NCBI GenBank assembly: GCA_964016885.1
Contig: OZ024740.1
Span: 212,784,001-212,848,000 of the forward strand
Length of the DNA stretch: 64,000 nucleotides
Direction: 5' to 3'
Origin: Eledone cirrhosa
Lineage: Eukaryota
Below, piece by piece: positions 1 through 64,000 of the stretch (the stretch's first letter is position 1; every line of letters starts with the position of its first letter). The notes under the pieces were generated by a model. The model had not been told where the DNA came from, ran no database searches, and saw nothing but the letters and a program-made list of their open reading frames with translations. A program made the translations under genes and the position numbers.

Positions 1-710
1 ACCGAACATTTATTATAATGCTGCGTTTGTTTGTAAACAAACAAACATGCTGAATTAAGCCGTATATGGTTTAGCAGCCATCGTAGGCTTAATTCGGCTT
101 AGTACAGCTGTTACTTAATTCATACGTACATGTATATATGTGTGTGCATGTATGTATATATATACATACTACTGTACGTCTGTATACATATATGTATGTA
201 CGTATACATACTTATATTTAAGTAATAGCCGTACTAAGAGTGAGAAATGAAATTTCGTTTCATTTTTTCCGTTTATCGTTTTCGGTGCGCCCGGCCGATT
301 AACTCACTCGATATGCAAATTAGGCTGCTCAGCCGTTAATATGCATAAGGAAAGTATATACTTTCAGATATTCAATCATCTGGCAGGAAGGTATACGGTG
401 CTGACGATAGCTAATAAGCTTGAAACTAGTACATCGTTCCTTTGTCAGTGTTGAACAAAAGGGCAACAATGGTTGCTAAACACTGTACGGCTTAATTCTG
501 GATGTTTGTTTGTTTACAAACAAACGGAGCATTATAATAAATGTTCGGTAAATCCATACATACATATATATATGGGTGCATGTATGCATATATATATATA
601 TATACATACGACTGTACGTCTGTATACATATATGTATGTACGTATACATACTTATATTTAAGTAACAGCCGTACTAAGAGTGAGAAATGAAATTTCGTTT
701 CATTTTTTTC
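1..710. repeat. PLE pseudo-LTR region with inverted (1-81 / 469-549) and direct (~130-270 / ~570-710) repeats
   Basis: ACCGAACATTTATTATAATGC... at 1 is the reverse complement of ...GCATTATAATAAATGTTCGGT ending at 549. The CTGTACGTCTGTATAC...GAAATTTCGTTTCATTTTTTC block occurs twice. It contains a hammerhead motif and adjoins a PLE RT fragment. Confidence 0.7.
396..436 (+). ncRNA. Minimal type I hammerhead ribozyme motif
   Basis: CGGTG-CTGACGA-T-AGCT-AATA-AGCT-T-GAAA-CTAG-TA-CATCG: stem I CGGTG/CATCG, intact core, stem II AGCT/AGCT, palindromic stem III (ACTAGT), GUA cleavage triplet at 429-431. Confidence 0.85.
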
Positions 711-1850
711 ATATTTTAATTGCTTCGAAACCTTCTCTAGTTTTCCTAATGTTCGTGCGTGCTAGGTGTGATGCGAGGTTAGGTGTGGTCGAATGGGATA
801 ATTTAATCACGTTTTTGTTAATTATGTTGCGATATCTATTGCCTGGTGGGAAGTTTTTTTCTAATAATGAAAAGAATACTCTGGGGAGGTTAGTGCGGAC
901 CTCAGAGTTAAAAGGTGGGTTAAAATACATGTTTTTCCTTCTTCTACTTTTCTTATCTATGGGGTGAGTCTCGTTACTGTGCATACTATTTTGTAGGGTT
1001 CCGTTATTAACGTTAGTGGCGTTGTCTGTTTTGCTTACGCCCGGATGGTTTATATTCATGGCGTGATCATTTGCTGTTTTAGAGTTGTGGTGAGGGACTC
1101 TAGTATTGTCTCTACGTGGTTTACATTTAGCTGGGTTAGCGCCATTAGGGTTCTTACTATTATTCTTGCCTCTAAGTTGGTTAGGCTTTGTGGCCATACT
1201 ATGTGTGATTATGTTGGTAGGTTTCACACTCATGGTTTGGGAGTCCTTATGTATATATGATAATCTATTCCCGTAACCAGATTCTGCTAGGGCCTTGTCA
1301 TAATACTCTGCATTTGAGTTGAAGATACTCTCATTACAGGACAGTCTGCTAATTCTATTAGAGACCCCCTTGGGAATAGCGTTTAGGACTGATTTGGGGT
1401 GGTTGGAGCTGGCGTTTACATATGTTAGTCTATCATTAGGTTTATGGTAGGGTGCAAATGTTTTAGTTTCTAGGTCAAGGGTGGCGTCTAGGAAGTTTAC
1501 TGTTTTGTCATTTGCATCTATGGTAATACTTAGATTAAAGCTTTTAAAGAACCTACGTAACTGTTTCCTAGTTCTTTCTATATTACACTTTTTATACTCG
1601 AGAGTGAGGAGGGCGAAATCACGATATAAGCCGCCCTTCAAGTGCGGTAATGTCTCATGTAACTCCTTTAAGGGGTACAATCCTACTAGGTCCGTTACTT
1701 GTGCAGAGTCACTAGATCCCATTGTGATGTGGAAGTTATTGGGCGTATTCTTGAGGGTCCACAATTCGTCCTCAAATGTGATTATCGTTTTCCGGGCCGC
1801 AAGAATGACATCAATTTGAGACCTAGTGAGGTCACTTTTCTGCATGGCCA
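709..1850 (-). pseudogene. Penelope-like element reverse transcriptase, partial (RT core C-half, thumb, linker); tentatively Naiad-type
   Basis: Motifs MGSSDSAQVTDLVGLY, GLYRDF (degenerate YRDD), VNFLDATLDL, YVNASSNHP, FNPPFNSEVRTN. Truncated at both ends, with a second catalytic Asp substituted. Confidence 0.85.
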
Positions 1851-2319
1851 TGATTCTTTTTTTTTTATTATTTATATATATATATTTTTTTATCTTTATT
1901 CTTATTTTCACTTTTATCCTCCTTTATATTTTACCTTATTCTTACTTTTATACCTTATTATAGTGTAATCTTCCCCATGCCTTATTATACATTATTAATT
2001 ATAGATTATTATTATTACTCTTTTTCCATTTCTAATTACCTCATGTAGTTTCTCCTCCGTTATATATATATTGTATGCCCTTTGTGTGTGTGTAGCCTCT
2101 GCACACCCTCGCACCCTACTATCGATGCCACCCCATCTATGGCTCAACCGACCACTCGACTCCCGGGAATGAATATGACCACAGCTAGTAAACAAGGACC
2201 CACACCCCACCCTCCCGCACCAAAATTAGACTTATCGTCCCCTGCTTTTGCTCTTTACTCTCTTTACTCTTTGTTCTTGAATGTTTGGTTGGTAGAGTCC
2301 ATAACACCAATCAAACCTC

Positions 2320-2380
2320 TTTTATAGCTCTGACGAATTCTATCGGTTACGTAAGGAAGAAACATTGTAAGCCAATAAAA
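2320..2380 (+). ncRNA. Minimal hammerhead ribozyme motif in a PLE pseudo-LTR (~1860-2515)
   Basis: TTTTATAGCT-CTGACGA-A-TTCT..GGAA-GAAA-CATTG-TA-AGCCAATAAAA. The core is intact and stem I is GCT/AGC extended by TTTTAT/ATAAAA. Confidence 0.7.
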
Positions 2381-2515
2381 ATCTATTGATGTTGTAGACG
2401 CTCTTGTGTTCTTTATCATATATACGGCTCTGCTCCAAAGCATAGAGTTAATTATTATGCTGCCAATACCTTAATGGGACACGGGTATACAATACCTAAC
2501 TCCTATTAACCTAGT

Positions 2516-11397
<8,882 letters not shown>

Positions 11398-11965
11398 ATT
11401 AAAATATTTAGAAGTGAAGCATATCAATTTGTTCAGGGTGTTTACATCTCGAAACATATTTGGATTTTAAAGTTTAAACTTATCTACGGAACAGGTTTGA
11501 TTTTGAAATTTAAATTTGTCTAAACACCATGGCCATTTGCCAATACTGTTTGTTTTTATTGATTTATTATTTTAAATCGAGATAGGCAAACTGTAATATT
11601 ATAATTAGTATATTTCATTCTAGCTAACTTAATTTCTTTTACAATATAAACACAGATATGTTGGTATTTGTGTTTCATCATATATATTAATTTATATTTA
11701 TACATATATATATATATATATATTCTTTAGGACGTTTTGGAAGTCTCAACAATGCAGATGGGTAATTCTCCGGGTAACAATATCCGGTGGTGAAGAGAGA
11801 GATGTAAGTGAATGTAGAATGAGATGTATAGTGTGTAGAAGAACGTAGGAAAGAGCGTAAAAGATAAAATTAAAATAATAACACGAGATAGAGTTACCTT
11901 GCGAGAGATTTAATTGTCCCTATATATTTTGGATTCACATCAATCAACTGGGGGGGGGGGTTATA

Positions 11966-12926
11966 TGTCGGATAGGTGCGAAACGTGTCCTCCGCTGTTC
12001 GTTGTTTTGAATATCTGAGGTATTCAGCAGAGGTCGGCGGCCAAAATAGTTCTTTTAATTGTGGGAGTGGGGTGGCGTTAGCTGTCAATCCATTGTAGTA
12101 TCTGTCCGTGCTGGTTTCTGTATTATCAGTGTTGAATAGTGTGTGGTGGTGGTAGTATTCTCTGCTTGTTTGGTGAATGCTACTGTGTGTGTGTGTGCGT
12201 GTGTGCGTGTGTTGTTGTCTCGCCTGTGTGTGTGTGCATGTGTTGTTGCCTCGTTTGTCTGTATTAGCAGTGTAGTATATTCGTATGGTGGAATGCTACT
12301 GAGTGTGTGTTGTTGTCTCGCTTGTGTGTGTGCGTGTGTTGTTGCCTCGTTTGTTTATTTAAACCAACCACCTCATTTCGCTTCTCTCGGATCGGTTATT
12401 TATTTGTGACCCTAGGCGTTTGATCCAAAGTGCTTCCAAAATTCGTAATGTGCCGACATTTCTTTCCGTCGCTAGAACTGTGACAATGGGCCTTCCGTCT
12501 TTGTTTCCGTATATGGTTGTGTGTTTCCGGAAAGACGAGGCCCTGGTGTTGATGTGCTCCTTGATCCGGATGTGGAGCGACCGGATTGTGAAACCGATCC
12601 GAGAGAAGCGAAATGAGGTGGTTGGTTTAAATAAACAAACGAGGCAACAACACACGCACACACACACACACATTACCATTCACCAAACAAGCAGAGAATA
12701 CTACCACCACCACACACTATTCAACATTGCTAATACAGAAACCAGCACGGACAGATAATACAATGGATTGACAGCTAAGGCCACCCCAGTCCCACAATTA
12801 AAAGAACTATTTCAGCCGCCGACCTCTGCTTGGCCGACCTCATTTCACGTGCGCGTGCGCTCTGCTGAATACCTCAGATATTCAAAACAACGAACAGCGG
12901 AGGACACGTTTCGCACCTATCCGACA
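11966..12926 (-). mobile_element. 5'-truncated PLE: GIY-YIG C-terminal fragment plus pseudo-LTR, with an inverted pseudo-LTR copy
   Basis: Minus-strand translation IGFTIRSLHIRIKEHINTRASSFRKH...LRILEALWIKRLGSQINNRSE at 12359-12600. Arms 11966-12397 and 12592-12926 are reverse complements. Confidence 0.8.
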
Positions 12927-12927
12927 G

Positions 12928-14119
12928 ATAGTTTTACTTTGTGTCGGTTAAAGATGGAGATGTATTTATGACCTATGGGAAAGTGTCTATCTAAGAGAGC
13001 TAGACATTTTTTGCCTACATTGGTTTTAACGTTGAGTGAGAAGGGAAGAGAGAACCAGATAGTTTGTCTATTGTTACGCTTTCTTTTCTTATTGCTGTTG
13101 TTGTTAGTGGGAGAGTAAGTGATAGGTTGCGAGAAGCCGCTGTTAGCTAACGCCGTGTTATATTAGGGTGCAGCCCTGTCAAAGATAGCCTTATTAGAGG
13201 AGAGGTTTGAGATTCTAGTACTGATATTATTTACGAAGTTTCTAAAAACAGTGGGAGGGTGGCATGAGTCCTTGTGAATGTAATTGAGTTTTTCGTTTAT
13301 CTTATGGATGGTCTGTAGGTGTGTGTGCGAAGGTCTATATTAATGACTAAGAAATCTACGCTAGAGAGGTTGGTAGCTACTGTTATCCTAAGTCCTAGCT
13401 CATTGAAGGTAGAAATACCATCTTTAACCGACACAAAGTAAAACTAGGATACTCCTGCGCTGAGAACATGAAGGCCCACATCACCAACAGCCCTAAGAGC
13501 AACACCCCACCAGGGTGCTCTTCCCGTAAGCCCGAAGCTTGTCCCTTCAACAGCAATGCAACACACCCGCTGTAGTTTATGAAGCTGTGGTCACTTCCAA
13601 CCAACCAAATCAACCACAGGAGGTCAAATCCTATGTGGGTATGGCGGAGGGCCGATTTAAGGAACGCTTCCTGAACCACCAATCGACTTTTAGATACCCG
13701 GACAGACGTTCATCCACGAAACTCGCGAGCCACGTATGGTCCCTCAAGGACTCAAGTATAGACTACTCCATTCAATGGAAAGCCATCACTAAGTCCAAGC
13801 CATACGCAAGGGGCAATCCGTCGTGTGGACTATGTATTGATGAACGAATAAATATTCGAAAGAGATTACGCAATAGTGATTGCCTAAACACGAGAAATAA
13901 ATTCTTCACACGTTGTCCACACGTCTGGAAATACCTCTTATATAACTACAAAGCTCCGGATTGAATTACAACATCCTAATTTTCTTATCAACCAGAAACC
14001 AGGGGACAAGTGCCCCTCCCCTTTTTTTCAAACGTCTATGTTTTATTTTTTTGTTTATTTGATATAATAAATTCTTTTTATCTTCATCTTTTTATTTTTC
14101 CCTCCTCTCTTCTATTTAG

Positions 14120-14181
<62 letters not shown>

Positions 14182-14520
14182 TTTTTCTCTAACACAGATA
14201 TTTACGGGTTATTTATTTCTTCTATATTTGCTCATACTCACCCCCTCCTAAAACTTGTATATCGCTACATATCCCTCTCTCCATCATATTTAGTTTGTCA
14301 TGTTATTACTTGTAGTATATAAATATTGAGGTTTGTTGTAAGAAATCACTGCCAAGACTGAAATTGAACCATCAACACAGTTGAAGTATGCCATACATCA
14401 ATTCATGTATTTTATCTGATGAGGACGTACTGAAAAAACAGCACAGTACCTCCGAAATATATATAATAAAACATATATTTTGATTATGTGAATGTTTCCA
14501 TTTATTAATATTTTGAATAA
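12928..14520 (+). mobile_element. 5'-inverted PLE (tentatively Naiad-type): RT thumb fragment on minus (~12928-13390), linker + GIY-YIG on plus (~13419-13964), then pseudo-LTR
   Basis: Minus strand: SVDFL..IDL...LNYIHKDSCHPPTV...RISNLSS. Plus strand: IFNRHKVKLGYSC...VVYEAVV...YVGMAEGRFKERFLNHQSTF...CGLCIDER...LNTRN...CPH. Confidence 0.85.
14410..14471 (+). ncRNA. Minimal type I hammerhead ribozyme motif
   Basis: TTTTAT-CTGATGA-GGA(CGTACTG..CAGTACC)TCC-GAAA-TATATA-TA-ATAAAA: intact core, 6-bp stem I, extended stem II, palindromic stem III, AUA triplet. Confidence 0.85.
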
Positions 14521-14563
14521 TATATCTATCTATCTATCTATCTATCTATATATCTATATATAT

Positions 14564-16295
<1,732 letters not shown>

Positions 16296-16891
16296 TCTTT
16301 TGTGGAACACACTTTGGAAACCACTGGCTTGGACTAAACATCTGAATACAAATATCAATCTCTGTGTGCATATATATACACACACACAGAGTTTTTAATG
16401 TAATAAAGTGCGAGAGTTGAGGTTAAAATTGAAAAAAAAAAACATCTTTAAATGTAATGTAATAGTGTAAGTGTGAGATTTGGGGGTAAAATAGAAAAAT
16501 AAACGGACAATGTCTAAATGTAATGCAATAGTAAAAGTTGTTTAAAATTGGGAAAAGGACAGTTTTGAGTAACTATGAAAGTAATTAGAAAAGAAAAACA
16601 GAGTTTTACATGTAATAGAGTAAGTGTGAGTGTCAATGTGAGTGTAAGTGTGAAAGTAATTCTTAAAATAGAAACAGAGGAACTATCAAGTGTAGTATAA
16701 TATTTTGTTGTATAATATTTGTTGTCGCCTATACTTGTAAACTTTGATTCAACTGAAATATACAGTGCATGGTAAATTCGGCAAAATAGTTGATGAGTCT
16801 GGGCGATAAATTCTCGCTCTAGTCTTTTTTGCGACTGTCTCAAACAACTTGAATAGTACTTCATAGACGTATATATTTATAGTTATATGTA

Positions 16892-17884
16892 CTAGCTGAA
16901 TTACCCGCGCCTTGCTGCGTTTCACACATTTTGTTTTGTAAGAAAATGATTATTGATTTTAAATCAGTGATATAATTTATGGAGAAAAGCTCTGTATTTC
17001 AATATTACTCAATGTAAAATGTAATCCATGAAAAATTGGAAAACATTATTTTTTTAAATATATCAAATCAAAATTACATTATTAAATCTTATTCTTATTT
17101 TGTTTCTTGTAAATATTTTTTTTCAAAATATCAATTCAAAACTTGATCATTTCATTTTTGTGTAAAGCATTATTTTCAAATTAGAAATTCAAAGTATATT
17201 TCATACTTTGTCCTAATGAAGAACTTTAGGGTAAACAACATTTCTTGTCTTTCTTTGATTGGCTATAATGTAGATATTTTTTGAACTTCTAGTCCTTGAA
17301 ACAGCCACATAAAACATGCCATGACTGAAACATGGGTTTGTCAGATCTATACCAATAGTTTTGAAAGTTTGACCTTGACTGTTATTGATGCTCATGGCAA
17401 AGCATGGCTTCACTGGGAACTGCAGCCTCTTAAATGTAAAAGGCAACTCGCTATGACTTGGTATAAGTGGAATCTTCAGAATGAGAAGAGCTTAACCTTT
17501 GTAAGACCCGAGTATAATGGTTGCTTCAATAAAGTTCTCATACAATCTTGTTCCATTTATTAGCCAAAATTTTCACTATACGAGGTTTAACCACCATTAG
17601 GGTGTTTTAATATTATTGAAATTTGCTGAAATTTTGTGAATAGGCGTCATATCTTGTCATTTACCTATGGTTTAAATTTCATATAAATCGAAGGAAAAAG
17701 ATTTTCAGCGGGGGTTTGTGCGCCTGAGAACCCTTTGATTAAAAGGAAATATACTTATCCAAGTACCCTGGGCAATGTAGTTTCAGAATACATAAAGTTA
17801 TGGGGGTCTATCTCTAAAACCATAGGAGTTCGGGAAAAAACCAACAAACGAACAAACAGACAGGAACTACAACTTTATATATAT

Positions 17885-17887
<3 letters not shown>
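16892..17887 (-). mobile_element. Internally deleted Helitron carrying the Pif1-helicase C-terminus
   Basis: MPFTFKRLQFPVKPCFAMSINNSQGQT...FSHGMFYVAVSR...TRNVVYPKVL at 17213-17446. The minus-strand 3' end is a GC-rich hairpin remnant + CTAG|T at 16892. The 5' end (T>C)CTATATATATAAA lies at ~17887. Confidence 0.85.
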
Positions 17888-17917
<30 letters not shown>

Positions 17918-17920
<3 letters not shown>

Positions 17921-19420
17921 CGTTTCTGAATTTGATTTGTTTAGCAAGATTCTTTATCTGAAAACGTGTGTTGAAACCGATATTGTTATGCTTTGGGAGG
18001 GTCATGTTGTCAATAAGAAACACACGCACCAGTTGCTTTCACTCCAATTTATTATAAATTAAATTTATAAATTTAGGAATTTATAAATTTCCGGTTGGTT
18101 GGTTCCATAACCGGACGGTTGTTCATATATTGTCAAAGTTCTTTCGTCACACATTCTGTGACCTCTTCAGTGACTGGGGATTCTTTTCTTTGTTCTGTCC
18201 TACGCTATCTTGTTTTTGTTTGTGTTGTGTGCTTAGTTTGCGCATGTGTTACATCCGGGTGTCTGTGTGTTTTTTATTTGTTTATTTATTTGTTTATTTA
18301 CATGTTACTGGTTGGTTGTTTGTTCTATGTGTGTGTGTGTTTTCATTTTGTCCTTAATTGTAAGTTGTGATGTTGCTGTTCCATTCATGTTTTCTATTTA
18401 ATTTTGGTTGGAGTTCATTTATGTTTATTGCCTCTGTGATTTGTCTAAACATTGCGTCTTTTCTGTGTATAGATTCTATTTTTATTTCTGTTCTCTAATT
18501 TGCCCTTATGTTCTATTTTAGCATGTTGGTGGAGTATTGATGATTCTTTTTTATCTTGAAGTTCTCGCCAGTGTTCATTTAACCGTTCTCCTATACTACG
18601 AGCTGTCTCACCTATGTATACTATATTCTTATCTTTACATTGTCCCTCAGTACATCTTATGCTATATACTACATGTCTAGTTTTACAGTTAATATGGGGG
18701 CTTAGTTTACAGATTATGCATTTCTTATCTATACAGGTATGTCTTTGAAAAGGGTATGTATTGCTAGTAAGTGTTTTATGGAGGTACCTGGTTTTCTACT
18801 ATCTTAATATTAAGTTTATGTTTATCTAGGGCCCTTCTAAATTTGTAAGCTAATTCACCTCTAGGGGTTGTATTGATGAACATTACACTCTGGTATTTAT
18901 TGCTATCATACCATGAGTTTATTCTATTAACCTTATTCCTAGTTCTTTCTATTCTATTCCAAAATTTGCTTCTATACAAAGGGCAGGTCCCATTTGTATC
19001 ATTATTTACCATTTTTTCCCATTTGGTTCTGGCTCCTTAACATACTCTGATTTTATCTCTCTGATTGTAACCAGAGAACTGCATATGGTGGATGAAGTGT
19101 TGTATGTGTCTCTCTAGTTCTTTGGGGTTGCACATGCGGGACACGTTTCTCATCACCCGTACCAAATCCGCAATCAGTATGTTGATTTTGGTGTGATCCG
19201 AAACAGCTGAGTTTTGGTGGATCAGATATTTGGAAGTCATGGGTTTGGCATAATGGGAATGGAGGATTTGTTTTTTGTTATTAATGGTTTCTAACCAGAG
19301 CTCTGTGTCTAGTACAGGTAATCGATGGTTGGGGTGTTTGCTTAGGTAGTCTATAGTAACTCTAATACTCTGGTGGATGGAATTAGCTATTTGCTGGATG
19401 CTTTCCATGGAAAGCATATT
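17918..19420 (-). mobile_element. 5'-truncated PLE: RT thumb, linker, GIY-YIG endonuclease (disrupted) and pseudo-LTR
   Basis: RLPVLDTELW...HSHYAKPM...MQFSGY; CPLYRS..W; VVYSIRC...VYIGETARSIGERLNEH...HQHAKIEH...RQITEAINI. Contains stops and frameshifts. Confidence 0.85.
18132..18174 (-). ncRNA. Minimal hammerhead ribozyme motif
   Basis: Minus strand GTCA-CTGAAGA-G-GTCACA-GAATG-TGTGAC-GAAA-GAAC-TT-TGAC; same sequence as the copies at 21741 and 22642. Confidence 0.75.
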
Positions 19421-19837
19421 TGTGAATAGATTTTTGATTTCTTATTTAACCTAGCATTTGAATACAACGGTTTTTTATTCCCTTCTATTTCATATTTTCT
19501 TTTTCTTCGTTTTTCTTTATTCCCCTTCGTTTTCTTTTTACTCTCCCCACATATTCCCTCTCTTTTGTCTTTATTCCTCTTTTCTTTTATATTTTTTTCT
19601 TCTTTTATTCATTCATCCATTTATTTATTTATTATTTATTTATTTATTTATTTCTTGCCTTTTCCTCTTCTTTGTATCCCCCTCCTATATTTCTAACTTG
19701 CTTAACGTCATTTTCTTCTTTAAGTTTATCATATTATTTGTTGTATAAAAACGTTGCGATTTGATGAAATAAATCACTGCCAATACTGGAATTGAATAAT
19801 CAAATCCATAGCAGTATGTCACATATCAAATCATATA

Positions 19838-19896
19838 TTTTGTCTGATGAAAACGTACTTAAACACTATTGTACCTTTGAAATATGAATAATAAAA
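19838..19896 (+). ncRNA. Degenerate hammerhead motif in a solo PLE pseudo-LTR (~19440-19945)
   Basis: TTTTGT-CTGATGA-AAACGTAC..GTACCTTT-GAAA-TATGAA-TA-ATAAAA. The flanks are homologous to 14345-14520. Confidence 0.65.
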
Positions 19897-19941
19897 TATA
19901 TATTTTGATTATGAGAATATTTTTCATTTATTTACATTTTG

Positions 19942-20092
<151 letters not shown>

Positions 20093-20180
20093 TGTCTAAA
20101 ATAGAATTAGGAATTATCTTCAGGCATAGCTGTATACAGATATGTATTGGAATTTCGTATTTCTAAAGAAACATATATAT

Positions 20181-20597
20181 ACTAGACCTGAAAAATGCGC
20201 AAGCTCAAAAGAGCCACATAATGTTATAATAAACCTTCAAAAGTGTCGGACTAGAGTTGTTACTCAAAAATATTGTAATCATTATCTATCGTACACACTG
20301 TGGCATCCTTTTATAAAAAAGAGACTCATAACGAACCCAAGACGACGCGATAATTATTTAAGCTAATGTTCAATATCTCATATTAGATGTTTAGTAATAC
20401 GAAATGCACTTAAACCAAATTCTATATTATAAATTCACTTAAATAATTATCGTGTCGTCTTGAGTTCGTTATGAGTCTTTATTTTATAAAAGGATGCCAC
20501 AGAGTGTACGATAGATAATGATTACAATATTTTTGAGCAGCAACTCTAGTCCCACACTCTGTGGCTCTTTTGAGCTTGCGCATTTTTCAGGTCTAGT
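20181..20597. mobile_element. MITE / fold-back DNA element with ~160-180 bp terminal inverted repeats
   Basis: ACTAGACCTGAAAAATGCGCAAGCTCAAAAGAGCCACA... matches ...TGTGGCTCTTTTGAGCTTGCGCATTTTTCAGGTCTAGT. The arms continue inward to ATAATTATTTAAG / CTTAAATAATTAT. No ORF. Confidence 0.8.
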
Positions 20598-21330
20598 TTA
20601 ATTTTTTTAAAGGTAACGCTTGTAATAACTCTAGTTAAACATGATATATATTAATAATAAATTATCGTTGTAATGTAATTAGATTATATAATTGTTATTT
20701 TATAAATGATCATATAATGTATAAAAATATTTTCAGACTTTTAATATAAACAACTACAAAAAACAATCAATATTAAATAAATATATTTTACATAATAATT
20801 GTTATAGTTGAATTAATAAAAATTAAATATTACATTCAAATAGTCTAACATAATAATAAAAAAAATAATCTAACATAATAATAATAAAATAATCTAACAT
20901 AAAACGAACAATAATATGGACAAATATACAAGTAAATATGATACAACCAATATTATAAGCATGTTATAACGAACTGAAAAAAAAATTTATATAAATTTAA
21001 AAAATCATATATAAATTAACAATATAACTTACCAAAACGAGAAATATATTTTGATGATAAACGACGAAATACTAGAGGAAGACTCGAAAGCGAAACGATA
21101 AATAAACGTGCTAATATAATGGCGGATGCTTTTGAGCAACAATTACTCTCGTTGGTTGATTAGCCAATAAGAGGATGAAATTAGCCAATAAGGCGATACA
21201 TTACAAAATATATTTGGCAGGGATCACCACGGCCAGCGATACCTCTTGAATTTTTTATTCACAAGCTTCGCATATATGTCAGACACGCAGACTTAAAACA
21301 TTCTGTTGTTAGTCACTGCGTGTCTAACAG

Positions 21331-21441
21331 ATAAATAATTACAACAGGGACATAAACAGGTACTCAAGTTTCGTTGGGTTCTGGGCCCAGAATCTCAACG
21401 AAACTTGAGTTCCTGTTTATGTCATTGTTGCAATTATTTAT
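21331..21441. repeat. Near-perfect ~110-bp palindrome centred on GGG|CCC
   Basis: ATAAATAATT..GACATAAACAGG.ACTCAAGTTTCGTTG..TTCTGGG | CCCAGAA..CAACGAAACTTGAGT.CCTGTTTATGTC..AATTATTTAT. Confidence 0.85.
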
Positions 21442-21521
21442 ACTAAACTCGTCCTTTGGACTGAGTGCTCTTACTCTTGAATATTATCACTTAACTTTTA
21501 CTTCCGTATATATATATATAG

Positions 21522-21594
<73 letters not shown>

Positions 21595-21740
21595 ATACTT
21601 TGGGAGGGTCATGTTGCCAATAAGAAACACACGCACCAGTTGCTTTCACTTCAATTTATTATAATAAATTTATAAATTTAGGAATTTATAAATTTCTGGT
21701 TGGTTGGTTGGTTCCACAACCAGATAGTTGTTTATATATT

Positions 21741-21783
21741 GTCAAAGTTCTTTCGTCACACATTCTGTGACCTCTTCAGTGAC
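21741..21783 (-). ncRNA. Minimal hammerhead ribozyme motif (left arm of palindrome)
   Basis: Reverse complement of 22642-22684. Confidence 0.75.
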
Positions 21784-22641
21784 TGGGGATTCTTTTCTTT
21801 GTTTTTGTGCCTCTCCTTTGTTCTGTCCTACGCCATTTTGTTTCTGTGTGTGTGTTGTGTGCTTAGATTACGCATGCGTTACATCCGGGTGTCTGTGTGT
21901 GTTTATATTTGTTTATTTATTTGTTTATTTACATGATACTGGTTGGTTGTTTGTTCTATGTGCGTGTGTGTTTTCATTTTGTCCTTAATTGTAAGTTGTA
22001 ATGTTGCTGTTCCATTCATGTTTTCTATTTAATTTTGGTTGGAGTTCATTTATGTTTATTGCCCCTGTGATTTGTCTAAACATTGCGTCTTTTCTGTGTG
22101 TAGATTCTATTTTTATTTCTATGTTCTCTAATTTACCCTTATGTTCTATTTTAGCATGTTGGTAGAGTACAGATGATTCTTTACAATCTTGAAGGCCTCG
22201 CCAGTGTTCATTTATGAACACTGGCGAGGCCTTCAAGATTGTAAAGAATCATCTGTACTCTACCAACATGCTAAAATAGAACATAAGGGTAAATTAGAGA
22301 ACATAGAAATAAAAATAGAATCTACACACAGAAAAGACGCAATGTTTAGACAAATCACAGAGGCAATAAACATAAAAGAATTACAACCAAAATTAAATAG
22401 AAAATATGAGTGGAACAGCAACATCACAACTTACAATTAAGGACAAAATGAAAACACACACGCACATAGAACAAACAACCAACCGGTAACATGTAAATAA
22501 ACAAATAAATAAACGAATATAAACACACACAGACACCCGGATGTGACGCATGCGCAGACTGAGTACACAACACACACACAGAAACAAAATGGCGTAGGAC
22601 AGAACAAAGGAGAGGCACAAAAACAAAGAAAAGAATCCCCA

Positions 22642-22684
22642 GTCACTGAAGAGGTCACAGAATGTGTGACGAAAGAACTTTGAC
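22642..22684 (+). ncRNA. Minimal hammerhead ribozyme motif (right arm of palindrome)
   Basis: GTCA-CTGAAGA-G-GTCACA-GAATG-TGTGAC-GAAA-GAAC-TT-TGAC: 4-bp stem I, 6-bp stem II, CUU triplet. Confidence 0.78.
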
Positions 22685-22891
22685 AATATATAAACAACTA
22701 TCTGGTTGTGGAACCAACCAACCAACCAGAAATTTATAAATTCCTAAATTTATAAATTTATTATAATAAATTGAAGTGAAAGCACTGGTGCGTGTGTTTC
22801 TTATTGGCAACATGACCCTCCCAAAGTATAACAATATCGGTTTCAACACACGTTTTCAGATAAAGAATCTTGCTAAACAAATTCAGAAACG

Positions 22892-23252
<361 letters not shown>

Positions 23253-23324
23253 AATCTTCTATACACAATCATACACACCCGTGTATATTTATCTATCTTT
23301 CTCTCTCTCTCTCTCTCTCTCTCC

Positions 23325-23401
<77 letters not shown>

Positions 23402-24392
23402 TATCAAGGGCCTTGTTTCAGGGTGGTACCAGGGGATAAATCAAACCATATTTTGTCTCTCCCCCCCCCCCCCCCCCAACTTTTTCACAATTAAAAAACA
23501 AAGACATATCCCACTAACAAGGCATAGAGATGTTTTGAAAAAGATTATTTGTGAAGAATTTGCTAAATTATTTATTGACAACAATGATACGGGATATAAT
23601 ACATTTGGAAACTTCGAAACGACAATAAATTTACTTTATATGTTTTTATGCAAACGTCTGTTTTATTTTTTGTTTATTTGATATAATCAATTCTTTTTAA
23701 GCTTATTGTTTTATATCTGAACATCATTTGAATATTTAAATTTAATTAGCGTAAAATTTTGCTTATGTGATAGGGTGCGGGAAAGGCACCATAAGCAATA
23801 CTAACATGCTCCTTTAAGAATCAACAAATGTTGGTTTGTCCCACTTTTTTTGGCAAACGAGGCCCCTGATATATATGTATAAACATATAATACACACACA
23901 CACATACACACACACATATATATATATATATATATGTATTCTCTTCTTTTACTCTTCTTCTTCACCCACTTATTCCAGAGAGGGCCATGGGGGGTCCTCA
24001 AACACTCCTTCCAGTGGGTCATGTCAGAAGCAACCGTCTCTAACTGATCCGATTGAATCCCCAAGCGAGACCAGCCAAGCTCATCCCTCGCTAGTTACCC
24101 TCTCTCGCCTAGCCTCTTCCTCACACTTTCACTCACTCCATCTCTGCTACTCACCCTCTCTCACTTCCTCCCCTCTGACCCGTGTGAAATTCTTTTCTCG
24201 CTCACATTTCGCATGGCTTGGATGCGTCTTTCGTCTTCTCGTCAATGATTCGCCAGATCTTATGTTCACATGTATCACTGACTTGTTTTCTCATTTTTCC
24301 ACTCTTTACGTTGCCTCACCATTCTTGTTTGTTTACATGTCTCTCTTTCTCCACCCAATTCTTTTTATCCCAATAACTTATTTTAGTTATTG

Positions 24393-24463
24393 TTCGCGCT
24401 GGCCTGAGGTATCTGATCTTTAATGCGAAGAAATACCTATGATGGCCAGAAGATCACTGATGA
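24393..24463 (+). ncRNA. Structured RNA candidate: kink-turn hairpin with two pseudoknot pairings and hammerhead core elements
   Basis: TTCGCG/TGCGAA, CTGGCC/GGCCAG, GGTAT/ATACC and TGATCTT/AAGATCA pairings; CTGA opposite TATGAT (k-turn); GAAA, ATC and CTGATGA at the helix junctions. Confidence 0.55.
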
Positions 24464-24496
24464 TGGATAGTCGTGGCTTCTTGGTCTATTTTGTAA

Positions 24497-24542
<46 letters not shown>

Positions 24543-25303
24543 GTATAAGATTAGGCTTGGTTGTGTGTCTACGTACGCGCGGGTATATGTATGCGTATGT
24601 ATATATAGGTGTGTATATATGTGCATATATATATATGTATATATGGATATATATGTATGTATATCTATGGGTCCGTGTATGTGTACATGTATGCGTATAT
24701 CTGTGTATGCATGTAACGATATATGAGGGTGTGAATATATGCATGTGTAAGTGTGTGAGAACACGCGTGAGTGTACACGCGCGTGTGTGTGTGTGTATAT
24801 GTCCCCACAGATAAGCATGTGATCAGGAGCTCGGAATGTCTGTATATGTGTGAGCGCACGTGTGTATGGTTGTGTATGTGTCGGGCGACGGGCAAGCTAG
24901 GGACTGGCAAGGCAGATCATAACCCCTCGCCCACCTAGCAGTAATTTTGGCGACAGAGTTAAGGTGAGTGACAGCTCACGCCTAAATGGGAATGGTCAGT
25001 GGGCAGTTTGGAATGGTCAAACATACAGATGACGTCTCTAACCGGATGATGGCAGATGATAGAAATTCTAAGGGTCGGAGTTCAACAGACGTATCTGAGG
25101 AACTTGCGAATCCAGAGTCAGGTTCGATCCACAAATAGATCACACCTCGAGCTAATCGCCGGACAAACAATTATAATACCTTAATAAATTGTGTTTCGAT
25201 GCATCACTGATTCTTCATTTTCCATATTATTATACTCTACTCCAAAGGAGCATAGAGTGCTCAACTGGCATACCGCCTATGGATGCCTCCAAGCAACCTT
25301 ACT

Positions 25304-25362
<59 letters not shown>

Positions 25363-25394
25363 TAAATGGAAACTATATTTATAAAACCATATTA

Positions 25395-25459
25395 ATTTTA
25401 TTATATATATTTCAAGGGAAACCAAGGCAAATTATGGTGCGCTTTCATCAGATAAAATA
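25395..25459 (-). ncRNA. Minimal hammerhead ribozyme motif
   Basis: Reverse complement of 25644-25709. Confidence 0.75.
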
Positions 25460-25643
25460 CAAATTTGTTTTATGAATAAATATTGACATACCCGGCAAAC
25501 AGACAACCTTAACGGTTGGAGCTTCCTGGATAGCTATCCAGGAAGCTATCCAGAAGCTATCCAGGAAGCTATCCAGGAAGCTCCAACCGTTAAGGTTGTC
25601 TTTTTTTCTGGGTATGTCAATATTTATTCATAAAACAAATTTG

Positions 25644-25709
25644 TATTTTATCTGATGAAAGCGCACCATAATTTGCCTTGGTTTCCCTTGAAATATATAT
25701 AATAAAATA
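25644..25709 (+). ncRNA. Minimal hammerhead ribozyme motif
   Basis: TATTTTAT-CTGATGA-AAG..ACCA..TGGT..CTT-GAAA-TATATA-TA-ATAAAATA. Confidence 0.78.
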
Positions 25710-25841
25710 AATATGGTTTTATAAATATAGTTTCCATTTATTAATATATTGTGTATTTACTCCACTACTGTTGAGTGCTTTATATCAGTTATAAAAACTT
25801 TTAAGCTTGTTGAATCCCAACAAATTAAATATAACCTCTGC

Positions 25842-25917
<76 letters not shown>

Positions 25918-26118
25918 TATTAAATTAACAATGAAAATAAATTATTAATTTAATACCTAATATCAGACTCTGTATCTAAAGAATTAACTCACCGATCACA
26001 GAACCTCACTAATGTTAGTTCTTACTGGGTTACATTGAGTTCTATCTACGGTACGGACCCTACTACCAGAGGTAGACCACACTGAAAAAGGAACCAAATA
26101 TATATGTGCGTGTGTGTG

Positions 26119-26188
<70 letters not shown>

Positions 26189-26224
26189 AATACTGTTGGC
26201 TTCTTGCTACAATACTTACTATAC

Positions 26225-26258
<34 letters not shown>

Positions 26259-26719
26259 CTACATACATACATATATATATATACATACATGTACGTATGT
26301 GTATAACTATACATTTATATATTTGTAAATATGCATGCATTTATATTTAAGTGTGTGTATATGTGACATGATTTATGTTTTTTTTGTATGTATAAGTATA
26401 TACCAACACCTTTCATCCTCAGTGTTTCTTTTTTTTTGTCATTTCTGTTGAAGTTGTTCTTGTAATAGTTGACGTGGTCCTTATTTTCATTTTCTTTGAT
26501 TTCTTTCGTTTTTCTTTTATCTCCATAGGGAATTCGTTGACAAGCTTCTTTTATTTATTTTCTTCGTTTTCTTCATTCAAATGCATTCACACTGGCTGTC
26601 TCAGAGACGTACAAATATGGCTTATAAAATTTACAAAAGTAAAGAGCCTTCCAGCGCCCCCAAATCTTCAAACGCCTCCCTAACGCCCCCTTGCTCCAAA
26701 ACGCCCCCTGGAGCTCTGA

Positions 26720-27050
26720 AACGCCCTCCGCTGAGAACCTTTGATCTAGGAGTTGACTTACAGAACTCAATAGACGCTGCATGCTGGTCAACTGCCCCAT
26801 CAATAACACAGACATATGTCATGAAGCATACGTCGTATAGGGATTACAGTGTGATACATGTGACAACTTCTATATAGGTATCACCACCAGGCACATACAC
26901 ATCATGATTAAGGAACACTTTAACACTAACGCTTCCTCATTCAAGAAACACTTAGAGAAATACAAAAACACCACCAAAAGAATAACAGTTAAGGTTGAAA
27001 CAAAAGAAAGAAACCTCGGCAATCTCAGAATTAAGGAAGCATTAAATCAT
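26720..27050 (+). pseudogene. PLE GIY-YIG endonuclease remnant
   Basis: CDNFYIGITTRHIHIMIKEHFNTNASSFKKHL...ERNLGNLRIKEAL; same family as 12359-12600. Confidence 0.7.
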
Positions 27051-27600
27051 AGCCAGAACACACTCTATCACCACCACCACTACCACCACCAACACCACCA
27101 CCACCACCACCATATCCCCACTACCACCACCACCACTACCATCCATGTATATAAATGTGTGTATATACATAATTTGTGTGTGTATGAAATCTCCCTCTTT
27201 TACCGACGTTTATAGTCATCGAATACTTACCACTATCTTTGTTACTTAAGAAAACAAGTAATCCAGAAATTTTACACAAGTTCATATCTGGTATTTGGCG
27301 AAGAGGTGGTGGGGGTATGTTGCTTTTGTTGTTTTTGTTACCATTATTATTATTATTTCTTTGCATATATATATAAAATAAACGAAAGAAAATAGTATTA
27401 TGGTTGCTATCACAAAAACTACATCCACACTGTCTTTGTCATTCACTTCTTTCAGTTCACAAACGAGAAGAACGAATGAGGTTCATTTGTTTTGTATTTA
27501 TTTAAACATCTATCTTAAAAGAAACAAAAAACTCCTCCATTTGTTATCTTTCTTTTTTCCATATTGCATTTCAGGTTAGTTTGGTTTTATTTATGTTTCT

Positions 27601-27672
27601 AAATAAACGAAGAGAAAGCACGAGGAATATTTATGTTTCTAAATATTCCTCGTGTTTTCTCTTCGTTTATTT
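27601..27672. repeat. 72-nt hairpin with 33-bp arms
   Basis: AAATAAACGAAGAGAAAGCACGAGGAATATTTA-TGTTTC-TAAATATTCCTCGTGTTTTCTCTTCGTTTATTT. Confidence 0.85.
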
Positions 27673-29267
27673 CCTCTCTTTTCTGCTGTTAGAATGTAAA
27701 AACAAGACAATAGTTGATGTCTTAAGAAACAGTCTTAGTATGAAAACTGTTTCAAGTGATTACCACCGTATAGTACGAAGTGTAAGCACTTAACTTGAGT
27801 ACATGAAACATGTCTAGGGACTGTTGACAATAATAGACTAGAACTAAGCACAAAATACCTAACATAGAACTAGGCACATAACACCGAACTTAGAAGGCCA
27901 CTGGACTCTATACATAAGGACACACATGGGCCCACTTACGAGCACATTATCCATCCGGGAGAAATCGTGTGTTTACATGTGTTTACATGATTCCATCCAT
28001 GCGTGTTTACGTATTTGCGTTCGTGCTTACACACACACATGTATGCATGCACGGGTATGTCAGCGTGTATTAATATATATGCATCTAAGCGGATTTAAAG
28101 TGAAACAACTCTGTGCTCATTGGACCTGTCCAGATCTTAACTTTAAAACAAAAGAAGTTGGAAAAAAAGACCACTTCCAGCCAGCATGGTATAGCAAGCC
28201 ACACCCCATACTGGAATAGTTCCTTTATTTTTCTCCGAAAAAGAATTATTAATCTCGAAATACCAGGACATATGAATAAATTAAGGTAAAAAAACAAGCC
28301 CTGTTTCTTACCATTTAATTTTTCTACAGGTGAAGTTGTCTTTCACTGTAAAAGTTTAGCCATCTTTAAATTTTTCCTTCAATTAAGTATAGGCAAGTGC
28401 CACAGTTTATTCTTCCGCATTTTGTTACCGTAGGGTTGGAGATTTGTTTGTCTGTATTTGTTTATATACATAAAAAGAAGCATTCGCCTACTTTATGGTA
28501 AAGTCTACATAAACCAGCATCTAATTCCAGGGTGACATCAAGAAGGTTAACAACTTTGGTAATTTTATCAACAGTTATACACGTCTTTCGAGTGCTACAG
28601 AGGACTTTGCCCAACTCTTAAACGGCTGTCATGGTTTGTGCTGGGACTACTTTACGCATACAGGACCAGATTTGGGATCTTCTTATCGTTTGTGGGTACA
28701 AGATAAGTAATAAGGGGTTCATGAACACCACTGCTTCAATACACAACACTCAAAATGTCTGCATCTTGAGTTCGCGAGAACAAGCTGACATTTAGAATAT
28801 ATCTTTAAAACAGCACTGATGAAAAGACAAGCATTATACACTTTTAACTTTGTCTCATTTATATGGTACTTGTAACGGGTTCATGTTTCACATGAGTAAA
28901 GAAGAGAAGTTGGTTAATTATAGGTACGATATTTCTTATTTATTTAACCGTATGATTTCATATTTGAACTAGACATATGACTCAAAAGTCCTAAAAAATT
29001 CAGTTGTCTTCTGAAGCCGTAGAGATACTTTTTCAGTTAAAAGGTAAGAATAGCTGAATATGCTGCCTAGGTGGACAAAGATTTCTGACTCACGGTTCTG
29101 TTCCTTCAATTACGACATATAGGTTTACATATGTGTTGCTTGGGTAGGTGGGCAGATTATAGCGGCCTGGGGTAGACGGACAGATGCATGTAAAAGGATT
29201 CGGCGATGCTCATAACGTATTCAGTCGTGAAGGGGAAATCAAGAAAAGTAATGTAAAGAACCAAGTG

Positions 29268-29299
<32 letters not shown>

Positions 29300-29479
29300 T
29301 GTATGTATGTATGTATGTATGTATGTATGTATGTATGTATGTATGTATGTATGTGTGTATGCATGTATGTATGTATGTTCTTTCTCTCTTAATTTCGAGT
29401 ACATTTTGACCTGGTGGCAATGTTGTAAAAGAAAAGAAATTGTTATCCCTTGAATAGCAAGAATGTTTTTCAAATTTTG

Positions 29480-30007
29480 AAGATGCCAGATATCGCGGTC
29501 ATTTGTAGTCTATGAATTAGGGAGCCGCGCTCTTTGTCCATTTGAAGGCTAAGATCTTTGATACTTACATCCTACCAGTTGTGTTATATGGTCTTGACTG
29601 TGTTAATTGGACGACAAGATCACTTCAGAAGCTCTCTACATTCCAGAACCACATCATGAGACTTATTACTGGCAAGCAGCTCACCAACCGTATCTGTATC
29701 AGTGAGCTGCTCAACATTACCAAACTTAGATCAATTACATCGATTATCAAGTCAAGAGTGCTCAAACTATACGGTCATATAAAAAGATCAACTCATAGTG
29801 TGAGTAGGTTATACCTGGAAGGAAGGTTGGCTGGTAAGAGAAACAAAGGCCGGGAGCCAAAACCATGGCTTGATAATGTTGAATTATGGACTGGACTTGA
29901 TCTTTGCTCTTTAAACTCTGCTGTTGGTGATCTAACTTTGTGGAGAAAAATATCTCATGTTGATGCGCAGTCTGCAACTGGCAGAGTTTAGCGTCACAAG
30001 AAGAAGC
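29480..30007 (+). mobile_element. RTE-clade LINE 3' fragment
   Basis: KAKIFDTYILPVVLYG...LSTFQNHIMRLITG...RVLKLYGHIKR...LEGRLAGKRNKGR..KPWLDNV, with a short AAG tail. Confidence 0.85.
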
Positions 30008-30009
30008 TC

Positions 30010-30660
30010 TTTGTTCACAAATCTAAGTTCAGTCATACTTTGGTCAAAGCAAGTTGGTATATAACCTGTAGCTCCAAAAATGATGGGTATGAAGCTGAAG
30101 ATGTATCTTGGATACTGGATCTACAAACTTTTCATCAATGGTCCCTTGATGTCCTCCTTCTCCTGTATTTTTCTTACAACGTTGACATCAAGTGGGCAGT
30201 TGATCTCTACAACAGATCACGTTTTCAATGTGTGGTCCCAAACAACAATATCAGGCCGGTTGTGCTTTAATTTGGTGACAGTTTTTATTTTCAGGTTACA
30301 CCAGTATTCCTTAGTGCCATCTATCTCAACATATTCCTCCTTATTTGTTTCTAATTTTGTTTTCCTTAGTGCGTTTTAGATGGTTCTAGCTATCACATCA
30401 CATCTCACAGGGAGGTATTAACGAGACGACATTCTTTCACAGTTGGCAACAATATAGTTAACACTTTCGGTCTTTGTTTTACATAGCCTTCATTTTTTGT
30501 CGACTGATGGCCCTCCACTTTTGTATAGTAGATATTTAGTAGGGATTTCTTGTTCCTTTATTGCATAGAGATATCCTTCAAGGGGGGATGTTATAATCTT
30601 GTCGGAACTCCATGCCAGGCATTTTGAATGATTTATAGTCTGTGCTTTTCGTCTGAGGTG
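30010..30660 (-). mobile_element. R4/Dong-like (RLE) LINE C-terminal remnant
   Basis: LEGYLYAIKEQEIPTKYL, a CCHC remnant (ESVNYIVANC), RPDIVVWD and VEINCPLDVNV..KIQEKE; degenerate. Confidence 0.75.
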
Positions 30661-30797
30661 CCAATGCTCAACTTTCTCTGTTAAGTGATCCATATTAAAA
30701 TAGGATCTACCAATGTTCCTGGGTGAGAGATTTATATCAGGCCTTATTCCATGTCTCTCCTCCAGATCAATGGCTATCCTAATGATATTATTACCTT

Positions 30798-30980
30798 GGT
30801 GGATTGGCAGTATCAGTAGAGCGTCAGAGTTGCAGCATAGAATTATGTCCCTTTACGCCCTGAGTTCAAATCCCGCCGAGGTTTGCTTTGCCTTTCATCC
30901 TTACGGGGTCGATAAAATAAAGCACCAGTAATGTACTGGGATAATTTCTGGCCTTGTGCCAAAAGTAGAAACAATTATTA
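30798..30980 (+). mobile_element. tRNA-derived SINE with Nin/Deu-like central domain
   Basis: A-box-like TGGCAGTATCAGTAGAG, B box GAGTTCAAATCCC, core GCCTTTCATCCTTACGGGGTCGATAAAATAAAG.ACCAG, ATTATTA tail. Several copies in the window. Confidence 0.85.
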
Positions 30981-31399
30981 CCTTCATGCGCATAAACCTG
31001 TGCAAGATGGTTGCTGACCTTTTTCTTCTGTTGAAGATGTTGCTTCAGTGTTACTATCCGGGTCTCGTATGATGTTAATATGATGTTAATACATATGATT
31101 GTTCTTCTGGTTTTATAATTTCACAAATTTTTCCCAATAGAGAGAGAGTCGGTTTCTAACATAGACACAAGACTCTCTCATAGGAATTTACACAACATCA
31201 ACTAGGTAGATATGTATGTATGCATGTGTAGATATGGATGTCATTGTATGTGTGGATGTGTATGTTTTGAGTTGTATGTGTGCATGTGTATATGCTTTGT
31301 ATATGTACATGTGTATATGCAGTTATTAGATGCAAAATATTTGGAATGTTTTACATATTTTTACTGTTCCATTAATGGATTGTACTTGTAATTTCCTAA

Positions 31400-32480
31400 C
31401 TAGTTGTGTTCTTTCTGTTCCTGTGAAGCCTAGCTTTTTTTTCTCAAGATTTGTATTGAGGCAGTTACTAACATACCCCCAGTGCCCCAATAATCACAGG
31501 CATAAATCTGAAGGTGTAATCAGGGTGGAGTATCTACAGATTTCTCATCAGTTCTGCATAAATATTCTCCTTTTCGCTAATCTTTGATATTATATTGGCA
31601 TTTGCTGGGCAGCTAATTTCCACTACTGTGCATCCTTTCTTTTCCCTGTCGCATATCATAATATCTGGTCTGTTATGCCTGCATTTTATTGGGGTTTTTA
31701 CTGGAACATTCCACCAGTACTCTTTCATATTATGTATATGGATGTCTTCCACATTGCTGTAGCTTTTGATGTGTATCTTTTCTACGGATTGCATTGTACA
31801 GTGTTTTGGCCACTACATCATGTCTCATAGGTAGATAGTACCGCGATGACATCTTTGAACAGCTGCTGATGACATGGGTGACATCTTCGATGTTAATTCT
31901 GTAGAGTCTGCACTTGTTATCACATCAAGGTGTTTTGCCTGCATCCCTATCTCTTTTGTGAATCAGGTATTTCATGCTAATCTCCAGTTCCTGGATTGCA
32001 AAAGCGTATCCTTCAAAGTGGGAGCCAATATAGCGGTTGTTGGTCCAAGATAGACTACTTTCCTTATCTATACTACTCTCACTCTGGAGCTTCCTGGCAA
32101 CATATCCATGCATGATTTTTTGCTGATAGGTATGCAGTTTTTCATCCATGGATTCACTGCGATATTGCTGAGCGATTTCCCTAGGTGTGAGTTTTTGATT
32201 ATCACACAGGGAATATCTCTCGAGGAGTTCCTTCCCAACTCTCATGATCTTATCTGTTTCATACAAATAGACTTGCTCGAGAGACGGGCTCCTACGCTTC
32301 GAGGTTCGTAGATGTCGGAAGGATATGATACGACATTCAAATGCTGTCTGGACTAATGTTAGGCCTCTGCCTCCCTGCTTACGTTTCAAGTAAAGGTGGT
32401 CTATGTCACTGTTGATGTGGAAGTTTCCGGTGTTGTTTAGTATTTTTCGAGTTCTAACATCAACTGCTCGGATTTCGTCT
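31400..32480 (-). mobile_element. R4/Dong-like (RLE) LINE 3' fragment
   Basis: LYLKRKQGGRGL, KIMHG, FEGYAFAIQE, CRLY..NIEDVTHVISSC, RHDVVA, HNRPDIM, VVEISCP...EKENIYAEL, IIGALG. Confidence 0.85.
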
Positions 32481-32719
32481 ATGTATGTATGTATGTATGT
32501 ATGTATGTATGTTCTGGCTTTATAATTTCACCAATTTTTGCCAATAAAGAAAGAGAGTCGGTTTCTAACATAGTTACAAGACTCTCTCATTGGAATTTAC
32601 ACATCCACTTGGTAGATATGTATGTATGTCTGCATGCATGCAGACATACATACATGTACATACATACATAATACAAAGAAGGCATGCACTACTGTGCATG
32701 CCTTCTTTGTATTATGTAT

Positions 32720-35700
32720 GTACAACCTGTACAACCTGTCACATGGTCGGGTCGTCGGCGAATAAACCGGCAACCCCCATCAAGTCTACTTGGTGAGGAG
32801 GGTGGTTTTGGACACCCTGCAGGACAAAAACCAAAACCTGACAAAGGGCGGAAGAACCCATAAGAGTCAACGGCCATCCCAAAATGTGTAAATATGTATA
32901 TACATGTATGCATGTATATATATATATGTGTATATATATACATGTATATACATGTATGCATGTGTATGTATATGCACGGGGACATAGAAATAATCGGTCT
33001 GGATACCCGATCGCGCGGTTAAACCACTGGGAGTGAAGGACCCCTAGCCTTTGTCAGGGCATTCTTCTAAGAGAAGGAAACTCAGGAAACTGGGATATCT
33101 CCGATATAAAACCTGCGACTCAGTAGTTATCGATGATGTTGATATTTTCTTTTTTTCTGGTTATAGCTACTGTCGCTCAGAGAGTGGAATTGGCTCAGTG
33201 CACAGTCTTTCCTCACTTTAAAAAAATATTCACGCACAAGCATTGCACGATAGCATTAATTGATAATTATTTATAATGTTATGTCGTGCAATGGCCATAC
33301 TCGATAACGAGGGGGGCAGCCATCATGTTTGTATGTATGTGTGTATGTATGTTGAAGAGAGTGGCCCACATGATTGGAAAGATATACTAATGTCGGTTTT
33401 CTATAAAGGCAAAGGTGGAAAGGACGACTGTAGCAATTGCCGTGGGATATCCATTCTATCTGTTGTAGGCAAGGTTTAATGTAGGATCATACTAGACAGA
33501 CTCCTTGACAACATCGCTGATGAAAGCCTTCCTGAATCTCAGTGTGGCCTTAGAAATGGTGGGGGACATGATTTTTATGGTGAGACAGCTGCAGGAGAAA
33601 TGTATTCAGTAGAAGCTGGACATGTATCAGGTATGTATCGATATGATAAAGGCTTTTGATACAGTGAATAGAGTTTCCCCGTGAAAAATTCTCAGGAAGA
33701 TCGGGTGTCCTGATAAATTTGTATCTGTGTTGAGAGGTTTCCATGATGGAATGAAGGCAAGTTTTGATGTGGGTTGTAAGCTCTCTGTTCTCATTATGGT
33801 TGAAAAGGCAAAGGGATATTGTACTTTGGTATGGTTTTCTTTATGGTTTCGAAGCTTGCCCACATGGGGTCTACATTAAATATCGAACAACAGTTAAAAT
33901 GTTCAATGTCAGAAGGTTTGCTGCTAGAACAAAGATATTTATATCGCTGACATCTCATGGATTCTTTTTCGAAAGCATTCAATGCTTTGGGCCTAACAAT
34001 CAGTCTGAAAAAGACTGTGGTGTTGTACCAACTGCATCCCTGCAAAGCTTACTCTACACCAAATATATAAGTCTATGACCATAATTTGAAAGCCGTGGAT
34101 AAGTTTGTATATCTAGACAGCACTGAATATGACCAATACTCTGGATTAAGAAATTTCTCTCCGAATCAAGAAGGCAAGTGATTCATTTTGAAAACTGGAT
34201 GGACGTCTATGGTCTCAGCATGGTATTTCCATTGAGACAGAATTAAAAGTGTGCTCGTAAAGGCCTCGAGTCTGTTTTGTTTAAGTATTTTGGCATGCAG
34301 GGTGATTTAACCTGTAAAGAATATGGCAGGTTTTGTCTAAGTAGGATGGGTTTTGGAAGTCATCTGAGAAGCCACGTACATGGGGACACTGTCAACTGTG
34401 CATTGTATGACATTTCTGTTTGTGGGGGTGGTAAAGAGCGTACTTCATTGAAGGTACACCGAAACAGAACTGTAAAACTTACTGAGAGAGGGCCCCATTG
34501 TTGCAGTGTCTGTGCAAGAGTGTACAAGTCCCTAGCAAGACTAAAAAGCCACATCTGTGCTGTTCATGCTTAGGTGTCAAGCGATAGTATTACTCGAAAT
34601 CGAGTTGTAACCATCATCATGTATGTATGTATGTATTTATGGTGAGACAGCTGCAGGAGAAATGTATTCAGTAGAAGCTGGACATATATCAGGTATGTAT
34701 CGATATGACAAAGGCTTTTGATACAGTGAATAGAGTTTCCCCGTGAAAAATTCTCAGGAAGATCGGGTGTCCTGATAAATTTGTCTCTGTGTTGAGAGGT
34801 TTCCATGTCAGGTCACCAGTTGGTGCTACTGGTAACATGTATCCAAGTACAACCTGTCTCATGGTCGGGTCGTTGGCGACTAAACTGACAACCCACCAAG
34901 GTTTCTTGGTGAGGAGGGTGACTTTGGACATCCTGCAGGACTAAAAACAAAACCTGTCAAAGGGCAAAGGAGCTTTTAAGAATCAATGGCCATCCAAAAT
35001 CACCGGGAGAGATAACCCCTTAGCCTTTGTCAAGGCAGAATTCTAGTAGAAGGAAAACTCTGATATAACACCTGCAACCCTGATGGTATCCAATGATGTT
35101 GACTTGTTCTTCTTTTTGGTAAATATCATCTTGGTTAAGAGAGTGGGACTGGCTTTGTGCAGTGCCTTTGCTAACTATAAAAGCTTCACGGCACAGGCAT
35201 TGCTTTATATCTGGAGATCTCTCTGACGACTCACATGGTACCATGGGCCCAGCACTATGTGTCAATAACTGTCACAAGTGTAGTGTTTGTACCAGAATTT
35301 TCAGTCGCTGGCTGGACTAAAACGTCACACTCGTTCAGCGCATCGGTAGGGTTTCTCCTACATGGATATAAAGTAGTGGCCGTACTCGAAAACGAGTTCG
35401 CAACCACCATGTATTTATGTATGTATGCATGTATGCATGTATGTATGTTTGTTTGTAACCCAGTACAACCTGTGTCATGGTCGGGTCGTCGGTGACTAAA
35501 CCGGCAAGCCGGAACAAGCTTGCTTGGTAAGGAGGGTGATATTTGGACACCCCGCGGGATGAAATACAAGACCCAGCAAAGGGCGGAGGAACTCAGCAGA
35601 GTCAACGGCCATCCAAATAGCACAATTTTCTTTTCACCTGGGAATGAAAGACCCCCAGTTGTTGTCATAGCACCTTTCTAGGAGAAGAAAACTGAAAAAA

Positions 35701-35830
35701 CCTGCGGCTTCGGAAGCATCCGATGATGTTGACCAGTTCTCCTTTTCGGGTAGTGTTTTCGATGCTCAGAGAGTGGGATTGGTCGAGTGCAAGGCCTTTC
35801 CCCACTTAAAAAACCTTCAAAGTACAGGCA
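32720..35830 (+). mobile_element. Tandem cluster of RTE-family pieces: three copies of a ~400-bp 5' UTR, a decayed RT fragment (33351-34250, partly duplicated at 34638-34807) and three 3' ends with (ATGT)n tails
   Basis: DWKD...YKGKGGKDDCSNCRGISILSVVGKV, LPESQCG.R, IDMIKAFDTVNR, FGLTISLKKT. The 3' hairpin ACTCG-NNNN-CGAG followed by (ATGT)n occurs at ~33299, ~34592 and ~35383. Confidence 0.85.
34803..34888 (+). ncRNA. HDV-like ribozyme candidate in the RTE 5' UTR (partial copies at 32729-32770 and 35459-35504)
   Basis: Order P1a (CCATG) - J1/2 hairpin - P2a (CAGT/AAGT) - P3/L3 with CC - P1b (CATGGTC) - GG - P4 (TCG..CGA) - CTAA - P2b (ACTG). L3 is shorter than canonical. Confidence 0.55.
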
Positions 35831-36109
35831 TTGCTTGTTCAAGATATGATACAGGTTCGTGTGGTTGGCCGTAGCCTAAAGGTGCACCATTTTCTGTAAA
35901 CTGACAAGCGATTGCAATACTCTTAGCAAAGTTTACAGCCATCATTTAGGTTTGTATGTATGTATGAATAAATGTATGTATGTGTGTGTATGTATGTATC
36001 TATGTGCATATGTATGTACATATATATATATGTGCGTATGTATGTATATATGTATGTATATGTGTGTGTATCCTCAAGATCTCATGGAGGTCTCATATTC
36101 TAGACACTG

Positions 36110-39100
36110 ATGTGCTAACACGGCACCACAACACATGCCACGCCCATGTGGGCTAACACGGCACCACAACACATGCCACGCCATGTGGGCTAACACGCCA
36201 CTACAAAATATGGCACGCCCATGTGGGCTACCACGGCACCACAAAACATGCCACGCCCATGTGGGCTAACACGGCACCACAAAACATGGCACGCCCATGT
36301 GGGTTAACACGGCACCACAAACATGCCACGCCCATGTGGGCTAACACGGCACCACAAAACATGCTACGCCCATGTGGGCTAACACGGCACCACAAAACAT
36401 GCCACACCCATGTGGGCTAACACCGCACCACAGCACATGCCACGCCCATGTGGGCTAACACGGCACCACAACACATGCCACGCCCATGTGGGCTAACACG
36501 GCACCACAACACATGCCACGCCCATGTGGGCTAACACAGCACCACAACACATGCCACGCCCATGTGGCCTAACACGGCATCACAAAACATGCCACGCCAA
36601 TGTGGGCTAACACGGCACCACAAAACATGGCACGCCCATGTGGGCTAACACGACACCACAACACATGGCAGGCCCATGTTGTCTAACACGGCATCACAAC
36701 ACATGGCACGCCCATGTGGGCTAACACGGCACCACAACACATGGCACGCCCATGTGGGCTAACACGGCACCACATAACATGCCACGCCCATGTGGGCTAA
36801 CACGGCACCACAAAACATGCCACGTCCATGTGGGCTAACATGGCACCACAAAACATGCCACGCCCATGTGGGCTAACACGGCACCACAACACATGCCACG
36901 CCCATGTTGGCTAACACGGCACCACAACACATGCCACGCCCATGTGGGCTAACACGGCACCACAACAAATGCCACGCCCATGTGGGCTAACACGGCACCA
37001 CAACACATGCCACGCCCATGTGGGCTAACACGGCACCACAAAACATGCCACGCCCATGTGGGCTAACACGGCACCACAACACATGCCACGCCCATGTTGG
37101 CTAACACGGCACCACAACACATGCCACGCCCATGTGGGCTAACACGGCACCACAACAAATGCCACGCCCATGTGGGCTAACACGGCACCACAACACATGC
37201 CACGCCCATGTGGGCTAACACGGCACCACAAAACATGCCACGCCCATATGGGCTAACACGGCACCACAAAACATGCCACGCCCATGTGGGCTAACACGGC
37301 ACAACAACACATGCCACGCCCAAGTGGGCTAACACGGCACCACAACACAAGCCACGCCCATGTGGGCTAACACGGCACCACAACACATGCCACGCCCATG
37401 TGGGCTAACACGGCACCACAACACATGCCACGCTCATGTGGTCTAACACGGCACCACAACACATGCCACGCCCATGTGGGCTAACACGGCACCACAACAC
37501 ATGCCACGCCCATGTGGTCTAACACGGCACCACAACACATGCCACTCCCATGTGGGCTAACACGGCACCACAACACATGCCACGCCCATGTGGGCTAACA
37601 CGGCACCACAACACATGCCACGCCCATGTGGGCTAACACGGCACCACAAAACATGGCACGCCCATTTGGGCTAACACGGCACGACAACACATGCCACGCC
37701 CATGTGGGCTAACACGGCACCACAAAACATGGCACGCCCATGTGGGCTAACACGGCACCACAAAACATGGAACGCCCATGTGGGCTAACACGGCACGACA
37801 ACACATGCCACGCCCATGTGGGCTAACACGGCACCACAAAACATGGCACGCCCATGTGGGCTAACACGACACCACAAACATGGCACACCCATGTGCGCTA
37901 ACACGGCACCACAAAACATGCCACGCCCATTTGGGCTAACACGGCACTACAAAACATGGCACGCCCATGTGGGCTAACACGGCACCACAACACATGCTAC
38001 GCCCATGTGGGCTAACACGGCACCACAAAACATGCCACGCCCATGTGGGCTAACACGGCACCACAACACATGCCACGCCCATGTTGGCTAACACGGCACC
38101 ACAACACATGCCACGCCCATATGGGCTAACACGGCACCACAAAACATGCCACGCCCATGTGGGCTAACACGGCACTACAAAACATGGCACGCCCATGTGG
38201 GCTAACACGGCACCACAACACATGCTACGCCCATGTGGGCTAACACGGCACCACAAAACATGCCACGCCCATGTGGGCTAACACGGCACCACAACACATG
38301 CCACGCCCATGTTGGCTAACACGGCACCACAACACATGCCACGCCCATATGGGCTAACACGGCACCACAAAACATGCCACGCCCATGTGGGCTAACACGG
38401 CACCACAAAACATGCCACGCCCATGTGGGCTAACACGGCACCACAACACATGCCACGCCCATGTGGGCTAACACGACACCACAAAACATGCCACGCCCAT
38501 GTGGGCTAACACGACACCACAACACATGCCACGCCCATGTGGGCTAACACGGCACCACAACACATGCCACGCCCATGTGGGCTAACACGGCACCACAACA
38601 CATGCCACGCCCATGTGGGCTTACACGGCACCACAAAACATGGCACGCCCATGTGGGCTAACACGGTACCACAACACATGCCACGCCCATGTGGGCTAAC
38701 ACGGCACTACAAAACATGCCACGCCCATGTGGGCTAACACGGCACCACAAAACATGCCACGCCCATGTGGGCTAACATGGCACCACAAAACATGGCACGC
38801 CCATGTGGGCTAACACGGCACCACAACACATGCCCGCCCATGTGGGCTAACACGGCACCACAACACATGCCACGCCCATGTGGGCTAACACGGCACCACA
38901 ACACATGCCACGCCCATGTGGGCTAACACGGCACCACAAAACATGGCACGCCCATGTGGGCTAACACGGCACCACAACACATGCCACGCCCATGTGGGCT
39001 AACACGGCACCACAACACATGCCACGCCCATGTGGGCTAACACGGCACCACAACACATGCCACGCCCATGTGGGCTAACACGGCACCACAAAACATGGCA

Positions 39101-41309
39101 CGCCCATGTGGGCTAACACGGCACCACAACACATGCCACGCCCATGTGGGCTAACACGGCACCACAACACATGCCACGCCCATGTGGGCTAACACGGCAC
39201 CACAACACATGCCACGCCCATGTGGTCTAACACGGCACCACAACACATGCCACGCCCATGTGGGCTAACACGGCACCACAACACATGCCACGCCCATGTG
39301 GTCTAACACGGCACCACAACACATGCCACTCCCATGTGGGCTAACACGGCACCACAACACATGCCACGCCCATGTGGGCTAACACGGCACCACAAAACAT
39401 GGCACGCCCATTTGGCCTAACACGGCATGACAACACATGCCACGCCCATGTGGGCTAACACGGCACCACAAAACATGGCACGCCCATGTGGGCTAACACG
39501 GCACCACAAAACATGGAACGCCCATGTGGGCTAACACGGCACGACAACACATGCCACGCCCATGTGGGCTAACACGGCACCACAAAACATGGCACGCCCA
39601 TGTGGGCTAACACGACACCACAAACATGGCACACCCATGTGCGCTAACACGGCACCACAAAACATGCCACGCCCATGTGGGCTAACACGGCACTACAAAA
39701 CATGGCACGCCCATGTGGGCTAACACAGCACCACAAAACATGCCACGCCCATGTGGGCTAACACGGCACCACAACACATGCCACGCCCATGTGGGCTAAC
39801 ACGACACCACAAAACATGCCACGCCCATGTGGGCTAACACGGCACCACAACACATGCCACGCCCATGTGGGCTAACACGACACCACAAAACATGCCACGC
39901 CCATGTGGGCTAACACGGCACCACAAAACATGACACGCCCATGTGGGCTAACACGGCACCACAAAACATGCCACGCCCATGTGGGCTAACACGGCACCAC
40001 AACACATGCCACGCCCATGTGGGCTAACACGACACCACAAAACATGCCACGCCCATGTGGGCTAACACGGCACCACAACACATGCCACGCCCATGTGGGC
40101 TAACACGACACCACAAAACATGCCACGCCCATGTGGGCTAACACGACACCACAACACATGCCACGCCCATGTGGGCTAACACGGCACCACAACACATGCC
40201 ACGCCCATGTGGGCTAACACGGCACCACAACACATGCCACGCCCATGTGGGCTAACACGGCACCACAAAACATGGCACGCCCATGTGGGCTAACACGGTA
40301 CCACAACACATGCCACGCCCATGTGGGCTAACACGGCACTACAAAACATGCCACGCCCATGTGGCTAACACGGCACCACAAAACATGGCACGCCCATGTG
40401 GGCTAACACGGCACCACAAAACATGGAACGCCCATGTGGGCTAACACGGCACGACAACACATGCCACGCCCATGTGGGCTAACACGGCACCACAAAACAT
40501 GGCACGCCCATGTGGGCTAACACGACACCACAAACATGGCACACCCATGTGCGCTAACACGGCACCACAAAACATGCCACGCCCATGTGGGCTAACACGG
40601 CACTACAAAACATGGCACGCCCATGTGGGCTAACACGGCACCACAACACATGCTACGCCCATGTGGGCTAACACGGCACCACAAAACATGCCACGCCCAT
40701 GTGGGCTAACACGGCACAGCAACACATGCCACGCCCATGTGGGCTAACACGGCACCACAACACATGCCACGCCCATGTGGGCTAACACGGCACCACAACA
40801 CATGCCACGCCCATGTGGGCTAACACGGCACCACAAAACATGACACGCCCATGTGGGCTAACACGGCACCACAAAACATGCCACGCCCATGTGGGCTAAC
40901 ACGGCACCACAACACATGCCACGCCCATGTGGGCTAACACGACACCACAAAACATGCCACGCCCATGTGGGCTAACACGACACCACAACACATGCCACGC
41001 CCATGTGGGCTAACACGGCACCACAACACATGCCACGCCCATGTGGGCTAACACGGCACCACAACACATGCCACGCCCATGTGGGCTAACACGGCACCAC
41101 AAAACATGGCACGCCCATGTGGGCTAACACGGTACCACAACACATGCCACGCCCATGTGGGCTAACACGGCACTACAAAACATGCCACGCCCATGTGGGC
41201 TAACACGGCACCACAAAACATGCCACGCCCATGTGGGCTAACATGGCACCACAAAACATGGCACGCCCATGTGGGCTAACACGGCACCACAACACATGCC
41301 ACACCCATC
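36110..41309. repeat. 38-bp GC-rich satellite array, roughly 135 copies
   Basis: Consensus GGGCTAACACGGCACCACAA(C/A)ACATG(C/G)CACGCCCATGT in head-to-tail tandem with no unique spacers. Confidence 0.98.
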
Positions 41310-41421
41310 ACACAGAAGCAATGTGATTATAAGTTCTGTTGTAGACAAACATAACAGGAAAAAGCGTTTTTAGTTTAATTGGAGTATCATAGTATTTTGG
41401 TCTTTATTGCAATTTTTATCA

Positions 41422-41708
41422 TGCCTTTCATCCTTACGGGGTCGATAAAATAAAGTACCAGTAATGTACTGGTTAATTTGCTGCCCTTGTGCCAAAAGTA
41501 GAAACAATTATATAGGGCGGTGGATTGGCAGTATCGGTAGAGAGTCGGACGCCATGCTTTGCAGCAAAGTGTTACGGCCCTTTATGGTCTGAGGTCAAAT
41601 CCCACCTAGGTTAACTTCGCCTTTCATCCTTACGGAGTCTATAAAATAAAGTACCAGTAATGTACTGGGTAATTGCTGGTCTTGTGCCAAAGGTAGAAAC
41701 AATTATTT
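41422..41708 (+). mobile_element. Two tandem SINE copies (5'-truncated 41422-41511; near-complete 41514-41708)
   Basis: Same family as 30798-30980. Confidence 0.85.
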
Positions 41709-42034
41709 TGCTATTTAATGAAAATATGAAGAGGATCATTGAGAACTTGTAAATATGTATAGACAACCCATTCTTTCAAAATATAATTAGTATTTCATAA
41801 AAAGTATTTCATTTTGTTATGCATCATACTGCAAAGACACGTGATTTTATGAATTGACGACCTTTAAATTCATTTTGTGGTTGGTTCTCTTAATTGAAAA
41901 TGAAGGAAGTAAATGTTAAGGACATAAAGAATCATCTGATCCAGGGAATTACAGGGAAGTTAATATGTCTTAATAAGATGATGATATATCAATACACTTT
42001 TATACAAGTCTTTAATACTGTACACACATATCAA

Positions 42035-42937
42035 TTATGTTGATTTCTTCCCAGCTTCATAACATACAGTACCTAATTTAAACCAACCTGATTTATAAAG
42101 TTGAAGCTGTGTTTTGGGTTTTTCTTTGTCAACATACATTCCATATATGATTTGCTGTTCTGTACTTATAAGCTTCAAGGACAAAGATTTCTTAACAAAG
42201 TTTAAATACTCTTGAGTAAATTTGTACAAAACATCATATTTGCCAAGGTTACAGCCACCTGCCAACCACACCATATTGCTATAAACAATATTTTTATAGG
42301 TTACATTCTTATTAAAACTACCTATTTGGCTATATGCAACGCTAGAATCATTAAAATCTTTAGGTATTGCAAGTCTCATTTCGGAACTATAATGGGGTGA
42401 TCTGAAATATCCCATATCTAACCACATAAAGTATTTCGTATGAAAATAGTTCTTTCTTATAATTCGGTTAAGTAACTCAAATTTTGCATGCACAACACAA
42501 GCGTATTCTGGCAAAACTGTATTGGGATGATGTTTTGGGTAACCAGGTTGACTAAATATATCAGAAATATTTTTTTTTATCTGAAATGTCCACAATGTTT
42601 TCGTATCTATCAGAAATAACTTGGTTTGTTCTTTGGAAAATCTGCTCCTCATCTTTTGAAATGATTTATATGTAGTTTCATCATCTGTATAAACAATTAA
42701 ATTATTAGTGATGTTAGCAAATACAGACATCCATTTGTAATACGCGCTGGGACCACGCTTATTTCCAGGACTTCCCTTTCCAAAGGTTCCTATATTAAAA
42801 TATGCAGTCAATATTGTGATTTCTTTGGAAAGGTTTATGGTGTTTTTTGGAAGATCTTTTTCAAAAGGGAGAATGATTTTTTTTTTTATTGAAGTGATTG
42901 CTATATTCAAGTTATCTTTTAATGTCATCATATGATC
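42035..42937 (-). CDS. HtrL/YibB(WlaTC)-like putative glycosyltransferase; probably the large terminal exon of a host gene
   Basis: Uninterrupted 298-aa ORF of normal complexity with ITILTAYFNIG, LIVYTD, EYACVVHAKFELL, FHTKYFMWLDMGYFR, WLAGG..LG and TEQQII motifs resembling the HtrL_YibB family (recognised by eye). An in-frame acceptor TTTATTTTACAG|GATCATATG lies at 42938/42937. Confidence 0.8.
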   Translation of the reverse strand, partial: DHMMTLKDNLNIAITSIKKKIILPFEKDLPKNTINLSKEITILTAYFNIGTFGKGSPGNKRGPSAYYKWMSVFANITNNLIVYTDDETTYKSFQKMRSRFSKEQTKLFLIDTKTLWTFQIKKNISDIFSQPGYPKHHPNTVLPEYACVVHAKFELLNRIIRKNYFHTKYFMWLDMGYFRSPHYSSEMRLAIPKDFNDSSVAYSQIGSFNKNVTYKNIVYSNMVWLAGGCNLGKYDVLYKFTQEYLNFVKKSLSLKLISTEQQIIYGMYVDKEKPKTQLQLYKSGWFKLGTVCYEAGKKST

Positions 42938-43659
42938 CTGTAAAATAAATAATATAGAAAATTACATTAAGAGATGATATAATGAAAATATAATGCGAAA
43001 TATTTTAGAGTGTCGTATTTCATACCATAGGAATGACAAAATATATTTAGAAAACAAAGAAATGACTAGCAAAAAAATCATGAGATAAAGTAAATCATTT
43101 CGCATTAATTAAACAAATAAATTATTTTAGCAAATATATCTGATCTGTATCAAAATGTATGACCTAATAAATTAAATCCAAGATTCCCATATATGTCTTA
43201 ATTTATAAAATAGACAAATTGAATCCCCGTATGTCGTAAAAGCCGACTAAAAGAGTTGGCTTCATGAAGGACATTTTCCTGTACAACTTTATATCAAAAA
43301 CTCCCAGCATGGAAAAGTTGACGTAAAAATTATGATAATGATGATAATGATGATGATATATGAAACAATTTACAAAAATATTAATGGACATACCAATTAC
43401 CATAAAATAGTATAAAACATCATAAAGACATACATGTCGTTTGACTATTTTTCTTCAATTCAAGTTTATTTTGATTGGAAATCTCTCCGGCTCCCCGGTG
43501 GTACGTTTTTAAAGAAGACGAATATCTCGTCGCCTTATATTCAATTATTCATCCTTTAAATTTTAAGAATATTTTACATATTTTGAAAGTTCCAAATATC
43601 ATAGCTTATGAATTAAGGAGCTGATAATTTTCCGCTTTTGTTCAGTTGGTACATGGTAG

Positions 43660-44880
43660 TCATTTCTTGTTCTTGGATTACATAGAGGTTTCCTTCAATG
43701 AGCAATGTTAAGAACTTGTCGGAATTCCATGTAAGTTATTTAGTGTGATTTACCACCTCTATGGCCTGCATTTCCCATCTTAAGTACCCATGTACAACAT
43801 TTTCAATCTAACTTTTTATTTTCTTCAAGCATTGAGAAAAGATTTCCAATGATCTTGGGAGAGAGATTTGTGACAGCTTTTATTTCATGTTTCTTCTCAT
43901 GTTCAATGGATATTCTAACAATATTGTTATTTTCGTGTTTATAAAACTGGATGAGATAGTTGCTGACTTTTTTCTTCTGTTGAAGATATTGTTTTAGTGT
44001 TAGTATTCAGACCTCATACAATGTTGATATGGATTTTAGATCCTGCCCACATTCCTAGCATGGGAGTTATTGTCTGTCCACATCCCAATTGATGTTGACA
44101 TTTCCAGTAACAATGAGCTGCTTGCGCATTCGTGTTCATTCCTAGTTAAGTTCTTACAGTGACCAGTTGAGAAGGCCAAATGTTTGCATTACGATACCTC
44201 TCCTGAGGTATTTATTCTTAGCACTCTCCTTATATAGAGGTCCATCATATCTGACATTCCCATCTTGTCTAAGATACCTGTAGTTGACACGTCAATGTAA
44301 AGATTGTATTGTCAAGCCGTTCATGTTTAGTTTTTCGGGGAGAGTTACAACCTTTCTATGTTTCATCACCAATAATGCACATTTGGAATCATTAAACATC
44401 AGCCTGTAGAAAGTTGGCAAATGAGCGCCAATTTTCTCTATGGTTTGTAAGATGTTTGGCCCATACAACTTCAGGTCATTAACAAAGAAAAGATGAGAAA
44501 TATTTCTAATTTTTTGTGAGCAGGTATGTTAATGGGTTTAATGAGAACAATAATGATCTGCACTGACATTCTATCGCTCTGCAAGATGTGTGTTGGTGGT
44601 GTATAGTATCAGATTCACTTTGCTTCCTATCATCTCAAAATGGGATGTAGCATGACTTGGTCAGACATTGGATAACAGCTACAAGTGGTTGTGTGACTAA
44701 CTATGAAGCCTTTTCACTCAACCAATGAAGTATATTAATGAAGGTCTTCTGTTAGTCCAGCCACACTACAGTGAAGCTATAAGAGATCGATTTGACATCC
44801 CTGGCAAATAGTCGATTCAGTATTTGCTGTTTATATGCTGTAGATTAGTGTTTCTGTTGCAACTGCGTGTTCAGTTGGTT
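43660..44880 (-). pseudogene. Highly decayed R4/Dong-like RT region
   Basis: ISHLFFVNDLKLY (cf. ISHLLFMDDLKLY), FNDSKCA, YRYL. 43930-44030 is homologous to 31000-31085. Confidence 0.6.
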
Positions 44881-45689
44881 TTTTTTAATCCTTTATCTCT
44901 AAATCCCCTTTCTGATTTCTCTCTTAAACTTTTCTTGTGTTGTGTGAAATTGTTGTCCACATCAAATTTCATAATTTCAAATATCAGTGAGATATGTCTT
45001 TGAAAGGAGAAAATGCTGTTTTTAAGCTGTGTGCCCATGTATCTTGATTGTGTGGCTTCGGTTCCTTCTGATAAGTTAACAATGTAATAGCAGACACAAT
45101 TATCAAAAGATTTATTGGTTCACATATCCAGTTAGATAATTACCTGCTATTAGTTCTAGTTTGGAGGCTTCTTTTCTTATATTGATGTTGCATGGCCTGT
45201 AACTCTAATTAAGGTTTTCAACCTACTGAAACATATCCTCCCAAATAGGTTTGTATTTCAAATAATGTGTTGAGAGAAGTCTGTAGTCGGTTGCCTATAG
45301 CTTCAGCAATCGCATTATCTCTCTATTTATCACTGTTGGCTTTGATGTTATAGTGTCAGGTAATCTTCTACTGGTACTGGGAACACCTATATGTTCCTAG
45401 CTGCTACCACTAGTTTCAATAGGTGTCTATCCACCGCTAGCTTCCGCTGAATCAGACGATTTAGTTATATAAACCAATTAACTTTTAATAATACGTCTTA
45501 CTTGTTAATTTAAGTGTTGGGGGTTAATGTCTAGTTCTGGTTGTTTGATGCTGTTGAGGCTCAGATTGTATATATGTCTTATATAAATCTTTGTTAAGGC
45601 GGTATCTCTACTACATATAATTATATTCACGGTTGAGTCGAAGTAAACAAAAGATATATCCGCAGGCATGATAGAGTTGGAACCTTCAT

Positions 45690-46245
45690 ACACTGGAAAT
45701 TATGCCAGCATTATGAAATACCAACATAAAAAAGATGGTACAAACACATACCAGAAAAAGTGTCAGAGAATGACAAAGCAACCATTCTCTGAGATATACC
45801 AATACATACAGACAGAGAGGTCAAGACCAAAGACCACAAAGAAAAAAAATGCCTTTTAATAGATGTATCTATCCCCACAGACGACAATATATCTTCCAAG
45901 AAAATAGAGAAACTCTCCAAATATAAAGATCTAGCGATAGAAATAACTCGAAAGTGGAAAATGAAAACAGAAACAATACCTATAATAATAGGTGCTCTAG
46001 GAATGAGTAAAAACACACAGACAAATACATAGCCAAAACTCCAGGACTTACAAATATATACAGCATACAAAAGATAGCGCTACTAGGCACTCCACACATA
46101 TTTCGTAAAGTACTATCAATACAATAGAAACAACATCAGCAAAAACTACACTGCACATACCCAAGGCGCACAGAAGTTTGCTCGGAAAAGCAGTAATGAA
46201 GCGCAATAAAAATAATAAAGGAAATAACAATAATAATAATAATAA
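45690..46245 (+). mobile_element. R4/Dong-like LINE 3' end with (TAA)n tail
   Basis: RPD/RPR.., CLLIDVSIPTDDNISSKKIEKLSKYKDLAIEITRKWKMKTETIPIIIGALG...IQKIALLGT.HI.RKVLS, then AATAAA and (TAA)n. Confidence 0.85.
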
Positions 46246-46500
46246 TAAGGAGGATTTGTTATGTCTTCATTGTGTTTATCGAGCAGTGACATGCGTTTCG
46301 CTATTAATCAGCCCAAGGTTTGATCTGTATCGATCTAATCCGACTCTTGTGGAGCCAGAAGCTCGCCAGACCTCTGCTGTGGTCCAACGAGATTTTGACT
46401 CCAGAGGCGGGTTAGATCGATACAGATCGACCTTGAGCTGATTAATAGCGAAACGCGTGTCACTGCTCGATAAACATAATGAAGACATAACAAATCATCC

Positions 46501-46520
<20 letters not shown>
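46230..46520. repeat. Fold-back element (~125-bp arms, axis ~46375) between (AAT)n and (ATT)n, probably PLE-derived
   Basis: GATTTGTTATGTCTTCATT.TGTTTATCGAGCAGTGACA.GCGTTTCGCTATTAATCAGC and its reverse complement at 46437-46497. Carries a hammerhead-like 3' half. Confidence 0.8.
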
Positions 46521-46547
<27 letters not shown>

Positions 46548-47001
46548 GGTCTAAGCGGACGTATTTTGCTCGCTCACAGTAAGTCGCTTTACTTGCCTGT
46601 TAAAATTATTTGTTGTTAAATATTTCTTGTTGTGTAAGGGATAAAAGCCCTTAGACTTTGCCCCGTGAAGGGGAAAGTATAATATTTGGGCCTTTGGGCC
46701 CAAATATTTGAACTTTTTTATACATGTTAAAAAATTTACGAAGAAGAAAAAACATGGCTGAGCCACGCCCCCTAGCGATATGTCGACTGTCGTGCGACAA
46801 CGACGTAGAAGTTGAGAGGAGCGCTACAGCGAAATTAACACACATTGATAATACAAGCACCACCACAAACAAGGTAAACAAAGACACCAATGATACCAAT
46901 AAGAACACTAATTTTGAAAAAAATGACAGTAACAGCGACAACGAAAATACAGATAACAAAAAACAAATGACAAATGCAACAACAATATCAACACCACTAA
47001 C

Positions 47002-48762
47002 ATGAAAACAAATAGCGACAACACCAACAGCAACAATACCAACTGCACCGAGAACAACGGTGGCAACAAAGACAACAATGATAACAGCGAGAGTGCTAAC
47101 AACAACACCAACAAGAACAACGACAACAAAACCCACAACGAAAACATGAAGAACACTTTCGCTGCGGCAGCAGCAAAAAAGAGGCCATGCTTCAACATGG
47201 ACCTCTCAAACAAAGATGAAAAGTTGGCCCAGGCATGGAAGCTCTTCAAGCAAGAGCAAACTTGGGCCAACTTAACTGTCCCGGTAGAAGCTATTGAGGC
47301 AGTGGAGTGCATTATAGATGCATCTCAGCACAAACCAAAAGGGCAGCTTTAATCCCACAAGAAGATGTCGAAGTCGCGCTGAGGTGCATCAGAGAAGACA
47401 CCCAGGACATAGAGAGGGGCAGACAGTACGGCACCATTTCGGTGTTGTTCAAGTCAGAAGCCCTCACTATGAAACACTCTATGACTCCTTGCAAAACCAG
47501 CAACGTCATAATGTACCCCTCCCACATGGGAAAAAGAACGGCCCGTATCCGCATTCCCAGAATCCCACCAGGACTTGACATGTGGTGGCTTCTGGGATGT
47601 GTGATTGTGGAGGGGACGGATACAGTCCCTATAGAAGTGACCAGAACGGCCAGAGAGGACTGGTCCTGGGTTGACCTGGAGATCCTTCTCCAGATCAGGC
47701 CCGAGAATGTGAAGACAATCCCGGACCACATCCGCCTTCCGAATGGGACGGTCATTCACATCATGACCGAAGGCAAAAGGCCGCAGTGTTTTGTTTGTGG
47801 GGAAAAATCCCATTTGCGAGCCTTCTGCCCTCAACTGCTGAAAGAGGCAAGGGGTCGAAAGGCTCCACTGCTGCCGACGCCGGGGCGAGGACCACAACCA
47901 ACACCAGCACCGGCAAAACCACCAACAACAACACCAATAGAAAGACCACCACCAACATTGACCACCCAGGGGGGAAACGAGGAAAGCTGTCAAATTCCCC
48001 CTCTCCAAAATAATACACACACCAATAAAACCATAAACATACATACAGACACATTTACAGACACAGACCCCTCATCTACCAGTAGTGAAAATGAGGGAAA
48101 TCCAAAATCCCCCAAAATACAAAAATGGAAACACAAAAAGAAAAAGAAAACTCAAAAAAAGGAAACACAAAAAGAAAAAGAAAACTCAACAAAGCACAAA
48201 AGCACCCACAATAAAAAACGCAGACACCACCCACGCAAACATCTCTCCCATAACACCAACATCAACACCACCATCACCATCACCATCACCAGAATCCCCC
48301 AAACACAAACAACCGAAACAGACGCAAGAACAAATATACATACAAACATCTGAAACCACAGACACCGCACTCACAACAAACACAGATACAACCGAAACAA
48401 CACCAACAAAACCATCACCATCACAGCCACGCAAACAAATAAAATCACACCAACAAAACATACAAAACTTCGTGCTCGTCAGGAGGGCCAACAAGGAACT
48501 GATGGCCCTCGTAGCACGAAGTGAAAATATACAAAAAGAGGGGGAAATGTTTAAATCGAGCACATTTCGCGTGCCGGAAGATTTGGTTCTGGTGCGAATG
48601 TCGCTCGACATATTCAAAGAAATACGAGACAGCTTTCCTCGGGACGTGGGAACCCCGAACGTAAAACTCACTTCAAGACTTTTAAAGGGGTTCCCAAAAG
48701 AAACCCCACTAACTATGGAGGACGAACAACCCGACCTTCACCAGAGCCCGGAAGGTAAGTAA
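47002..48762 (+). pseudogene. Tx1 copy A ORF1 (gag-like, single CCHC knuckle), frameshifted
   Basis: CFVCGEKSHLRAFC, a Pro/Thr-rich linker and a Lys-rich patch. Split over ORFs 47002-47352, 47307-48353 and 48085-48762; the true start may be upstream (~46733). Confidence 0.8.
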
Positions 48763-48793
48763 ACCTTCCTCTCTCCCTGTTTAACCTGCCAAC

Positions 48794-51700
48794 ATGGCCG
48801 TATTAAGAGTAAGATGTTTAAATGTTCGAGACCTGGGATCGTCCTGGAAGCAGGGTCACCTGCTCAATGACCTCAGGTCTCTAGAAATGGGTGTAATTGC
48901 CGTCAGCGAGACCAGGATTTCCGACACGCACGCACTAGCCCCCATTTTCGACGACTATCAGATCTTTGCATCTGTTAGCCGGCCGGGAATGGGAGGCGGG
49001 GTGGCAGTGCTGTTTAGGAAAGGCCTGGATCTCGAGGTAAGGTCGATCTTCCGGGACACGGACGGGAAGTTGGTGGTCCTGGACGTGAACAATAATGAAG
49101 GTGGTGCCTTTAGACTGGTGGCCGTCTATGCTCCTACTGGGGAAGGATGGCCGGACTTCTTTAGACGCCTGGAAGCCTTTCTGGGTACGTCTCGCCCTTT
49201 ACTGTTAGCGGGGGACTGGAACGGCATCTTAGACGCACGCTGGGACTGTGTTGGAGTATCCGATAGGAGCGGGGGGTGCAAAAGCCTCAAGAACCTGATC
49301 AGCCAGTTCCAACTGTCTGACAGGTACCGAGTAGATTTCCCTAATGCGCCAGTGTGGACCTGAGCTAACCGCATAGGGTCATCTAGATCGTATATAGACA
49401 GGATATTCATTAGGAAAATAGACAGAAATAGTGTAAGCTGTCCACGTTTTGAAACGGTTGCCTATTCAGATCACAAGTTTGTGATCTGTATGGTCGACCT
49501 AGATAAGACGCGTAGGTTAGGACCTGGTTACTGGAAGCTAAACATGTCATTTCCGGCACGTAAGGCTTACAGGGACCAGGTCAACAATTTAGTTAAGAAA
49601 AAGTTGACAGGGGGAATCGTCAATAATAGATGGTGGGAGGCTCTCAAAAGAGAGATTAGAGTAATGTCGATAGAGTTTAGCAAAGAAGTAGCATTAGAGA
49701 AAAATAGAAAGGAGGGGGAGTTGGTAGATAAGTTAGACGAGGCTATTGGTAGTGGCATTGCAACTGATGTGCTAGCGGCGAGAAAGGCATTAGACCATTT
49801 CTTCAATGCGAAACCCGAAGGTTGCATTGTCAGAGCTAAGGCGCGTGCTCTGAGAAACGAGGGAACCAAAGCTGTTCGATGGGCCAGCGTGGCAGAGGCG
49901 CAGCGTGGTAAGAAAACCACGATTCGGTCTTTGACGGACCGAGACGGACACGAGCTGAACGATTCCAAGCGGATGTGTGAGGCCTTTCGCCAACATTTTG
50001 CTGGGTTGTTCGGGGGAAGTGGCGGGTCAGAGATGGTGGCGGACTTCAGTCCCTACCTCGATGGCTTGCCGCAACTCTCGACGGCTGGCGCTGGGCGCTG
50101 CGAAAGGCCAATTACTTCAGCCGAGATTCAGGATACCCTTGTCGGCTGCATGAGGCGCAAGTCACCCGGTTTGGATGGTCTGCCCTACGAGCTTTACGTA
50201 AATATGCCAGACTTGTTCTCCAATCTCCGCGAAGCCCTCTACTGCAACTGGCAGCAAAACGGGAGTATTCCCAGTTCTGTGAGCCGGGGCCTAGTGACGC
50301 TGATAAGGAAAGACGAGAACAAGAGGTACACATTAGACAATTTCAGGCCCATAACTCTGCTCAACACAGAGTTTAAGATTTTGGCCAGGGTGTTAACGAA
50401 GAGGTTGGCGCTTGTCGTCGGGGATTTGGTTGGGGAGGTGCAAACTTGCGCAATCCCAACCAGCTCCATACACGACAACCTCCACCTAATGCGATACATC
50501 ATAGAGAGGGTAGGGTGTAAACCTGGCTTTGGTGGGGCTCTGATCAATTTAGATCAATCAAAAGCATTCGATAGGGTCGACCATCGGTACCTGGAGGCTG
50601 TCCTCAAGGCGGCTGGCTTCGGCCCCGTCCTCAGAAGCTGGATCGCTGCAATGCACAGCGGCACCTGCTCGATGGTCAAAATTAATGGCCACCTCTCGGA
50701 ACCGTTTCAGGTCTCCCGATCGGTCTGTCAAGGGTGCCCTCTCTCATCCCTTCTGTACGTATTGACTCTCGAGCCTTTACTGCGGAAGCTGGAGCTGTTG
50801 CAGGGCATCCCGCTCGAACCGGGACGCGGAGAGGCTGTGTCGGCTTATGCGGACGACATCACCGTGATGGTGTCGGACACCTCAGAAATCGAGGTGGTTG
50901 GCAACTTATTGGAGGAATATGAAAGGTTGACGGGAGCAAAAGTTAACCCGGAAAAGTCAGTGGGCTTGCAACTCGGTACCTGGAGAGGCAAGTCCATGCC
51001 GTCCAACAACGTCGTTAGGCGCTGAACGGACGGACCGGTAAAGTTGCCACGGCTTTGGTTCGGGCCAGACCTCCAGGGGGATAAGAATTGGGACGAGGTG
51101 ACGGGCAGGGTAGTCAGTCTCACCCAGAAATGGGCTGGGATGAAGCTATCACTGAAAGGTCGAGCGGAGGTGGCGAACGCGTACATCGCGTCCGTCATCT
51201 ACTACCGTCTGACTGTCGTCCCTTGCCCCCGTTCGCGCCTCGCCATCTTGTGGAGGGGTCAGGTTCCGCTGGTGAGGCGGTCCATCTGCTGCCAGCACCC
51301 TCTACGTGGAGGGCTGGGCATGCCGTGGCTAATGATGCGCAGGCATGCGCTGAGGCTGCAGCATCTCCAGATATTCTGCCTAAACGGTGAAATGGTGTGG
51401 TCGCCGTTTGTCAGACGGGCCTTTCCGCAGCTCGTTTCTTTGACTGAGTTGCAGTCCTGGGTCAAGAAGAGACCGAGACTGGGTGACTGGCATCTGGAAT
51501 GTTGCCAGGCACTCACTGCTCTCTACCAGGCGGGCAATGCGGTCAGTGGAACTTCCATTCTCGAGTTCTATAGAGGATTAGTGGTGGGCAAGTGCGACGA
51601 CGAACTCAGAGAGGCTCTGGGAGTCAACGAAGTCGAACTAACCAGTCTGTACCGGAGGAATTTCGAGCCGAGGACGATGGATAATTTCCCAAAATCCCTC

Positions 51701-52194
51701 GCTTGGCAGTGCTACCGGGGGGGGTACTGCCGGTTCGAGATAAACTCTACAGGCACGGAAGTGCTGTCAGACGGACCTGCCCGAGATGCGCGCAGAGCGA
51801 CGAAACCGTTCTGCACGCACTCGTCCAGTGTCCGTGCATTACTGACTTGTGGAGTTATGTTGAACAGCTCTTGTCGCGTGTAGAACGGATCCGGCTATCG
51901 GCCGAGTCCATAGTGAAGATCGACCCGCCGCCTTCTTTTGGCCACGAAGGGCAGGCAATTTTTCTCTGTCTGGTGGCAGTAGCGAAAGAGGTTGTATGGT
52001 GGACGAGGTTGAAAGGACTGAAGACAGACACTTTTCTCTTCGGCCAATCCCTTATCAACTTTTTCAAGTTTCACTTGGAAAGGAAGGTGAGGGTGGAGAG
52101 AGAAGCGCTGCCCCCCAGTACATTTGCTGAAAGGTGGGTGAATGTGGCGAGAATGGCCCGTGTGAGTGGGCCTACTCTGGTCATGCGGCTGTAG
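48794..52194 (+). pseudogene. Tx1 copy A ORF2 (APE endonuclease, reverse transcriptase, C-terminal zinc finger) with stops and a frameshift
   Basis: LNVRDL, SET, VYAP, GDWN, YIDRIF, SDH, YWKLN; KSPGLDGLP, NFRPITLLNTEFKILA, LDQSKAFDRVDH, QGCPLS, AYADDIT; CPRC..SDETVLHALVQC. TGA at W codons (49361, 51023). Confidence 0.95.
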
Positions 52195-52492
52195 GTAGGT
52201 AAATTTGAAGAGGAGAGGGGTGCCCTTCTAGGGTGCTCTCGAAGCGTCGGGTCGTTCAGGATTGGTGGGGTACCTGAGGGAACTCTAAGTGGTCATCCCC
52301 CCTATTGGGGAATTTTTTCTTTTTGTAATTTTATTGTTACTTTATTGTTACTTTGTTATTGTTACTTTGTTGTTGTTATTCATATTATTTACTCGATTTT
52401 TCTGTAAAACCCCACTGTCCCAGTCTTTTGTGTTGTCCCCTATATGTCGGCCCTTGTGTCAATAAATGAAATCATTATTATTATTATTATTA

Positions 52493-53297
52493 CAGCTGCA
52501 TTTATCTTGCTTTATGTTCATACGAGTTATCGCCAAGTCACAACCAGTGACCTCAAGAGACAACAAGGTCCTCCATGTTCAAGAAAGAACATACTCACAC
52601 ATGCATCTTTAGGTGTTTAGACTTGTGATGTACTTATATTGACAGAATCTTCCTTAGTATATGGGCAGTTCCCATTAGTACTATCTTTTGTATTTCTCCT
52701 ATACGCGGGTTTCCTGGGATTTCCGATAAGTAATCATTAGACCCCTTAGGTATCATTCCTAGAGCGCCTACAACCACTGGTATTGTTTTAGTTCTCAATT
52801 TCCACATTTTTCCAATTTCTATCTCCAGGTCCTTATACTTGCTCAATTTTTCAAATATTTTTATAGATACATTCTTGTCTATTGGAACGGACATATCAAT
52901 TAGCAGGCATACCCCTTTTTTAAAGTCCTTCAGTATTATATCAGGTCTATTTGCATCTATTTTTCGGTTTGGATGCTAAAGTTCCACAAGATTGAGATGT
53001 GATCTTTTTCAAGTATGGGAGGTGGTTGATGCTCCCACCAATTCTTTTGATGGGACAGGTCAAAATGCTTACACATTATCCAATGTATGTATTGTGCAGC
53101 TCTGTCATGCCTGTTTAGGTATTCGGTTGGAGCTATAGGACAGCACATTGAAATTATATGATCAATGGTCTCTGGTTGTTTTTTACATACACGGCATAAT
53201 GGGTTGCATCCATTTTTTATTATGTTGGCTTGGTAATTTTTTGTTGGCAGACACTGATCTTGTGCTGATATAATCAGTCCTTCAGTCTCCGATTTCA
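52493..53297 (-). mobile_element. 5'-truncated R4/Dong-like LINE inserted in (TAA)n
   Basis: KSETEGLIISAQDQ...CRVCKKQPETIDHIISMC...RHDRAA..IHW...NRPDII...LIDMSVP...EKLSKYKDL...IPVVVGALG. (TAA)n on both sides. Confidence 0.92.
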
Positions 53298-54033
53298 TTA
53301 TTATTATTATTATTATTATTATTGGCGACCTACGTAGCAAATCGTATCATCGTGAGCTCCGCAAAGGTTTGTTATTTTCAGTTGTTTAAAATTGCCATTC
53401 ATTGTTAACTGTATATAAGTGCACATACATTGTTATCTGAAAAGGACACCCAAAAAAGATTAGGGCCTTAAGGCCAAAATTTAAACTTTTATAATTATCA
53501 AACAAAAAATTTTCTTTGAAAAATCAGGGATGACTCAGATTCATTCCTTCCTCACAAACTAACACCTCACACCGACACGACCATTGTAAATATTACTACG
53601 TTTGCCAACACTAAAAATATAAGCAGTAGCAATATTTTAAATTTGTCTCAGGCAGACATTCATTTCCCGCCATTACCAATGACTGCAAGTGTTAAAGCCC
53701 CCCCCCCCCCACCCACCACCACCACCACCGCGACAACAGAAACAAAAGAAAAAAAATAAATTAACTCGTGATATCGAAATGAATTCAACCAAAATGAACT
53801 CTTCCACACCGAACACCACTGACGCCACCACCACCACAACTGAAACTAAAATTAATAATAACAAAAATAACGATAACAACAACAGCAACAATGACTACTC
53901 TGAGTTTTGCCAGAGTAGCAAAACAGTGCGAAGCATTTCAGGTAACTCAGGAGGAATTAGAAGAAGCCAAAAAAATGGTAAAGAAAGATAGGTACAGGGT
54001 CAGCCTCCCCCCCCCCCCCACACACATAATAAA

Positions 54034-55455
54034 ATGGAGCATCGGCGCCTATGCACCGTGTCTTATCGAACAATTAATATAAAATCGCGCCGAGTGGAAC
54101 GGGCATCCGAGTCCCAAATCAAAATAGCTTTGGGACATGTGCGGGCAAAAAAAACTCACATCAGACGTGGGCAAAAATATGGAACCGTGGACGTATTCTT
54201 TGAAACACCACAGGAGACTAGAGAACACTCCATGGCCCCATTAAGAAGTGACGACTTCACACTCGTTCCAAGCTATTGTGGCCAGAGACTCGTAAAGATC
54301 AGGGTTACCCACGTTCCACCGGCCATCGAAATTCCCTGGCTAATAGCTGCCGTCCTCGCGGGCATCGAAGCCAACACCAAGATAATCGAAATAGCGAAAG
54401 AAAAGCAGGAGAACTGGTCCGGATCAGGGATGGAGCTCCTTATCCAAGCAGACCAAAAAAGCATTGAGGATATCCCAGAGGTAATAGACCTCACTGACGG
54501 CAGCCACCTCACCGTAATTGTCGAGGGCAGAAGGCCTAGGTGTGTCGTTTGTGGTGAAGGAACCCACCTAAGGGCTTTCTGCCCTCAGGCTAAAAGGTTG
54601 AGGCCACCTCTCTTACCCACCCCAGTGACTCAACCATCAACACCACCAGCAGCAGAGATGGCAACAACCACTGTAGCACCAACAAGAGGAGAAACTGTAA
54701 CAGCAACAACCTCAGGAACAGTAGCAAAACCAACACCACCACCACCCAACGCGCCAGAACTAGCACCACCGCCTACACCATCCACCACGCCACAACCAAA
54801 ACTAACGCCTGTGGAGGATTTTCCACTCCCCGGCCTATCACAACTGGAGACAGATTGTGACCACGAGGAGTGGGAAACGGTATCAGGAAAAAAGAAAAAA
54901 AGAAACCAAAAAAGAAAAAATTCTCTTCCCTCCCCGTCCAAAAACAAAATACAGAGGGAAACAAATAAACTATCAAACAAAAGAGTTAGGACAGATATGC
55001 CACCATCTACACCAGCATCACCAACCCCATCACCACAAACACCAACACCATCACCATCATTAACCCCAACACCACCATCACCAACACCACAAAAGTCACC
55101 AAAAAGCGAAACAGAAACAAACCCACAACAAACGCAAACAAAACAAAACAACCAAAACGATACACACTACACAGCATTAAATTTGAACAACCAATTATTA
55201 CACTACATCCAACACAACACCAGCATCACAGAAAAAGACTACACAACAACCCAAAAGTTCACACCACCTCCACACATACAAATCACTCGCATCACACAGA
55301 ATACGTGCACGACACTAAAACAAAAATTCCCCAAAGACATCGGAGACTGCCGACAAACACTCTCCAGGAGGATTTACAAGGACATCCTTCCGGAGGAGGT
55401 TACAAGCAGTGAAAAGGATGGAAAAACCGTCCTTCCCCTACGAGAAGTAAGGTAA
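54034..55455 (+). pseudogene. Tx1 copy B ORF1 (CCHC knuckle); N-terminus frameshifted upstream (~53780-54030)
   Basis: IRRGQKYGTVDVFF, CVVCGEGTHLRAFCPQ, Pro/Thr-rich region, KKKKRNQKRK. Confidence 0.85.
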
Positions 55456-55489
55456 GTGGTCTTTCCCATCTTTTCCACTCCTTTTCAAC

Positions 55490-57439
55490 ATGACCTCACT
55501 CAGAATAGGCAGCATAAATGCGCGTGGTTTGGGGTTGTCATGGAAGCAGGGCCACCTGCTCAACGACCTCAGGTTACTAAACATAGATGTAGTGGCCATC
55601 AGCGAGACCAGAATCTCCGAAGCACGGGCCTTCGCACCGATCTTCGGCGGCTACGATGTGTTCGCATCTCCCAGCCGTCCGGGATCGAGGAGAGGAGTTG
55701 CTGTGCTTTTTCGGAGAGGTTTGGATCTCGCCATACGGGCCATCTTCCTGGACCCAGAAGGTAAGCTGATGGTGCTAGACATGACCAGCGGAGACGGGCA
55801 AGCTTTCAGGCTAGTGGCCGTCTATGCCCCGACAGGAGCAGGGCGGCCTGATTTCTTCCGGCGTCTGGAGACCTTTCTTGGAACGTCCCGCTCTTTAGTG
55901 TTAGTGGGCGACTGGAACGGGATCTTAGATGCACGCTGGGACTGTGTGGGATCAGCGGATAGGGGAGGACGGTGCAAAAGCCTCACCAACCTGCTCAGGC
56001 GTTTTAAACTATCTGACAAGTACCGATTGGATTTCCCGAATGTGCCAATGTGGACTTGGACAAATCTCATAGGGTCATCCAGATCATATCTAGATAGATT
56101 ATTTTGTAGGGAAATAGATAGGTCTAGCATAGGCTGTCCACAATTCAAGATAGTCAGCAACACGGACCACAAATTCGTGATATGTGTGCTTGACTTAGAT
56201 AGGCTTCATAGACGAGGACCCGGCTACTGGAAGCTAAACGCGTCCTTACCAGCGCGCAAGGCCTACAGAGACCGGATTAGCGAACTAGTTAAGCGGGCAT
56301 TGACGGGGGCCATCGTCAACAACAAGTGGTGGTTTGCTCTGAAAAGAGCAATTAGAATAGAGTCCATTAGGTTTAGTAAGGCTTTAGCAATAGAGAAAAA
56401 TAGAGCAGAGGGAGAATTAGTTAGAAAATTAGACGAGGCGCTTAGCAAAAGCATCGCGACCGACATACTTGCGGCGAAATTGGCCCTTGACCAATTCTTC
56501 AATGCAAAGCACGAAGGCTGCGTTGTCAGAGCTAGGGTGCGTGCTCTCAGAGACGAGGGGACGAAAGCCGTTCAATGGGCCCGAGTGGCGGAGGCGCGTC
56601 GTGGCAACAAAGCCACGATCCGGTCTTTGGTGGACCACGACGGGCGCATGCTACTCGATCCCGGGCAAATGTGTGAAGCTTTTCAGCGACACTTCGCACA
56701 GCTGTTCGGGGCCAGCGGCGGGCCGGATCGAGGGATGGACTTTAGTGTCTACTTCGACGTACTGCCGGGGCTCTCGGCCACTGAGGCGGAGTGTTGCGAA
56801 AAGCAGATAACAGCCGCTGAAGTACGGGAGGCAATGACTGGCCGCACAATGGGTAAATCGCCTGGTTTGGATGGTCTGCCCTATGAACTTTACGTACAGA
56901 TGCCAGACTTGTTCGGAGGCCTCTTGGCGGACGTCTACTGCAACTGGCAACAGAACGGGAGAACTCCCAGCTCTGTCAGCCGAGGAGCCGTGGCGCTGCT
57001 GAGAAAGGATCCGAACAAGGGGGATAACATAGATAATTTCAGGCCCATAACTTTGCTAAACACAGAGTTCAAGATTATCGTTGACATGTGGGTTTATGTT
57101 AGACATCTGCTGTCGCGTGTAGTGTGGATCAGGCTATTAGCTGAGTCCATCATGAAGATTACCCCACCGCCCTCCTTTAACCAGGAAGGGCAAGCAGTTT
57201 TATCTGCCCGGTGGCTATGGTGAAAGGGGTTGTATGGTGGACGCGTCTGAAAGGGTTGAAGAGGGCACTTTCCTCTTCGGCGACGCTCTCATTAACGTTT
57301 TCAGTTTTTACCTGAAAAGGAAAATCAGGGTGGAAAGGGAAGTGTAGCTTTCCAGCCAGTTTGTTGAAAGGGGTGGGTAGGAGTGAGAGAAGCAAGAATG
57401 GCCCGTGTGAATGCGCCTACCCGGAGCGTGTGCCTGTAG
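55490..57439 (+). pseudogene. Tx1 copy B ORF2: intact APE domain, RT deleted after NTEFKI and joined to the C-terminal tail
   Basis: SINARGL, SET, VYAP, GDWN, YLDRLF, TDH, YWKLN, KSPGLDGLP, NFRPITLLNTEFKI|IVDMWVYVRHLLSRV. Confidence 0.92.
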
Positions 57440-57727
57440 TATTGAGGGAGGACAACTGGGAGAGGGCGCTTGCCCTAGCAGCCATGGTGACCGTGGTTTT
57501 TTGCGGGCTTTCTCCACGAGTAATCCTTGGAGTCCCCTCACTTTTGGGGAATTTGTTTTTTTTTTGTTTATTTTCTTAATCACTTTTATAAATTTTATTT
57601 TACACAAAAACCCACACTGTATCTTCCTGTACCGTATTTAATGTTTCCTTAATGTGAGCCCTGTATGGCTAATAAAAAAAGCATTCTTATTATTATTATC
57701 ATTATTATTAATAGTAGTAGTAGTATA

Positions 57728-57930
57728 AGGGCGGTGGATTAGCAGTATCGGTAGAGCGTCAGACACCATGCTTTTGCAGCATAGAGTTATGGTCCTTTAC
57801 GTTCTGAGTTTAAATCCTGCTGAGGTCGATAAAATAAAGTACCAGTCACGCACTGGTGTCGATTTAATCGACTTTCCCTGCCCCTAAAATTACTGGCCTT
57901 GTACCTAAATCAGAAATCATTATTATTATT
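57728..57930 (+). mobile_element. tRNA-derived SINE with (ATT)n tail
   Basis: GGGCGGTGGATTAGCAGTATCGGTAGAGCGTC...GAGTTTAAATCC...GGTCGATAAAATAAAGTACCAG...ATTATTATT. Confidence 0.85.
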
Positions 57931-58529
57931 GCTGTCTCAGCAACATCAATCTTACTTGTTTTGAAAATTGTTTGTAGTTGGTGTCAAGTTCGATCGTTAC
58001 AATCCTTTAAAAATTGTTTGTAGTTGGTAATTAAATTGGTGGATTCTTCATTTCTACTCCAACCAAATTGGTGAACTTACAAAGTTATGATATAAAAAAA
58101 AAACAATAAAATAACATGTCCTTTATCTACTTCTTAACAAAGTTGACGATTTCTGAAATTATAAGATATGTATTTGAGTACATATTAAATTGAAATTACT
58201 ACAATGATTCTACTCTCAAACACTGCAATTCATTATGCTCAACTTGACACTATTGAAATTCCATAGTTGTAGAAAACTAGGGCAGAATAATTACTCCGAA
58301 ATATAATTCTTATTTCATCATATTATTGTTGGAATTATTTTATCATTAATTATTATTGTCATAATTTATACCATAAATGTAATACTTCTTTATATACAAT
58401 ATGAGAGAGAGGGGTAGATAGAGATAAAGAGAGAGAGAAAGAGAGAGGGGTAGATAGAGATAAAGAGATAGAGAAAGAGAGAGAGAGTGAGAGGGAGCGT
58501 GTGAGAAAGAGAGAGAGAAACAATAACAT

Positions 58530-59150
58530 CCTTATTAGGCTGGGGGAGTAAACTGCTGATTAAATGTTTGCATTGTCCTTGGATTTTAAATGTGAAATAA
58601 CCATAGCCAGTATGATCTTTTTCAGCTCCAAAGGACGTCATCTGAAATGCAACAATATACCGAATAACATTGCTCCTGAGGTGTTTAGCTTCGTTAGTAC
58701 GGTCTGTAAGTAGTATATGGATAAAAGCTGGAGGATCCTCTATCAGTGGAGGTCTGACCTTTCCTCCTAAGTAACATGCCAAGTGTAATATCCATGCTAC
58801 CAATCGCAACTTTAGGATCATTTCTATAATTTCTCGATGGATCATATGAAAACGCAGCTCTTAGCCAGTTTATTCTGCCTTGAAGAGTCCTTTGTGCCCG
58901 CCGTGTTTGTATCGCAACTCTCATTGCCTCTTGGTGATTTTCATATTCAGCCTCTGTTTGTTGAGGTTGTCTTTATTCTTGCCTTAATCTTTCTGTTTCC
59001 CGTCTCAAGCTCTGTTCACTTTCAGAAAGTTGCGATCGTCTTTCTGTTTCCCGTCTCTGAGTTTCTCTTTCGCTTGGAGATTTCAACCGTTTGGCTGACA
59101 TTGTAACTACAGCGATAGATGAGCGGTATTTTGGTGACATGATGAAATTA
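58530..59150 (-). pseudogene. Helitron RepHel N-terminal remnant
   Basis: Arg/Glu-rich N-terminus, AAFSYDPSRNY....VAIGSM, GGKVRPP, IRY.VAFQMTSFGA, FTFKIQGQ..HLISSLLP. Confidence 0.8.
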
Positions 59151-59271
59151 ATTTTCTTGGAAAATATCGTGAAAAAACGAACAAACAATACAAATCAATA
59201 TAAAAAAATAGATATAAATGCAAATCGCAGCCTTAGAGAATAGGTTGACACTGTCATCTGAATTAGGTCAA

Positions 59272-59335
59272 TAATAATTATTTCTACTTTTGGCACAAGG
59301 CCAGCAATTACCCAGTGCATTACTGGTACTTTATT
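59272..59335 (-). mobile_element. SINE 3' fragment
   Basis: Reverse complement of AAAGTACCAGTAATG.ACTGGGTAATTGCTGGCCTTGTGCCAAAAGTAGAAA.AATTATT. Confidence 0.75.
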
Positions 59336-59519
59336 AGGTCAATAATAATATGACACTATCGTCAAAAAGAAAAATTAATATACACCGTAGATTAATTTCA
59401 AATAGAATCAATTTTTTCTGTGTTCTGTAAAATAGGTTTGTGTTGTAGTTAGTATCACCTAACTTTCAATGACTGCTGTAAAACGACAAACCTACTGATA
59501 CTTTGATCTATTGTGTGAC

Positions 59520-59554
<35 letters not shown>

Positions 59555-59642
59555 ACACACCCACACAAATCTTCACTGACTCAATTAGAGATGCTGTTCG
59601 CGAAACAAAGAACGCGCAGACATCCCTCTCTGTCTCTCTGTC

Positions 59643-59677
<35 letters not shown>

Positions 59678-59680
<3 letters not shown>

Positions 59681-60569
59681 ATATATATTTGTGAAATGGG
59701 TGGTGGTTGAAATTCAGATGTGAACGGTTAAATGGTAGTAGACGTGGTCGGACGGACATGAAAATTTACACACCTAACTTGAAAAATGTGGCCCCTAGAG
59801 CCCCAAACGGTCTATTTACTATCGCGTTCGGTGAGTTATTTCCCCTTGTTCTATTACTTGGATTAGTTATTTACAATTTCATACAAATTTTTAAACTCAT
59901 CAACGTTCTTTCGCTGTTAACATACAGTACCAATAATTTGAAAAATATTATTGAAAGTTTATTATAAAGAAGCAGTTTCAGGAAAAAAAATAGAAATATG
60001 CACTTGGGGCTGGACGGCGTACAATGAGAAGTGGAGCGACGTGAAAAGCGTTGTTTATTAACAGCGAAATAGCAATGTCGATGATATGCAAGTTTGAAAA
60101 TGCAGACTAATAAACTGTTGCCTTCTACAGTACGTTTCATTATCATTTTTATGCATTTTTAAACTTGCATATCATCGACATTTCTATTTCGCTGTTAATA
60201 AACTATCATCCGTCTACATTTAACGATCATACAGTACCGTTTTATGAAATCGATTCTGCAGTACGGTCACTGTTTTCCATCAAAAATATAAAACCCTTAA
60301 ATTGCGAAGAAGGAACGCGGTTTTTATTTTAATTCTAATACATGTTAACCACCACTAACAGTAAGTAGTATTTTTCAAATTGCATATCATCGACATTGCT
60401 ATTTCGCTGTTAATAAACAACGCTTTTCACGTCGCTCCACTTCTCATTGTACGCCGTCCAGCCCCAAGTGCATATTTCTATTATTTTTACCTGAAACTGC
60501 TTCTTTATAATAAACTTTCAATAATATTTTTCAAATTATTAACTTAATAAAAAGTGGCCTCAGCTGCTA

Positions 60570-60570
<1 letters not shown>
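59678..60570 (+). mobile_element. Probable non-autonomous Helitron with internal ~170-bp inverted repeats (59932-60100 / 60370-60540)
   Basis: CTAATATATA start and CTAG|T end at 60567-60571. The inverted arms are directly visible, with a third partial arm at 60153-60204. Confidence 0.55.
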
Positions 60571-60654
<84 letters not shown>

Positions 60655-60660
<6 letters not shown>

Positions 60661-62010
60661 CACATCAACTGCAAATTGCTGGAAGAGGTCGCGTGAACGA
60701 TGAAGAATTTTGATGTCTTGCTCTCTTAATATGAAAAGGTAATCATAGAATTCCATGCAGCTTACTATTTTTGTCAGTGCAGGAACTCTTCTTTTAAGAC
60801 CTGTTTCTTTTATACCAAAGTGATATCTATCTTGGCCAAATACACAGATTAATGGATACTGGAGTGCACCATATGATCAGTGGGTTACATTTATCCGTTG
60901 CATCTTATTTCCTTTTCCTTAAATAATATCTCTCTTCCCATACTCGTCGCCTGTAATAATTGCTGCTACTTCATTTGCAGCAGGGGCATTGTAGCAGCCT
61001 CAGAGTTCAGCAACAGGCTTTATGTCTGCATCAATAACTATCTTATATTCAGTGAGCAGTGCAGGTTATAATGCATATTTGAAGTTTTTGATGTAGCTAT
61101 TGTTTGCATGCAACATATCTTGCAAATCAAAGATTAACTCGTCTTTCAAATTTGGAAGGTTAAATGATCGTTGCAAAGCCTGCCCCTTGTAATTTGCCAC
61201 AAATTATAGCTGTAAAAACTGAGGATTTTTGCCATCAGTTGGTAACAAAGATCCAATACAATGGAATAGTTGACCTTGAACTTTAAAAGTTGGCTTCATG
61301 TTCCCTTCTCTTAAAATATTACTACCAAAGGAGGTCATTTGGAAAGCAGAATTATAATTCGTAATGTTTTCAAGGAGTGCATGCTCCTTGATGTGTTTCC
61401 CAAAACAATAGCTTCAAAGTATCTGTTCCTCCATCACAACACATAGTGGTGGTTTCTCTTTCCCATTTCTTTCCTTTACAAAAACTGCACTCTTTTGACA
61501 TTGCTCCAATATCAATCAATATCTCTGTAGAATAATCATGTTTTGGATCATAGTTGAAAGTTAAACCTTTCCAACTCCCCTTGAAAGGTGTAACTCTTTT
61601 GTGAAACTTATTCAGCCTATTTTGATCAAGACGCTTACGTCTCTCCTCTGAGGATCGGCGAAGACTTGCAGCAACTGTTTGCTCCTGGTTTTTTCGTTGT
61701 CTAATCTCTCGCTGACCTATTGTCTCATTGGCATCCTTTAAACTTTTTTCTCTTTCCTCTTTTGACTCTTGGTTCTTGGCTCCGGCGGATTGCATTTTTC
61801 TGGCGTAATTATTCTAACTATTTTTCCCTTGCCTCGTGTGATTCATTGGCCCTGCATGCAGCATCTCTCCTCTGGTCGTTTTCATGTCTTTGCTTTCGTT
61901 GATGCATGGGTCTCTAGTAACCTTTCTCTGGCTAACTGTACTCGTCTTTGCTTCACTGTAGTATACTGATCATCTACATCTACCCCGTCTCCTCTTGAAA
62001 AGAGTGAGAA
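60655..62010 (-). pseudogene. Helitron RepHel N-terminal half, decayed
   Basis: FNYDPKHDY....IDIGAMSKECSFCKGKKWERETTTMCC.GG; YNSAFQMTSFG; PTFKVQGQLFHCIGSLLP; FLQL.FV; LQYPLI; FYDYLFILR...LFQQFAVD. Confidence 0.85.
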
Positions 62011-62535
62011 CATTTTTCACGAAAACTGTTTTAAAAATTAAAATGGGGATTAAATGGAAAATTGAGTGAAAGTTACGTGAATATCTTCAGAATAGTGATT
62101 GAAATAAATGGCGATTTATTCTCTCTCTTTCACTCAATCTCTATCTCTTGGTCTCTCTCTTAACAAAGCCAGTGAAGTTCATGATGTTTTCTTGGTAACA
62201 AACAAATAACGTACATAATTCCTGTCTATTTTTCGTATAGCTCCGGCGTGAGTTATTTTCAATAAATTAATAATATGGCGGTTTGGTGTCATCGTGGTTC
62301 ATTTAGATATATTCATTTAGATATATTCATTTTCTGCGTGATCAAGGAACTATCATATCATCATCATCTTATTGAACACTCACTTACCTGCACACATGCA
62401 ACCTCTGGTCACATTGTGTCACACAACAGTGACCACACGATACAGCAAGCTACAAGTGAGCACGCTCGCAACAAACGAATCAATACCACAACACAATCAA
62501 CTACCAGCACGATCATCCAAATAATCTACTAATAT

Positions 62536-62729
62536 ATAATTGTTTCTACTTTTGGCACAAGGCCATCAATCATCCCAGTGCATTTCTGGTACTTTATTTT
62601 ATCGACCCCGTAAGGATGAAAGGCAAAGTTAAACTAGTCGGGATTTGAACTCAGACCGTAAAGGGACATAACTCTATGCTGCAAAGCATGGCGTCCGACC
62701 CTCTACCGATACTGGCAATCCACCGCCTT
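62536..62729 (-). mobile_element. tRNA-derived SINE, near-complete
   Basis: Reverse complement of the 41514-41708 family, with B box GAGTTCAAATCCC. Confidence 0.88.
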
Positions 62730-62734
62730 TATAA

Positions 62735-64000
62735 TCTATAATATATAATGCTCTCGTGTTTTTGTACGTCACGCAAAGAGAGGTAACTCATCTGTTTCAG
62801 TATTTGAATATGAATACATACATATACATAAACATATACATTATACAAAATAATGATTACATACACACACATCTATGTGATGAGTGTGGAAGGAAGAGGA
62901 CTGTGACAAACTATAGAAAACAGAGAACAGCGTTCGCTACACCTGTGTTACTCATACATATAAATGTATATACACACACACATACTCACACACATATGTG
63001 TGTGCATGTGATGGTTATTTTCTCTGAGTCTGTTTATGTGTATGATTGTGTAGATGTGTGTGTATGTAATAATTATTTTTAACTATCGTTCTTAGATTGG
63101 CTACACCTTTGTGAGTGTGTATGTGTATGTGAGTGTTTGTGTGTGAGTGTTTGTGTGGATGTGTTGTCCAAGGAGCCAAGTCTCTAACAATATCGAAATA
63201 AATTAGAATTATCAAGAATATAAAACGTCCGCAGTTGAAAGGTGTATACAAATACACATCTACCCTTTAGCACGGCACAGGGCCAGATAGCCGTTATATC
63301 TTAACTATAATAAAGTAAGGAGTGCGGGACTGCGTACGGTTTATTTCTTTTTATCCCGTTTGTAAAATAAGTTGGATTACTTTGAATAAATAATGAATGA
63401 ATATTACATAATTTATGTACTAAATTTTTATTAAATTTAATATAAATGATTTTATTGCTTATTTAAAATTGACTTCTTTTCAAAATTTCAAATTTCTACA
63501 CTTCTGGTATATCGCCGCCACGCCCACCACTTCAACTACCATATATATAGAAAGAGAGAGTGTGTGAGGAGAGAGATACAGATAGAGCGATTACGATTTT
63601 CAGCACGCTGACGCATATGTATATGTACATACATTTATATGTATGAGTATATAACTATTATGAGTATATAACTATAATCGCGCAAACACAAACTTATAAA
63701 ACTTATACACGCTCAAGAACATACATTCACACAAATACACATATTTTCACACACATACATTTAAACAAACACACACATACAAACATGATAGCAGCGTTCG
63801 ATGAATTGGAAATGGGAGGGTAAAACAAGTATAACGTTCTACTTATTTATTAACAACACAGTTTAACTCTTTTTTTAAAACTCATTTGTATAAACATCTA
63901 AACTATAATAAAGTAAGGTCTGCGGGACTGCGTACGGTTTATTTCTTTTAATCCAGTTAGTAAAATAAGTTGGATTACTTTGAATAAATAATGAATGAAT
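62735..64000 (+). mobile_element. Tandem non-autonomous Helitron-like units (A|TC starts at 62735, 63299, 63897)
   Basis: TCTATAATATATAA and TCT(T/A)AACTATAATAAAGTAAGG..TGCGGGACTGCGTACGG starts. 63299 and 63897 begin a ~100-bp direct repeat 598 bp apart. Degenerate GC-rich 3' hairpin at ~63262-63294. Confidence 0.6.

What the first reader, a model, noticed from the sequence alone, without database searches (positions are those of the whole stretch)
24393..24463. Kink-turn RNA with two pseudoknot pairings and all hammerhead core elements in a non-canonical order
Seen in sequence: in 71 nt the segments run a(TTCGCG) b(CTGGCC) TGA c(GGTAT) C d(TGATCTT) TAA a'(TGCGAA) GAA c'(ATACC) TAT GAT b'(GGCCAG) d'(AAGATCA) CTGATGA. 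Helices b/b' and c/c' flank a box C/D-type kink-turn (3-nt bulge UAU, tandem G.A/A.G, U.U). The apical loop can pair with both the 5' flank (a/a', 6 bp) and the 3' flank (d/d', 7 bp). These helices map onto a hammerhead: c/c' is stem III with GAAA and an AUC cleavage triplet, d/d' is stem I leading into CUGAUGA, and a/a' is stem II abutting GAAA. Established: type I/II/III hammerheads are circular permutations of one strand order. This order is none of them, and the A9-N10.1 link would only be closed if 24463 were joined to 24393 (circular or tandem RNA). Inference: either an unusual k-turn-assisted pseudoknotted ribozyme, or a k-turn switch that sequesters stem I of an ordinary downstream PLE hammerhead whose 3' half was deleted.
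Basis: partly seen in the sequence, partly recalled or inferred. Interest (0 to 1): 0.8.

Follow-up and report, generated by a model that had tools for sequence, protein, structure and literature searches.

The report
Rearranged hammerhead ribozyme in jumping repeat
A 105-base motif, present about ten thousand times in this animal genome inside a small mobile repeat, holds every part of a hammerhead self-cutting RNA in a rearranged order around a predicted kink-turn and likely cuts itself; the same layout can be read at the ends of Naiad retrotransposons, which were reported to lack a canonical hammerhead.

Summary
The motif spans 24366-24469 and has the block order S-G-C, that of the type-SGC non-circularly permuted hammerhead (Eckert 2023), reported there only from metatranscriptomes. 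No circular or tandem join is needed: the base after CUGAUGA (U24464) pairs with the base before GAAA (A24429), in four pair types across subfamilies. The motif lies in a 5'-truncated copy of a roughly 530-630 nt tandem, non-coding, Penelope-like repeat (retrozyme) with about 10,000 copies. Across subfamilies helices b, I and P covary strongly, e and III at one pair each, a/a' weakly; the k-turn G·A pairs are kept. 59 genomic junctions fall exactly at the predicted cut site, though in one subfamily. Read by eye, 14 of 54 published Naiad consensus 3' ends carry SGC or CSG hammerheads; two octopus ones share this whole architecture, k-turn included. Cleavage, protein binding and expression are untested. 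Verdict: new variant of a known ribozyme class that likely explains the 'missing' Naiad hammerhead.

The parts
24081..24503 (+). 5'-truncated single copy of a non-coding tandem repeat (retrozyme, subfamily A; full unit about 570 nt)
   Evidence: Matches to other copies begin at 24081-24085 and end at 24503; tandem units with tail in L003, L017, L026; a different repeat lies upstream
24366..24370 (+). helix e, 5' strand (pairs with 24465-24469); arm of the predicted four-way junction
   Evidence: G-C/A-U change in 7-8 of 30 rows; pair probability 0.98
24371..24392 (+). hairpin P (8 bp), arm of the predicted four-way junction
   Evidence: 5 of 7 stem pairs with change on both sides; found by RNAalifold
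24394..24397 (+). strand a (TCGC), pairs with a' to extend stem II (pseudoknot)
   Evidence: 95% of cells paired, 1 of 4 pairs with double change in 2 rows; different letters, still paired, in Naiad records (by eye)
24399..24404 (+). helix b 5' strand (NC arm of k-turn), pairs with 24444-24449
   Evidence: 5 of 6 pairs with change on both sides
24405..24407 (+). k-turn non-bulged strand (3n U, 2n G, 1n A)
   Evidence: 1b.1n G.A in 133 of 137, 2b.2n A.G in 126 of 137 copies
24408..24420 (+). block S: stem III 5' strand GGUAU, H17 = C24413 (predicted cut 3' of it), stem I 5' strand
   Evidence: H17 is C 81, A 53, U 2, G 1 of 137; 59 junctions exactly after H17
24421..24423 (+). 3-nt UAA linker from stem I to stem II, as in published type-SGC ribozymes
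   Evidence: 136 of 137 copies (partly required by the pattern); linker 'typically three nucleotides' in PMC10085705
24425..24437 (+). block G: a' GCGA, N11.1 = A24429, G12-A15.1 (24430-33), stem III 3' strand
   Evidence: stem III U-A to C-G change in 4 of 30 rows
24438..24443 (+). k-turn bulged strand: L1-L3 UAU, G1b, A2b, U3b
   Evidence: k-turn definition from PMC5061560
24444..24449 (+). helix b 3' strand
24450..24464 (+). block C: stem I 3' strand, CUGAUGA (24457-63), N10.1 = U24464
   Evidence: stem I 5 of 6 pairs with double change; 10.1-11.1 paired in 25 of 30 rows, four pair types
24465..24469 (+). helix e 3' strand (GGAUA)
24500..24540 (.). (TA)n run at the element's 3' end, likely the insertion target
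   Evidence: a TA run follows within 110 nt in 122 of 137 copies

Best explanation
The motif is likely a self-cleaving hammerhead ribozyme of the non-circularly permuted S-G-C type, carried by a high-copy, non-coding tandem repeat that likely moves with the help of Penelope-like elements. Shown: block order, conserved core, covarying helices, about 10,000 copies, tandem 445-672 nt units, 5' truncation, inverted 5' segments, two 3' ends and (TA)n flanks. Inferred fold: stem III is capped by a k-turn that turns helix b back so that its ends reach the distal ends of stems I and II; stem II is the 10.1-11.1 pair stacked on a/a', with e/e' and hairpin P completing a four-way junction. Inferred cycle: tandem transcripts are cut after H17 (C24413) in each unit into monomers, which may circularise, and a PLE reverse transcriptase-endonuclease copies them into (TA)n. 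Inferred origin: the 3' end of a Naiad element; today's helper may be the abundant young C-terminal-endonuclease PLE. The window copy holds one ribozyme only and is probably a passive insertion.
For: Order S-G-C with a 3-nt linker matches a type shown to cleave (PMC10085705). A1: 19 of 37 pairs with double change, 0 of 500 shuffles; slid controls 2-9 pairs. A2: 19 of 34, 95% cells paired. 10.1-11.1 paired in 121 of 137 copies; no search pattern fixed either base. Of 30 loci chosen on the 5' domain only, 20 have the whole motif with an intact core; the other 10 carry scattered lesions. 59 junctions lie exactly after H17, control 0, some as tandem 319-320 nt units each ending there. Retrozyme-like tandem structure; PLE hallmarks as described in PMC8557442. 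Direct, TA-free junctions to PLE sequence at three loci. Same architecture with other letters in Naiad_Obim and Naiad_Ovul, read by eye.
Against: No cleavage, binding or probing data. 16 of 137 copies have a mismatch at 10.1-11.1, and a one-pair proximal stem II is unlike published SGC alignments, where block C pairs 4-5 bp with block G. The 59 junctions are of one subfamily in the 6 loci read and may descend from one event; the C17 equivalent gave 2 matches against 2 in the control; 5' truncations are not enriched at the cut site (3 of 124 within about 3 nt). Rows were hand-picked and related, which inflates the shuffle control. No intact Naiad with this ribozyme was found in this genome; the young PLE carries a canonical minimal hammerhead in 21 of 30 loci and none of the 29 other loci has the motif within 1.5 kb. 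In another PLE, hammerhead cleavage was not needed for transposition in vitro (PMC11167929).
Confidence: 0.82

Rival explanations
1. The structure is real and selected, but serves as a protein-binding scaffold (15.5K through the k-turn, or the PLE reverse transcriptase); the hammerhead core is a slow or dead relic of a Naiad ribozyme.
For: Stem II next to the core is a single, sometimes mismatched pair; box C/D and U4 k-turns do not fold in ions alone (PMC5061560); PLE hammerhead cleavage dispensable in vitro.
Against: Core letters are kept across subfamilies whose bodies have diverged; H17 switches between C and A and is G in 1 of 137; junctions fall at the predicted cut.
Confidence: 0.11
2. 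It cleaves only in trans or as a dimer/circle, with core halves from two units assembling a canonical hammerhead.
For: Units are tandem; dimer cleavage is known for amphibian retrozyme hammerheads (PMC7229834); T24393 can pair with A24429 in this subfamily.
Against: All helices close within 105 nt of one unit and covary there; nested e, P, b, III form with probability 0.95-1.0 in the single strand; T24393-A24429 holds in 8 of 26 rows.
Confidence: 0.05
3. A k-turn switch beside an ordinary hammerhead whose 3' half was deleted, or a chance arrangement.
For: Folding z-score -0.75; no Rfam hammerhead match.
Against: 9,429 pattern matches against 0; no downstream GAAA half in the window or in aligned copies; covariation ties block G to blocks S and C.
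Confidence: 0.02

Closest known systems
Type-SGC hammerhead ribozyme (HRIMA-1 and SGC variants; Eckert et al. 2023, PMC10085705)
   Same: Block order S-G-C, full conserved core, about 3-nt linker from stem I to stem II, pseudoknotted topology, an extra helix that begins after block C.
   Different: Published ones come from metatranscriptomes, none from genomes of known organisms; their stem II is a plain block C-block G helix. Here stem II is 1 bp plus a helix from a 5' flank strand at a predicted four-way junction, stem III ends in a k-turn ('kink' and 'k-turn' absent from their supplement), and the host is a genomic retroelement.
Non-LTR retrozymes of animals (Cervera and de la Pena 2020, PMC7229834; Li et al. 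2026, bioRxiv 10.64898/2026.07.22.740005)
   Same: Non-coding tandem units, one hammerhead per unit, thousands of copies, low GC, link to PLEs.
   Different: Described with type I hammerheads only, and searched with type I descriptors; units here are mostly 520-640 nt; circular RNA not shown here.
Naiad Penelope-like elements (Craig et al. 2021, PMC8557442)
   Same: (TA)n targets, 5' truncation, inverted 5' copies, tail; the 3' ends of Naiad_Obim and Naiad_Ovul show e, P (same hairpin apex), a, b, k-turn, S, G, C, e' in the same order (by eye).
   Different: Naiads encode EN-RT; this element has no ORF. In those Naiads strand a supplies G10.1 itself, so CUGAUGA is not followed by its stem II strand. 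The paper reports no canonical hammerhead and flags only 'HHR_core' or 'HHR_half_core'.
Standard kink-turn (box C/D, U4, Kt-7, Kt-23; PMC5061560)
   Same: C helix, 3-nt bulge, G.A then A.G pairs, NC helix; 2n = U in one subfamily as in Kt-23; 3b.3n varies (U.U 89, A.A 16, U.G 11, C.U 10, A.G 6 of 137).
   Different: Sits on a ribozyme stem; kinked shape and protein binding untested.

Membership tests
Hammerhead ribozyme | Core CUGAnGA, GAAA and U16.1-H17 | tested here: met
   Present in the window; whole motif with intact core in 20 of 30 loci selected without the core; H17 not G in 136 of 137 (partly pattern-selected)
Hammerhead ribozyme | Stems I and III flanking the core, with covariation | tested here: met
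   Stem I 5 of 6 pairs, stem III 1 of 5 pairs with double change
Hammerhead ribozyme | Stem II beginning with a 10.1-11.1 pair | tested here: inconclusive
   Pair present in 121 of 137 copies in four types, but the helix continues only through a second strand (a/a') whose covariation in this genome is weak
Hammerhead ribozyme | Site-specific self-cleavage after H17 | not testable with these tools
   Indirect only: 59 junctions at the site
Types I/II/III hammerhead | Circular order C-G-S | tested here: not met
   Order is S-G-C; no GAAA in 300 nt after CUGAUGA; no Rfam hammerhead hit
Type-SGC hammerhead | Linear order S, G, C with short stem I-stem II linker | tested here: met
Type-SGC hammerhead | Uninterrupted block C forming a multi-pair stem II with block G | tested here: not met
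   After N10.1 the strand leaves to pair with e; published alignments show 4-5 bp. Hence filed as a variant, not as HRIMA-1
Kink-turn | 3-nt bulge followed by G.A and A.G pairs between two helices | tested here: met
   133 and 126 of 137 copies (the bulged-strand GA was part of the pattern, the opposite strand was not); both flanking helices covary
Kink-turn | Kinked geometry and L7Ae/15.5K binding | not testable with these tools
   none
Non-LTR retrozyme | Non-coding tandem units each with a hammerhead, high copy | tested here: met
Non-LTR retrozyme | Type I hammerhead | tested here: not met
   S-G-C order; works like a retrozyme but differs from the described class
Non-LTR retrozyme | Expressed as linear and circular monomer RNA | not testable with these tools
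   no RNA holder listed
Penelope-like element (autonomous) | ORF with RT and GIY-YIG endonuclease | tested here: not met
   No such ORF within the units
PLE-mobilised element | 5' truncation, inverted 5' copy, tail, microsatellite target | tested here: met
   definitions

The most novel reading that the evidence does not exclude
A hammerhead topology beyond the six block orders proposed so far: stem II is built from a fourth strand at a four-way junction, and a box C/D-like k-turn closes the fold, so that cleavage could depend on the host 15.5K protein. This form, with related CSG forms, is the unrecognised ribozyme of the whole Naiad clade from cnidarians to nematodes and molluscs, and has founded a 10,000-copy retrozyme family that all type I/II/III searches miss.
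Probability: 0.55. Interest if true: 0.9.

Novelty: new variant of a known kind. Interest (0 to 1): 0.8.

Why it matters
Non-circularly permuted hammerheads were reported from unassigned metatranscriptome and metagenome contigs plus one doubtful bacterial case. This places them, at about 10,000 copies, in an animal genome and, by eye, in Naiad retrotransposons of several phyla, turning 'Naiads lack a canonical hammerhead' into a testable statement: they carry a permuted one. It implies that ribozyme and retrozyme censuses built on type I/II/III descriptors undercount. A k-turn and four-way junction offer a concrete solution to the geometric problem raised for SGC ribozymes (stem III end far from the stem I-II contact) and a possible natural protein-gated hammerhead, useful for structure work and RNA switch design.

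Tried and rejected
Rfam: no hit at gathering, only unrelated weak hits. Folding z-score uninformative. I considered b' pairing with a downstream CTGGCT: the downstream letters differ in other subfamilies, dropped. Copies 2.9 kb apart were not pLTRs of one ORF: the motif is antisense to, or separate from, the PLE ORF. Pfam found nothing in the two L082 ORF fragments or in L080, and GIY-YIG only in L003, so the helper's clade is judged by eye. Enrichment of 5' truncations at the cut site: not seen. Cut-site junction in C17 subfamilies: not seen. An intact Naiad with this ribozyme in this genome: 12 motif matches, mostly decayed Naiad-like remnants, none with the ribozyme in its 3' flank except a separate retrozyme copy after a TA run in L206; L180 gave 2 short partial matches. 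Earlier findings of the scan: none. Literature: searches listed no paper on SGC or k-turn hammerheads in animal genomes or Naiads; the library lacks most subscription papers, so absence is not proven.

Full report
Observation. The window lies in a 3.0-Gb animal genome. Rfam sees nothing and the folding energy is ordinary, so the case rests on comparison.

Copies. The 131-nt region had 2,249 first-look candidates, of which 40 were scored, giving 41 matches at 92-100%. A diverged copy from L022 gave 1,108 candidates; all 40 scored were identical, so that subfamily is young. A pattern of the core matched 9,429 places against 0 for the control; a pattern of the 5' domain alone matched 12,095 against 5. 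Both are lower bounds for their own letters. The window holds one copy.

The element. Copies are non-coding units in head-to-tail tandems (spacings 445-672 nt, mostly 521-552 and 620-637), with variable 5' truncation, inverted 5' segments, two alternative 3' ends about 45 nt apart, and a TA run within 110 nt of the core in 122 of 137 copies. These are the insertion hallmarks given for Penelope-like elements (PMC8557442, passages; PMC11167929, passages) and the layout of non-LTR retrozymes (PMC7229834, passages; bioRxiv 10.64898/2026.07.22.740005, parts 1-2 of 5). The window copy is a truncated monomer, 24081-24503.

Structure. Eckert et al. (PMC10085705; parts 1, 3, 4, 5 of 8 and supplement passages) divide the hammerhead into blocks S, G and C; the order here is S-G-C, a type they showed to cleave. 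I aligned 30 hand-picked copies (A1, chosen mainly from the 83 distinct copies to cover subfamilies) and a second set of 30 that adds subfamilies found without the core and overlaps A1 in about half its rows (A2). In A1, 19 of 37 pairs change on both sides (0 of 500 shuffles; slid controls 2-9); in A2, 19 of 34: b 5 of 6, stem I 5 of 6, P 5 of 7, e 1 of 4, stem III 1 of 5, a/a' 1 of 4. Relatedness inflates the shuffle control. RNAalifold recovers e, P, b and III unaided, and they form with probability 0.95-1.0 in the window copy, while stem I and a/a' are pseudoknots onto the stem III loop. So no circular join is needed. My inferred model is a four-way junction: core/10.1-11.1 stacked on a/a', and e/e' stacked on P.

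K-turn. G1b.A1n occurs in 133 and A2b.G2n in 126 of 137 copies; 3b.3n varies; one subfamily has 2n = U, as Kt-23 does (PMC5061560, passages). It would send helix b back from the end of stem III to the distal ends of stems I and II (inference). The paper notes box C/D and U4 k-turns need protein to fold; that box C/D has U.U at 3b.3n, as most copies here do, is recalled, not from a call.

Selection on the core. Of 30 loci chosen on the 5' domain only, 20 have the whole motif with an intact core and 10 have differing lesions (several are neighbours in one insertion). Among 14 subfamily representatives, 11 of 11 core columns are invariant against 13 of 241 body columns; this is partly circular, since representatives were located with a core pattern, and truncated rows lower the body figure.

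A possible fossil of cleavage. 59 places join the base after which the cut is predicted directly to one internal position, control 0, without microhomology; L215 has three such junctions 320 and 319 nt apart. Against: the six loci read are one subfamily, so one founding event is possible; the C17 equivalent gave 2 against 2; truncations are not enriched at the site.

Helper and origin. Retrozyme sequence is joined without TA to PLE sequence at L082, L091 (duplicated as L092) and L173. That PLE is abundant and young (28,837 candidates, 150 scored at 95-100%), has a C-terminal GIY-YIG-like domain with a CxxC linker (Neptune-like by eye; Pfam silent) and its own canonical minimal hammerhead in 21 of 30 loci. 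Craig et al. state that Naiads lack canonical hammerheads and flag unexplained half cores. In their consensus file, read by eye through word searches and parts 1, 24, 25 of 59, 14 of 54 Naiad records show a permuted hammerhead: seven S-G-C with e, P and a/a' (Obim, Ovul, Amil, Aacu, Anas, two records unnamed in the passages), one other S-G-C, and six C-S-G (two Pristionchus records by file order, Nbra-1 to -3, Hcon). The other 40 were not surveyed. Obim and Ovul also have the k-turn and the same hairpin apex; their a/a' has different letters and five pairs, which supplies the covariation lacking in this genome, and there strand a provides G10.1. In this genome Naiad-like remnants are decayed and no intact Naiad ribozyme was found. 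A second, older family with S-G-C order, k-turn and 2-bp stem II but no P or a/a' is present (8 of the 9 matches).

Verdict. Most likely an active SGC-class hammerhead variant in a Naiad-derived retrozyme (0.82 for the ribozyme reading; the Naiad origin and present helper are less certain). The order is known; the k-turn, split stem II, animal retroelement host and the Naiad link were not found in print in searches. Figures of the papers and the preprint's supplements could not be seen and may bear on the comparison. New variant of a known kind; interest 0.8.

Noticed in passing
Supplement of PMC8557442, File S5: Nematode Naiad 3' ends (Pristionchus, Nippostrongylus, Haemonchus) read by eye as complete type-CSG hammerheads with a helix enclosing block C; type CSG was reported from two metagenome sequences.
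   Followed up: partly
L179, L181-L187 around 1450-1560 (G000): An older repeat family with an S-G-C hammerhead, k-turn, 2-bp stem II and e/e' helix but no hairpin P or a/a'.
   Followed up: partly
L215 and L216 (G000:C4:65372500-65376000; C1:214794500-214798000): Tandem 319-320 nt sub-units that each end exactly at the predicted cut site and restart at one internal position; could mark a smaller circle or a transcription start with template jumps.
   Followed up: partly
window 22646 (+), 21779 (-), 18170 (-), 14416 (+): Canonical hammerhead-like cores (CUGAnGA, hairpin, GAAA) of other repeats, probably PLE pLTRs.
   Followed up: no
window 36114-41308: Satellite of 137 copies of a 38-bp GC-rich unit at 94% identity.
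   Followed up: no
window 2518-11399: An 8.9-kb TA-based tract with extreme C-over-G skew.
   Followed up: no
L002 (G000:C1:212475914-212479044): An inverted duplicate (96-97% over 3 kb) of the window region about 331 kb away.
   Followed up: no
L091 minus strand near 4300: A canonical PLE hammerhead shares its first 14 core-and-stem letters with retrozyme subfamilies C/E, so e/e' may descend from an ordinary stem II.
   Followed up: no
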